Part shown: positions 1 through 51,686 of the stretch, one piece after another
Layout of the letters: every line of letters starts with the position of its first letter
How positions within the stretch are numbered: position 1 is the stretch's first letter
Origin: Patescibacteria group bacterium
GTDB taxonomy: Bacteria > Patescibacteriota > Patescibacteriia > SG8-24
Direction: 5' to 3'
DNA: 51,686 nt
Assembly (NCBI GenBank): GCA_034716415.1
Contig: JAYEJB010000005.1
Span: 1-51,686 of the forward strand
Made by a program: the position numbers and the translations under genes
The notes under the pieces: model-generated
Database searches by the model: none
What the model was told of the DNA's origin: nothing
What the model saw: only the letters and a program-made list of their open reading frames with translations

Positions 1-780
1 CTGCCATGCCCGATAGACCCGCCTGGTATAATCGCGATTCCAGCCGCCACGATACAGACTGACAGCGGTCAGCCAGGCGTTACGGTCCGTCATCTTGCGC
101 TTCAGCGCTTCATCATAGTCAATCCGGATATGACGGGCAGAGGTCGCTACGGCATCGTCCGGATCATGAGGGTCGTAGACGTCGTCGCCATCGTAGTCGA
201 CGACATGGTCACCCCAAACACCTTTCGCGGGTGACCAACGCTTGGCAAGATGCTGCATCCGCCCCAGGGCGATGGCCCGCGAACCGTAAACCTTGTACGG
301 ATTGCAGATTCTACGCTTGCCGCGCTTCTGCTGACAGATCCTTACGAGCGCACGCCAGTTTGCCATGCATTTCCGCTTGCCGTAGTGGCGCACGCACCGG
401 CTTCCGTACTTACGCTGTCTGCTGGCCGGCACCCAGCTGCCCTTGCGTGTCCAACGGGATGTGAGCCGTCCTGTTTCCGCTGTCCAAAGTCCGACCAGCA
501 GACCGGACGGAACCTGAAAATCGTCGCCTGCGGACATGTAGATGTCACGATCGTCGTCGGAAATCTTCATCCGTTTCTGCGATGGCAGACGACTCCACTC
601 CCGGACACCTTTGAACTTGATGTTCCTCGGCACCGACCTGTCGTCAGTGCCGACTTTCTTGTGCCAGCCTCTGACGGTCAAGAACGCCGCGTTCGGATCA
701 GGGGTGCTCGACTGCTCCGCAGATACTGACACCGCGATAAACGATAGTACAACCAAGACTGCTGTGACGATGTGTCTCAA
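1..780 (-). CDS. Secreted lytic murein transglycosylase, MltB/SLT_2-like (3' end runs off window)
   Basis: Not in ORF track (no stop inside window). Manual translation from TTG at 780, with GGAG upstream: signal peptide MRHIVTAVLVVLSFIAVSVSA, catalytic-Glu motif VPSGLLVGLWTAETG, GSRAIALGRMQH, EF-hand-like DYDGDDVYDPHDPDDAVATSARHI; open for 260 codons. Confidence 0.75.
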   Translation of the reverse strand, partial: MRHIVTAVLVVLSFIAVSVSAEQSSTPDPNAAFLTVRGWHKKVGTDDRSVPRNIKFKGVREWSRLPSQKRMKISDDDRDIYMSAGDDFQVPSGLLVGLWTAETGRLTSRWTRKGSWVPASRQRKYGSRCVRHYGKRKCMANWRALVRICQQKRGKRRICNPYKVYGSRAIALGRMQHLAKRWSPAKGVWGDHVVDYDGDDVYDPHDPDDAVATSARHIRIDYDEALKRKMTDRNAWLTAVSLYRGGWNRDYTRRVYRAWQ

Positions 781-849
781 TGGTCACTCCGTTTCTGTAT
801 CAAAGAACCACGGGCTTATCCGTAGTTCATATCTTTACATGATGGGACT

Positions 850-1287
850 CTAGCCGCAACTGATGACCCGCTCTTCCCCTTCTCCGAATCCGAACTTGAA
901 TTCCCGATAGGTGGAATAGTCGCGCATCGACGGCAATTTGTCGGCCCACTCGATGACCGTGACCGTATCCGGTTCGGTGATAATGTCGTCGAAACCGATC
1001 GACCAGAGCTCATCTTCGTCCTCGATGCGATAGGCGTCAGCGTGGACCAGTTTAAGGATTCCGCGAACACGCAAATCCGGCCCGGCCGCGTACTCACGAA
1101 ACAGGATGAACGTTGGACTCTTGATGTCTTTAGTGACACCGAGAGCTTCAGCCAGGAACTGCGTGAACGTCGTCTTGCCGGCACCGAGCTCCCCGACGAG
1201 TCCGATGATGTCACCACCGTGAAGATCGACCGCGATCTTCCGGGCGTACTCCTTCATATCGTCGATTGTCTTGATGGTGATAGGCAT
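850..1287 (-). CDS. tsaE: tRNA threonylcarbamoyladenosine biosynthesis ATPase TsaE
   Basis: GELGAGKTTF P-loop, SPTF, LVHADAYR, IEWAD; adjacent to tsaD. Confidence 0.95.
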   Translation of the reverse strand: MPITIKTIDDMKEYARKIAVDLHGGDIIGLVGELGAGKTTFTQFLAEALGVTKDIKSPTFILFREYAAGPDLRVRGILKLVHADAYRIEDEDELWSIGFDDIITEPDTVTVIEWADKLPSMRDYSTYREFKFGFGEGEERVISCG

Positions 1288-1332
1288 ACATTGAGGGGCA
1301 GAGAGGGCAAAAGAAATCGAATTCTTCTCCCG

Positions 1333-2403
1333 CTATCTTCCCAACTCCCAAAGCGGGTCGGCTTCGATCTTCCGCCAGTCGTCTGGCTTCCGAAGTTGTG
1401 ATTGATGGTACGCGGCCATCGCTATCATCCCCGCGTTGTCGGTGCAGTGGACAAGCTCCGGCTCTACGAATCTGACCTTAGGCACATGTTTCTTGAGTTC
1501 AGCGGCGAGGGTGGCGCGAAGTTTCGGATTGGCGGCGACTCCACCCGCGAGGAGAACGGTGCGCACGCCGTTCTTTTTCGCCGCGCTGACTGCCTTCGCG
1601 ACGAGTACATCGACGATAGCCTGTTCTGTTGACGCGGCCACGTCGGGCAGGAACTTCTTCTCGTCGAATCGATCCTCGTTGTCACGAAGGAAATATCTGA
1701 CGGCGGTCTTCAATCCGGAAAACGAGAATCGCAGATCATCTGAATTCAGCAAAGGCCGCGGAAAATCATACGCGCTCGGATCACCACCCTTGGCGAGATT
1801 CGATATCGCCGGTCCACCGGGATAACCGAGCCCCATCAGCTTAGCGCTCTTATCGAACGCTTCACCGGCCGCGTCATCCGCGGTCGCACCCAATAACTTA
1901 TACTGACCATGACCTTTCATCAGGAGCAGCTCCGTGTGTCCGCCCGACACCACTAATGCGATCGCCGGGAAGATATCTGACGACTCGTCCAGTTTCGCCT
2001 TGCCCTTCTCGCCCGGCAACCAGTTCGAATAGATATGACCTTCGATATGATTGATGGCGTAGAAATCCTTGTCCCAAGCCGCGGCGAGCGCCCGACCGGT
2101 ATCGAGTCCGACACGGAGCGAGGTCACGAGACCTGGTCCGGCGGTCGCGGCTACCGCATCGACGATCTCACCGAACGCCCGACCGTCAGGCTTGCCGATG
2201 ACCTTCTCCGCCAGCGCATCCAGAATCGGCGGAATCTTAGCCGAATGCTCACGCGCCGCGACTTCCGGCACGACGCCGCCGTACTTCTCGTGGATCACCT
2301 GCGAAGCCACGACATATTCAAGACGCGCGACCTTGCCGCGCTTGACCTCCAGATATGCGACCGCCGAGTCGTCGCAGGATGATTCGATGCCTAAAATCCG
2401 CAT
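1333..2403 (-). CDS. tsaD: tRNA N6-adenosine threonylcarbamoyltransferase TsaD
   Basis: ILGIESSCDD, GGVVPEVAAREH, NHIEGH, VSGGHT, DDAAGEAFDK, GGVAAN, TDNAGMIA; start set at MRILG. Confidence 0.97.
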   Translation of the reverse strand: MRILGIESSCDDSAVAYLEVKRGKVARLEYVVASQVIHEKYGGVVPEVAAREHSAKIPPILDALAEKVIGKPDGRAFGEIVDAVAATAGPGLVTSLRVGLDTGRALAAAWDKDFYAINHIEGHIYSNWLPGEKGKAKLDESSDIFPAIALVVSGGHTELLLMKGHGQYKLLGATADDAAGEAFDKSAKLMGLGYPGGPAISNLAKGGDPSAYDFPRPLLNSDDLRFSFSGLKTAVRYFLRDNEDRFDEKKFLPDVAASTEQAIVDVLVAKAVSAAKKNGVRTVLLAGGVAANPKLRATLAAELKKHVPKVRFVEPELVHCTDNAGMIAMAAYHQSQLRKPDDWRKIEADPLWELGR

Positions 2404-2472
2404 AGTCATCAACAATATACCATGCTACCCGCCTTGTCCACCCATAACCGAAAACACGGCCTGAGCCGTGTC

Positions 2473-2778
2473 TTATTTCCAAAATCTCCCTACTATACGT
2501 TTTCGCTCGCCCCATCGCAGCCTGATGTTACCCCGATAGAGACAGATCAGTCCCAACGTTATGGTCACGAACGTGAAGTTCGACGCTGACAGCACCTTGA
2601 ACATCGGGTCGTTTCCGGCCATCGCGCACGCCAGAATACAGCTGGTAGCCATGAACCAGATGACCCATGAGCGCAAGTCGAGGTCTGCCGAGCGGCGCGA
2701 CCGGACGAGCGATATGATTTGGGGCAGGTACGCTGCCACAGCCAGAACCGTACCGACGATCCCGAGGACTTCCAACAT
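2473..2778 (-). CDS. PQ-loop / SemiSWEET-like small membrane protein
   Basis: 3 TM helices, AYLPQII PQ motif; start taken at MLEVLG. Confidence 0.75.
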   Translation of the reverse strand: MLEVLGIVGTVLAVAAYLPQIISLVRSRRSADLDLRSWVIWFMATSCILACAMAGNDPMFKVLSASNFTFVTITLGLICLYRGNIRLRWGERKRIVGRFWK

Positions 2779-2907
2779 AGGAGTCGCCCCTGGGGGTCCT
2801 AATGTAATGATAAACCGGTATGCTTGAATTGTGGCATATTCGGACCCAGATTGGGAATAGGTCTGGTAGAATACGACGAGATTAAGGCTAGCTTTTAAGC
2901 GTGGCCA

Positions 2908-2936
2908 TTGACAGAGCGCGCTTTCTGATGTATTCT
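2908..2936 (+). promoter_or_regulatory. Sigma70-type promoter of tRNA-Glu
   Basis: TTGACA-N17-TATTCT, 18 nt upstream of the tRNA. Confidence 0.7.
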
Positions 2937-2954
2937 CGATGAGCAATTGCATGT

Positions 2955-3029
2955 GGCCCCATCGTCTAACGGTTAGGACACCACGCTTTCAATGTGGGAA
3001 CAGGGGTTCGATTCCCCTTGGGGCTACCA
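2955..3029 (+). tRNA. tRNA-Glu (TTC)
   Basis: Cloverleaf GGCCCCA...TGGGGCT-A-CCA; anticodon arm CCACG-CTTTCAA-TGTGG; T-loop TTCGATT; CCA encoded. Confidence 0.95.
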
Positions 3030-3111
3030 CGTCAAAACAACCGCCGAAAGGCGGTTGTTTTGTGTTTGGAGAATATTAGAAATGCCAACATTCAAGACCT
3101 GACACCTAATC
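3024..3111 (+). repeat. 88-bp direct repeat, copy 1 (tRNA 3' hexamer + terminator + AGACCTGACACCT motif)
   Basis: 82/88 identical to 4155-4242 by manual alignment. Confidence 0.92.
3034..3061 (+). terminator. Intrinsic terminator after tRNA-Glu
   Basis: AAAACAACCGCC-GAAA-GGCGGTTGTTTT. Confidence 0.85.
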
Positions 3112-3118
3112 GATCATT

Positions 3119-3367
3119 CTAAAGATGTTTATCAAACTCTTCCTTTGTGCAAACCCCCGTAGCAGAAATCATTTTCGAGAAATCTTTAATGTAAACCTTG
3201 CTCACTCTATTATTTTTGAATGTAATTGGATACGGACGTTTCCATGTTTCATGTCGGACAATCCACTGATGTTTTCCGCCAGTATCAACATCGAATCCTG
3301 AAAGGGTGTTTAACCACCGCAACAAACCTAATACCTTACCCCTTTTCACATCAGCGTATTCCCCCAT
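3119..3367 (-). CDS. HicA-like toxin (putative)
   Basis: 82-aa basic protein with GGKH motif (HicA G-x-H) followed by ...RPYPI; coupled to upstream HicB-like gene. Confidence 0.6.
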   Translation of the reverse strand: MGEYADVKRGKVLGLLRWLNTLSGFDVDTGGKHQWIVRHETWKRPYPITFKNNRVSKVYIKDFSKMISATGVCTKEEFDKHL

Positions 3368-3373
3368 ATTATT

Positions 3374-3769
3374 CTAATGCGCTACGGTCGGTATATTCGC
3401 AAAGGCAATTTCTGATTTTTTAATTGCCTTATCATTCAAAGCTGCAAATTCTTCTTTGGGTGGAATAAGCCTGAAATCCCCACCTAAAGCTTCCGCATAT
3501 TTTAATGGAATCTCGTACGCGACGAAAAGCGCATCGTTGACACATTCAACAAATTCTTTCGCAGTTCGCCCCTGTGCAACAAAATCATTATTATCCTCTG
3601 TGTGAATTTTACCTACAATAAAATTTTTATCACGTTCCCAGGCAACACTAATAGCATTAGGCAAATTAGCCTCATGAAGTATTAAAACCTCATAGACAAT
3701 TTCTGAATCACCAAAGATTGCTTCCCGAATTCTATGTAAGCGGTATTGAAATGGAGACATTAGTGCCAT
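3374..3769 (-). CDS. HicB-like antitoxin (putative)
   Basis: VAQGRTAKEFVECVNDAL resembles HicB (T/A)QG.T.EE....I.DA motif; TTGACA-N17-TATTTT promoter at 3824-3796. Confidence 0.6.
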   Translation of the reverse strand: MALMSPFQYRLHRIREAIFGDSEIVYEVLILHEANLPNAISVAWERDKNFIVGKIHTEDNNDFVAQGRTAKEFVECVNDALFVAYEIPLKYAEALGGDFRLIPPKEEFAALNDKAIKKSEIAFANIPTVAH

Positions 3770-4154
3770 AGAGTCATTTATATTGAAGTCCTGACAAAAT
3801 AACTTTTTAGCGACCTCTTGTCAAGGAGTGCGCGGCCCAAAATATTAGGCTTAAATATGGCTAAAGGATATAAGAGAAAATCAAGTTTTAAATAACCCCC
3901 TCCGTAAGCTCACTGTACCATGACAGCGAACGGAATGCTAAAACAAATCATGTCGCCACGCTGGTTGAGCTGTCTGGGATTAGACATGAAGTCATACTAG
4001 AATTAGAGTATTTGTTACTCCTTTGGGGGGGATATATAAATAATTAACGCTTCGCGAATTATTTAAAGAAATTCTCAATATCAATTATCTTTACCTAATA
4101 ACGCCAATTCTTTAATATCTTCCTCAATTTGTTTGAAATTCTCAGGTGTTAGGT

Positions 4155-4242
4155 CTACCACGTCAAAACAACCGCCGAAAGGCGGTTGTTTTGTGTTTGG
4201 ACGTTTTGAAAAATGCCAACATTCAAGACCTGACACCTAATC
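4155..4242 (+). repeat. 88-bp direct repeat, copy 2
   Basis: Near-identical to 3024-3111. Confidence 0.92.
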
Positions 4243-4322
4243 TACTGGACACTCGGGCCGTTTTCACTGATAATTCAGCTGTAAAAGGCGGTATATTTGC
4301 CGACCGGATAAACCCTATATAT

Positions 4323-4991
4323 ATGGAAGAGCTCTTACTGAACTTCGCCCAAGAATCACTGTCGATCAAGACTATCCTCTTCAACCTGTTGGTAGGCGGG
4401 GTGCTGGGTGTCGTCCTGCACTATCACTTCAAGAGATTCAGCCTGGCTTTCACCGCCAAGAAGGAACTGGGACGAATACTGCCGTTCCTGGTACTGATCG
4501 TCTGTCTGATCATATCCATCGTGAAATCCTCGCTCGCCCTGTCGCTGGGTCTCGTCGGTGCGCTCTCCATCGTCCGTTTCCGCACCGCCATCAAGGAGCC
4601 GGAGGAACTGGTCTATCTGTTCATGGCGATCGCGGTCGGTCTCGGACTGGGCGCGAACCAGACCGCGCTCACCGTGGTCGCGACACTGTTCATCCTGGTC
4701 TTCATGACACTGCTGCGCTTCAAGCACATCCGCGATAAGAGTAAGACCCTGTTTCTGACAGTCTCGTCGCCGAACGCGCTCGACAAGCAGGCGATTTCCG
4801 GCGCCATAAAGACGCACGGCGCGGCCGCTAACCTGAAAAAGATCGTCCAGGGCGATGACCGGCACTCATTGATATACAACGTCCGGCTTACCAACGAGTC
4901 CGATCTCTACGAACTCATCGACGAAGTCAAACGGATCGCCACCGGCGCGGAAGTGTCGTTCATCGACCAGAGCGACGTGATGAGCGCCTGA
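4323..4991 (+). CDS. DUF4956 domain membrane protein
   Basis: SSLALSLGLVGALSIVRFRTAIKEPEELVYLF signature; start at MEELLL (upstream ORF extension lies in the repeat). Confidence 0.9.
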   Translation: MEELLLNFAQESLSIKTILFNLLVGGVLGVVLHYHFKRFSLAFTAKKELGRILPFLVLIVCLIISIVKSSLALSLGLVGALSIVRFRTAIKEPEELVYLFMAIAVGLGLGANQTALTVVATLFILVFMTLLRFKHIRDKSKTLFLTVSSPNALDKQAISGAIKTHGAAANLKKIVQGDDRHSLIYNVRLTNESDLYELIDEVKRIATGAEVSFIDQSDVMSA

Positions 4992-5009
4992 CCATGCGTG
5001 ACCAGGACT

Positions 5010-5993
5010 ATGAGCAACGCAAAGAAAATCACCATCGCGCTGGCGCTCGTGGCCACTATCTCTTATTCGTTCGTCATCTTCAGCGGGGATTCCGCGCAGC
5101 CGAACGATGAAGGCTGTCGAATCATCGCGCTGGGGCATCTCTATTCCCTGCAACCCTACCCCGAACTTCAGGAGCTACTGGTCGAACACCTCAACTCCAC
5201 TCATCCCGATGCATCGGCCATCGTCTCGTTAGGCGACAACACCGTTCAGGGGACATCCGAGGAATGGCAGAGCTTCTTCGAGAAGTATGAAGGCTTCGAC
5301 GCGCCACTCTATTTTGCTCCGGGTAATCACGATCTGCGCACCCCAGCCGCATACGACAATTACATGGAGCAGGTCGGTTACACCTCAAAGAAAGTCAGTA
5401 TTAACAACTGCAACCTGATCCTCACGAACACCGTCAGCCCGCACGAGCTGGATTTCAATGACGTCGAGATGGTGAAGGGCGGCGGATTGGATGACGCGAG
5501 TATCGCGCTGCTCGAGGGGCTCGATTCCACACGTACCGACGAGGCGGACCTGCTTCTCATGCACCACTCCCTGTTTTCGATCGGCCTCATACACCACGAC
5601 AATGAGTGGGATACGGAACTGAACCGCATCTACGAAAATGAAAAAGTCTGGCGCGAAGAGATCCAGCCGCTCATCAAGGACAGGGTCGACGCGGTCTTCG
5701 CGGGTGACATGGCGAACAGCGCTGTCTCCCACCAGGAGATCGACGGCATCCCTTACGTCGGTAACTCCTTCGGTAGCGCGTTCGACCCGGATCCACGATC
5801 GGACCGACGCCCATTGAGCTACACTGTCGTGAACGTAGACGGCGAAGGTAATATCGAGACGAGCATCGAATACCTGCCGATTCCGGTCACCAGCGACTGG
5901 TTCGCCTTTGACCGAGACCGACGCTTCGAGGGATTCGCCGACCAGTACGACGACGGCTACGATCGCAAAGAATACAGATACCCGAACCGATGA
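5010..5993 (+). CDS. Calcineurin-like metallophosphoesterase, membrane-anchored/exported
   Basis: N-terminal TM; LGD, PGNHD, MHH and FAGD motifs. Confidence 0.82.
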   Translation: MSNAKKITIALALVATISYSFVIFSGDSAQPNDEGCRIIALGHLYSLQPYPELQELLVEHLNSTHPDASAIVSLGDNTVQGTSEEWQSFFEKYEGFDAPLYFAPGNHDLRTPAAYDNYMEQVGYTSKKVSINNCNLILTNTVSPHELDFNDVEMVKGGGLDDASIALLEGLDSTRTDEADLLLMHHSLFSIGLIHHDNEWDTELNRIYENEKVWREEIQPLIKDRVDAVFAGDMANSAVSHQEIDGIPYVGNSFGSAFDPDPRSDRRPLSYTVVNVDGEGNIETSIEYLPIPVTSDWFAFDRDRRFEGFADQYDDGYDRKEYRYPNR

Positions 5994-8764
5994 TAATCAA
6001 GTCCGGAAAGAAAGACAGCAATTGGGGGCCGCGGATCATAATCGCGGTTTTGCTTCTTTTTATCGCGGCGCTGGTCATCTATCTCCTGCCGATGACACTG
6101 GTCGTGATGTCGGACAGGTTGTCGATGCACTTCATTTCGATGACCTATCCCGGACTGCACGCGCGTTGCGGATATCTCGAGGGCAGCTGCGGTCAGAACC
6201 TGCACTCTGCCGTCCGTACGACCATCAGCTCCCAGTTGGCCGACCTATTCGGTTCGACGAAGAGGCCTCGTTTCAACATCAACGTCAATTTCGATTCGTG
6301 GGAAACGATCAAGAAGGCGCGCGCGGACGCGATGCAACGTGGCTACCTAGAATCGTCCGACCAGGATTTCGTCAAAGGCACTATCGATTACGCCGGTCGG
6401 GCCTATCCGGTGAAACTGCGCCTTAAAGGACTGCATCTCGACCACCTCGACGATGCGAAGATGTGGTCCGTGCGTGTCCATGTCAATGACGACGAAGCGA
6501 TCCTGGGCATGCGACGTTTTTCGTTGCAACACCCCAAGACACGGGACTACCAATACGAACCGATCTATCTCGACATGGCCCGCGACCTCGGCCTCATGGC
6601 GCCCCGTTATATGTTCGTCGACGTTTCGATCAACGGTGAGCGGATCGGCACCATGGCTTTAGAGGAATACTTCTCCAAGGAACTTATCGAAAGTCATGGG
6701 CGGCGCGAGGGCGTGCTGATGAAATTCGACAGCGACACTTACGTACACGGCGGAATCGGTCTGCAACGGATGTACGACTCCACTGATACCGCCCGTATCC
6801 GCCGGAACTATTGCGATAACTTCTTCACTGCTGACGTGGTGCCGTACCGATCAGACAGCGTCGCCGCTGACCCGGACCTGACCAGACAGAGAGACGTAGG
6901 CATATCACTATTGAGATCATTCGCCGACGGCGAACAAGAGGCCTCTGATGTCTTCGCTGTCGAAAAGACCGCTGGCTTCATCGCGAACGCGATGGCGTGG
7001 AACTCCTACCACAACCTGCACTGGATGAACCTGCGTTTCTATCTGGACCCCATCACGCTGAAACTCGAACCGATCGCATCGGACGCCGGGCTGGCTACGA
7101 TTCACGAACTGCCTAAGATCGACTGGCGGATGCCACCGGACAACTCCGGGGCGCTCATCCATCACGACACGATAGCCGACACCTTTGCGATGGATTTCAT
7201 CCGGTTACTGCTCGCGGATCCCGAAATCATGGGCGAGACGCTGTCCATACTCAAAAGATACGAGACAAACATATCCCGAGGCGGCGTCATTCCCGACTAC
7301 CGAGAACAGGAGGAACGTTACTTGCGCCAGCTACAACCCGCGTATCCGTTCCTGCCACCAGCCGTCTTCAGTGCGTGGGAAAACCTTGAAGAGACCATCG
7401 AACTGATAGGACAGATCGATCTCCAAACGAAAGACGACCTTGGGCCGCTTCGTGACGGAGAGGTCTTCTTCCTGCCTAGACTTCCGAAATACATCAACGC
7501 TCATGTGATAGCCGATGGATCAGGTGTCGAGCTGGAATTCGTGAACATCCTCAACTCGGACATCCTGATCGACGGGATTCAAGTCAACGTAAACGGTGAG
7601 ACACACCCGATAACAGATTATTCCGACAACATTTTCCCCTTACTGTTGGAGCGGACCGGTGATTGTACGCGTCCGAACTCTGCGGTCATTCAGCTGAATG
7701 ACATCGCCTTCACGGATTCGATTGAAGTCACGGGCAATGTGCGGATATCGGCCGAGAGTACGGACAATGTCTACCCGTTCATCGCGACTCCATACGCCGC
7801 ACCGTCGGTAGCACATGCGCTTACGCCTTTGGCGGACGATGAACTGCGGATGTTTCCTTTCTTGTCAGTATCAAAGGATAAGCAGAACATCAAAGTCAAA
7901 GCCGGACAGTGGCAAGTAAATCGGTTCCTGACACTACCTGAAGGTTTCGGACTGGAGATCGGTCCGGATACGACCATGACCTTCGCGCCTGAAGCGGGAA
8001 TGGTCGTCAACGGCCGGTTGCAAATCGATGGCCCAGTCGTCATGCGAGCCTCGAACACGGATTGGAAGGGGCTGACCGTGTTGCGGGCTAACGGATTTGA
8101 TGACAGACCTTCTTTCGTGCGGGGTCTGGAGATTCACGACACGACATTCGCCGAACATGACGACTGGAAGATTACCGGCGGAATGACTTTCTACGAATCC
8201 GATGTCGAGATGGAAGACTGTCGTATCGTCGGCAGTCGGGCGGAAGACGCGCTGAACATCATCCGTTCGGACTTCACCCTCGATGGCGTGACCATCGAAG
8301 ACACGCTCTCGGACGGCCTGGACGCGGACTTCGCTTCAGGCAGGATTGCTGAATCCACTTTCTCTGACATACAAGGAGACGGCGTGGACTTCTCCGGTTC
8401 GGATATCACACTCGCCAAGTCGTCGTTCAACGGAATCGGCGACAAGGCCGTATCGGTCGGCGAAAAATCGACGGTCGACGCGGAAGATATCAGCATCAAC
8501 AGCGCGACATTCGGTTTCGTAAGTAAGGACGGCTCACTGCTGAAGGTCACGAATTCGAACCTTGAAGGGATCGACCGGTATGTCCTCGCGGCTTACATCA
8601 AAAAAACGGAATACGGCAGCGCGACACTGCAGGCTGACGGCATTACGTACCAAGAAGATTTGTATGATAAGGTCGTCGCGCAAGAAGGGAGTATCTTGCA
8701 TATAGACGGCGAACAGGTTCCGGACCAGGCACTGGATGTCGAAGCGCTGTATCAGACAGACTGA
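5990..8764 (+). CDS. CotH kinase family protein with C-terminal right-handed beta-helix
   Basis: VKLRLKG..DH, SVRV, FSLQ.P.TR, HNL.W.NLRFY.DP.T.KLEPI..D; C-terminal EDALNI/SDGLDAD/GDGVDFS/DKAVSVGE repeats; ATGA overlap with upstream gene. Confidence 0.85.
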   Translation: MIIKSGKKDSNWGPRIIIAVLLLFIAALVIYLLPMTLVVMSDRLSMHFISMTYPGLHARCGYLEGSCGQNLHSAVRTTISSQLADLFGSTKRPRFNINVNFDSWETIKKARADAMQRGYLESSDQDFVKGTIDYAGRAYPVKLRLKGLHLDHLDDAKMWSVRVHVNDDEAILGMRRFSLQHPKTRDYQYEPIYLDMARDLGLMAPRYMFVDVSINGERIGTMALEEYFSKELIESHGRREGVLMKFDSDTYVHGGIGLQRMYDSTDTARIRRNYCDNFFTADVVPYRSDSVAADPDLTRQRDVGISLLRSFADGEQEASDVFAVEKTAGFIANAMAWNSYHNLHWMNLRFYLDPITLKLEPIASDAGLATIHELPKIDWRMPPDNSGALIHHDTIADTFAMDFIRLLLADPEIMGETLSILKRYETNISRGGVIPDYREQEERYLRQLQPAYPFLPPAVFSAWENLEETIELIGQIDLQTKDDLGPLRDGEVFFLPRLPKYINAHVIADGSGVELEFVNILNSDILIDGIQVNVNGETHPITDYSDNIFPLLLERTGDCTRPNSAVIQLNDIAFTDSIEVTGNVRISAESTDNVYPFIATPYAAPSVAHALTPLADDELRMFPFLSVSKDKQNIKVKAGQWQVNRFLTLPEGFGLEIGPDTTMTFAPEAGMVVNGRLQIDGPVVMRASNTDWKGLTVLRANGFDDRPSFVRGLEIHDTTFAEHDDWKITGGMTFYESDVEMEDCRIVGSRAEDALNIIRSDFTLDGVTIEDTLSDGLDADFASGRIAESTFSDIQGDGVDFSGSDITLAKSSFNGIGDKAVSVGEKSTVDAEDISINSATFGFVSKDGSLLKVTNSNLEGIDRYVLAAYIKKTEYGSATLQADGITYQEDLYDKVVAQEGSILHIDGEQVPDQALDVEALYQTD

Positions 8765-8766
8765 AC

Positions 8767-9468
8767 ATGACTTCACCAATCACACCGCACCAAACTCGTT
8801 ATGAGATCAAGACGGTGGTTCCGATTCATCGGATCCCCGATTTTCAGCATCGGCTGGAGATGCATCCGGCGGCATTCCGGATCACCTACCCTGACCGTCG
8901 CATCAACAACATCTATTTCGACGACCATCAGCTATCCTCGTATCAGGACAACCTGATCGGCACCGCGAATCGCGAAAAGCTGCGTCTACGCTGGTACGGT
9001 GAGACCGGTGAGCCGAAGCAGGCAGTGATGGAACTGAAAGCGAAGAAGAACAAGCTCGGCTGGAAAAAACGAGCGGCTATCGACCTGAATGACATTCCCC
9101 TGCAAGGCCTGCCCATCGACGAACTGACCTCCCGGTTGAAAGATCGGTTACCGCCAGACCTCAGATTGAAATTGGAACTGCGAGACTGCCCGGTCACCTA
9201 CAACCGTTACCGACGCTCTTACTTCGAAGACGCGACCGGACTGATTCGACTGACTTTGGACAAGGACCTGGCGTTCCAAGACCTACAAGTAAAAACACGC
9301 CTTACGTTCGATGACTGTCAGACCTGCGAAGGTTTCGGTATCCTAGAAATAAAATTCAGCAGCATGGATGACCTGGCCGGCATCGACGTCATTCGCGACC
9401 TGGATCTGCGCATGACCAAATTCTCCAAATACGTCTTCGGACTGCGGAAAGAGACAGTGCTCGGATGA
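8767..9468 (+). CDS. VTC (polyphosphate polymerase-like) domain protein
   Basis: RYEIK, INNIYFD, REKLRLRWYG, ELKAK, Y.R.YF, IRLTLD, ILEIKF, FSKY. Confidence 0.9.
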   Translation: MTSPITPHQTRYEIKTVVPIHRIPDFQHRLEMHPAAFRITYPDRRINNIYFDDHQLSSYQDNLIGTANREKLRLRWYGETGEPKQAVMELKAKKNKLGWKKRAAIDLNDIPLQGLPIDELTSRLKDRLPPDLRLKLELRDCPVTYNRYRRSYFEDATGLIRLTLDKDLAFQDLQVKTRLTFDDCQTCEGFGILEIKFSSMDDLAGIDVIRDLDLRMTKFSKYVFGLRKETVLG

Positions 9469-9504
9469 ACCAAAATTCCGACCGCCGTGTTATCATGAAT
9501 ATGT

Positions 9505-9825
9505 ATGAATACGAAGGTCCTACACCATTGGCTGAAAAGACGGCGCTCCAATAGACTCAGGACACGCGCCATCAAAATGATCGACACGGCCATCTACGGC
9601 GTCGCGTTATTGGGAATAATCGCCACGATTCCACAAGTCACGAAGGTTTGGCTCGGACAGGACGCGTCCGGCGTTTCCCTGCTCGCTTGGTCAGGTTATC
9701 TCATCACCGCGTTCTTCTGGCTGGCCTACGGCATCATCCATCGGGAAAAACCGATAATCTTCGCTTATCTGCTTTGGATACTGCTCGACGCCCTGATCGT
9801 CATCGGTGTAGTCGTGCACGGCTAG
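9505..9825 (+). CDS. SemiSWEET / PQ-loop family membrane protein
   Basis: TIPQV.K, ASGVSL..W, WL.YG, KPII. Confidence 0.8.
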   Translation: MNTKVLHHWLKRRRSNRLRTRAIKMIDTAIYGVALLGIIATIPQVTKVWLGQDASGVSLLAWSGYLITAFFWLAYGIIHREKPIIFAYLLWILLDALIVIGVVVHG

Positions 9826-9890
9826 TGAAGATCGCCTTAGGCCGACTCGTCGGTCGTACAATAATGAATAGATACTAAATCCAAAAAAAT

Positions 9891-10301
9891 ATGAAAACAT
9901 TCCTCACTGTCTTAAAGATATTCCTGATGAGCATGGGGGTCGTCTTCCTGATCGTCCTGGGTATTATCGCCTACGTCATCATCGCCGACCCCTTCAATCT
10001 GCGAGGCATCACGCAACCAGCTGATCTCGCGTCGGGAGTGATAAATGAAATCGTTCCTGACGGCGGAACAGCCGCGGCACCGACGATATCGGATCCGAAC
10101 GACAAGAATCCACTACTGACTCCGGACCAGGAAGCGTTCGCCGAATCTATCGGCATCGACCCGGCGACATTGCCTACCGAAGTGACTCCAGAAATGGAAA
10201 GCTGCCTGATCGACGCGGTCGGCGCCGAACGCGCCGCGGAAATAAAGGCTGGTGCCGCCCCGTCTGCCTTCGAGATCTTCAAGGCGCGGGGCTGTCTTTA
10301 G
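9891..10301 (+). CDS. Hypothetical membrane-anchored protein
   Basis: N-terminal TM, Pro/acidic linker, C-terminal Cys pair; followed by terminator. Confidence 0.75.
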   Translation: MKTFLTVLKIFLMSMGVVFLIVLGIIAYVIIADPFNLRGITQPADLASGVINEIVPDGGTAAAPTISDPNDKNPLLTPDQEAFAESIGIDPATLPTEVTPEMESCLIDAVGAERAAEIKAGAAPSAFEIFKARGCL

Positions 10302-10319
10302 ACCGACTCCAGTCAATAC

Positions 10320-10346
10320 AAAAGACCCGGCTAATGCCGGGTCTTT
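10320..10346. terminator. Bidirectional intrinsic terminator
   Basis: AAAAGACCCGGC-TAAT-GCCGGGTCTTT. Confidence 0.8.
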
Positions 10347-10532
10347 CCTTATCTGGGGACTGAAGTTCTTCGAGACTGTTTAACTGCGTTACTGTTTCCT
10401 TCCGAATCTTCCGGACTCGTGCGTTCCGTAGTCATATTAAGCCCCAGATATAATCGATCGATTGCACAAGAATATAATATAGCATGGATGCGTCGGGATG
10501 TCAACCCCAGCATTGTATAATTGGCGATACCG

Positions 10533-10994
10533 TCATTCTATCTTCATTATGCGCAGCGACCTGGTGGTCGGTCCGGTCGTGATCTCCCTGATTTCACCGA
10601 CCTTCGCGCCCATCAATGATTTCGCGATCGGAGACGTATACGATATCGCGTCCTCCGCACCGGTCAGACACATGAATCCGCAGATCGCGTAAGTCCGCAG
10701 TTCACCGCTCTCGACGTCTTCCGTGGTCACGCGCGCACCGATGTCGACCTGATCGCCCACTTCCGGCGTGACCATCTCTGCGGCGTTCACCACGGCGACC
10801 AGGCTTTCGAGGCGCTGTCCGAGCATGGCGATCTGCCGCTGACCTTCCTCATGTTCGTAATTGTCGTGCCAGGTCTCGGAACTCTGCTCAGCGCTTTCTA
10901 CCACCGTCTTATACCGGTCCTTAATCTTCTCGCGCAGATCCTCGATCCGCTCGAGCAGGGCATCATAATCCGCTTGTAAGAAATAGCAGGTCAT
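10533..10994 (-). CDS. GreA/GreB family transcription elongation factor
   Basis: Coiled coil with WHDN..HE acidic tip; V.IG..V; ISYTSPIAKSLMGAKVGE. Confidence 0.88.
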   Translation of the reverse strand: MTCYFLQADYDALLERIEDLREKIKDRYKTVVESAEQSSETWHDNYEHEEGQRQIAMLGQRLESLVAVVNAAEMVTPEVGDQVDIGARVTTEDVESGELRTYAICGFMCLTGAEDAISYTSPIAKSLMGAKVGEIREITTGPTTRSLRIMKIE

Positions 10995-10996
10995 GA

Positions 10997-12277
10997 TTAT
11001 CGCCTTCTGCGCGGCGGCCGTTTTTTACGACCGGCAGGTCCGCGGCCTCTCGACGGTCCGCGACCTCTCGCCGGACCTCGCCCGCGTTGCGGTTTGCGCT
11101 TGGTCGTCAACGTCGACGGGCGCTCGATGGGCGCACTCGGTTCAATCGGGAGTCTCACAGGTTTGAGTTGCACCTGCGTCAGATACTCGATCTCCGTCAC
11201 TATCAGTCCCTGATCAGGTTCCGCGAACGATATCGCCTTGCCCCAGCGTTCGGCGCGTCCGGTGCGTCCGATACGATGCACGTAATCCTCAGCCTGTTCC
11301 GGCAGGTCGAAATTGATGACAAGTGAGATTCCGGTCACGTCGATGCCACGTGCGGCCACGTCTGTCGCCACGAGCACTCGGTATGTGCCGTCCTTAAAAC
11401 CGTCGAGCGCCCTCCGCCTCTGCGCCAGGGTCAGATTGCCGTGTATTTCCGTAGCGTTCTCGCCCGCGCGTTTCAAGTCCCGCGCGATGCGCTTCGCACC
11501 GTACTTGGTGCGCGAGAACACGAGCACGGTCCCCCGCTCCTTCTTCAGCAGATGCTTCAGCAGACGGATCTTGTCCGGCTTCGGCACGACATACAATGAC
11601 TGCTCGACAAGCTCGGACGCGGTACCGGAACGCGCCACCTCGATCCGCTTCGGCTCACGCATATACTTCTTCGCCAACCGCTCGATCGGTTCAGGCATAG
11701 TCGCGGAGAACAGCATGGTCTGCCGCTCGTCCGGCACGCGCTGCATGACCTTACGGATCTGCGGCGCGAATCCCATATCGAACATGCGGTCCGCCTCGTC
11801 GAGAACGACCACATTTGTAGTATCGAGCTTGACCCAGCCACGTTCCAGAATATCGATAAGACGCCCGGGGGTGGCGATTATGACGTGCGGCTTTCTGGCG
11901 ACCTGCGCCCTTTGCACGTTCATCGATGCTCCACCGATCACGACAGCGGTCCGCAAACCGAACTTTTTGGCGATCTTCTTGTACTCCTCATCTACTTGCA
12001 AAGCGAGCTCCCTCGTCGGCAATACCACCAGACCCTGACCGCCCTCGCGCGCGATGCGCTGAATCATCGGGATGGCGAAAGCAATGGTCTTGCCGGTCCC
12101 GGTCTGCGCGATTCCGATGATGTCGCGGCCCTTGAGCCCGACCGGAATCGCATCGCGCTGGATAGGCGTCGGTACCTTGAATCCCGCCGCCTTCAGCACA
12201 GCCAAAAGCGTCTCGGCGATACCGAGACCGTCGAAGCCTGAAGCTTCCTTATTCTTGTCGTTATCTTGTGAACTCAT
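10997..12277 (-). CDS. DEAD-box ATP-dependent RNA helicase (RhlE-like)
   Basis: Q motif PTPIQ, AQTGTGKT, PTRELA, TPGRL, DEAD, SAT, ARGID, HRIGRTGR; basic C-terminal tail. Confidence 0.96.
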   Translation of the reverse strand: MSSQDNDKNKEASGFDGLGIAETLLAVLKAAGFKVPTPIQRDAIPVGLKGRDIIGIAQTGTGKTIAFAIPMIQRIAREGGQGLVVLPTRELALQVDEEYKKIAKKFGLRTAVVIGGASMNVQRAQVARKPHVIIATPGRLIDILERGWVKLDTTNVVVLDEADRMFDMGFAPQIRKVMQRVPDERQTMLFSATMPEPIERLAKKYMREPKRIEVARSGTASELVEQSLYVVPKPDKIRLLKHLLKKERGTVLVFSRTKYGAKRIARDLKRAGENATEIHGNLTLAQRRRALDGFKDGTYRVLVATDVAARGIDVTGISLVINFDLPEQAEDYVHRIGRTGRAERWGKAISFAEPDQGLIVTEIEYLTQVQLKPVRLPIEPSAPIERPSTLTTKRKPQRGRGPARGRGPSRGRGPAGRKKRPPRRRR

Positions 12278-12414
12278 AATGCAGTCCTATCGGGGACTTC
12301 CGACGGCCTTCACGAGGCCGATGATTAATGTGACCCGACAACTACAGAGTCACGATACATCTGAGTTCGAGTCCGACCCTTGCGGGCGTGGCCTTAACGG
12401 CCTTTCAATGCAGT

Positions 12415-12443
12415 AATATACCTGTTTTAGGCCAACTTGTCAA
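12415..12443 (-). promoter_or_regulatory. Sigma70 promoter of helicase-gre operon
   Basis: TTGACA-N17-TATATT on minus strand; implies ~130-nt 5' UTR. Confidence 0.7.
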
Positions 12444-12526
12444 TATTTAGCGGTAAATCCATTGACTTACCGGCAGGATGGTGCTAAAAAACGATATCGG
12501 ACCTTACAACAGAAGGGAGAACGAAA

Positions 12527-13255
12527 GTGTGTACACTGATCGTCTTTAAGGAAATGCGACCTACAAAGCCGCTTGTCGTCGCCGCGAATCGGGATGAGGT
12601 CGCGGATCGTCCGACACGCGACCCGCACTGGCGCACACCGGGAATATTCGCACCGCTGGACCTGGTCCACGATGGAAGCTGGATCGGCATCAACCGGCAA
12701 GGACTAGTCGTCGCGCTGACCAACCGCTGGCCCGTAAAGCGAGTGAAAGGACGACGTTCGCGCGGACTCATCGTGACTGAAGCCCTGGAGCGACCTTCGG
12801 TCAGGGGCGCGACGATGAGCCTCATATCCAGACCCGCCGATACGTATAACGGATTCCATCTGTTGCTCGCTGACGGGCAGGAAGCCGTGCTGATCTGGAA
12901 CGATGGCGAAGAATACCAGATGTCCGAACTCGGGTCCGGTTTCCACATCATCACCGGCAATGGATTCGAACCCGGGCACAGCAACCGCGACCTGATGATA
13001 CGCGGATTTCTCCTGGGTCATGGGGATGATCTTCCCGAACCCATCTTTGTCCGCAACGATCTGCTGTCATTCCATGGACCTGGACCGGAAGACGGCACTT
13101 GCGTCCATGGTGAGGGTGTAAGGATGGAATCCGTTTCTTCCATGGTCATCACCCACAAGGGGAAAGGATTGTGGGCGGAAGCACATTGGCGCACTGGTCG
13201 TCCATGCGAACGCGGCCCATGGCAAAAAGAAGCCATAGACTTCAGGAGGGAGTAA
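12527..13255 (+). CDS. NRDE / TANGO2 family protein (Ntn-hydrolase-like)
   Basis: MCT N-terminus, AANRDE...RPT, GSWIGIN..G....LTN, SRG.IV, YNGF.L. Confidence 0.92.
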   Translation: MCTLIVFKEMRPTKPLVVAANRDEVADRPTRDPHWRTPGIFAPLDLVHDGSWIGINRQGLVVALTNRWPVKRVKGRRSRGLIVTEALERPSVRGATMSLISRPADTYNGFHLLLADGQEAVLIWNDGEEYQMSELGSGFHIITGNGFEPGHSNRDLMIRGFLLGHGDDLPEPIFVRNDLLSFHGPGPEDGTCVHGEGVRMESVSSMVITHKGKGLWAEAHWRTGRPCERGPWQKEAIDFRRE

Positions 13256-13257
13256 CC

Positions 13258-13938
13258 ATGAAACGCATGCTTGTGACGGCCGGCAGTACGGCCACGCATA
13301 TCGACAAGGTCAGGATCGTGACCAACATCTTCGGCGGACGGACCGGCGAGAACATCGCCATTGCTGCACGGGAAGACGGTTGGGACGTGACGATACTGTC
13401 ATCAAATCGTGAATTCCGTGATTACGGAAAGTATTTCGAAAATTTCCGGCGCATACGGTTCAAGACGTTCGACGAACTGGCCGAGCTGATGGAGCGCGAG
13501 GTGCGCGAGGGCGGCTACGACGCCATCGTGCATTCGGCGGCGGTGAGCGACTACCGGCCGGAGGGGATCTACGTCCGTGACGTAACTGGATCCATCTATT
13601 CACTCAATATCTCTGGTTCCGACGCGGCCAAGATCCCGTCGTCGCATCGCGAGCTGTTCGTCCGGCTCGTGCCGACGTTCAAGATCATCGACCGCATCCG
13701 TGATCCATGGGATTTCCAGGGCAAGCTCGTGAAGTTCAAGCTCCAGGTCGACATGACCGATGAGCAGCTCGTCGAGATCGCCCAGAAAAGCATCGTCCAG
13801 TCGGACGCTGACATCATCGTCGCCAACTGCCTGGAATGGAGCACCGAATACGCCTACATCATCGGCCGGGACGATGACGACGTGAATTCGGTGGTACGAA
13901 AGGACCTGGCGACGGAGCTGATCGAGAGGTTGTCATGA
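13258..13938 (+). CDS. coaB: Monofunctional phosphopantothenate-cysteine ligase (CoaB-like)
   Basis: LVTAGST...ID.VR.VTN..G..G, HSAAVSDY, LVKFKL, IVAN; SD-led ATG at 13258. Confidence 0.85.
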   Translation: MKRMLVTAGSTATHIDKVRIVTNIFGGRTGENIAIAAREDGWDVTILSSNREFRDYGKYFENFRRIRFKTFDELAELMEREVREGGYDAIVHSAAVSDYRPEGIYVRDVTGSIYSLNISGSDAAKIPSSHRELFVRLVPTFKIIDRIRDPWDFQGKLVKFKLQVDMTDEQLVEIAQKSIVQSDADIIVANCLEWSTEYAYIIGRDDDDVNSVVRKDLATELIERLS

Positions 13939-14486
13939 GAAGACCGCAGATCCTGTTAGGCGTGACCGGAAGCGTGGCGGCGAAGCTCACACCGAAGATG
14001 GTGCCAGCCCTGCAACAACACGGGGAAGTCGACGTCGTCGCGACTCAGGCGGCGCTCTACTTCTGGGACCGAGACCGGACAGGCGCCGAGCTCTGGACCG
14101 ACGAACATGAATGGCCGAACAAGCGATACGTCAAGGACCAGGACATCCCGCACATCCAGCTAGGCGATCAGGCCGACATCCTGGTCGTGGCGCCGCTCAC
14201 GGCGAACACGCTGACCAAGATAGCGCTCGGCATCGCCAATAACCTGCTTACGAGCCTGTACTACGCCTGGCCGCAAGAAAAGCCTGTCATCGTGGCACCG
14301 GCGATGAACACGCGGATGTGGAACAACCCGCTGACGCAGCAGCATCTGCGGGCACTGATCGGACGACATGGCAATCACTGCTACGTGGATCCCGTCGCCG
14401 GACGCCTGGCCTGCAACACGACAGGTGTCGGCAGGATGGCCCAAATCGACGACATCACCGATGTCGTCCGCATGTTCCTTCCCTGA
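13935..14486 (+). CDS. coaC: Monofunctional phosphopantothenoylcysteine decarboxylase (CoaC, HFCD flavoprotein)
   Basis: LLGVTGSVAA, HIQL, APLTANTL.KIA.G.A.NLLT, PAMNT.MW, LAC...G.GRM; ATGA overlap with coaB. Confidence 0.9.
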   Translation: MRRPQILLGVTGSVAAKLTPKMVPALQQHGEVDVVATQAALYFWDRDRTGAELWTDEHEWPNKRYVKDQDIPHIQLGDQADILVVAPLTANTLTKIALGIANNLLTSLYYAWPQEKPVIVAPAMNTRMWNNPLTQQHLRALIGRHGNHCYVDPVAGRLACNTTGVGRMAQIDDITDVVRMFLP

Positions 14487-14534
14487 ACGAAAAACCCGCC
14501 CCGAGAGACGGGTCTTTTTTTCGGATAAAACGGA

Positions 14535-15740
14535 TCACTTGCATATGACCGGCAATCCGGTCACCTTATCCAGACCGTTTCCCTCCGCATCGGTGATCAA
14601 CTCCTGATTCTCGTCGTATCTGTAATTTCCGGTAAGCACCTGGCCGTGGCCGCAATCGATGAAATACGGCGGTCCGATGTATTCCATCATCATTTCCGGC
14701 TGCACGACCTCATCGTCCTCGTCCTCCTCTTCCGGTGGACCTATGCAAGTATGTTTTTCGGGTACGCGTATGTTGATCGACAGTTCTGGTTTGGATATAT
14801 CCGGCTCGCCGAACGGCTTGCTCTCGAACGTGTAGTAATGCTTGTGCAGCGCCGTGAAAGTGACCGATAACCACTTGTCATGATTGACACCTCCCTGAAT
14901 ACCTTCATCGCCGGCTTTCTTACAGGTGAAATTAGCCCTGGCTTTATATGATTGATGTATCGTCAGACCGCGCCGGTCGAGGATCTCCTTATATTGCGGC
15001 AAGATATACAGGGCGTAATCCGTCTCCAGGAAACCTTCGATCCCCCAGGTGGTGCCGGGCGCGAATTCGAGCACATCCTTTCTTCTGCCGACATATCTTC
15101 CGCGCACGTCACGAGACGGGTGATTGATCGTAACGGTCTTCTTGCTCGGGCGAATATTCTGCGTCGCCTCGAACAGAACGTCGAGCTGATGACTGGTCTC
15201 GACTGAATCCGGTTTAGCCACGAACAGGCCGCTGAAATTATACAGATGAATGTCGCTGAAATGCGTCACGTCGGCTGCAACGACGAGATCCCCCGCTTCC
15301 GGATCAACCGTCACCAGGGTATTGTCGATTATTTCCGTCACCGCATCCTCACCCTCGCCTGACACGTGCAGCACTAACGGGATATCGTATTCATCACCCG
15401 GAGAAAGATCGGTCGTCAGCGTTACCGTCACCGGCGCGGCGAGCTGCAGTCCGTCAGGACGCAGCGAATAACTCAACAGACCTTCGGTCGTCTCCTCGTC
15501 CGATTCGTCATACTCAATGATCTCGATGGACAGGTCATCGACGGTCGTACCTTCCGGCAAAGCACCCTCCGGAACGGCCATCTGCGCGCTACCGTCTTGA
15601 GAGACGATCGTCGGATATTCCGGCGCTGGCTCCGGACCTGGCGGAACGGACTTCTGCCCCGAATACATCGCATAGAACGCGATCGCTATGATTATCGCGC
15701 CACCGATCACGGCGACGCTTGTCTTCTTTTGTCTTGTCAT
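14535..15740 (-). CDS. Hypothetical membrane-anchored extracytoplasmic protein
   Basis: N-terminal TM, VPEGALP...PDGLQLAAPVTV and VTHFS (ZU5/GPS-like flavour), Cys pairs; 401 aa. Confidence 0.7.
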   Translation of the reverse strand: MTRQKKTSVAVIGGAIIIAIAFYAMYSGQKSVPPGPEPAPEYPTIVSQDGSAQMAVPEGALPEGTTVDDLSIEIIEYDESDEETTEGLLSYSLRPDGLQLAAPVTVTLTTDLSPGDEYDIPLVLHVSGEGEDAVTEIIDNTLVTVDPEAGDLVVAADVTHFSDIHLYNFSGLFVAKPDSVETSHQLDVLFEATQNIRPSKKTVTINHPSRDVRGRYVGRRKDVLEFAPGTTWGIEGFLETDYALYILPQYKEILDRRGLTIHQSYKARANFTCKKAGDEGIQGGVNHDKWLSVTFTALHKHYYTFESKPFGEPDISKPELSINIRVPEKHTCIGPPEEEDEDDEVVQPEMMMEYIGPPYFIDCGHGQVLTGNYRYDENQELITDAEGNGLDKVTGLPVICK

Positions 15741-15771
15741 GTCGGTACCTGATGAATATTAGTTACTTCAT

Positions 15772-16758
15772 CTAACCCTTCCCTTTCGCCAGCTTCCGCA
15801 TGTCTTCGATCTGGTCCGTCTCGTCCATAATCTCGATATCGAAGATCTCCTCAATGATGTCCTCGAGTGTCAGAATCCCGCTCAAGCCGCCGAATTCATC
15901 CATCACGAAACCCATATGGCTCTTCGAAGTGAGCATCCTGTTCAGTACATCATCGAGCGCGTCCTTCTCGTTGACCTTCATGAGACCGGACGATCGGGTC
16001 ACACTCCCAAGCTTGATGCCGGGACGCTTACCGATCAGGTCCTTCACGAACAGCAGACCCCTGATATTGTCGATCGTCTCGACATAGACCGGAATCCGAG
16101 TGAAACCCTTCACCTGAATCTCCTTCAGCCTCGCCTCATCGAGCACTTCGCCCTCCTCCAGCGCGTACAACACCGTGCGCGGCGTCATCACGTCTTCGGC
16201 GTTCTTGTCCGAGAACGACAGCGCACCCCTGATGATGCGATATTCGTCCTTGTCGACATCGCTCTCTTTGGACAGTTCATGTTCCTCGACGATCTTCATC
16301 AGTTCACCCTTCGAATACACGCTCGGCATCTCGTCGCCAAGCGCCTTGTCGAGCACCCAGGCGAGCGGATAGCAGACCGGAGACAGGACGATGATGAATA
16401 TCCTGACGAGCCAGGCGGTCTTCGCGCCGACCACCAAAGCGTAACGCGAGATACTGGCCTGCGGGATGATCTCACCGAACACGACGATGAGCGCGGTGGC
16501 GAGGATGCCGGCCATGACGCCACTGGCGATGCCGCCCAGAAAAATGGCAAGCGTCGAGTTCACGGCGACATTGCCTAAAAGCAAGGTGCAGAGCAACAAG
16601 TTGCCGTTCTTCCTGACTGAATAGACTTTCTTCGCGGCCTTGTCTCCCAAAGAAATCTTGCGCACGAGTTCCTGTTTGTCGAGCGACAGCAATCCCAGCG
16701 TGAGACCGGAGAACAGTCCCGAAAACAGGACCAAGACCGCGACGATTATATAGTTCAT
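15772..16758 (-). CDS. CNNM (DUF21) + CBS domain protein (metal/Mg2+ transport-associated)
   Basis: FSGLTLGLLSLD, LLCTLLLGNVAVN, FGEIIPQA, DVMTPR, FTRIPVY, GILTLEDIIEEI. Confidence 0.92.
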   Translation of the reverse strand: MNYIIVAVLVLFSGLFSGLTLGLLSLDKQELVRKISLGDKAAKKVYSVRKNGNLLLCTLLLGNVAVNSTLAIFLGGIASGVMAGILATALIVVFGEIIPQASISRYALVVGAKTAWLVRIFIIVLSPVCYPLAWVLDKALGDEMPSVYSKGELMKIVEEHELSKESDVDKDEYRIIRGALSFSDKNAEDVMTPRTVLYALEEGEVLDEARLKEIQVKGFTRIPVYVETIDNIRGLLFVKDLIGKRPGIKLGSVTRSSGLMKVNEKDALDDVLNRMLTSKSHMGFVMDEFGGLSGILTLEDIIEEIFDIEIMDETDQIEDMRKLAKGKG

Positions 16759-16826
16759 AATGATTGTCATGAATTCATCCCAATCGTAGCATGCGCAAAG
16801 CGAACGGGCGATGTTATAATCAACGC

Positions 16827-17330
16827 ATGAAACCTGACTTCGGAAAACTGGCCGGAACGATCCTCGTCGGCGGTTATCTGCTGAACGCCGCGCTGAAACC
16901 GACCGCCAACCACTTCATCGACGGCGCGAACCTGATGTTCCACGAAGCCGGACACTTGATCTTTTCATTCTGCCCGGAGATCGTCGCCATCATGGCCGGA
17001 AGCGGCTTTCAGACCGCCCTGCCGCTCGGTATCGTCGCCTATGTGGTCTTCAAGCACCAATATTTCACTGCGGCGGTCGTCATGATGTGGGTCGGACAGA
17101 CCATGACGAACACCAGCGTCTATGCCGGTGACGCTCTCACGATGCAGCTCGAGCTCATCGGCGGCGAGAACACGATCCACGACTGGAACCATATCCTGTG
17201 GCATTTCGGACTTCTGCGCCACACCGATACCATCGCAACAGTGATTCGGGTGGGCGGAACCGCACTCATCGTCGGTGGATTGATATTGAGTCTGTACCTG
17301 TCGTTCGACTGGAAAAAGAAGAAATCCTAG
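16827..17330 (+). CDS. Membrane protein with HExxH motif (M50B-like)
   Basis: FHEAGH in hydrophobic context, Y..DA, HDW..IL. Confidence 0.7.
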   Translation: MKPDFGKLAGTILVGGYLLNAALKPTANHFIDGANLMFHEAGHLIFSFCPEIVAIMAGSGFQTALPLGIVAYVVFKHQYFTAAVVMMWVGQTMTNTSVYAGDALTMQLELIGGENTIHDWNHILWHFGLLRHTDTIATVIRVGGTALIVGGLILSLYLSFDWKKKKS

Positions 17331-17373
17331 CGAATCCAAAAAACCGCCCGTTGTCGAGCGGTTTTATGATTCC

Positions 17374-17640
17374 TTATCTGTCTGCCCGATACCTCTTGAG
17401 CCACCAGCGCTTCAATATCGGCAACGTCTGCACGGATATGAAATAGCCGATCGTCGGGATGAACGCGCTCGTATAGAAATCCTTCACGCCGATCAGCCAA
17501 AAGACTATCGACGCGATGATATACGTCATCACCAGCAGAGCTCCGACCCGAAAACGGCTCATCTCCCAGGCCTTGTCCGTCTCAACGCGCCGGTTGCGTT
17601 CCTCGATGGCGGCCAAACGTTGTTCGATCTGCTCTTCCAT
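17374..17640 (-). CDS. Conserved-looking small hypothetical membrane protein
   Basis: ERNRRVETDKAWE.S..R followed by two TM segments. Confidence 0.75.
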   Translation of the reverse strand: MEEQIEQRLAAIEERNRRVETDKAWEMSRFRVGALLVMTYIIASIVFWLIGVKDFYTSAFIPTIGYFISVQTLPILKRWWLKRYRADR

Positions 17641-17732
17641 ACATGATTAAGATGCCATAACCGGTGACGGATTGACAACCCGGGGGCAAAGCTGTAAACA
17701 ACAATCAGTTCTCAACAAACAAAGGAGTGACG

Positions 17733-18197
17733 ATGGTATCGGAACATGAGACCGAAACGTTGCTTTGTGACGTCCTGCGTACCTTCGAGGAGGTCTTGAA
17801 ACAGGTGTGCGGTCAGGACACGGCTTCACCCGGAGACGCCGCAGATTGGTCGGCGGAGAATCCGACCAAAGGCCACTGCGCCGTCTTCGCCCTGTTGTTC
17901 CAGGAGATCTTCGGTGGAGAGCTGATGCGAACCGTGCCAGAAGGATTCGGCTCGCACTACTACAACATGCTGCCCCACGGCACGCTGTTCGGGCTGCCAG
18001 GCAACACCCACGTCGATCTCACCTGGGATCAGTTCCCTGACGGGACGGTCTTCCCGGCCGGAGAACCACGGGACCGCGACTACGTCCTGAATTCCGACGC
18101 GGCCAGGAACGCCGGAACACCAGAGCGGTACGAGCTGTTCAAGCACAGGTTCTGGGCGGCGCTCGCTGCTGCCGCACTCAAGGGCCTGGACATCTGA
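17733..18197 (+). CDS. YunG-like protein
   Basis: W..ENP..GHCAV.AL..Q..FGGE, HYYN, DLT.DQF, T..RY..F; AAGGAG SD. Confidence 0.75.
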   Translation: MVSEHETETLLCDVLRTFEEVLKQVCGQDTASPGDAADWSAENPTKGHCAVFALLFQEIFGGELMRTVPEGFGSHYYNMLPHGTLFGLPGNTHVDLTWDQFPDGTVFPAGEPRDRDYVLNSDAARNAGTPERYELFKHRFWAALAAAALKGLDI

Positions 18198-18254
18198 CCG
18201 CCGCCTCCCGAATCGCAAAACCTTCCTCGCGGAAGGTTCTTTTTTATCCTGGAC

Positions 18255-18725
18255 TTATTGTATCCCGCTGGGATTCGCGATATGCACACCAGCGACCAGA
18301 TCACCGACCGACTCACCCAGACAGAACTCGATCTGAAACTCTCCCCCGCCCGGCGTCGAATACGAATAATCATTGTCCCCCTCAGAGCAGGTTCCATCCC
18401 ATGGTGTCGGCGCGGTCGGCACGATTCCCTGGAAGACATCCTCACCGGAACCGCAGGCTGTCTTGAAACCTCCGGCGCAGAGCGAACTGAACGCACCGCT
18501 ACCCAACGTGACCGCCGACAGCTCGGTCGGATAACCGTTGTAATCGTTGTTATACAGCTCCAACGACATCACGATCTGCCGGACATCGGCGACACGCTTG
18601 ACGTTCCGACCCTTCTCGCGCGCGTTGCTGATCGCCAACACGGCGATAGACGACAAAGTACCGATGATGGCGATGACCACCAGCAGTTCTACCAAGCTGA
18701 ATGCGCGATGTCGTGCTTGTTCCAT
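18255..18725 (-). CDS. Type IV pilin / GspG-like prepilin
   Basis: AFSLVELLVVIAIIG.L prepilin motif; AR.K.R..KR.AD...I...LELY..D...YP. Confidence 0.9.
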   Translation of the reverse strand: MEQARHRAFSLVELLVVIAIIGTLSSIAVLAISNAREKGRNVKRVADVRQIVMSLELYNNDYNGYPTELSAVTLGSGAFSSLCAGGFKTACGSGEDVFQGIVPTAPTPWDGTCSEGDNDYSYSTPGGGEFQIEFCLGESVGDLVAGVHIANPSGIQ

Positions 18726-18727
18726 TA

Positions 18728-19330
18728 CTACAGTATACCAAGAATGATCAGTATGCCGTATATGGCCAGCCCACCTCCGGCGATCTCACGCTTGCGCGGC
18801 AGGCGATCCAGGAATGAAGAGAAGTAGATGACCAGGACCAGCTGGATCAGCGTGGCCACGACGATGCCGGCCGTTACGCTGAAAGCACTGGCCAAATGAC
18901 TACCGTACAACGGAATCATCGCCGCTATATCATCGATCAGCGTTATCAGAGACACCGTGAATCCGGCCATCATCAGCATGATGAACCGCCCGGTCGAAAT
19001 GATGCCGTTCTTGAACGGCCAGTCCTTCTTCTTCTGAGGCCGTGCTCCGGGGAACACCCCAAACATCGTTACGATGGCCATGACTAGCACCAGCCCGCCA
19101 GCCACCAAATGGAAATACTCGAAATCCGCGAACAGGAACGACAGGAATGCCGCAAGCGCGATGACGACCAGCACCGCCAGCAAGTTTCCGATAGAGAAAG
19201 CCACCTTGCCCATGCGTGTCCTGGTGATATGCGAAATGACCGGCACCTTAGTGATGGTGTCGTCCAGACTGGCTATAAACTTCACAGTGAAACCAGCGAA
19301 GAAGGCAATCAGAATCTGCTCCCAACTCAT
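18728..19330 (-). CDS. CadD-like (LysE superfamily) membrane transporter
   Basis: Multi-TM; repeated (S/L)(L/I)DD....(V/I)P motifs in both halves. Confidence 0.6.
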   Translation of the reverse strand: MSWEQILIAFFAGFTVKFIASLDDTITKVPVISHITRTRMGKVAFSIGNLLAVLVVIALAAFLSFLFADFEYFHLVAGGLVLVMAIVTMFGVFPGARPQKKKDWPFKNGIISTGRFIMLMMAGFTVSLITLIDDIAAMIPLYGSHLASAFSVTAGIVVATLIQLVLVIYFSSFLDRLPRKREIAGGGLAIYGILIILGIL

Positions 19331-19452
19331 ATTTACCTTAATAAGATAACATGAGTACCGCATTCGACCAATCCCGGATGTTTGACAGTACGGTCCCTGA
19401 TGCTAAGTTACATAATCGCTCCTTTTCCATGTCTTTAGCATAGGAGGCTGAA

Positions 19453-20241
19453 ATGACTGACATATCCGCCGATAAACCGACGACCGATGACGGGTGTCAA
19501 TACCATCTGGAAACCAGGAGTGGTGACCTGGCTGACCGCTGTCTACTCGTAGGCTCGCCGGAACGAGCGGAAATGATCGCAAAAACCTACTTCACTGACG
19601 CGATCAAGGTCGGTCACCACCGGGGGCTGAGAGCCTTCAGCGGAAAATATCAGGGAAAATACTTTTCCGTCGTGACGACCGGCATGGGGAGCGCCTCGAC
19701 CGGTATCGTCCTGCCGGAAGCGGTCCGATCAGGCGCTCGCGCCTTTATCCGCGTCGGCAGCTGCGGCGTACTGCACGCCGACCTGCCCCCGGGATCGTCC
19801 TGCGTCTGCAAAGCCGCGGTCCGACTGGACGGAGCGAGCGAGAACTGGGCTCCAATCCAGTATCCGGCGTTCGCGGACCCGCATATGGCCGTCGCGCTCG
19901 AACGAGCTGCCCGGCGGCTGGATCTCGAGTTCCCATGGCGCGCCGGCGTCGGCATCACCACGACCTGCTTCAACGAAGGTCAGGCAAGACCGGACGACAA
20001 CGGTTACATACCACCACGCATCAAGATGATGCACGACGAGCTGGTGCAACGCGGCGCTCTTTTCTACTCGATGGAGGAGGCGACGCTCTTCGTCTGGTGC
20101 GCGACACATGGTGAAATCCCCTGCGGCGCAGTGGACGCCGTCTATGCCAATCGCTTGACCAAAGACTTCGCCACCATCGGGGACGAACAAGCCGCTCGCA
20201 TCGCCCTGGAGGCGTTCCGGACTTTCGATTTCAACCGCTGA
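19453..20241 (+). CDS. Nucleoside phosphorylase (uridine phosphorylase-like, PNP/UDP family)
   Basis: LLVGSPER, TGMGS.S..I..PE, IRVGSCG, SMEEA. Confidence 0.88.
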   Translation: MTDISADKPTTDDGCQYHLETRSGDLADRCLLVGSPERAEMIAKTYFTDAIKVGHHRGLRAFSGKYQGKYFSVVTTGMGSASTGIVLPEAVRSGARAFIRVGSCGVLHADLPPGSSCVCKAAVRLDGASENWAPIQYPAFADPHMAVALERAARRLDLEFPWRAGVGITTTCFNEGQARPDDNGYIPPRIKMMHDELVQRGALFYSMEEATLFVWCATHGEIPCGAVDAVYANRLTKDFATIGDEQAARIALEAFRTFDFNR

Positions 20242-20394
20242 TACGAAACCGACAAGATCCTATGGGGTCTTTTTTGTCGAAATCGAAGAGGTGAAGAGAC
20301 CAAGAGCCTAAGAGGATTTATAATCAAATGACTTTTAGACTCTTAGACTCTTTATGTACACTGCGTTAGGATAAAAGCGTAACCACGAATACTT

Positions 20395-20997
20395 ATGGGA
20401 ACGATCCGCAAGACACTCCTCACACTCGGCTTCGCCGCGCTGGCGATAGCAGTGTTGCTGTTCGTCGGCAACTCCATCTTCCGCGGCGGCGACAAGGTCG
20501 ATGTGACCTCGCAGGCGATACTCGAACGGATATCCGACAACTACTTCGTTGTGACCAAGTCCGCTTTCGTGGACGAAATGACCGAAATCACGATCGACAA
20601 AGGTTCGTCCTGGTCGAATTTCTTCTGGGGTCAGACGCTCACCGCGCGCGGACGCGTGCGCATCGACATCGGAGTCGACCTCTCCGGAATCACGGAAGAC
20701 GACATCGTCATCGATCACGCCAATAAGACGGTCGTCATCGCCGTACCGCAGGCCGAAATTCTGGACGCGAGCCAGCACGGCAACATCGAGGTCGAAAGCA
20801 AACAGGGAATCCTGAAGACGCTCCTCGACAGCGATCCGAACGACGACCATAACCGCGCACTCGCCCAACTCATCACGGAAGCGAAAGTCGCGGTATCGGA
20901 GGACACATCGCTCTTCGTTGAAGCACGAAACGATTCCACTCGCATACTCGAACTGATCGTACAGAGCTTCGGTTATACCCTCGCTGTTCCGGAATAG
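20395..20997 (+). CDS. DUF4230 domain protein
   Basis: N-terminal TM, G.V..GVDLS.I, I.VP.AEI, A..............EA. Confidence 0.75.
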   Translation: MGTIRKTLLTLGFAALAIAVLLFVGNSIFRGGDKVDVTSQAILERISDNYFVVTKSAFVDEMTEITIDKGSSWSNFFWGQTLTARGRVRIDIGVDLSGITEDDIVIDHANKTVVIAVPQAEILDASQHGNIEVESKQGILKTLLDSDPNDDHNRALAQLITEAKVAVSEDTSLFVEARNDSTRILELIVQSFGYTLAVPE

Positions 20998-21024
20998 GAC
21001 ACCGACACGCTTAATCAAACGACT

Positions 21025-21360
21025 ATGTTCAAAAAGAATAAGAAGTATGGCGACTGCGTCACGCTGACTAAACACGCGCTACTGCACGCGCTCGGCGTGT
21101 TTCTCTACACCGCGGCCGTGTCTTGGCTGTTGATGCACGGAGAAAGACTGTTCGGTACCGGCCAACACCTGATGCAGCCTGTCGCCGTACTGATGCTGTT
21201 GGTGCTGTCGGTCGCCTTGGTCGGCACGCTCATATTCGGCTATCCGGTCTGGCTGTATCTTGAGAGTAAAAAGAAAGAGAGCGTAAAGATGCTCGTCGCG
21301 ACGCTGGTGTTCCTGTTCCTGCTGACTGCGGTTGCGCTGGTGATCAACGTCATAGTCTGA
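21025..21360 (+). CDS. Hypothetical 3-TM membrane protein
   Basis: Three hydrophobic segments, LIFGYP motif. Confidence 0.75.
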   Translation: MFKKNKKYGDCVTLTKHALLHALGVFLYTAAVSWLLMHGERLFGTGQHLMQPVAVLMLLVLSVALVGTLIFGYPVWLYLESKKKESVKMLVATLVFLFLLTAVALVINVIV

Positions 21361-21371
21361 ACCGACGAAAT

Positions 21372-21530
21372 TCAGGAATGAAGACTCCCCGGGCTGAAGC
21401 CTGGGGTATCTGACATATTATGACTTCTTTCATCCGCCGAAGCCCACCCGCCTTCGCCAAGGCTACGGCGGGTCCGCATCTCACATTCATCCACGGGCTG
21501 AAGCCCGTGGTTTTCTGCGGAGGCGGATAA
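21372..21530. mobile_element. Non-autonomous IS200/IS605-end-like element with internal REP
   Basis: Two related hairpins CCCCGGGCTGAAGCCTGGGG (21387-21406) and CCACGGGCTGAAGCCCGTGG (21491-21510) around REP 21446-21473; no transposase. Confidence 0.55.
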
Positions 21531-21558
21531 AAAAGCGCCCGCATGATCTGCGGGCGTT

Positions 21559-21966
21559 TTAGCATTCTTCCCGGAAGACACCTCCGGCATCGATCGCTAT
21601 CGGGACCGGAGGATGACCGTTGCGCATGATGATGACAGGATAGTAACCTGTTTCAACGGCTCGCTCCAGCATCTGGGCAAGCGCGGGAAACAGGCTCTGC
21701 AACATTCCGCGCAGCCAAGACGGCGCGATGCCGCGCACGACCGGCCTCAATCCCTTGTCGCGAAACCTGCTCCAGTCCTCATCCGGGCAAAGACGATCGA
21801 CGATCAGTATGCGGTGCGGCCCGTCGACATCGATGACGAACGGCAGGATCTCATCGCGACCGTATCCGACCTCGTGCGCCCTGGCGATATCTTCGAGGAT
21901 CGCTTGCTGGAAGTATCCGAACGTTTTCTGGACCGAAGTCAACAATTCCGGCGGTAATTCTGCCAT
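21559..21966 (-). CDS. Hypothetical protein, member of local paralog family
   Basis: SD-led; shares pattern with 25285, 25781 and 26256 ORFs. Confidence 0.7.
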   Translation of the reverse strand: MAELPPELLTSVQKTFGYFQQAILEDIARAHEVGYGRDEILPFVIDVDGPHRILIVDRLCPDEDWSRFRDKGLRPVVRGIAPSWLRGMLQSLFPALAQMLERAVETGYYPVIIMRNGHPPVPIAIDAGGVFREEC

Positions 21967-22110
21967 CGCATCCTCTCAAAGTTCAAGATTTGAGCTTAGC
22001 CGAATCGGGTTTGAAGGTCAATCATGGACTGAGATCCAAACACCCGCCGAACCGGCGGGTGTCTTTCTCGATTCTTTGACATTCGAATCTTGCGCGCCCT
22101 GAAGGCCGCT

Positions 22111-23715
22111 CTACAACATGGGAATCCTGAAGCCGAACGTGGAGCCTTTGTCGCGTCCTTCCGACTCCACGATCATCGATCCGTCGTGCGCGTCCACGAA
22201 CTGCTTGGCGATGAAGATGCCCAGACCCTCACCGCGTGACTGCAGCTTGACCGCCGACATGCCCCGCTCGAAGACCCGGAAAAGCGACTTCAGGTCGTCT
22301 TCGGTAAGCCCTATGCCGGTATCGGTCACGCGAACCTCGGCGTTATCCTCGTCCACGGAAATCGTGATGATGACCTCTCCCCTCTCCGTGTACTTGACCG
22401 CGTTGTCGACGAAGTTCATCAGGACATGGTAGATGGCGCCGCTATCACAGTGTACGGTCGGCATGCCGGGAGCGACGTAAAACCGTATATTCAGACCTTT
22501 CTTGGTCGCTAACGGCGCGACCTCCTTGACGAGGCGACCTACTACCGTGCCCAGATCCGTATCGGTCTTATAGAGTTCAATCTTGCCGAGCTCGATCTTC
22601 GCGACGTCCAGGAACGTCTGTGTCGTCTTGATGAGACGCTCCAGCACCTCCATGTTCGATTTCAGGACTTCCTGCAGTTTCATCGGCACTTTGCCGAACT
22701 CACCCTGGTTCGCCATGTTCAGATAGATGTGTATCGAAGTCAGCGGCGAACTCAGCTGATGCGCGACGAGCGACACGAACTTGGTCTTGAGACGATCCGC
22801 CTCGATCAGACGGCCGTTCATCCTGATGATCTGCTCCTGCATGACCTCGTTCTTCTGTAGCTGCTTGATCTCACGGAACAGGATGCGCGTCGTCATTATG
22901 CCGTAGAAGATGAGCATGACGAGTACCGCCAGCCGGAAGGTGAAGTCGAAGATGGTCTCGGCCGACACCACTATGTCCGCGATGAAAATGAACAGCGCTA
23001 TGAAGATCAGCACCTCGACGCCGATCAGACGCAAGTCCACGAGCAGCCGCCGCTTGATGATGAACGGAACGATGATGACCACGCCGCCAATGAGCGACAC
23101 TAGCGTCAGCAGGTAGTTCACGTCCTGCGCCATCGTCGAGCTGAAGAGCACGCCGAACACCGAGTGGAACGCGATGATGGCGCCCGCGATGACCGGAAAC
23201 AGTTCCTTCGGATCGATCTGCTTCCTGACACGGGACGCGTACAGTAGCACGGCCAGGGACGCCACGACGAACAGTGAGAAGTGCAGCGCGAACAGAGCGC
23301 GACCGCCACCCATGATGGGCGTGCCGAACTTCGACGTCGTGATCAGATAATTACTGCCGTAGACAAGCCAGAGTATCGCCACGTTCGGCAGGAAAGTCAG
23401 CACCCACACCACCTTCGGCACCCTGTCCGGCATCAGATAGGTCAGACTGAACAAGTAGTAGAACGCCGGAATCATCGAGCCGATGAAGAACAGCGTCCTG
23501 AACCAGAATATCGACTGACCGGCCGGGGTCGGGATGCGCCAGAACGCGAAACACAACAGCCAAATCGCGACCATCATGATCACTCCGGAGAATGCTGTGT
23601 GTCTCTGACCACCTCGGCCCTCCACCGCGACCCATACGCTGAAGGCGAACATCAGCAGGACGGCGGAAAGTGATCCGTACACCAGCGCTTGTTGTATAAG
23701 TTGCTCTGAGAACAT
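22111..23715 (-). CDS. Sensor histidine kinase with multi-TM (HisKA_7TM-like) N-terminus
   Basis: H-box VAHQLSSPL, NFVDNAVKYT, DTGIG, GEGLGIFIAK, GSTF. Confidence 0.93.
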   Translation of the reverse strand: MFSEQLIQQALVYGSLSAVLLMFAFSVWVAVEGRGGQRHTAFSGVIMMVAIWLLCFAFWRIPTPAGQSIFWFRTLFFIGSMIPAFYYLFSLTYLMPDRVPKVVWVLTFLPNVAILWLVYGSNYLITTSKFGTPIMGGGRALFALHFSLFVVASLAVLLYASRVRKQIDPKELFPVIAGAIIAFHSVFGVLFSSTMAQDVNYLLTLVSLIGGVVIIVPFIIKRRLLVDLRLIGVEVLIFIALFIFIADIVVSAETIFDFTFRLAVLVMLIFYGIMTTRILFREIKQLQKNEVMQEQIIRMNGRLIEADRLKTKFVSLVAHQLSSPLTSIHIYLNMANQGEFGKVPMKLQEVLKSNMEVLERLIKTTQTFLDVAKIELGKIELYKTDTDLGTVVGRLVKEVAPLATKKGLNIRFYVAPGMPTVHCDSGAIYHVLMNFVDNAVKYTERGEVIITISVDEDNAEVRVTDTGIGLTEDDLKSLFRVFERGMSAVKLQSRGEGLGIFIAKQFVDAHDGSMIVESEGRDKGSTFGFRIPML

Positions 23716-23721
23716 AGGCGT

Positions 23722-24126
23722 TTATTTGCTCCTTCCCCCGAGCAGCTTGGTGAGCTGCTTGACGACGTCGTCGGGTAAAGTGGTGGATTTCGTAAGATAC
23801 GCTTCGGCGCCCCCGCGCATGCCCATCTCCTCATCTTCCTTCTGGGAGAGGGACGTCAACATGATGACCGGGATGCTCTTGGTCTTTTCACTCTTCTTGA
23901 GTTCGCGCAGGACCTGAAAACCGTCGATACCCGGCATAAGAATATCCAGGATGATGGCGTTCGGTTTTTCCTTTTTGGCTGCCTCGATGCCGTCCGTGCC
24001 GTTCTCCATCAACAAGACTTCATACCCGACTTTCTTAAGGGTCAAGATATAGATCTGCGCCAGAAACCTGTCGTCATCTATGACGAGTATCTTGGTCTTC
24101 TTCGCGGCTTTTTTCTTTAGGGGCAT
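23722..24126 (-). CDS. Single-domain response regulator (CheY-like receiver)
   Basis: ILVIDDD, IILDILMPGIDG, IPVIMLT, YLTK. Confidence 0.93.
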   Translation of the reverse strand: MPLKKKAAKKTKILVIDDDRFLAQIYILTLKKVGYEVLLMENGTDGIEAAKKEKPNAIILDILMPGIDGFQVLRELKKSEKTKSIPVIMLTSLSQKEDEEMGMRGGAEAYLTKSTTLPDDVVKQLTKLLGGRSK

Positions 24127-24328
24127 GTTCAGCAATTTATTAAGCAGACGTATTCCGCCCTTCTTATCTTATAATAGCATATAGCCGAAAGCTAAACCAC
24201 AATCCGAGAGACATTTTTCCACAATATTCTTTTAAAGTGAGAGGGTGAGAAAGCGACAGTCTTACCCCTTCCCCACCAAAAACCCCGGGCTTCAAACCCA
24301 GGGTTTTTCTCTTTCCTGAAAGCGACTT

Positions 24329-25198
24329 CTAGTAAAGTCCGTCCGTTCCCGCTATGTCTCCGGCGTTCAGGTCACGCTTCATCGTCTCGCCGTAATCGGC
24401 GTAAGCGTACATCGTCTCTTCGACGCAGGTACTGTCCGGATGACCGAGTCCAATGCTATGTCCGAGTTCATGCGTGGCGATATTCTCGAAATCCATCATC
24501 CCCTCTTCACCGGTCGCGGACCAGGCGAAATCGACCTGTTCGAACACCATGTCCCATTCCATCAACTGTCGCGCTTTCGGCGGACCTCCGAACACTCCCC
24601 AAACGACAGTGACCGCGATGACGCCCGACCCCTCGATGTCTCCGAAGTAGACCTCGTTCAGACCGTCCGGCGCGGACATGTCAGCGACCAGAGTGACGAT
24701 TGTGGACGCGCCGCCCCCGAGAATGTCAGCCCCCGCTCCATCCCCCATCGTTCCGTCCGCGGCGTCCTCCCACTTGTCGACATCAGCGACGAGATTGGCC
24801 AGGACATACTCGGACGTAAGACCGTAAGGATTGGTCGGATTGACGTACCACGGTTCGACCGTCTTCCACATCGCGCCCCTGGCCATGTAGGAGTAACAAC
24901 TGCTCGCGGCATCGTCCTTCGGCGGCTTGGGCGGTTTGACCGCGTGGTCGGGTTTGACGTTGTTGCCCCGGCGGTGAATGACGGCATAACCCTCGACTAC
25001 CTCGCCGGACTGCGAATCGACCGCGCTACCGAGCGAGATGACGCGTGAGTGGGCCGCGGCTTCCGGCAGATGCAGGACCTTCTCCGTGCCCGGCGTGGAC
25101 AGGTTCATGTCGTGCTTAAGCTGACCTGTAGCCGCGACACTGGCCGCCGAGAGCAGTAGCGGCGCTGCGGCGATAGCGTATTTAAGTTTGTTATTCAT
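24329..25198 (-). CDS. Secreted matrixin-like (M10) zinc metalloprotease
   Basis: Signal peptide from MNNKLKY; HELGHSIGLGH, Met-turn TMY, L...DI.G...LY. Confidence 0.88.
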   Translation of the reverse strand: MNNKLKYAIAAAPLLLSAASVAATGQLKHDMNLSTPGTEKVLHLPEAAAHSRVISLGSAVDSQSGEVVEGYAVIHRRGNNVKPDHAVKPPKPPKDDAASSCYSYMARGAMWKTVEPWYVNPTNPYGLTSEYVLANLVADVDKWEDAADGTMGDGAGADILGGGASTIVTLVADMSAPDGLNEVYFGDIEGSGVIAVTVVWGVFGGPPKARQLMEWDMVFEQVDFAWSATGEEGMMDFENIATHELGHSIGLGHPDSTCVEETMYAYADYGETMKRDLNAGDIAGTDGLY

Positions 25199-25284
25199 AT
25201 GGTTGTTTACGATTGATGTCTTGTTACTCCCCGCATGATATATGGATGGTCGGATGAAAAACCACCGAACGAATCGGCGGTCTG

Positions 25285-25680
25285 TCAGTTCGACGGCTGG
25301 TCGAGTTGGACAAGCCAGAAATTCAGAAGCGAGATGCCCCCGTGCGCGAATATCAGGATAAAGACCGCGCCTTCCGTCGGTTTCTGCTTCAAGTGATCTC
25401 CATGGGCTGTCCCGTCCATGAGCATGATCGCGTCTGACGTGGAGCATGACGTGCTGATGGACTTCACCGACTTGGCTACGGCGGCGCACTGCGCGGCGAG
25501 CTCCGGCATCTGATTGCGGACGATGTCGACCGTGAACTCATCCGTCATGTCGAAAAGCAGCAGGGTGAGATCTTCGGGCTGCGCACCCTCGGCGATCTTC
25601 TCCATCACCAGCTGCCTTAACGAATCGGCATTTTCATCAAGAAACTCCAGTATCGGATCATGAATGTCTGACGAACTCAC
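25285..25680 (-). CDS. Hypothetical protein, local paralog family
   Basis: AAGGAGG SD + GTG; LLLFDMTDE motif. Confidence 0.75.
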   Translation of the reverse strand: MSSSDIHDPILEFLDENADSLRQLVMEKIAEGAQPEDLTLLLFDMTDEFTVDIVRNQMPELAAQCAAVAKSVKSISTSCSTSDAIMLMDGTAHGDHLKQKPTEGAVFILIFAHGGISLLNFWLVQLDQPSN

Positions 25681-25780
25681 GACTTACCTCCTTGTGAAGA
25701 ACGTTATCTGCACTCTACAGGTTCGACGCAGAATCTCAAACATATCCTGACGAACAAAAAAACCGAACAGGACTATCTGT

Positions 25781-26167
25781 TCAGTTCGAAGATTTGTCGG
25801 GTGCCACCAGCGGAACGGTGAAGTTGAAGATGTACCCTCCGGCGACAGTCAGCAGTGATATTTTCTCCTCTGACAAACCCTCCAGAAGTAAGGACTCCAA
25901 TTCTGCCATCTTCGCCAACTCGATGCCGCCTTCCGGACTGACCGACATCAGGATGATGTCTCCATTCTCATAATCATCCACACTGACGTCAGGCATGCTT
26001 TGTCTGACGATTCCGCGCGCGATCTCATCAGACATATCAAGAAGCACTAACACGAAATCATCGAGGCCCTGTCCTTCGGAGATATCCTCCAGGGCTATCT
26101 TCCTCAACTCTTCGGCGTTCGCCTTGACCAGCTCCAGATGATATTCAGCCATCTCAGACAGCTCCAT
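25781..26167 (-). CDS. Hypothetical protein, local paralog family
   Basis: AAAGGAGG SD; LVLLDMSDE motif. Confidence 0.75.
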   Translation of the reverse strand: MELSEMAEYHLELVKANAEELRKIALEDISEGQGLDDFVLVLLDMSDEIARGIVRQSMPDVSVDDYENGDIILMSVSPEGGIELAKMAELESLLLEGLSEEKISLLTVAGGYIFNFTVPLVAPDKSSN

Positions 26168-26255
26168 CTACTGACCTCCTTTTGCCTGTCTGGACAATAT
26201 TATCAGAACGTCCTGAAAAGACAAAAAGACCGCCCTTGGAGGCAGTCTATAAGTA

Positions 26256-27068
26256 TCAATTCACCGATAAAGGATCGGCGGGCCGATGCGTGACCGATAC
26301 GTGGATATATTTCGGGACGATCCGTTTGCCGACGATGACCAGCGTCAGGATCTTGCCTTCGGGCACCGGCTTCGCGATCAGTCTCTCGAGGCCTGGCGCA
26401 CTTTCCGCCAACCCGCTCACTTTCTCGAGGTCCATGACGCCGGCGGCGACAGGCAGTCGTTCCACCGAAGCGCTGGCGACCCTGCTGTCGTCTGGCGTGA
26501 GAGCGATTACCAGCTCGCGAGACTCCGGATCGGTCATGTCGACGATCAGCCCAAAGGTCTCACGCAATGACCAGCCCTGGTTGACCGCGCCTTCCGCCGC
26601 ATCCACGACCTGTCGCTGATAGGTCTTGAACAAGTGGTCGATCCGCTGACGCACGGTATCCGCTCCCTGGCTGTTCGAGGCTTCCACGGTCGAAGCCATG
26701 GACAACGGGAACGGCGCGACCATCCCTTCGGCCATGACGAACGTCGGGACGTGGTCTTCAGCCACGGGAATCTTGAGCGCCGCCGCCATGTCGGGCAGGG
26801 TCTTGGCCAGCGCGTCGATGACCTGTCGGTCCACCGCGACGCTCAATATCTTTCGACATCCCTCGCGATCTTCCACGGCATCGAAACCGAAATCCGTCTT
26901 CAACGCACGCAAGGCTTGGACGGTGAGGGGATCGTCGTAATCCACGATCAGAACGAAGATGTTCGACATCGCCTCACCCTTGGCGATCTCCATCCGAACC
27001 AGTTTCCTGGCCATATCGGCCATCACGTCAAACAACTTTGCCGCCGTCGCGGCCGCAATCAGACTCAT
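26256..27068 (-). CDS. Hypothetical protein with two tandem copies of the local paralog domain
   Basis: CAGGAGG SD; VLIVDYDDP and GLIVDMTDP motifs. Confidence 0.75.
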   Translation of the reverse strand: MSLIAAATAAKLFDVMADMARKLVRMEIAKGEAMSNIFVLIVDYDDPLTVQALRALKTDFGFDAVEDREGCRKILSVAVDRQVIDALAKTLPDMAAALKIPVAEDHVPTFVMAEGMVAPFPLSMASTVEASNSQGADTVRQRIDHLFKTYQRQVVDAAEGAVNQGWSLRETFGLIVDMTDPESRELVIALTPDDSRVASASVERLPVAAGVMDLEKVSGLAESAPGLERLIAKPVPEGKILTLVIVGKRIVPKYIHVSVTHRPADPLSVN

Positions 27069-27188
27069 CTTTACCTCCTGCAATGTACTTCATTTCACCC
27101 TACCGTCCTGACCGAAAATGTCAGCCCCCTGTCAGACGGGAATGGGCGTGTCCGTGCTATAATCAAAAAAGAAACTAAGCATGTAAAT

Positions 27189-27779
27189 ATGAAAAGAGTA
27201 CTCTTTCTGGCCTGTGCGCTGGCGCTCGTAGGCGTCGGTTGTCTCGGACCGGTCTCCGAAACGCGATAGCCGACCATCGACGACACCGAACCGATCACCG
27301 CACCCGAACCAGTCGGTCCTGACAGGGACAATCCGATCACGTTCGATATCACGAGCGGCGAATTCGCGGTAGAAAAAGGAATCACACGCATCAGCCGGAT
27401 GTTCACCGCGGAATCGCTCGCTACACAGGCCGAAGAATGCAACACGGACCTGGATGCCGCTCATTTCACGGAAGTGCTGGCACAATTCGGAGACAGGCGC
27501 GGCCTGACCTATACTTTCCTGTACCGCGAAGATTCACAAGAGCCGTCGAATTATTCGCTGACGGTGACAGAGAACGGTCCAGGTTACGCGACGCTCGAGG
27601 AATTCAGGAAGGACTTCACTGTCTGCGCCGCAGGAAGTACGGACCAACCATACGCACTCAACGAACACTGGCTGGTGTTCGAGAGTAGCTGCGGCTCCGG
27701 ATACGATGACGGTAGCGGACGTCCGCACGGCTGCGAGACGATTAGGGATATAATCACTGAAACGCTGGAACTGCACTAA
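27189..27779 (+). pseudogene. Lipoprotein gene interrupted by in-frame TAG at 27267-27269
   Basis: MKRVLFLACALALVGVGC lipobox; same frame continues open past TAG into the 27399-27779 ORF; terminator follows. Confidence 0.7.
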
Positions 27780-27794
27780 CGACGTGAGTGGATA

Positions 27795-27829
27795 AAAAGA
27801 GCCGCCAGCAAGACGCTGGCGGCTTTTTT
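27795..27829. terminator. Bidirectional intrinsic terminator
   Basis: AAAAGAGCCGCCAGC-AAGAC-GCTGGCGGCTTTTTT between convergent genes. Confidence 0.8.
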
Positions 27830-27847
27830 GAATTCCTTGCGGAAAGG

Positions 27848-30022
27848 CTACTCGATCGCGGGTACGAACAGATCGATTTCGCTTCCTTCGACCTGCACGT
27901 ATCGGACACCGATAGTCTCGCAGACCTCTCTGTCCTCCCGACAGAACGCCCGAGTCCAGACAGCCTCTGCCAGCTTCGCCTGCAGGATCGTGCCGACCGC
28001 GCTGATTCCACCCTTGCCGGTCAACGGCACGTCTTCCGACCGCTCGACTCGCCCCCGCTCATAATCGATCTTACAGAGATGGGTCGCGTCTTTGAGTCTC
28101 TCGCAGACGACGAGGTCGCCGGAGCCGGGCATATCAATATCCGACAGCGGGATCACGATCCTCATCTGTCCGGAATCCGGCGGATCGAACCTGATGTTGA
28201 TCTTCTCGACACCGAGGCTCTCTTTATCGAGCAATTCCGCGATCTGCTCCTCAAGCACCTTTTTCAGGCACTCTTGAGCCCTGACACGCGCGCCGGAGAA
28301 GAACTTCAGGATGACGTAGGCGTTCGCTCCGACCTTGAAAGTCTTGAGCTCGGCCACCTGATCCACCCCTCTGAATGACATGACTTTCTTCTCGATCTTG
28401 TCCTCCAGCTCATCACCGATCGAACTTCCGATCAACGAGAAAGCGCTGTCGAGAAACAGATCGTGGAAGCCGGTCCAACCAAGCTTCAACGCCACCAGGA
28501 ACGCGGCGATGTATTCGACGCGCGGTTCACTGGAGAGTGTCACCAGGATAACACCGGCCAGGATGCCGATCTCGATCCAGGCATCAGACCTGGTCTCGTG
28601 ACCACTTGCCACGACCACCGGTCGCTTATGCTTCCTACCGACAGCGATCTGATGGCGGCTCACGAAGAACGAGGCCGCGACGAAAACGCACAGCATGCCG
28701 CACAGCAGCCAGAAATGCTCGTCGGTGGTCGGCATGGTATCCAACCGGAAGTACTCGCTGACCCACGGAATAGCGGTCGCCGCGAGTGAGCCGGACAGGG
28801 CGAAAAAGATGAACATGACCACAAATGCGATCGTGTTCATCCTCTTCCAGAGCGCGAAGATCATTGCCAGGATGAACACCGAAAAGACGGTCAGGGCGAT
28901 TGCGTAATCTTGGGTGACAGACAGATTTTCAGGCAACCAGGCCACCAGGCCGATGACTGCTCCCATCAGGAACTTGATGCCGGTCCAAGTAAGCGCCAGC
29001 CCGATCGCCGCGGTGGCGACTTCCTCGAGCTTCTTCAGGCCCCAGGGGAAGCGCCGACCGATGGCGACGACACTCAAGAAGATGACCATCAGGATGCCAC
29101 CCTCTTCCATCATGTCGCCGATGTTATGGTAGCCATTCCCCGTGATGACCGGTGAATCCATTTCGCCGCCAAAACGAATCTGCAGGTACGACTTCACGCC
29201 GTACATCAGCAGGACGAGAATCGTCGTTCCGATCGGCGAGAACACGAAGTTCATGATCATCGAGCGCCTGCTTTGTGGTTCCTCTTCCCGCTTGAAGCTG
29301 GTGTTGGCGTCATTGCAGGCCCAGTCGGGTCGTTTGGCATCATCATCCGAGGCGGCGCAGGCCTCCGAACAGATCTCGACGGGATCACCCTCGATCTCCT
29401 GCTTCCCCACGATGAGGATCGGAGTCGTCGAGAGCTTGACCGTGTTGATCACGTTCGTGCCCTTGCGGATACCGGGGCTTTCACAGACCGCGGTCAGCGA
29501 ACAACCGAAGCGGTGGGAATTCTCGACGATTCCGTTGCGGATCGTCGGGACCCTTTCGAGCACGAACTCACACTCTACATCGGCACCGTCCGCCAGCGCC
29601 TTGAGACATCTCGCGACAGCTTTCGCTTCATCGCTCATGTGATCCCAGGTGTGGGACGAACGGATGCCATCCTTCGACCAGGACGTGTGATAGAAGACGA
29701 TATTGAGACCGAGCTTCTCGCAGATCGGCAGGACCGAACGCGCCGCGTGGATACCGGACTCCCCGCTCCCGAAAGGGACGAGCATGGATCCGAAACTGCG
29801 ACCGAAAAGAGTTGCCTCTTTCCGGGGTATAAGGATCGTGACATCGTCCCGAATCCGCTTGCGGAACACCAGGATGCCACCCCTCTCCATCGGAACACTT
29901 TTCAGGTCCTTGGGACGGACCTTCTCGAGCGGCCAACCCAGCTTCTCCGCCAGGTCTCGCGCGAATTCACGCATCCCTTTTCCATGAGACGTCTCTGACG
30001 CCGTCACATAGACCTTAGCCAT
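27848..30022 (-). CDS. Fusion: USP-like domain + cation diffusion facilitator + NifB/NifX-like C-terminal domain
   Basis: MLVPFGSGES..HA...TPILIV (USP); GYHNIGD, FPWG..KLE, ETRSD (CDF); dimerisation domain; RIVIP...IGVRY tail; SD-led ATG at 30022. Confidence 0.75.
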   Translation of the reverse strand: MAKVYVTASETSHGKGMREFARDLAEKLGWPLEKVRPKDLKSVPMERGGILVFRKRIRDDVTILIPRKEATLFGRSFGSMLVPFGSGESGIHAARSVLPICEKLGLNIVFYHTSWSKDGIRSSHTWDHMSDEAKAVARCLKALADGADVECEFVLERVPTIRNGIVENSHRFGCSLTAVCESPGIRKGTNVINTVKLSTTPILIVGKQEIEGDPVEICSEACAASDDDAKRPDWACNDANTSFKREEEPQSRRSMIMNFVFSPIGTTILVLLMYGVKSYLQIRFGGEMDSPVITGNGYHNIGDMMEEGGILMVIFLSVVAIGRRFPWGLKKLEEVATAAIGLALTWTGIKFLMGAVIGLVAWLPENLSVTQDYAIALTVFSVFILAMIFALWKRMNTIAFVVMFIFFALSGSLAATAIPWVSEYFRLDTMPTTDEHFWLLCGMLCVFVAASFFVSRHQIAVGRKHKRPVVVASGHETRSDAWIEIGILAGVILVTLSSEPRVEYIAAFLVALKLGWTGFHDLFLDSAFSLIGSSIGDELEDKIEKKVMSFRGVDQVAELKTFKVGANAYVILKFFSGARVRAQECLKKVLEEQIAELLDKESLGVEKINIRFDPPDSGQMRIVIPLSDIDMPGSGDLVVCERLKDATHLCKIDYERGRVERSEDVPLTGKGGISAVGTILQAKLAEAVWTRAFCREDREVCETIGVRYVQVEGSEIDLFVPAIE

Positions 30023-30228
30023 CCTTCTCCTCCTGAACAGCTGATTGTTTTCACCGTTGTTTACCTTTCCGAATTGGAAAGAACGAGGGCTGAATATAGC
30101 GAAAAAATAGGATATTGTCAAGATTGGAATATCAGCCGGAAAGAAAATATTTTTATCTACAGAACACCATCAAAATTACCCGGGAATATTCCCGGGCAAA
30201 TAGTCAGGTATTGATGTGGATGAAAACG

Positions 30229-30771
30229 CTATCTTTCCTCCTCAACTAACTCCTTCCAGTTGGCTTTATAGTGCTCGAAACGTCTCTTGAATTCCTCTTT
30301 CGGTGTCGGCTCGATATCCAACCGCGACATCAGTGTCTTCAACCCGGCGACACAACCCTCCTTCTCCACCTCCGGCACGACCGACTCCAGCTCGATGATA
30401 TCTCCATATCCTTTCGTGCTGTCAAGCGTTACCTTCACGCCACGCCATTCATATCGTCGCCGGTGCCGGAACCACTTGATCTCCGTGCCGTAATCCAATT
30501 CCGCGAACAGGTCGGCTAGCTTCGAAAAATCATCAAACCCGCTCCTGATCTCGATCTCCTCGCGCGAGTCGTCGTGCAGTTTTCCCTTCTTCAACCAGAC
30601 TTTCGAACCGCTGTCCGACCGTTGGATGCGCAAATCCTGCTCGCAATCGAAATAATGCGTCTCCTGATGCTCCTCACCGAGAAACTCCCCCTCTTCGCGG
30701 AACTTCGCGTCCAGCTCGGCAAGCTTGTCCGCGTCGATGAAACTTCGCACTTCGCACTCGACGTCCGCCAT
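30229..30771 (-). CDS. CYTH domain protein (class IV adenylate cyclase-like)
   Basis: ECEVR, Q..HYFD, LRI, REEIE, R..Y, VTLD, IELE. Confidence 0.85.
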   Translation of the reverse strand: MADVECEVRSFIDADKLAELDAKFREEGEFLGEEHQETHYFDCEQDLRIQRSDSGSKVWLKKGKLHDDSREEIEIRSGFDDFSKLADLFAELDYGTEIKWFRHRRRYEWRGVKVTLDSTKGYGDIIELESVVPEVEKEGCVAGLKTLMSRLDIEPTPKEEFKRRFEHYKANWKELVEEER

Positions 30772-30772
30772 A

Positions 30773-31258
30773 CTAAATTTCGGCTACCAACACGACGTAG
30801 TTCTTGCCGTAGTGCTTGGCGCACCTCGGGCAGGTCGTGTAATAGAAGTATAATTTCTTCGTTCCCTTGCCACGCGACTTCACGAAAGCATCCATTTCCT
30901 TCATCCATTTCTTGATATCCTTGAACGGACCTTCGAAGACCTTGGTCAGGAACGTTCCGGAGATCTTCACCATCTCCGCGTCCGGCACGTCTTTGCTGGT
31001 CGCGATGTAGACATCGGCTCCCCACGGCGACTTCTCGTCGGAGAGCATGAGCGGCTCGGGCAACAGCGCATCGGCGTTCTTGATCTTCTCCGCATTCTTG
31101 ACCATGATCTTGCCGAAGTTCAAAGGGATATGCATGAAGCTGACCACATGGTCCTTCAGGAATAGCTTGTCCTGCCAGACGTGTTCCTTTTCGTCCCATG
31201 GTTCGGGATTGAAACGCGGACAACAACCTGTCTCGGCGTCCTCGTAAAGAGTATCCAT
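30773..31258 (-). CDS. Conserved protein (GyrI-like 'hydrolase' family) with CC and CxxC motifs
   Basis: TGCCPRF.P..WD, G.FLTKVFEGP, YYTTCPRCAKHYGKNYVV. Confidence 0.75.
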   Translation of the reverse strand: MDTLYEDAETGCCPRFNPEPWDEKEHVWQDKLFLKDHVVSFMHIPLNFGKIMVKNAEKIKNADALLPEPLMLSDEKSPWGADVYIATSKDVPDAEMVKISGTFLTKVFEGPFKDIKKWMKEMDAFVKSRGKGTKKLYFYYTTCPRCAKHYGKNYVVLVAEI

Positions 31259-31522
31259 ATTATGTGACTGATTGATTACGCCGACATCATAACAAAAAAA
31301 GAAAAAGGCCGCACGGGTGCGATCTTTTTGAATCGATTGTTTCCGGCTAGGGCACAACCGCGTTCTCGGCGGTCAAACCTGGTTTCTCAAACCAGGTTTG
31401 AAAGAGGGGTGGCTGTTAGGGACGAAAAAACGTAAAATGAATAGGCCTCTTGCGGAAAACCGCGCGAGGGAGCATTGTCAGGAAGCTGAATCGGGATTCC
31501 TGTAAAACCCTTATTTTGAGTT

Positions 31523-32653
31523 ATGCGAAAAATAATCATGGTACTTGCGACGTTTGCCCTGTTCTTTATCTGGGCACCTGTCGCCGATGCCGCCGACAAC
31601 CTGGATGTGGTCTTTTTCCACGGACGGGGCTGTGGCCACTGCGCCAAATCTGAGGCTTTGCTGGAACAGATGAAAGACGAACACCCGGAAATCACGGTAC
31701 ATTCTCACGAAGTCTACTTCGATGATGACAGCCGCGGCCTGATGTTCGAGTTCGGTCGCGTCTACGACGTCGACGTGAGCGGCATACCGATGATGTTCAT
31801 CGGAAACACCGTCATCTCGGGCCACAGACCGCAGCAAATCGTCTCGACCATAGAAAGATGCCTGGAGATCGGCTGTCCGTCATCGCTTGAAAAAGTCGAG
31901 GCGGACCACGAAAACAACGGGAACCCTGGCGCCCCCGAAGACACGGAAGCGAGCGAAGCACTCAAGAAGCTGACCATCCCCGTGGTAATCAGCGCGGCCG
32001 CGGTCGACGCCATCAACCCATGCGCCTTTGCCGTCCTGATCCTGCTCATCACCGCGGTGCTCTCCGGCGGCAATCGAAGACGCTCCACCATGGCCGGCCT
32101 CGCCTTCACCGCGTCGATCTTCATCTCCTACTTCCTGATGGGGCTCGGCCTGTACTCGGCGATTGCCGCCTCCGGATTGAGCCGAACATTCTATATAGTG
32201 ATCGCGGTGCTGGCGATCCTGCTCGGACTGTTCAACCTCAAGGACTATCTATGGTACGGAAAATGGTTCGTGATGGAGGTGCCGATGAGCTGGCGGCCGA
32301 CGATGAAGAAGCTGGTCGGCGGGGTGACATCGGTACCCGGCGCGTTCACGGTCGGCTTCCTGGTCAGCCTGTTCCTCCTGCCGTGCACGAGCGGTCCATA
32401 CATCATAATTCTCGGTCTGCTGGCCAAGGCCTCGACGCACGCGATCGCGATTCCGCTCTTACTGCTCTACAACTTCATCTTCGTCTTGCCAATGCTCGTC
32501 ATTACGATCGCCATCGCCAAAGGCATAACGACCACGAAGAAAGCGGAAGAATGGCGGCAGGGCAAACTACGGATACTGCATCTGATCGCTGGAATCGTCA
32601 TCCTCGGACTCGGACTCGTGATGCTCGGTTCGGTATTCCTGGGCCATGTCTGA
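31523..32653 (+). CDS. Thioredoxin/glutaredoxin-like domain + CcdA/DsbD-like transmembrane protein
   Basis: Signal peptide, GCGHC, GIP; DAINPCAF and LPCTSGPY cysteines in TM domain. Confidence 0.88.
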   Translation: MRKIIMVLATFALFFIWAPVADAADNLDVVFFHGRGCGHCAKSEALLEQMKDEHPEITVHSHEVYFDDDSRGLMFEFGRVYDVDVSGIPMMFIGNTVISGHRPQQIVSTIERCLEIGCPSSLEKVEADHENNGNPGAPEDTEASEALKKLTIPVVISAAAVDAINPCAFAVLILLITAVLSGGNRRRSTMAGLAFTASIFISYFLMGLGLYSAIAASGLSRTFYIVIAVLAILLGLFNLKDYLWYGKWFVMEVPMSWRPTMKKLVGGVTSVPGAFTVGFLVSLFLLPCTSGPYIIILGLLAKASTHAIAIPLLLLYNFIFVLPMLVITIAIAKGITTTKKAEEWRQGKLRILHLIAGIVILGLGLVMLGSVFLGHV

Positions 32654-33218
32654 CACTCTGACAGACGGCATGTTGGCGGTCGCGATCCTGGTGCTCGCGA
32701 CCGCAACTTACGCCGTGTGGCACGGAGCTCCCTGGATCCCGAGTCGCCGCGGGGAACGGGACGCGCTTTTCAAGGCGGCCGGAATGAAGGATGGTGATGA
32801 ACTGCACGACTTGGGAAGCGGCGGCGGTGCGGTCATCTTCGACGCCGCGCGGCGGTATCCCGCGAGTCGTGTCGTCGGCGTCGAGGTATTCATTCTCCCC
32901 TACCTGCTATCGCGACTGCGGAAACTTATCAGCGGCAGGAAATACGCGAACGTCCGGATACGCTACGGCGACTTCTACCGTCACGACATCAGCAGTGCGG
33001 ACATTGTCTTCACCTTCCAGATACCGAAAGCGTACGGCCGGCTGGCGAAAAAGTTCGCCGAATGCAAGAACGACTGCACCGTCGTAGTCGAAGCCTGGCC
33101 GTTCAATGAATTGGAGCCGCTCCGCGCCGTGAAGGAAGGCCGGCACCTCACGATGTACGCGTATCGGGGCCGACAATTCAGGCGGGAGGCGGGAAGCAGG
33201 AGGCGGGAAGCCGAATGA
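32646..33218 (+). CDS. Class I SAM-dependent methyltransferase
   Basis: GAPWIPS, DLGSGGG, VVGVE, GDF, ADIVF. Confidence 0.85.
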   Translation: MSDTLTDGMLAVAILVLATATYAVWHGAPWIPSRRGERDALFKAAGMKDGDELHDLGSGGGAVIFDAARRYPASRVVGVEVFILPYLLSRLRKLISGRKYANVRIRYGDFYRHDISSADIVFTFQIPKAYGRLAKKFAECKNDCTVVVEAWPFNELEPLRAVKEGRHLTMYAYRGRQFRREAGSRRREAE

Positions 33219-33316
33219 TGTCATTCCTTTCTTGCGTCCGGCATCCTGCGTCCCGCATCCTGCCCACCCATCATCGCTACTGGTCATGAGTGTTAGTAGA
33301 AGGTACATTTATCAAT

Positions 33317-33649
33317 ATGGCCTACCTATCTATAGTAGTCGCGCAATTCCTGTACACCATGTCCGACACATGGAAGAAAGCGATCCTGAACGCATCCGGT
33401 TTCAGTGCAGCGACGCTGGTGAAACCCGTGTTCCTGCTGGCGATCCTGGTCGCAGGCGTCGGTTTCCTGTTCCAGATGCATGCGCTGTCGAAGATCGACC
33501 TGTCGCGGACGATCGTCTTCATGGGTATGCTGGCGGTGATCTTTTCGTCGGCCGCCGGCGTCATCTTCTTCCGGGAACAGCTCAACACCTGGAACGTCAT
33601 CGGTCTCACCTTCGCGGTCGTGGCGATCATATTGGTGAACATCAAATAG
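33317..33649 (+). CDS. Small DMT/EamA-like (SMR-size) membrane protein
   Basis: 4 TM; AL..IDLS, G..FFREQL....IG. Confidence 0.75.
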   Translation: MAYLSIVVAQFLYTMSDTWKKAILNASGFSAATLVKPVFLLAILVAGVGFLFQMHALSKIDLSRTIVFMGMLAVIFSSAAGVIFFREQLNTWNVIGLTFAVVAIILVNIK

Positions 33650-33818
33650 CGAGGATGGCGGGGACGCGACCTCCGGTCGCCAGCGGGGACCGCCCGGCAT
33701 CCGCCGGACTAGCGGGGATAGATTTCTTTTATATCTATATATCTCTCCCCGCTATCATCGCCACTCCATCTACCCCAAAACGATAAAAAAGCCGACCCCA
33801 TCAGGAGTCGGTCTTTCG

Positions 33819-34787
33819 TTACGCTCGTGCCGCGAGACAACCGTCGATCACTTCCGCCAGCTGTTCCGGCGTCAGACGACTGCCGCGATCGCGCGGCGAA
33901 CCACCGCGGTTCGAACTGCCGCCCCAACGATCGATGGCATCGACGGGAATCCCCTCGATCCTGTTGCAGGCGTCGTAGATGTCACCCAGCGGAAAATCCA
34001 CGAACGGTGACTTCTTGCCCAGCGACCAATGGTACATCCCGCCATACTCCGCCTTCAGGACCGCGTAGGCCCTGATACTTTCTTCGGCCATCTTCAGACG
34101 AGCGAACACTCCGATCTCACGGACGACCGCGTACGTCTTCGGCCTGGGCTGCACCAGATCCTCGAATTTCCGATCGACCTTGACCTTCTTCTGACGGCCG
34201 AACAGATACGCGTGGATGCGCCGATGCACCTTGTCGATGATGCGAAGCATGTCCGCCGGCTTGGCTCGATAGAGCTCTCCCGAAGTGCGCGCTTCGGCGT
34301 ACGGCTCGAAGATCCAGGCCACTTCACCCAACATCTCAGCCTGCTTCTTGTCCGGCACGTACAACCCCGCCGTGGAATCGAGCCGCTCTTCGAGTTCCAC
34401 CAGCAGGCGGAGTTTCGGCCGGTTCACCAACGAAGGTCGGAGCAGGATGAACGTCGCCAGACAGACATCCTGATCACAGTCATTGATGTACACGTGCGCG
34501 TACGGACGTCCGTTTCGGCAGAACTTCAGATAAAGATGTCCGTCACGCACCAACCGAAGCGCCTGGGCGCATGTCGCCAGCACGGCGGTGGAATCATGCT
34601 CCCTCTTGCCGTGATGGTTCAGGTTGATGTGCAACTTATCCTTCGAGAACAACGTCTGCGCTTTGCAGTGCCCGTCGAGAGAAATCGCGGGCCCCGGATA
34701 CTGCACCTTGAACTCCTTCCAGGTCACCTGCTTCCCCGGCTCCGCGATAATGCGGACATCGGTTTCACGTTTTCTTTTTCCGGACAT
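33819..34787 (-). CDS. Hypothetical protein, possibly divergent DHH-like phosphoesterase
   Basis: SLDG, NLNHH, NDCDQD, C-terminal WGG..NRGGSPR; SD-led ATG. Confidence 0.6.
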   Translation of the reverse strand: MSGKRKRETDVRIIAEPGKQVTWKEFKVQYPGPAISLDGHCKAQTLFSKDKLHINLNHHGKREHDSTAVLATCAQALRLVRDGHLYLKFCRNGRPYAHVYINDCDQDVCLATFILLRPSLVNRPKLRLLVELEERLDSTAGLYVPDKKQAEMLGEVAWIFEPYAEARTSGELYRAKPADMLRIIDKVHRRIHAYLFGRQKKVKVDRKFEDLVQPRPKTYAVVREIGVFARLKMAEESIRAYAVLKAEYGGMYHWSLGKKSPFVDFPLGDIYDACNRIEGIPVDAIDRWGGSSNRGGSPRDRGSRLTPEQLAEVIDGCLAARA

Positions 34788-34872
34788 CGTCGCCTCCCTG
34801 CAGCCCAATCGTGATACGACCGGCCTGAAAGAACAATAAAAGTATTGATACCCCGATACGCGCCGTGTGTCA

Positions 34873-34974
34873 ATCCCGTTAGAAGTCTTCGGTATGGGCG
34901 CGCCGACGCAGGGCTAGGCAATACAGTACCAAGCCCTGCCGGGTACTTGCTGTGTCGAAAACTTCTAACGGGAT
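34873..34974. repeat. ~100-bp palindromic element with perfect 14-bp terminal inverted repeats
   Basis: ATCCCGTTAGAAGT ... ACTTCTAACGGGAT; inner stem GCAGGGCT/AGCCCTGC. Confidence 0.8.
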
Positions 34975-35109
34975 GAATCCCCCTCCCTGCCTTGTCGGTA
35001 AGGCTGAAGCGATGTTATACTTGGCGAGACAAGAAGTGCAGGAGTACAGGAGTTTAGAAAAATAACTAGACTCCTATACTCCTTTACTCCTATACTCCTG
35101 AACTTCAAC

Positions 35110-35565
35110 ATGCCCATCAACATCAAGTTGAAAAAACCGAAAGTCGAAGAGGCCGAAGAGGTCCTTTTTCCGGAAGCCGGCGACCTTGATTCGCCGCAAC
35201 TGAACGCCGTGATGGGAGACGGAAGCTGGACTGCCGGAGACGAGGACGGCCAGCTCGCGGTCGATGTCTGCGAGACTGACTTTGAGATCGTCCTGCGTTC
35301 GGCTATCGCCGGCGTGAACCGCGAGAATCTGAGTGTTTTCCTGCACAACGATATGCTGACCGTGCGCGGCGTCCGTAACGCAGAGGATGAACCGGGCGGT
35401 AAGTACCTGGTACGCGAATGCCACTGGGGACAGTTCTCGAGATCGGTCATATTGCCGTCGGATGTGGATCCGGAAGGTATTTCCGCGACGTTGAAGGACG
35501 GCGTGCTGACCGTTCGCCTGCCAAAAGTGGAACGGTCGAAAACGATTCAAGTGAACGAACTTTAA
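35110..35565 (+). CDS. Hsp20/alpha-crystallin small heat shock protein
   Basis: GQLAVDV.ET, IAGV, LT.RG.R, EC.WG.FSRS..LP, A.LKDGVLT..LPK. Confidence 0.93.
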   Translation: MPINIKLKKPKVEEAEEVLFPEAGDLDSPQLNAVMGDGSWTAGDEDGQLAVDVCETDFEIVLRSAIAGVNRENLSVFLHNDMLTVRGVRNAEDEPGGKYLVRECHWGQFSRSVILPSDVDPEGISATLKDGVLTVRLPKVERSKTIQVNEL

Positions 35566-35574
35566 GTCTGACAC

Positions 35575-35868
35575 ATGACGCAAGGAGGAACTGACACGGT
35601 GCGCTTGCCGATCGAACTTACGGTCATCGAAACGGACCGGGACGGCAAGATCGTTGCCACGGAATCCGGACACGTCTTCCGGATACCGGCCGAAGTTACA
35701 ACGGATTGTCCGACAGGTAAGACATTCAGGTTGGATCCGGAAGAGCTCACCACAGAAAACGACGATGAGATGCGCCCGGCGATGGCCAGGGCATTGATCA
35801 ACGAGATAATCGGCGCGCCGGTTGCGACCACCGAAAGAGATGTCGAAAAAATACATAAAATCGGGTGA
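35575..35868 (+). CDS. Hypothetical protein
   Basis: Co-oriented between hsp20 and VanW gene; ARALINEI motif. Confidence 0.6.
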   Translation: MTQGGTDTVRLPIELTVIETDRDGKIVATESGHVFRIPAEVTTDCPTGKTFRLDPEELTTENDDEMRPAMARALINEIIGAPVATTERDVEKIHKIG

Positions 35869-37822
35869 GGGTCCGAAAGTAGGTCCGTCGCGTAAGCCGC
35901 GAAGGACCGGGAATACTTCGACCAGTAGGGGCAAATCACCCGCCGCCGTAAGGTGGGCGGCGTTTTTTCTGTTCCTGGCGGTCGTGCTGGCGGTCACGTT
36001 CTATGACGTCTTAGGTGCACCGGCCGCGGACATGATCGGCAAGGGCGTCTCCATCGGCCCGGTCGACGCGAGCGGTAAGACCATGGACGAAGCCTCCGGG
36101 GATCTGCGCGAGTTCATGAACGGCTTCCGTCTGACTTTCGTGGCCGGCAGTAGGGAAGAGACCATCGGACCGTTCCTGCCTGAGCAGCCTGACATCGTGG
36201 ACTTCCAGCCGGGAAGCGCGGTCGAGGACGCGTACCGTGTCGGTCGGAACGACAGCGGTTTTATGGCTTTCGGCGAAAGGATCGGCGCGGCCGTACTCGG
36301 CGCGAAAGTACACGTCCCCTACACACTGGATGAGGGCGCGCTCGTAAACGCGCTGACCGAACGCTTCGGACCGATGGTCGGACATGCCGAAGACGCCCGT
36401 CTGAAGATATCGGTAAGCGAAGACAATTACGCGGTCACGGTCGTACCGGAAAAAGAAGGCATGTTCTTCGATACTGACGCATTGCTGGATGACGCACGCA
36501 ACCGACTGAAGAGTCTGTCACAGAACGCCGTAAAAATATCGATCGTGAGAGAGGATCCCACACTGCGCGCCGAAGACCTGGAACCGCTCGTCGGTACTGC
36601 CGAAGAGATCATGGCGCGCGCACCGCGAACGGTCTCGGCGAAGGACCTGACCTGGGAGATCAGCCGGAACCAGCTGGCCGACTGGATACTACCGGCAGTC
36701 GACGATTCGAAGTGGTCGCTGGGACTCGATGAAGAGAAGATGCTGAAACATCTGGAGACGCGCGCGTCATCGATCGCCGTCGAACCGCAGGACGCCGTCT
36801 TCGTGGAAGAGGACGGTCAGGTCACGGAATTCGAACCGGGCATCAACGGCGAGAGGCTCGACGTCGCCACGTCCATTGCCATGCTGAAGTCAGTCTTCCT
36901 GGAAGGCAGTGGCGGGGGCGGCGAGATCATCGAGCTGCCGATCATGGTAGCCGAACCGGGAATAACGACGGAGAAATCGAACCCTTACGGGATCAAGGAG
37001 ATCATCGGCTCCGGAGAATCGAACTTCCGCGGCAGTCCGTCGAACAGGAGACACAACATCGCAACCGGCGCGGCGGCGCTACACGGACTATTGATCGAAC
37101 CGGGTGACGAATTCTCGTTGCTGGCGGCGCTGGGCGAGATCGACAGGGAACACGGTTACCTGCAGGAGCTCGTCATCAAGGAGAACGAGACCAAGCCGGA
37201 GTACGGCGGCGGACTCTGCCAGATCGGCACGACGACGTTCCGCACCGCGCTCAATACCGGACTGCCGATTACCATGAGACGCAACCACTCATACCGCGTG
37301 CCGTACTACGAACGCGACGGTGATGGCAACTACATGGGACCGGGCGTGGACGCGACGATCTACGACCCCGCGCCGGACTTCAAGTTCCTCAACGACACCG
37401 ACAACTACATGCTGTTCATGACCGACATCGACGGCAACCGGCTGACGTTCACGTTCTGGGGCGTGAAGGACGGTCGCGCGGTAGAACAGGGTAAAGTCGC
37501 GGTCTGGGATATCACTCCCCCACCCGAGAAAAAAGAGATACGGACGACCGAGATCCCGGCCGGCACCTTCAAATGCACCGAGAGCCCGCACAGCGGCGCC
37601 AAGACAAATTTCACCTACACCGTCACTTACGCGGACGGTGATGTTAAGGAAAAAGATTTCTTGAGTATCTATAGGCCGTGGGGCGAGGTCTGTCTCATCG
37701 GCGTGACCGAAGAGGAACTCGTGGCATGGGAGGCAGAGCAGGCGGCGATTGAAGCCGGGGAGGGCGAAGAAGGAGCAGAAGGAGCGGAAACGGGAGAAGG
37801 GATAAATGGAATTGTCGGATAG
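35840..37822 (+). CDS. VanW family protein with peptidoglycan-binding (PG_binding_4-like) and G5-like regions
   Basis: N-terminal TM; R.HNI..GA, PG.EFS, YGGGLCQ..TT.FR.AL..GLPI..R.NHSY, G.DATIY, DFKF.NDT. Confidence 0.9.
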   Translation: MSKKYIKSGEGPKVGPSRKPRRTGNTSTSRGKSPAAVRWAAFFLFLAVVLAVTFYDVLGAPAADMIGKGVSIGPVDASGKTMDEASGDLREFMNGFRLTFVAGSREETIGPFLPEQPDIVDFQPGSAVEDAYRVGRNDSGFMAFGERIGAAVLGAKVHVPYTLDEGALVNALTERFGPMVGHAEDARLKISVSEDNYAVTVVPEKEGMFFDTDALLDDARNRLKSLSQNAVKISIVREDPTLRAEDLEPLVGTAEEIMARAPRTVSAKDLTWEISRNQLADWILPAVDDSKWSLGLDEEKMLKHLETRASSIAVEPQDAVFVEEDGQVTEFEPGINGERLDVATSIAMLKSVFLEGSGGGGEIIELPIMVAEPGITTEKSNPYGIKEIIGSGESNFRGSPSNRRHNIATGAAALHGLLIEPGDEFSLLAALGEIDREHGYLQELVIKENETKPEYGGGLCQIGTTTFRTALNTGLPITMRRNHSYRVPYYERDGDGNYMGPGVDATIYDPAPDFKFLNDTDNYMLFMTDIDGNRLTFTFWGVKDGRAVEQGKVAVWDITPPPEKKEIRTTEIPAGTFKCTESPHSGAKTNFTYTVTYADGDVKEKDFLSIYRPWGEVCLIGVTEEELVAWEAEQAAIEAGEGEEGAEGAETGEGINGIVG

Positions 37823-37825
37823 AAT

Positions 37826-37853
37826 ACCGACCTTCACCAAGGCTACGGTCGGT
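37826..37853. repeat. REP-like palindrome (CCTTC.CCAAGGCTACGG core)
   Basis: ACCGACCTTCACCAAGGCTACGGTCGGT; relatives at 21446-21473 and 46898-46923. Confidence 0.75.
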
Positions 37854-37941
37854 TCGCATGTCATATACATTCACGGACTGTAACCCGTGATAACATACGG
37901 AGGCAAAAAAGAGCGTGTAATGACACGCTCTTTCTATTTCC

Positions 37942-38238
37942 CTAGTCCAGGGAAATGCGGACCGGCCCCACGTAGGGGATGTGGAAGCGATAGCTCCCGT
38001 CATCGTACTCGGTCACGTCCATGTTTCTCGTTTCACCGTCGACTTCGTACGTCCTCGGCGGATCGATGCCTCTGACCTTGAACATGACCTGTCCGTCACC
38101 GATATCGACATCGATGATGACACCTTCTGTCTCGGCAACTTGAGACAGGATCTTCTCCCTGGTCCTGATCGTCGCGCCGACGAGCCATCCGAAACGCACG
38201 AACTTACTCCATGGCACTTTCCTCATCACGTTCGCCAT
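37942..38238 (-). CDS. Hypothetical protein
   Basis: AAAGGA SD, 98 aa, terminator at 37906-37934. Confidence 0.65.
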   Translation of the reverse strand: MANVMRKVPWSKFVRFGWLVGATIRTREKILSQVAETEGVIIDVDIGDGQVMFKVRGIDPPRTYEVDGETRNMDVTEYDDGSYRFHIPYVGPVRISLD

Positions 38239-38354
38239 CCTACCAACGTCCTTTCATGCTGATTTGCTTGGACACTAGGCTTACCTTCTATCTATATCAC
38301 GGAACGGTCAAATTGATATAGCGAAAAGGCTTAAGAGCTGAAGAGTTTCATTTT

Positions 38355-38501
38355 TTGTCATTGCGCCCCGCCGACAGCGGGGTCCCGCCTCCTCTGAATT
38401 AGAGATATGTGGCAGGAAGGGAGGCCGCGGCCGACGAAGCAATCCCGTCGGTCCAGGCTCAAACCACGGGATTGCTTCGGCCTTCGGCCTCGCAATGACA
38501 A
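38355..38501. repeat. GTCATTGCG...GAAGCAATC / GATTGCTTC...CGCAATGAC REP doublet, interrupted by ~56-bp insert
   Basis: Terminal IR TTGTCATTGCG/CGCAATGACAA; inner IR CGAAGCAATCCCGT/ACGGGATTGCTTCG. Confidence 0.75.
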
Positions 38502-38510
38502 GGGGGGTAA

Positions 38511-38912
38511 CGAGACGTACCCGAAAATATATCGAGAAAAAGCCGAGTGTTTTCGTTTTGTCAGACGTTGTGTGGAATGAAGTGTATCCGTCTGGAGGGA
38601 TTTATTTTGCGAGGCGTACCCGAAAGTACGTTGAGCAAGCAACCCGATTTCGAAGCCGAGTGTTTTCGTTTTGTGACGCTTTGAGTGGGATGAAGTGTGC
38701 CTATCCGAAGTGAATCGCGAAGCGAATCGTACCCGAAAGTACGGTGAGTGAGCGATTTACTTCGGATAGGTGCAATTCACCCACTCAAAGCGTCACAAAA
38801 CGAAAACCCCAGGAGATCGCGCTCAAGAAGTACATCCATAGGAGAAGTCGAGCCGTAGCCCGAGTAACCCTACAGAGGGACTCCATGCTTGTCGTGAGCG
38901 CGAAATTCTGGG
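38511..38912. repeat. Array of long imperfect palindromes with CGTACCCGAAAGTACG apex
   Basis: 146-bp hairpin 38662-38807; partial direct copy 38541-38653; apex motif three times; further hairpin 38807-38912. Confidence 0.8.
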
Positions 38913-39024
38913 GTATTCGCGTTTGTTTGTTGTCAACTGTCTACCAACCATTTCTGGCTGATATGTGACTTTATCAGATATTTCCCAGGTCGTCAAGGGT
39001 TTATATCTGAACATCGCCGAAGGG

Positions 39025-39053
39025 TTGACAATTAGCCTCAAATATGCTATAAA
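39025..39053 (+). promoter_or_regulatory. Near-consensus sigma70 promoter with extended -10
   Basis: TTGACA-N17-TATAAA with TG dinucleotide before -10. Confidence 0.8.
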
Positions 39054-39062
39054 TATATGTTC

Positions 39063-39215
39063 GGCGCAGCTCCGCCCCGGCAACGGGCAGCAACTGGAGC
39101 TCATGCGGATAACGTACCTTCTGCAGCGAGGTTTGACCTCGTGAGCTGGCCGGAGTGCCTCCGACAACTGAGGATTCAGTGGGGAGGTATAGGGGTTCAA
39201 ATCCCCGCTGCGTCG
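39063..39215 (+). ncRNA. tRNA-like structured RNA of unknown class
   Basis: GGCGCAGC/GCTGCGTC acceptor-like stem stacked on GGGG-TTCAAAT-CCCC T arm; several internal helices; own promoter and terminator. Confidence 0.65.
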
Positions 39216-39231
39216 CCGGCTTTCCTCCTCT

Positions 39232-39268
39232 ATAGTCCCACACTGTAACGGTGTGGGGCTATTATTTT
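39232..39268 (+). terminator. Intrinsic terminator-like hairpin after tRNA-like RNA
   Basis: ATAGTCCCACACTG-TAA-CGGTGTGGGGCTAT-TATTTT. Confidence 0.65.
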
Positions 39269-39326
39269 CCCGGCCGTTGAGGCAACATGGATTCACGCGG
39301 CTCTTTATATAGGAAAGGAGGCAGCG

Positions 39327-40289
39327 ATGTCTGCCGGATGCCACCATCACCATCATGGAAGAGGAACGGAAAAAGCCCTGAACATAACGCTCGCGGTCAA
39401 CGTCGTCCTGACCGTGGCCAAATGGACGGCTTTCATCTTTACCAGGTCGTCGTCCCTCTTCGCGGAAGCGATTCACTCGACGTTCGATACGATGAACCCG
39501 CTAGTGCTGAAGATCGGCCATCACCGCAGTCAGCACCCCAAATGCGACAGGCATCCGATGGGCCACACGCGCGAAGGATTCTTCTGGCCGCTCATCGCGG
39601 CCATCATGATGTTCGCGTTCGGTGCGGTGTTCACCGCTTACCGCGGAATCCATTCGCTCATCACCGGCCATGTGCCGGAAATGTACTGGTGGGCCGCGGC
39701 GATCTTGATCGGCGCGCTTGTCTTTGAAGGCATCAGCCTGCTGGTATCGCACCGCGCGCTCAAAGGCGAGGATATCCGCAAGACGAAGAACACGACCGTG
39801 CTGGCACTAGTATTCGAGAACTTCGTAGACATGCTCGGCGTCACGCTGGCGCTCACCGGCTACGGACTGTTCCTGCTGACCGGTCAGGCGATATGGGACG
39901 CGGTATTCTCGATCGCCATCGCCTGCTTGCTGGCCTATGCGTCCATCTTCCTCATTCACCGCAACATGTCGCTCATCACGGGCGAGAGCGCGGACGAAGA
40001 GACGGTCGAGCGAATCAGGAGCATCGCGAAAGGCGTGCCGTCCGTCATGAAGGTCACCGGACTCACCGTCTTCATGACCGGGCCGGAAGACATGTGCTGT
40101 CGGATGTCGGTCGTGCTGGACGCACCCAAGCTGGCAGACATGTTCGAATCAGACGGTCGAGCGGACGGCACGGGCAGAGAGGCGATCTACTGGACGCTGT
40201 TGCGGGTCGCGATAGAACGCCAGCGCATCAAACGGAGACTGTTCGAAGAATTTCCGGGCATGCAGTCCGTACACGTCGAAATCTGCTGA
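39327..40289 (+). CDS. Cation diffusion facilitator family transporter
   Basis: His-rich N-terminus CHHHHH; AEAIHSTFD, HPMGH.RE.FFW, FENFVD, WDA. Confidence 0.92.
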   Translation: MSAGCHHHHHGRGTEKALNITLAVNVVLTVAKWTAFIFTRSSSLFAEAIHSTFDTMNPLVLKIGHHRSQHPKCDRHPMGHTREGFFWPLIAAIMMFAFGAVFTAYRGIHSLITGHVPEMYWWAAAILIGALVFEGISLLVSHRALKGEDIRKTKNTTVLALVFENFVDMLGVTLALTGYGLFLLTGQAIWDAVFSIAIACLLAYASIFLIHRNMSLITGESADEETVERIRSIAKGVPSVMKVTGLTVFMTGPEDMCCRMSVVLDAPKLADMFESDGRADGTGREAIYWTLLRVAIERQRIKRRLFEEFPGMQSVHVEIC

Positions 40290-40357
40290 ATCAAAAGACC
40301 GTACTCACTGATGAGCACGGTCCTTTTTTTCAACAAAATATCTAGCAAACAATGGTA

Positions 40358-40954
40358 TTAATCTAACGACGGAGTTTGCCTGTCTATGTCCTCTGCATTC
40401 CAGTTTTTTACAGACAGAATCTTATCGCGAAGATATATACCCATCACCGTTATCAAATCATCCATCAGCAAACCCTGCTTGAAAAGATAATCCTTGAAAT
40501 TATCTAATTCTCCTTCTTCTTTCAATTCATTCATCACTTCTTTTGAAGATTCTTGAACATCATATGCATTCGAGGAATTCTTACTAACAACTCGTTTGAG
40601 CAAACTACTAAATCGCTCATTATCATCAATAAATTCAATTGCGTGGCTCTCTGTCAAAATGCGACTACCCCTTTCAGAAAGTGAAATTGGACTTTTTGCT
40701 TCGGTGAGTGACCCTTTCACATCTACAAGTGCTTTTGCAGCTACAGCCATATCACGTGTTTCTTGAAGGCTCTTTTCCATTCCATCTACTCTCTCCTTCA
40801 AATTACTAACGCGCTCTTTGTATTGAGTAAATGTAACAACGTAAGTCAATACACCGCCAATCAAAGAAATTGCTAACGGTATAATAATATGAGCATATTC
40901 AGCCCAAAAAGTTACTGTTTGGGCAGTTGTAGTGACGGTTCCCATCTCTGGCAT
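40358..40954 (-). CDS. Hypothetical AT-rich membrane-anchored coiled-coil protein
   Basis: TM + coiled coil + SPISLSERG motif; AT-rich codon usage. Confidence 0.75.
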   Translation of the reverse strand: MPEMGTVTTTAQTVTFWAEYAHIIIPLAISLIGGVLTYVVTFTQYKERVSNLKERVDGMEKSLQETRDMAVAAKALVDVKGSLTEAKSPISLSERGSRILTESHAIEFIDDNERFSSLLKRVVSKNSSNAYDVQESSKEVMNELKEEGELDNFKDYLFKQGLLMDDLITVMGIYLRDKILSVKNWNAEDIDRQTPSLD

Positions 40955-41061
40955 AATTAATAATTCAATGTATCTCTATCGAAAAAGTATTGTAGCCTAA
41001 TACCAAAGTTGAATCAAGACACCCTAGGCGAAGCATCAACAAAAATCAACGAACCGGATAA

Positions 41062-41664
41062 CTACTTGATAATTTTGTCTACAAGACCGTATTTCACCGC
41101 CTCTTCCGCGGTCATGAAGTAGTCGCGGTCCGCGTCTTTCTCGACTTTCTCGAATTTCTGTCCGGTGTGCTTGGCCAGGATCTTATTCAGTAGATCCTTC
41201 ATCTTCAGGATGCGCTCGGCGCGAATCTTGATATCCGTCGCCTGTCCCTCGGCACCGCCCATCACCTGATGAATCATCACCTCGGCGTTCGGCAAGGAGA
41301 AACGCTTCCCCTTCTCACCCGCGGCCAGCAGCACCGCCCCCATCGACGCGGCCATGCCGACACAGATCGTAGCGACGTCTGGTTTGATGTACTGCATGGT
41401 GTCGTAGATGGCGAGCCCCGCCGTCACCGAACCACCCGGCGAGTTGACGTACAGCTTGATGTCCTTGGTCTTGTCCTGACTCTCCAGGAACAACAGCTGC
41501 GCAATGACGATATTGGCAGTGACATCCGTGACCGCGTCGCCCAGAAAGATGATGCGATCCTTCAGCAGCCGTGAATAGATGTCATAAGCCCTTTCGCCGT
41601 GCGTCGATTTCTCGATGACGGTCGGAATAAGCACCTGCGATGAGATTGAGTACGGGTTATCCAT
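41062..41664 (-). CDS. clpP: ATP-dependent Clp protease proteolytic subunit
   Basis: [42 protein letters not shown]. Confidence 0.98.
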
Positions 41665-41868
41665 AATGTGGAGGTTATCTTTCTCCGGTAAATATAACTG
41701 GTTCAGACAGCAATGAAAAGCCTAGGAGCCAAGGAGCTTAGAAGCGCAGGAGCTTCAGTACTCATAACTCCTGCGCTCCTTGGCTCCTAAGCTTCCTGAA
41801 ACAGCACCCTCCCTGCTACAGTCAAAACAGGCCATTGACAAGCGAAATCGCGAAAAAGGAGATAAACG

Positions 41869-42678
41869 ATGCGTTTTTTGGATAAAAGCAGGATTCTGGT
41901 CAGGAAGACCGGGCCGCACCTCAAAAAGACGGCCAGGATACTGTTGGTCATGACCCTGCTCGTGGGGGTAGCTTTCCTGGCCGGTGTGATCGGCGGGCTG
42001 GCGGTCTCCGGTCACTGGGATTCACCCGAACTGCCGAGGATCAGGCAGAATTGGGAGGCGACTGTCTTCATCCCCCTGCCGGGCAACCATAGCGGAACAG
42101 GTATAGCGGTGTCGGAAGACGGGCACATCCTCACCAATGAACATGTCTTAAGTACCGCGCTCGGCGCGCCCCTGTCCGTAATCGTCGACGATGGTAGCGG
42201 CCGGCAAACCTTCGAAGCTGAAATCGTAGATGTCGACGAAGAACACGATCTGGCCCTACTAAGGATCAATCATGTCTTCAACGATCCTGTCGTGCTGGTG
42301 AGCAATGATCTGCCGCCCGCCCCCGGCAGCTGGACCTACGGTATCGGCTTTCCGTTCGGACTGCGTAAACAGCTCTCGCAGGGATACATCAGTTCAAAGC
42401 GTTTCGCGGACAGGAGCTCCAAGGCACCGGCGGCGGCCAGAGACGCGATAATGCTGCACGGCCAGTTCGAACCGGGCATGTCCGGGGCCGGCGTATTCGA
42501 CGATGAGTACGGTCACCTGGTCGGCATGAACAGCATGAGCATCTGGATGGGTGATTCGACGGAGCACCAGATCGCATCCCCGCTCGTCCTTCCGGTGAGA
42601 AACATCCGTGCGTTCCTCGACCGGAACAACGTGCCGCACGCAACACCCGACGCGCCCTGGTGGGAATACTGGCGCTGA
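41869..42678 (+). CDS. Membrane-anchored trypsin-like (S1C, PDZ-less) serine protease
   Basis: GTG, ILTNEHV, DLALL, PGMSGAG catalytic triad motifs. Confidence 0.88.
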   Translation: MRFLDKSRILVRKTGPHLKKTARILLVMTLLVGVAFLAGVIGGLAVSGHWDSPELPRIRQNWEATVFIPLPGNHSGTGIAVSEDGHILTNEHVLSTALGAPLSVIVDDGSGRQTFEAEIVDVDEEHDLALLRINHVFNDPVVLVSNDLPPAPGSWTYGIGFPFGLRKQLSQGYISSKRFADRSSKAPAAARDAIMLHGQFEPGMSGAGVFDDEYGHLVGMNSMSIWMGDSTEHQIASPLVLPVRNIRAFLDRNNVPHATPDAPWWEYWR

Positions 42679-42743
42679 CGGTCTGAACCTCGGCAATGCA
42701 CCCACCAAAATAGCGGCCCCTCTGGCCGCCTTTTTTATCGTAG

Positions 42744-42836
42744 CCCTTCGACTCCGCTCCGCTCGCTCAGGGAATGAGAGGGAGACTTCTCCATTCAGAG
42801 GATATATAAATAATATTACCTGAGCGAAGTCGCGGG
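42744..42836. repeat. REP-like inverted pair (CCCTTCGACT..GCTCAGG / CCTGAGCGAAGTCG)
   Basis: Inverted arms 42744-42773 and 42819-42836 between convergent genes. Confidence 0.6.
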
Positions 42837-42842
42837 CCTCCA

Positions 42843-43805
42843 TTAACCCTCGACCCGCCAGCCGTCCGCTGTCTCCACGATCTTCCCCGGCACCGCGAAT
42901 CCGGCCGCCTTCTTGTGTCCGCCGCCGCCCATCAGCTGGGCCAGCTCGGATACATCGACATCGTCAGCCGAACGCAGACTGCCGCGAACTATGTTGTTCG
43001 GCATCTCCTTGAGGACCATGATGACCTTGGCGTCGAGATAGGCGTTCAGGAAATTCGACACACCCTCGACCTGTTCGTTATCGACGCCGCCTTCAAGATC
43101 CCTGGCAAAGATGACGGTCGAGGCCACGCCGAGCTTCTCGTTGTACTTGAGACGCGAAAGCACCGCACCCCAAAGACGCAGCGCGGCAACGGACTTATTG
43201 CGCAGGATGTTGCGGGCGATGTCGTGCATACGCGCTCCGCGACGCAGCAGATGTGATGCGGCCTCTATCGAACCGCGCGTCGTGGCCGGATTGCTGAAAT
43301 TACCGGTGTCAGTAAGTATTCCGGTCAGCAAGCACGTCGCTATCTCCTGGTCGATCTCCGCGCCGATATGACTCAAGAAGCGATGGGCGATCTCTGACGC
43401 CGACGATGCTTTCGGGTCTACTATATTTATGTCGCCGTACAGCTCGTTAGTGACGTGATGGTCGAAATTCAGCACGACCGGACTGTGCCGCATGCCGGAC
43501 ATATGCTCGGCGACGCCGGCGTAGCGCAGGTCGCCGGAATCGAAGACCGCCACGACATCATGACCGCGGTCGAACTCCGCCGGGTCGGTGGTATACCGCT
43601 CGGCACCGCGCATGTACATATACTGGCTCGGAACCGGATCCGCGCAGAACGCCGTCACCCTGATCCCTTCTTTCTCGCACCAATTCACGATCGCCGCGGT
43701 CGAACCGATGGCGTCACCGTCCGGCTTCCGATGCGCCACAAGCAGCACGCTGTTCGCGCGCTTCATGATGTCATGCGCTGATTTGTACAGAAAGTCGAAA
43801 TCCAT
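42843..43805 (-). CDS. nrnA: Bifunctional oligoribonuclease/PAP phosphatase NrnA (DHH/DHHA1)
   Basis: H.KPDGDAIGS, FD, DHH, GILTDTGNF, SLRS, GGGGHKKAAG. Confidence 0.92.
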   Translation of the reverse strand: MDFDFLYKSAHDIMKRANSVLLVAHRKPDGDAIGSTAAIVNWCEKEGIRVTAFCADPVPSQYMYMRGAERYTTDPAEFDRGHDVVAVFDSGDLRYAGVAEHMSGMRHSPVVLNFDHHVTNELYGDINIVDPKASSASEIAHRFLSHIGAEIDQEIATCLLTGILTDTGNFSNPATTRGSIEAASHLLRRGARMHDIARNILRNKSVAALRLWGAVLSRLKYNEKLGVASTVIFARDLEGGVDNEQVEGVSNFLNAYLDAKVIMVLKEMPNNIVRGSLRSADDVDVSELAQLMGGGGHKKAAGFAVPGKIVETADGWRVEG

Positions 43806-44097
43806 AAGCGAGTTAACTTAGCGCAGGGTCGGAAGAGTGTCAAGGGGTGGAAGAAGCGGGGAGAGAATGGGGAAATGTGAAGGGTGGGAGGCACGAAGCA
43901 GGAGGCGGGAAATTATAATTTATAAACCTCCTGCCTCCTGCTTCCAGCATCCCGCTATCACACTCTCTCACTTTCTAACCCCAAGATTGCCTTTTTCGCC
44001 TAAAAATGACACAATTCTGTCGTGAACAGGAACCTAGGAGCATAATTTGCTCCTTGGCTTCTTAGCCCCTACGCTCCTTCGCTTCGCAACTTCTCCT

Positions 44098-46431
44098 ATG
44101 TATCTCCAAAAACTCGAAATGCAAGGCTTCAAGTCGTTCGCGGACAAGATGCCGCTCGACTTCCTGCCGCCATCGAAGAAAACCAGAGGAATCACCGCCG
44201 TAGTCGGACCGAACGGCTCTGGTAAATCGAATGTCGCGGACGCCATCCGCTGGGTTTTGGGTGAGCAGAGCACGAAACTCCTGCGCGGCAAGAAAGCCGA
44301 GGACGTCATCTTCTCCGGTTCGGAGAAGCGCGCCCGTTCGGGTTTCGCGGAAGTGACCCTGCACCTGAACAACGACACCGGCAAACTGCCGATCGACCTG
44401 TCGGAAGTGACGATCTCCCGCCGCATCTACCGCGACGGCGATTCGGAATACCTGATCAACAAACGCAAGGTACGCCTCACGGACATCCAGATGCTGTTGG
44501 CACAGGCGCAGTTCGGCGCGCGGTCGTATTCGGTGATCGGTCAGGGCATGATCGACAACATCCTGGTCGCTTCACCGCAGGAGCGGAAAGAATTCTTCGA
44601 CGAGGCCGCCGGTGTGCGTCAGTTCCAGCTCAAGCGTCACACTTCGGTCATCAAGATGAACAACGCCAAGGACAACCTGACCCAGGCCGAGATGCTGGTC
44701 GCAGAGATCACGCCGCGCATGCGGTCACTGTCGCGCTCGGTCAAGAAACTCGAACAACGCGAAGCCATCGAAGAGGACCTGCACGCCTTGCATCACCAAT
44801 ACTACGGCAGGCTCTGGACCGATCTGCAGAAGGATATCGATACTAGGGGCGCGGCACTGAAGAAACTCGAGAACGAGTGGAAAGAAAAAGAATCGACGCT
44901 TGACGGAGCTAAGAGTGAACTCGCCAAACTGGAGATCGAAGAGACCGGTAGTGATGATTTCACCGCACTACAGGCGAAATTCCAAAAATTGATGTCCGAA
45001 AAAAGTGCCCTACGTGAACGCGAACTGCGTACCAAGAGCAAGCTGGAGATCGCGGTGCAGGTGAAAAGGCAGACCGCGACCGCTATGCCGCTCTCTAAGA
45101 TAATAGAAGGTGTGCGCGGACTAGGTGACCGGCACGGCAAGGCGATCAAGTCGCTGAGGGGTGCCAAGACGGTCGATGCCGCCAGGAAACTCGTGCCGGA
45201 CTTTGAGTCCATCCACGGCGACACGGTGACGCTCGCCGACCGACTGGAACGCCCGGCACCGGAAGAGGAGACGAAGAAACCGGAAGCCGACCCGAAAGTG
45301 ATGAAAGAACTCGAGGTAATCAGCAAAGAGTTCGGAGCGGTCGAGGCGAAGATCGAAGAGACACAGAAGACCCTGAAGTCATACAACGACAGCGAGCGCA
45401 AGAAAAAAGAGAAGTTCTTCTCGCTACAGCGCGGCTTGCAGGATAAGATTTCCGCGGCGCACGGACTGGAACGCAGACTCGGCGACATGCGCGTCGAAAT
45501 GGCTCGTCTGGAGACACGGCGTGACTCACTGGAGCAAGAGATGTCGACCGAGCTCGGCGAACGGAGTGAGCGTATCAAACAAGGCATCAAGGAAACGGAA
45601 CTGCCGGACGAGTCGGTCAACGAACTCCAACATAAGATCCAGAAACTCAAGTACAATCTCCAGCTCATCGGCGGTATCGATCCGGAGGTGGTGCGCGAAT
45701 ACGAGGAGACCAAGGAGCGCTATGATTTCCTGGAGAGCCAGATCAGTGACCTATCGAAAGCGATCAGCGACCTTGACCGGATCGTTTCCGAGCTCGATGT
45801 GACTATCCGCACACGTTCGGAAACCGCGTTCAATCGACTGAACCGCGAGTTCGACAAGTATTTCAAGCTACTGTTTGAGGGCGGCAAGGCGGAATTGATC
45901 CAGCTGACCGCAGTGAAAGATGAAGGTGACGAAGGGGCAGAAGGTGCAGAAGCGGGAGAAGGGGCAGAAGACGTGCCGGTCAAAGCGAGTAAGAAAGAGA
46001 CGTATATCGCCGGTATCGACATCAACGCCACGCCGCCGGGCAAGAAGATCAAGCACATCAACATGCTGTCAGGCGGCGAGCGGGCGCTGACGTCGATCGC
46101 GCTCATCTGCGCCATCATGACCACCAATCCGTCGCCGTTCGTGGTACTGGACGAGGTGGACGCAGCGCTCGACGAATCGAACGCGGACAAATTCGCCACG
46201 ATCCTCGCCGAACTGGCGCTCCGGACGCAGTTCATCATCATCACGCACAACCGCTACACCATGCAGAGGGCGAACGTCATGTACGGCGTGACGATGCGTG
46301 ATGATGGCACGTCACAGCTGTTATCGGTGAACATGGACGAAGCCGGCAAGCTGGAGAATGAAGACGGCGCGCCAGTTAAAGCCAAACGGACTACCAGGGC
46401 GGTCAAAAAGAGAGCGAAAGCGACAGCTTAG
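44098..46431 (+). CDS. smc: Chromosome segregation protein SMC, short form
   Basis: GFKSFA, GPNGSGKSN, LSGGE, VLDEVDAALD, ITHN; 777 aa. Confidence 0.92.
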   Translation: MYLQKLEMQGFKSFADKMPLDFLPPSKKTRGITAVVGPNGSGKSNVADAIRWVLGEQSTKLLRGKKAEDVIFSGSEKRARSGFAEVTLHLNNDTGKLPIDLSEVTISRRIYRDGDSEYLINKRKVRLTDIQMLLAQAQFGARSYSVIGQGMIDNILVASPQERKEFFDEAAGVRQFQLKRHTSVIKMNNAKDNLTQAEMLVAEITPRMRSLSRSVKKLEQREAIEEDLHALHHQYYGRLWTDLQKDIDTRGAALKKLENEWKEKESTLDGAKSELAKLEIEETGSDDFTALQAKFQKLMSEKSALRERELRTKSKLEIAVQVKRQTATAMPLSKIIEGVRGLGDRHGKAIKSLRGAKTVDAARKLVPDFESIHGDTVTLADRLERPAPEEETKKPEADPKVMKELEVISKEFGAVEAKIEETQKTLKSYNDSERKKKEKFFSLQRGLQDKISAAHGLERRLGDMRVEMARLETRRDSLEQEMSTELGERSERIKQGIKETELPDESVNELQHKIQKLKYNLQLIGGIDPEVVREYEETKERYDFLESQISDLSKAISDLDRIVSELDVTIRTRSETAFNRLNREFDKYFKLLFEGGKAELIQLTAVKDEGDEGAEGAEAGEGAEDVPVKASKKETYIAGIDINATPPGKKIKHINMLSGGERALTSIALICAIMTTNPSPFVVLDEVDAALDESNADKFATILAELALRTQFIIITHNRYTMQRANVMYGVTMRDDGTSQLLSVNMDEAGKLENEDGAPVKAKRTTRAVKKRAKATA

Positions 46432-46609
46432 CCACCAAACGATAGGCGGCCCGCAAGGGCCGTCTTTGATGTGCCTCATTCCACCCTCTTGACTCCCCCA
46501 CCCATCCCTGCCATACTGCCCATCGACCGAATCTAAACTGCTAGGACAGCGGGAATATGCTCAATTCCCTACCCGTCCGACCGATTCGTCGCTTATATAA
46601 CCCAAAAAC

Positions 46610-46987
46610 ATGCTAGTCATCAGACTCTCACGCGTCGGCAAGAAGAAGCAGCCGACCTATCGTATCGTGGTGCAGGAAAAGCAGCGCGACCCGTGGGGTA
46701 CGTCGGTCGAGATCGTCGGGAACTACAACCCGCTGACCGAACCCAAGACCATCGTCCTCAAGGAGGACCGTATCAAACACTGGATTGCGCAAGGCGCTCA
46801 GCCGTCGGACACGGTTCACAACCTCCTGGTGGATGCCAAAGTGATCTCCGACTCGAAGCGTCGCGCCACTACACACGATAAGAAGGAGGCGGGAGAATCC
46901 CCCTCCGCTGAAGCTACGGGGGACAAGGAGGAGAAGACTGAGGAAAAGAAAGCAGAGACTCCTGCCGAGGAAGAAAAATCCGAATAA
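46610..46987 (+). CDS. rpsP: 30S ribosomal protein S16
   Basis: MLVIRLSRVGKKKQPTYRIVV, G.YNP, W...GAQPSDTV. Confidence 0.97.
   Translation: MLVIRLSRVGKKKQPTYRIVVQEKQRDPWGTSVEIVGNYNPLTEPKTIVLKEDRIKHWIAQGAQPSDTVHNLLVDAKVISDSKRRATTHDKKEAGESPSAEATGDKEEKTEEKKAETPAEEEKSE
46898..46923. repeat. REP-like palindrome inside rpsP coding tail
   Basis: TCCCCCTCCGCTGAAGCTACGGGGGA, same core as 21446 and 37826 copies. Confidence 0.7.
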
Positions 46988-47150
46988 GGCTAAAGGAGCG
47001 GTCGCGGGGCCGTTCTTTTGATTGACAGGACCCCTCGGAAACGATATGCTTCAATCAGTTCCCGCCTAACGGGAGCCGATGTTCTCACTAGAGACATCGA
47101 GTAACAAACGGCAACGCCTCTCGCCGGGAGGGAGGCCGCCAGCATCTGCT

Positions 47151-47498
47151 ATGGATGAAGAGTTTGATCGCGAATTTGTAGAATTCGTCGTTAAGGCAAT
47201 CGTTAACAACCCGGATGATGTGAGGGCCGAGAGGACCATCGACGAGAGAGGCGTCCTCATCACCCTGCACGTCAACCCCGAAGACATGGGTTACGTCATC
47301 GGTAAGAGCGGGCAGACCGCCCGGTCGATCCGCACACTGCTCAAGATCGTAGGCGCCAAGAACAACGCCCGCGTCAACCTGAAAATCTTCGAACCGGAAG
47401 GCAGCCGGAGGTTCTCCGACGCCCCAAGGCAGCCGGAGGCAGCTCCGCCCGAAGAAGAAGAGGACATCGACACATCAGCTGTCGACCTCAAGATATAG
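47151..47498 (+). CDS. khpA: KH-domain RNA-binding protein KhpA
   Basis: F.EF.VKAIV..PD.V, DMG.VIGK.G.TA..IRTLL; downstream of rpsP. Confidence 0.92.
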   Translation: MDEEFDREFVEFVVKAIVNNPDDVRAERTIDERGVLITLHVNPEDMGYVIGKSGQTARSIRTLLKIVGAKNNARVNLKIFEPEGSRRFSDAPRQPEAAPPEEEEDIDTSAVDLKI

Positions 47499-47582
47499 TA
47501 GGAAAGCGACCCAAACAATCCCGGAATTGGTTTGCAAACAAAGATCCCGCGTAAGCGGGGTCTTTTGATTCCTATTTCTCCA

Positions 47583-47624
47583 AGAGGTGTCCCCCCTCAC
47601 CCTTAAGTGGGGCCAGGCCCCAAA
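47583..47624 (+). repeat. 42-bp direct repeat, left of RAYT
   Basis: AGAGGTGTCCCCC...TGGGGCCAGGCCCCAAA; 38/42 identical to 48209-48250. Confidence 0.9.
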
Positions 47625-47664
47625 ATTTGCACTTACAAATACAGCATGGTAAGGGAAATCGGCT

Positions 47665-48255
47665 ATGACGCGCATGCCCAGAATTATCGCTGAGGATATC
47701 GACGTCTACCATGCGGTTACGAGAGGCAATAATCGCATGCCTGTCTTTTCAGACACTGACGACCATCTCGCATATCTGGCGATTATACAAAAATATAAAA
47801 CACTTCTTCGCTTCAGGGTATACAATTATATCCTGATGCCCAACCATGTTCATTTATTGCTGGATGTTTGCGGTAAAAACCTATCAAACATCATGATGAG
47901 AATTAACCTTTCATACTCACTTCGACATAAACGAAAATATGATCGAACGGGTCACTTGTGGGAAAAGCGCTTTTGGAGCGATGTCATCCAGGATGAGAAA
48001 TACTTCCTCACCTGTGCTGCATATATCGAACTGAACTGTGTCCGTGCGGATATCGTCGCGCACCCTGCCGATTATCGCTGGTCCAGCTATAATAAACTGG
48101 CTTTCGGGACAAAGGATGTTATTGTAGATTATAGTGACATATATCTGGAGCTGGGCTCTATTCCCGAGAATAGGATGGTTGCTTATAGGGCGATGATAAA
48201 ACTATTTGAGAGGTGTCCCCCTTCAAACTTAACTGGGGCCAGGCCCCAAACGTGA
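47665..48255 (+). CDS. REP-associated tyrosine transposase (RAYT, Y1_Tnp/HUH)
   Basis: YH.VTRGNNR, LMPNHVHLL (HUH), GHLWEKRF, YIELN.VRA, YRWSSY; AT-richer than flanks. Confidence 0.92.
   Translation: MTRMPRIIAEDIDVYHAVTRGNNRMPVFSDTDDHLAYLAIIQKYKTLLRFRVYNYILMPNHVHLLLDVCGKNLSNIMMRINLSYSLRHKRKYDRTGHLWEKRFWSDVIQDEKYFLTCAAYIELNCVRADIVAHPADYRWSSYNKLAFGTKDVIVDYSDIYLELGSIPENRMVAYRAMIKLFERCPPSNLTGARPQT
48209..48250 (+). repeat. 42-bp direct repeat overlapping RAYT 3' end
   Basis: Match to 47583-47624. Confidence 0.9.
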
Positions 48256-48256
48256 A

Positions 48257-48964
48257 ATGAAGAAAAAAAAGAAAATTAGGTTCGACATCATCTCGATATT
48301 TCCCGGCATGTTCGGGGGATATTTCGGGGATTCGATCATCGGGCGGGCTGTGAAAAATAAGCTGATCGATATTCGGTTGCACGATCTGCGCAAGTGGACC
48401 AAGGACCGACACCACAAGGTGGATGACAAGCCGTTCGGTGGCGGGCCGGGGATGGTGATGATGGTGGGACCGTTTTATAAGGCGGTGAAGTCGTTGAGGT
48501 TGCGGCGTTTCAAAGCTAAGGAGCTAAGGAGCTTAGGAGCTAAGGAGCGTGTTGTTTTGATGTCGGCTAAGGGTAAGCGGTTTACGCATAAGCATGCCGT
48601 GCGACTGGCTAAGTATGACCGTATCGTCCTGCTTTGCGGGCGTTACGAGGGCGTGGACGAACGCGTGGCTAAAAAGATCGCTGACGAGGAGATTTCTATC
48701 GGTGACTTCGTCCTTACCGGCGGCGAACTGCCAGCTATGGTCATCGTCGACGCTGTCGCGCGTCATATCCCCGGCGTCCTCGGTAAGGCCGAATCGCTCG
48801 AAGCCGAATCCCACACCGAGGAGGGCGTCACCGAATATCCTCAATACACCCGACCGGCCGACTTCTCCCCTACTCCAGGCAAACACTGGCGCATCCCCAA
48901 GATTCTCCTTTCCGGCGACCATAAGAAAGTCAGAGACTGGCGTAAAGAGAAGTCAGGTAAATAA
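48257..48964 (+). CDS. trmD: tRNA (guanine37-N1)-methyltransferase
   Basis: VDDKPFGGGPGMV, CGRYEGVDERV, SIGDFVLTGGE, EYPQYTRP, LLSGDH. Confidence 0.97.
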   Translation: MKKKKKIRFDIISIFPGMFGGYFGDSIIGRAVKNKLIDIRLHDLRKWTKDRHHKVDDKPFGGGPGMVMMVGPFYKAVKSLRLRRFKAKELRSLGAKERVVLMSAKGKRFTHKHAVRLAKYDRIVLLCGRYEGVDERVAKKIADEEISIGDFVLTGGELPAMVIVDAVARHIPGVLGKAESLEAESHTEEGVTEYPQYTRPADFSPTPGKHWRIPKILLSGDHKKVRDWRKEKSGK

Positions 48965-49039
48965 ACACCGGTCACGGACCGGTGTTTTGACACACCCAGT
49001 GCTTATTGTTAAGCTTCGACTAATCACACGGAGGTATCG

Positions 49040-49660
49040 ATGCGTGAAGAAATATTGAACATTGAAAACGAGACCCTGGCTGACTTTGTCGTCAAGGTCC
49101 ATGCGGACAGCAAGACTTTGATGGTCGATGTCCATAATCCAGACTGCTGTCCGGGACCTAGTCATCCTGTCAGTCCAAAAAGTTCGACCCGCATCCCGAT
49201 CGCCATGACCAGACCGATGAAGAGATGCAGAAAATTCTTCTCCGGAAGACTTCGCTTGAAACTGAACGACCACGCGCCGCAGGTCGCCTTCCGCCATGAT
49301 TATGAGATGAAGCGGCGTGGCCGACACACATTGCGCCTTCTGCCGTATGGTGATTATTCATTCTCAGCCCAGCTCGACCGACCTTTCGAACAGATCGAAT
49401 TCGTCAACGAGGATCCGGACAAAGCAATCGTCGCGTCACTTTCGGACGGACCCAAGGGCACTTTCCAGATATGCCTATCCTCGGACGAATGGTGGAGCAG
49501 TATCTGGTTCGAAAATATTCCACCCGGTGAAAGAGCGACACTGCCTCCAGGATTTACAAAGACCATCAACGGAGCATCATTCAGCGGTACCAAGGACGTC
49601 CACTGGCACCTATGTCCAAGCTATGACGGCACCCTAAAAATAGTGATGTGGTGCAGATAG
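49040..49660 (+). CDS. Hypothetical protein
   Basis: Promoter TTGACA-N17-TAAGCT, GGAGG SD, terminator at ~49684-49708. Confidence 0.65.
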   Translation: MREEILNIENETLADFVVKVHADSKTLMVDVHNPDCCPGPSHPVSPKSSTRIPIAMTRPMKRCRKFFSGRLRLKLNDHAPQVAFRHDYEMKRRGRHTLRLLPYGDYSFSAQLDRPFEQIEFVNEDPDKAIVASLSDGPKGTFQICLSSDEWWSSIWFENIPPGERATLPPGFTKTINGASFSGTKDVHWHLCPSYDGTLKIVMWCR

Positions 49661-49771
49661 CTGGCGCCGACATCTATCGATTATCCCCGTACTCCGAGGG
49701 GATTTTTTATTATTGACCATCCGTCTATCACATGCTAAAGTCGGTCATCGACCTTTGAAAGGAGGGTTAGG

Positions 49772-50458
49772 ATGTCTAATCTAGCAGATGAACTCATCAA
49801 AGAGCTGAAAGCACTCATGATGTTCGGAGTGACAGACCCAAGACATTCGCAGATGATCGAACACGCGATGCGCTTCATAACACCAGTCATCGAACGCATC
49901 GCTGCAGAACGGTTCGAGCTGAAACCGCAGGATGAGATTGACACGACCAGGGCAGCCCATGCCATCTCCAGATTCACGGGATGCCAGGTCGACAAAATTG
50001 GCATCGTGCGCGCTCCACCGACTAGGGAGCTGGCCGATTTCCATCCATGGTGGAAAGAGGAGCGCATCTACAACCAAAACATGTCGACACTCTGGGACGA
50101 CGAGCGCCTGCCACCCAAGACTTTGGCGGCCTCGACAGCCGACGAGGGCAGCACCCTGAAGAGCGATGCGATCATGGAGTACCTGCTCGCCCTCGGCTAC
50201 TCGACCGCCCAGGCCATCAACACCGCCGTAAACGGCATGAGTTGGGTAGGTCGATGTGAGCACATGGGCTATGTACTTTGGTACGCAACCGTCTTCCCGA
50301 TCCTGCAGACGTTCTGCCAGACCGCGGCCTTCTACCAACGCGACGAATCACGCGCCGCAGTCGCGCTGCTACGGGATATGACCGATTACTTGCCTATCGG
50401 GCGAGACACGCTTATCTACCGCAATGGCTGGATCATACTAGCCGCTCCCGAAGCATAG
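49772..50458 (+). CDS. Hypothetical protein
   Basis: Promoter TTGACC-N17-TAAAGT, AAAGGAGG SD, terminator follows. Confidence 0.7.
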   Translation: MSNLADELIKELKALMMFGVTDPRHSQMIEHAMRFITPVIERIAAERFELKPQDEIDTTRAAHAISRFTGCQVDKIGIVRAPPTRELADFHPWWKEERIYNQNMSTLWDDERLPPKTLAASTADEGSTLKSDAIMEYLLALGYSTAQAINTAVNGMSWVGRCEHMGYVLWYATVFPILQTFCQTAAFYQRDESRAAVALLRDMTDYLPIGRDTLIYRNGWIILAAPEA

Positions 50459-50502
50459 TCTAAACAGCCCACAACCTGGGGCTTTTTTATTACCCCGAAA
50501 AC

Positions 50503-50531
50503 TTGACAATCATCCCTATATCCGTTATATT
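50503..50531 (+). promoter_or_regulatory. rRNA promoter
   Basis: TTGACA-N17-TATATT ~300 nt upstream of 16S; boxA-like GACTTTGACAA at ~50669. Confidence 0.7.
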
Positions 50532-50830
50532 ACCCGGCGAGCGTTCGAGGCCTTATTTTTCGCTAAAAATAGGCAAATCGGACACTCGTTTCATTTCCGC
50601 ACTGGGGTTCTTGACTTAAAAATCGAGCTGACCTACAATGCGGTGGCTGAAAGAAATCAGCCAACAGGGACTTTGACAATGTGAACGAGATAACCCATGC
50701 CCTGAGTGAAATCCGCTTCGCGGATGAATCGAAGGGCAAACAACTTGGGCCCGGACCTTCATGGTTCGGGCGAGCAAGGAACGTCTATAATCCTCTAGTT
50801 GAGTACCTGCCGACTTCGGTCGCAGGAACT

Positions 50831-51686
<856 letters not shown>

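Follow-up and report, generated by a model that had tools for sequence, protein, structure and literature searches.

An NRDE/TANGO2-family gene joined to stand-alone coaB and coaC in Patescibacteria: gene-context evidence for a possible link to coenzyme A metabolism

Does an NRDE/TANGO2-family gene that stands directly in front of two coenzyme A (CoA) synthesis genes share a pathway with them, or only a place on the chromosome? The question is raised by a locus on contig JAYEJB010000005.1 of a Patescibacteria genome, within a stretch of 51,686 nucleotides that we analysed as a whole and refer to as the window. In CoA synthesis, CoaB joins cysteine to 4'-phosphopantothenate, and CoaC then removes a carboxyl group to give 4'-phosphopantetheine. 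Both TANGO2 patients and model organisms show a response to pantothenate, and a linkage of NRDE to these steps would be a testable clue to the role of the human disease protein TANGO2. Functions proposed for TANGO2 are those of a heme chaperone (PMC10470608), an acyl-CoA binder (PMC11867700) and an Ntn hydrolase (PMC13044924); its action in CoA salvage is a hypothesis already in print (PMC11179719). From the evidence reported below we think it probable, by a modest margin, that the NRDE protein is functionally linked to pantetheine or CoA metabolism, and that the linkage reflects a pathway shared with CoaB and CoaC.

The three genes lie head to tail on the + strand, as the open reading frames of the window indicate. 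The NRDE gene (12527..13255, 242 aa) starts with a GTG codon, carries AAGGGAG 7 nt upstream, and encodes a product beginning M-C-T. Its stop codon TAA (13253-13255) is followed by the two letters 'cc' and then by the ATG, at 13258, of a stand-alone coaB that encodes a phosphopantothenate-cysteine ligase-like protein (13258..13938, +, 226 aa); upstream of the coaB start the sequence reads AGGAGGGAG. The ATG of coaC, at 13935, in turn overlaps the coaB stop, which ends at 13938, in the form ATGA, and this third gene (13935..14486, +, 183 aa) encodes a stand-alone phosphopantothenoylcysteine decarboxylase-like flavoprotein. The initial annotation of this DNA had described the same arrangement, with the same junctions, and had rightly pointed out that coaB and coaC are separate and stand in the reverse of their order in the fused gene.

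The transcription signals that it proposed are both present, but both are weak. A candidate sigma-70-like promoter (12462..12490, +) consists of TTGACT at 12462-12467, a spacer of 17 nt, and TAAAAA at 12485-12490; this weak -10 element lacks the final T, and the candidate was missed by our consensus scan, which demands T at position 6. The sole promoter called by that scan is on the - strand (TTGACA-17-TATATT, 12443-12415) and faces the helicase gene. A terminator-like hairpin with a T-run (14483..14524, +; -13.9 kcal/mol) lies between convergent genes. It is absent from the scan calls, and we regard it as weak because 16 of 200 shuffled sequences fold equally well (z about -1.6, or -1.59 before rounding). 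Judging by the junctions, NRDE, coaB and coaC may form one translationally coupled operon, and we adopt this reading tentatively.

The NRDE protein matches PF05742 (TANGO2) at 91.8 bits against a cut-off of 22.6, and at 87.9 bits in a genome-wide profile search. Its mature N-terminal residue is Cys2, and the motif AANRDE occupies residues 19-24. Among 30 relatives, N21, R22, D23 and E24 are invariant, C2 occurs in at least 90%, and N66 is invariant or nearly so. Cys2, the NRDE motif and the LTN asparagine are common to human TANGO2 (PF05742 NRDE, formerly DUF833; 8sv7, 9bwa) and bacterial CV2077 (3gvz), although identity to human TANGO2 is about 20%, and the Pfam match is limited to residues 1-145, covering profile positions 1-156 out of 257. 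The second half of the protein has a form specific to its clade, in which His183, Cys192 and His194 are invariant and Cys227 nearly so. When an AF2 model of the protein (pLDDT 94, pTM 0.92) is submitted to Foldseek, ranks 1-4 are human TANGO2 (9bwa and 8sv7, TM 0.69-0.72), and further top matches are 3gvz and the acyl-CoA:isopenicillin N acyltransferase 2x1d (TM 0.70). The predicted structure thus confirms an alpha-beta-beta-alpha Ntn hydrolase fold like that of the solved TANGO2 structures; together with the M-C-T start, it agrees with the earlier description of an Ntn-like fold with an N-terminal Cys. The catalytic residues proposed for human TANGO2 in the available part of one study (PMC13044924) are Cys2, Asn25, Arg26, Asp27, Asn75, Asn157 and Lys166; the window protein has aligned counterparts for the first five, and its alignment to 8sv7 ends at residue 118.

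The two partner proteins resemble monofunctional CoaB and CoaC, that is, the streptococcal enzymes (TIGR02114, TIGR02113) and eukaryotic PPCS and PPCDC, which are likewise separate and have the same domains and motifs. CoaB scores 93.6 bits against PF04127 (DFP), over the cut-off. Its best NCBIfam matches are the stand-alone ligase models PRK06732 and coaB_strep, at 108 bits against equivalog cut-offs of 217 and 265, and its full-length alignment to 2gk4 retains the nucleotide-binding stretches, AAVSDY, and the AKI-SS lysine stretch. CoaC scores 107 bits against PF02441 and also stays below equivalog level (134.6 bits for coaBC_dfp, cut-off 219.7; 109 for coaC_strep, cut-off 261.4). In its alignment to Arabidopsis HAL3a (AtHAL3a, 1e20; 133 bits), the His of HIQLG, APAMNTRMWNNP and RLACN line up, and the catalytic-type His, the Asn of PAMNxxMW and the Cys of PPC decarboxylases are kept; we take the roles of these residues to be those of their AtHAL3a counterparts. 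The catalytic motifs of both proteins appear intact in these alignments, as had been claimed. Compared with the usual bacterial CoaBC (Dfp) fusion, the order B then C is reversed, and CoaC is nearer to plant HAL3a and human PPCDC (1qzu, 119 bits) than to CoaBC (75 bits). What distinguishes the window pair from the known CoaB and CoaC systems is that it is coupled behind NRDE, in a genome with no detectable pantothenate kinase.

The linkage is not unique to the window's genome; such uniqueness was part of what the initial annotation had named as refuting its reading. An NRDE gene stands directly upstream of coaB in G003 (L014/L197), G008 (L033) and G017 (L214) and at loci L037, L116 and L135, and directly upstream of a fused coaBC at L156, for a total of seven further linked loci. 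At all six readable NRDE-coaB(C) junctions, the window's included, the distance between stop and start is within -4 to +3 nt: four loci have an ATGA overlap, the window has its 2-nt gap, and L156 has a 3-nt gap. The NRDE proteins of the linked loci are only 32-49% identical to that of the window. Of eight window proteins queried against the seven loci, only NRDE, CoaB and CoaC found matches; the GreA-like protein, the DEAD-box helicase, a 401-aa ORF, the CNNM protein and another flank ORF found none. In other words, the gene order persists across divergent genomes although the surrounding genes change, which is the mark of a conserved operon. Most linked loci fall in one Patescibacteria NRDE clade and may share one ancestral arrangement by descent; the well-supported branches of the NRDE tree (FastTree) force, at the fewest, 2-3 changes of linkage label. 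The NRDE of L156 lies outside this clade on a long branch (L135 is on a long branch as well), and its join to a different coaBC architecture is, on the sequence evidence, possibly of independent origin.

While the recurrence of the linkage is upheld, NRDE genes elsewhere have other neighbours. Of 175 NRDE loci (a count that includes 3 duplicates), 7 are coa-linked, the window among them. On either side of NRDE, 110 have 900 bp or more of sequence that contains no coa gene; in a further 16 none follows downstream; and the remaining 42 do not extend far enough for a call. No coa gene is nearby in at least 126 of the 175, and beyond the window's order the link is nearly absent. Among immediate downstream neighbours, assigned by Pfam, DFP occurs in 1 of 130; the commonest family is NUDIX (14/130, on the same strand and in Binatia-type genomes), and aminotransferases account for 9/130. 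Upstream, AAA ATPases (18/144), patatins (7/144) and Na/H exchangers (5/144) occur, and no CoA-synthesis family is among the 25 commonest Pfam families of the 144 neighbours. In the sister family f2, coaB or coaC stands beside NRDE in none of 8 loci; where the flanks can be called, NRDE lies between an Na/H-exchanger-type gene and unrelated genes.

Co-occurrence tells a similar, mixed story. The window's order was sampled with 37 genomes, of which five have CoaC; NRDE is present in all five genomes with both coaB and coaC. In one of these, G002, NRDE and coaB-coaC are on different contigs, and adjacency therefore does not explain their co-presence there. On a TsaD tree, the genomes with coaB, coaC and NRDE are scattered among genomes that have neither. 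An independent-pairs test on this tree, conservative and underpowered, found 5 pairs (median p 0.25), with CoaB changing in the same direction in 2-4 and in the opposite direction in 0. NRDE occurs without any DFP match in five f2 genomes. Among 400 other sampled Patescibacteria genomes, 11 have CoaB (DFP over cut-off), and none of these 11 has NRDE; it follows that CoaB functions without NRDE, and that NRDE is no general partner of CoaBC. These genomes, and the coa-free neighbourhoods elsewhere, speak against a general link of NRDE to coa genes. We did not count as CoaB the DFP-like/Aldolase_II fusions of G006, G016, G023, G025 and G036, because the clusters of their look-alikes are mostly viral in content (77-97%), and tblastn matches 42 phage records. 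With these fusions included, 10 of 15 NRDE genomes would have a 'CoaB'; the strict count is the five coaB+coaC genomes.

The CoA pathway of the window's genome (G000, 97% complete) has gaps on both sides of CoaB and CoaC. Whole-genome searches did not find pantothenate kinase (PanK) type I or type III, PanC, archaeal PPS, or CoaE; for the kinase, this absence covers types I and III, the type II search being uninformative because its control matched in 0 genomes. Across the order, none of the 37 genomes yielded PanK III. A tblastn search of G000 with a relative's CoaD-CoaE fusion gave no match, and the sole gene resembling coaD, which lies away from this contig (C35:10137-10592), scores 78.4 bits where the cut-off is 103.3. 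These searches are consistent with the initial annotation, which had noted that pantothenate kinase, coaD and coaE are missing from the window; once coaA/X, coaD and coaE are sought across the genome, the one sub-cut-off coaD-like gene is what is added. Since the kinases of types I and III, PanC, archaeal PPS and CoaE are all absent from these results, CoaB is left without a known source of substrate. A subset of Patescibacteria thus retains just the central steps of CoA synthesis, in a phylum in which CoaB is rare.

Our best explanation as a whole, which we hold tentatively and at somewhat less than even odds, is a coupled operon whose NRDE amidase feeds CoaB and CoaC. The organism has no detectable pantothenate synthesis or phosphorylation. 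NRDE, by means of Cys2, would cut the amide between the pantothenoyl and cysteamine parts of a 4'-phosphopantetheine or CoA-type compound, either scavenged or damaged at its thiol, and so supply CoaB with its pantothenoyl acid; CoaB and CoaC would put a new cysteamine end in place; and the PPAT-like enzyme of contig C35 would adenylylate the product of CoaC. Pantetheinase (vanin), of the nitrilase superfamily, cleaves the same kind of amide with a Cys nucleophile, and its reaction is of the type proposed here, although its fold is unrelated to that of NRDE, and this animal enzyme works outside the cell on pantetheine that carries no phosphate. NRDE shares its predicted fold and N-terminal Cys nucleophile with acyl-CoA:isopenicillin N acyltransferase (IAT; MEROPS C45), bile-salt hydrolase and penicillin V acylase, but these are precursors or longer proteins, 10-18% identical, and NRDE is not a member of C45 (NCBIfam C45 autoproteolytic acyltransferase/hydrolase, E 4e-4, 19.7 bits, cut-off 85). 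The characterised enzymes nearest to the NRDE model cleave or transfer non-peptide amides, and the closest, IAT (2x1d), uses acyl-CoA (PMC13044924); human TANGO2 itself is reported to bind CoA and acyl-CoA (PMC11867700; PMC13044924). The specific step in which NRDE hydrolysis would yield phosphopantothenate, that is, the substrate and the direction of the reaction, is plausible to us but less likely than not. A cell would gain nothing by breaking down intact phosphopantetheine and then remaking it, and so the mechanism needs a damaged or unusual substrate. In a bolder version, NRDE/TANGO2 proteins would be amidases that remove the cysteamine end of (phospho)pantetheine or CoA and would form, with CoaB and CoaC, a self-contained three-enzyme thiol-end repair cycle: an irreversibly oxidised or alkylated thiol end is cut off, cysteine is ligated, and the product is decarboxylated. 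Such a cycle would be valuable to cells obliged to scavenge the cofactor, and the amidase would be the ancestral activity underlying the human TANGO2 deficiency that responds to vitamin B5; we consider it a long shot.

The strongest competitor is that the genes share no pathway at all, and that the trio is merely an operon of convenience, handed down within one lineage whose genomes are compact. NRDE would then have an unrelated role, such as lipid amide hydrolysis or the heme trafficking reported for the bacterial TANGO2 homologue HtpA of Shewanella (SO0126; PMC10470608), which belongs to the same Pfam family and has the Tyr of a YNGF stretch that is also present in the window NRDE. The variation of NRDE neighbours by lineage (NUDIX, aminotransferase, AAA ATPase, patatin, Na/H exchanger), the confinement of most linked loci to one clade, and the lack of significance of the phylogenetically corrected, underpowered co-occurrence test all fit this view. 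Convenience accounts poorly, however, for coupling at six of six junctions across NRDE proteins of 32-49% identity whose other flanks all differ, for the join to a fused coaBC at L156, outside the clade, or for the retention of NRDE in five of five coaB+coaC genomes of the order, including the unlinked G002. A heme route of the HtpA type, moreover, would have no target in G000, where no cytochrome c assembly or maturation gene was found; the available text of the HtpA paper describes no coa gene context; and whether TANGO2 has a role with heme is in dispute (PMC12782551; PMC13044924). We think that an operon of convenience is a serious possibility, with odds of about one in three.

Two further explanations keep the trio together but change its chemistry. 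NRDE might act at the acyl end, as an acyl-CoA or acyl-phosphopantetheine binder, thioesterase or N-acyltransferase that frees or buffers a scarce cofactor pool, co-expressed with CoaB and CoaC but not the source of their substrate. The predicted structural similarity to 2x1d and the weak C45 match point this way, as do the stand-alone CoA_binding_2 protein encoded in G000 and the patatin-like phospholipase that precedes NRDE in Myxococcota loci (the 7 of 144), which fits a lipid or acyl role; the reported acyl-CoA binding by human TANGO2 (PMC11867700; PMC13044924) fits as well. But a role at the acyl end gives no reason for a specific tie of NRDE to CoaB and CoaC, as against CoaD, CoaE or CoA-using enzymes, and it leaves the source of 4'-phosphopantothenate without account. 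Four genomes of the order (G004, G013, G018 and G019) have CoaD-CoaE, lack CoaB, and have no NRDE, and G000, in which neither ACP nor AcpS was found, therefore has no fatty-acid synthesis. On balance we judge this explanation unlikely. Less likely by far is that the three proteins serve to make or recycle some thiol compound distinct from CoA, with the CoaB-like protein adding cysteine to another acid, the HFCD flavoprotein decarboxylating the product, and NRDE trimming or transferring it. EpiD and MrsD are HFCD flavoproteins that decarboxylate peptides, and CoaC is homologous to both (E 1e-8 to 3e-12); the sub-equivalog scores of CoaB and CoaC, and the failure to find a clear CoaD or CoaE in G003, G008 and G017 (assemblies 81-95% complete), could be read in the same way. 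Yet CoaC, which keeps the His, Asn and Cys of PPC decarboxylases, scores only 50 bits against EpiD, far below its 133 bits with AtHAL3a and 119 bits with human PPCDC; the alignments of CoaB to 2gk4 and to the CoaB model of the streptococcal type run over the whole length; and in G002 the coaB-coaC pair is clustered with a CoaD-CoaE fusion. We give another thiol very little credence.

Returning to the reading that we prefer, a pathway shared by NRDE, CoaB and CoaC, what is new here is bacterial gene-context evidence for TANGO2 in CoA metabolism. The NRDE-coaB-coaC context is not reported in the titles, abstracts and passages of the literature searched, nor is the coaB-coaC join mentioned in the portions of the TANGO2 literature consulted. 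The recurrent trio, in organisms with no detectable route to 4'-phosphopantothenate, lends independent comparative-genomic support to a role beside the reactions of PPCS and PPCDC. With this, the list of candidate TANGO2 substrates shrinks to a few purchasable compounds, for whose assay a small, well-folding bacterial NRDE is well suited.

Some minor observations concern the neighbours and relatives of NRDE. By a motif that we presumed to be diagnostic, the NUDIX neighbour was at first likened to a CoA pyrophosphatase. We rejected this candidate: the NCBIfam model matched 1 of 6 proteins scanned (E 5e-4, among matches with E of at most 0.01), the best PDB match by both sequence and fold is the uncharacterised 3qsj, and the Foldseek list places NUDT7 no higher than ranks 25 and 40. 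These NUDT7 matches sit among generic Nudix matches, and a Nudix-box regular expression of our own making gave no match. Among the longer proteins searched, which are weak evidence on this point, no fusion of NRDE to a coa domain was found, and phage records gave three weak NRDE matches only. In a metagenome scan with the window NRDE, the best among the matches listed is 39% identical.

Three genes stand consecutively on the + strand of the window: a TANGO2/NRDE gene (12527-13255; 242 aa, GTG start, product beginning M-C-T, AAGGGAG 7 nt upstream), coaB (13258-13938; 226 aa), whose ATG lies 2 nt past the NRDE TAA, and coaC (13935-14486; 183 aa), whose ATG overlaps the coaB TGA as ATGA. The open reading frames and Pfam bear out this arrangement, which the initial annotation had read from the DNA: the first gene matches TANGO2/NRDE (PF05742, 91.8 bits, the match confined to residues 1-145), the second the DFP domain of CoaB, the phosphopantothenate-cysteine ligase (PF04127, 93.6 bits), and the third the Flavoprotein family of CoaC, the PPC decarboxylase (PF02441, 107 bits). 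For the latter two genes the top NCBIfam models are the stand-alone ligase and decarboxylase, with all scores below the equivalog cut-offs. The alignment of CoaB with 2gk4 runs the whole length of the protein; CoaC scores 133 bits against Arabidopsis HAL3a and 119 bits against human PPCDC, but only 75 bits against bacterial CoaBC, and the PAMNxxMW motif is conserved in its alignment, as are the His and the Cys.

The gene-level observation is confirmed; the regulatory signals are weak. The hexamers of the proposed promoter, TTGACT and TAAAAA, exist at 12462-12490, but TAAAAA is a poor -10 element and a consensus scan did not call the pair. Similarly, the proposed terminator has a hairpin and T-run at 14483-14524, but is barely better than shuffled sequence (z -1.6). 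The sole promoter called by the scan is a near-consensus site on the - strand (TTGACA-17-TATATT, 11/12; 12415-12443) that faces the DEAD-box helicase gene upstream of NRDE (10997-12277, - strand), and therefore the 249-nt spacer between them may carry divergent promoters. Farther upstream, a 924-aa ORF (5990-8764) has weak matches to CotH-kinase and right-handed beta-helix.

The TANGO2/NRDE, CoaB and CoaC families are all known already, as are split CoaB and CoaC from streptococci and eukaryotes. What is new here is a CoA-pathway operon whose first gene is of the TANGO2 family. Full-text literature searches, covering titles, abstracts and passages of text, turned up no description of such an operon in bacteria; that TANGO2 might act in CoA salvage has already been suggested in a Perspective (PMC11179719).

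We gathered NRDE loci from 13 relatives, 80 species-representative genome records, 80 metagenome contigs (among the matches listed) and wider stretches of relatives, and scanned their ORFs, called heuristically, with the window CoaB and CoaC. The survey comprises 175 loci with an NRDE ORF, including the window and three that duplicate others, and does not extend to the loci of the 27 NRDE proteins most similar to that of the window (43-66% identity). A coaB or coaC gene adjoins NRDE at 7 of the 175 loci; a coa gene is absent at 110 whose two flanks each reach 900 bp or more, and absent downstream at 16, and the flanks are too short to judge at 42. Besides the window, the linked loci are those of two genomes of its order, G003 (L014/L197) and G008 (L033, NRDE truncated by the contig end); L037, from a Patescibacteria MAG, and L135, in both of which the contig stops inside coaB; L116, which has the complete trio; and L156, where NRDE precedes a canonical fused 408-aa CoaBC (DFP 227 bits, Flavoprotein 121 bits). 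An eighth case comes from another genome of the order, G017, in which a 2.6-kb contig starts with the last 38 NRDE codons directly before coaB-coaC. Thus, linkage confined to this genome, which the initial annotation had set down as counting against its proposal, is not what we find: seven further loci join NRDE to coaB or coaBC. The distance from NRDE stop to coaB or coaBC start is -4 to +3 nt at 6/6 readable junctions (ATGA in G003, L037, L116 and L135; 2 nt in the window; 3 nt in L156), at identities to the window of 32-49% for NRDE and 25-57% for CoaB. The linked loci are short (1.4-5.9 kb) and contain no other gene from the flanks in the window.

The public-record relatives carry the labels Patescibacteria, Parcubacteria or Candidatus Paceibacter. 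In single-gene trees (FastTree or quick IQ-TREE), the FastTree NRDE phylogeny places the window, G003 and G008-like proteins in a well-supported 30-row clade, and L037 and L116 as a sister pair within a wider Patescibacteria group that also contains unlinked NRDE (G002, G006, G023 and the eight f2/Paceibacter loci, f2 being the sister family). L135 has a long branch and an uncertain place, and L156, likewise long-branched, falls outside the group. PF05742 was found in 14/37 genomes of the window's order (16/37 with two contig-end fragments) and in 0/400 other genomes sampled across the phylum. CoaC occurs in five of the 37 (the window's genome, G002, G003, G008 and G017), all five of which have NRDE, adjacent in four; in G002 NRDE lies on a separate contig from coaB-coaC. 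Since single deletions would remove adjacent genes jointly, only G002 gives adjacency-free evidence of co-occurrence. In the TsaD tree, genomes with both NRDE and a DFP domain are interspersed with genomes that have neither; the window's genome, for example, is sister to five of the latter. A conservative independent-pairs test (only 5 usable pairs) finds CoaB in the same direction in 2-4 pairs and in the opposite direction in 0 (median p 0.25).

The window's genome (1.31 Mb, 56% G+C, 76 contigs, of which the window is C5; 97% complete) was searched for the remaining coa genes, as the initial annotation had suggested; all absences reported here are from HMM searches of draft genomes. Whole-genome searches found no type III pantothenate kinase, CoaE, pantoate-beta-alanine ligase or archaeal phosphopantothenate synthetase, and for type I pantothenate kinase nothing beyond a 20.8-bit P-loop match; the control for the type II profile matched in no genome, so that search says nothing on type II. 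One PPAT-like gene is present (C35:10137-10592; 78.4 bits, cut-off 103.3), whose best full-length match is coaD. The genome also encodes a stand-alone CoA-binding protein on contig C63, and whole-genome HMM searches found neither AcpS nor an ACP-type carrier domain. Given these negative searches, 4'-phosphopantothenate, the substrate of CoaB/CoaC, is without a recognisable source in this genome.

The AF2 model of the window NRDE is confident (pLDDT 94). Its best structural match is human TANGO2 (TM 0.71), with the bacterial NRDE protein 3gvz next; acyl-CoA:isopenicillin N acyltransferase also matches (TM 0.70), and bile-salt hydrolases and penicillin V acylases rank after these. The residues N21, R22, D23 and E24 do not vary among 30 relatives, and Cys2 and N66 hardly vary; these are the counterparts of residues proposed as catalytic in the human TANGO2 crystal-structure paper (PMC13044924). 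The C-terminal half diverges from the Pfam model, and beyond the model's match the stretch SFHGPGPEDGTCVHG ... GRPC (residues 183-227) is conserved. In the Patescibacteria clade His183, Cys192 and His194 are invariant and Cys227 nearly so (30 relatives), and the four might form a metal site.

Cys-Ntn enzymes cleave or transfer a non-peptide amide via an acyl-thioester on the N-terminal Cys, and the CoA-pathway intermediates around CoaB and CoaC contain such an amide. NRDE could act beside them: it would cut the cysteamine end from a phosphopantetheine or CoA-type molecule that was scavenged or has a damaged thiol, this cleavage would supply the pantothenoyl acid that CoaB requires, and CoaB and CoaC would then restore the cysteamine end. 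Such a model fits the conserved coupling to coaB, the 5/5 co-presence with coaB and coaC, the absence of pantothenate kinase and pantothenate synthesis, and the binding of CoA and acyl-CoA by human TANGO2 reported in PMC11867700. We consider it probable that NRDE shares a pathway with CoaB/CoaC. The cleave-and-rebuild reaction itself, with its hypothetical damaged substrate, is offered tentatively and is rather doubtful, its main weakness being that it is futile on an intact substrate. That NRDE instead handles an acyl or thioester end, a reading for which the same reported acyl-CoA binding may be weighed, is unlikely. Very improbable is a non-CoA thiol as the product of NRDE-coaB-coaC.

That NRDE and CoaB/CoaC share no pathway is the less probable view but a substantial one. 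Against a general partnership, five f2 genomes have NRDE with no DFP match, 11 other Patescibacteria with DFP above the cut-off all lack NRDE, and across other phyla NRDE has varied genes immediately beside it. Four genomes of the order (G004, G013, G018, G019) have CoaD-CoaE but no CoaB, and all four lack NRDE, a pattern specific to the CoaB/CoaC steps. A heme-trafficking role, as reported for Shewanella HtpA (PMC10470608), would have no obvious target in the window's genome because it lacks cytochrome c maturation (no cytochrome c assembly protein by whole-genome HMM search). What the operon offers is a short list of enzyme assays for an open question on the human disease protein TANGO2.

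Downstream neighbours of NRDE (130 loci) include NUDIX (14), class I/II aminotransferase (9) and DFP (1); upstream neighbours (144 loci) include AAA ATPase (18), patatin (7), a Cys/Met PLP enzyme (6) and a Na/H exchanger (5). The one AAA ATPase scanned best matches NCBIfam MadB_ATPase (347 bits, below the cut-off of 475). The NUDIX protein is conserved (~245 aa, insertion before the Nudix box) and same-strand with NRDE in its 14 loci (L047, L058, L059, L062, L063, L065, L104, L106, L138, L140, L143, L162, L168, L180), which are Binatia-labelled MAGs with one Verrucomicrobiia-labelled and one Syntrophobacteraceae-labelled; most have a divergent upstream AAA ATPase. The idea that it is a CoA pyrophosphatase found no support in the data: sequence and fold comparisons both put the uncharacterised 3qsj first, with the CoA diphosphatase NUDT7 no higher than ranks 25 and 40. 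Myxococcota-type loci (L048, L053, L056, L077, L097, L127, L136, L148, L157) have a conserved same-strand gene directly upstream of NRDE, and the Pfam patatin-like phospholipase calls hint at a lipid-related context for this clade. In f2/Paceibacter loci (L202, L204, L205, L207, L042, L134) the flanks are conserved without a coa gene: upstream a 564-aa Na/H-exchanger/TrkA-N protein, then proteins of ~430, 236, 406 and 79 aa, the last three of which look by eye like a glycosyltransferase, a flavin oxidoreductase and a ferredoxin.

CoaD-CoaE fusions of ~410 aa (CTP_transf_like plus CoaE) occur at L209:7578-8798 (G002:C97), G004:C5, G006:C5, G018:C4 and G023:C55, adjoining tsaD in G002, G004 and G018; beside the window's tsaD (1333-2415, - strand) a small membrane protein takes the fusion's place, in a genome with no CoaE match. 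Between coaC and this fusion in G002, which lacks pantothenate kinase, a 228-aa ORF of no Pfam family (L209:6688-7371) sits in an otherwise pure CoA cluster and could supply the missing step. A tblastn search of the window's genome with it finds nothing, and BLASTP does not match it to the 223-aa ORF that these neighbours enclose in G006.

Finally, a family of 425-680 aa fuses a CoaB-like DFP domain to class II aldolase/adducin (L211:7448-8818 in G006; L027:766-2235 in G025; L031:37-2070 in G016; L037:3721-4995; also L029 and L030), one member adding a NUDIX domain. In 3/3 loci examined (G006, G025, L037) it has a divergent TrmB-like regulator as its neighbour, and in L037 it is directly upstream of NRDE-coaB. 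All five relatives that carry it have NRDE and lack CoaC. The G006 and G025 copies are 75% identical although the two genomes belong to different families; viral sequences make up 77-97% of the Atlas look-alike clusters, and there are 42 matching phage records, led by an uncultured 595-kb phage (51% identity over 91%). Possible readings of the fusion are a module of mobile or phage origin and a CoaC substitute that needs no flavin.
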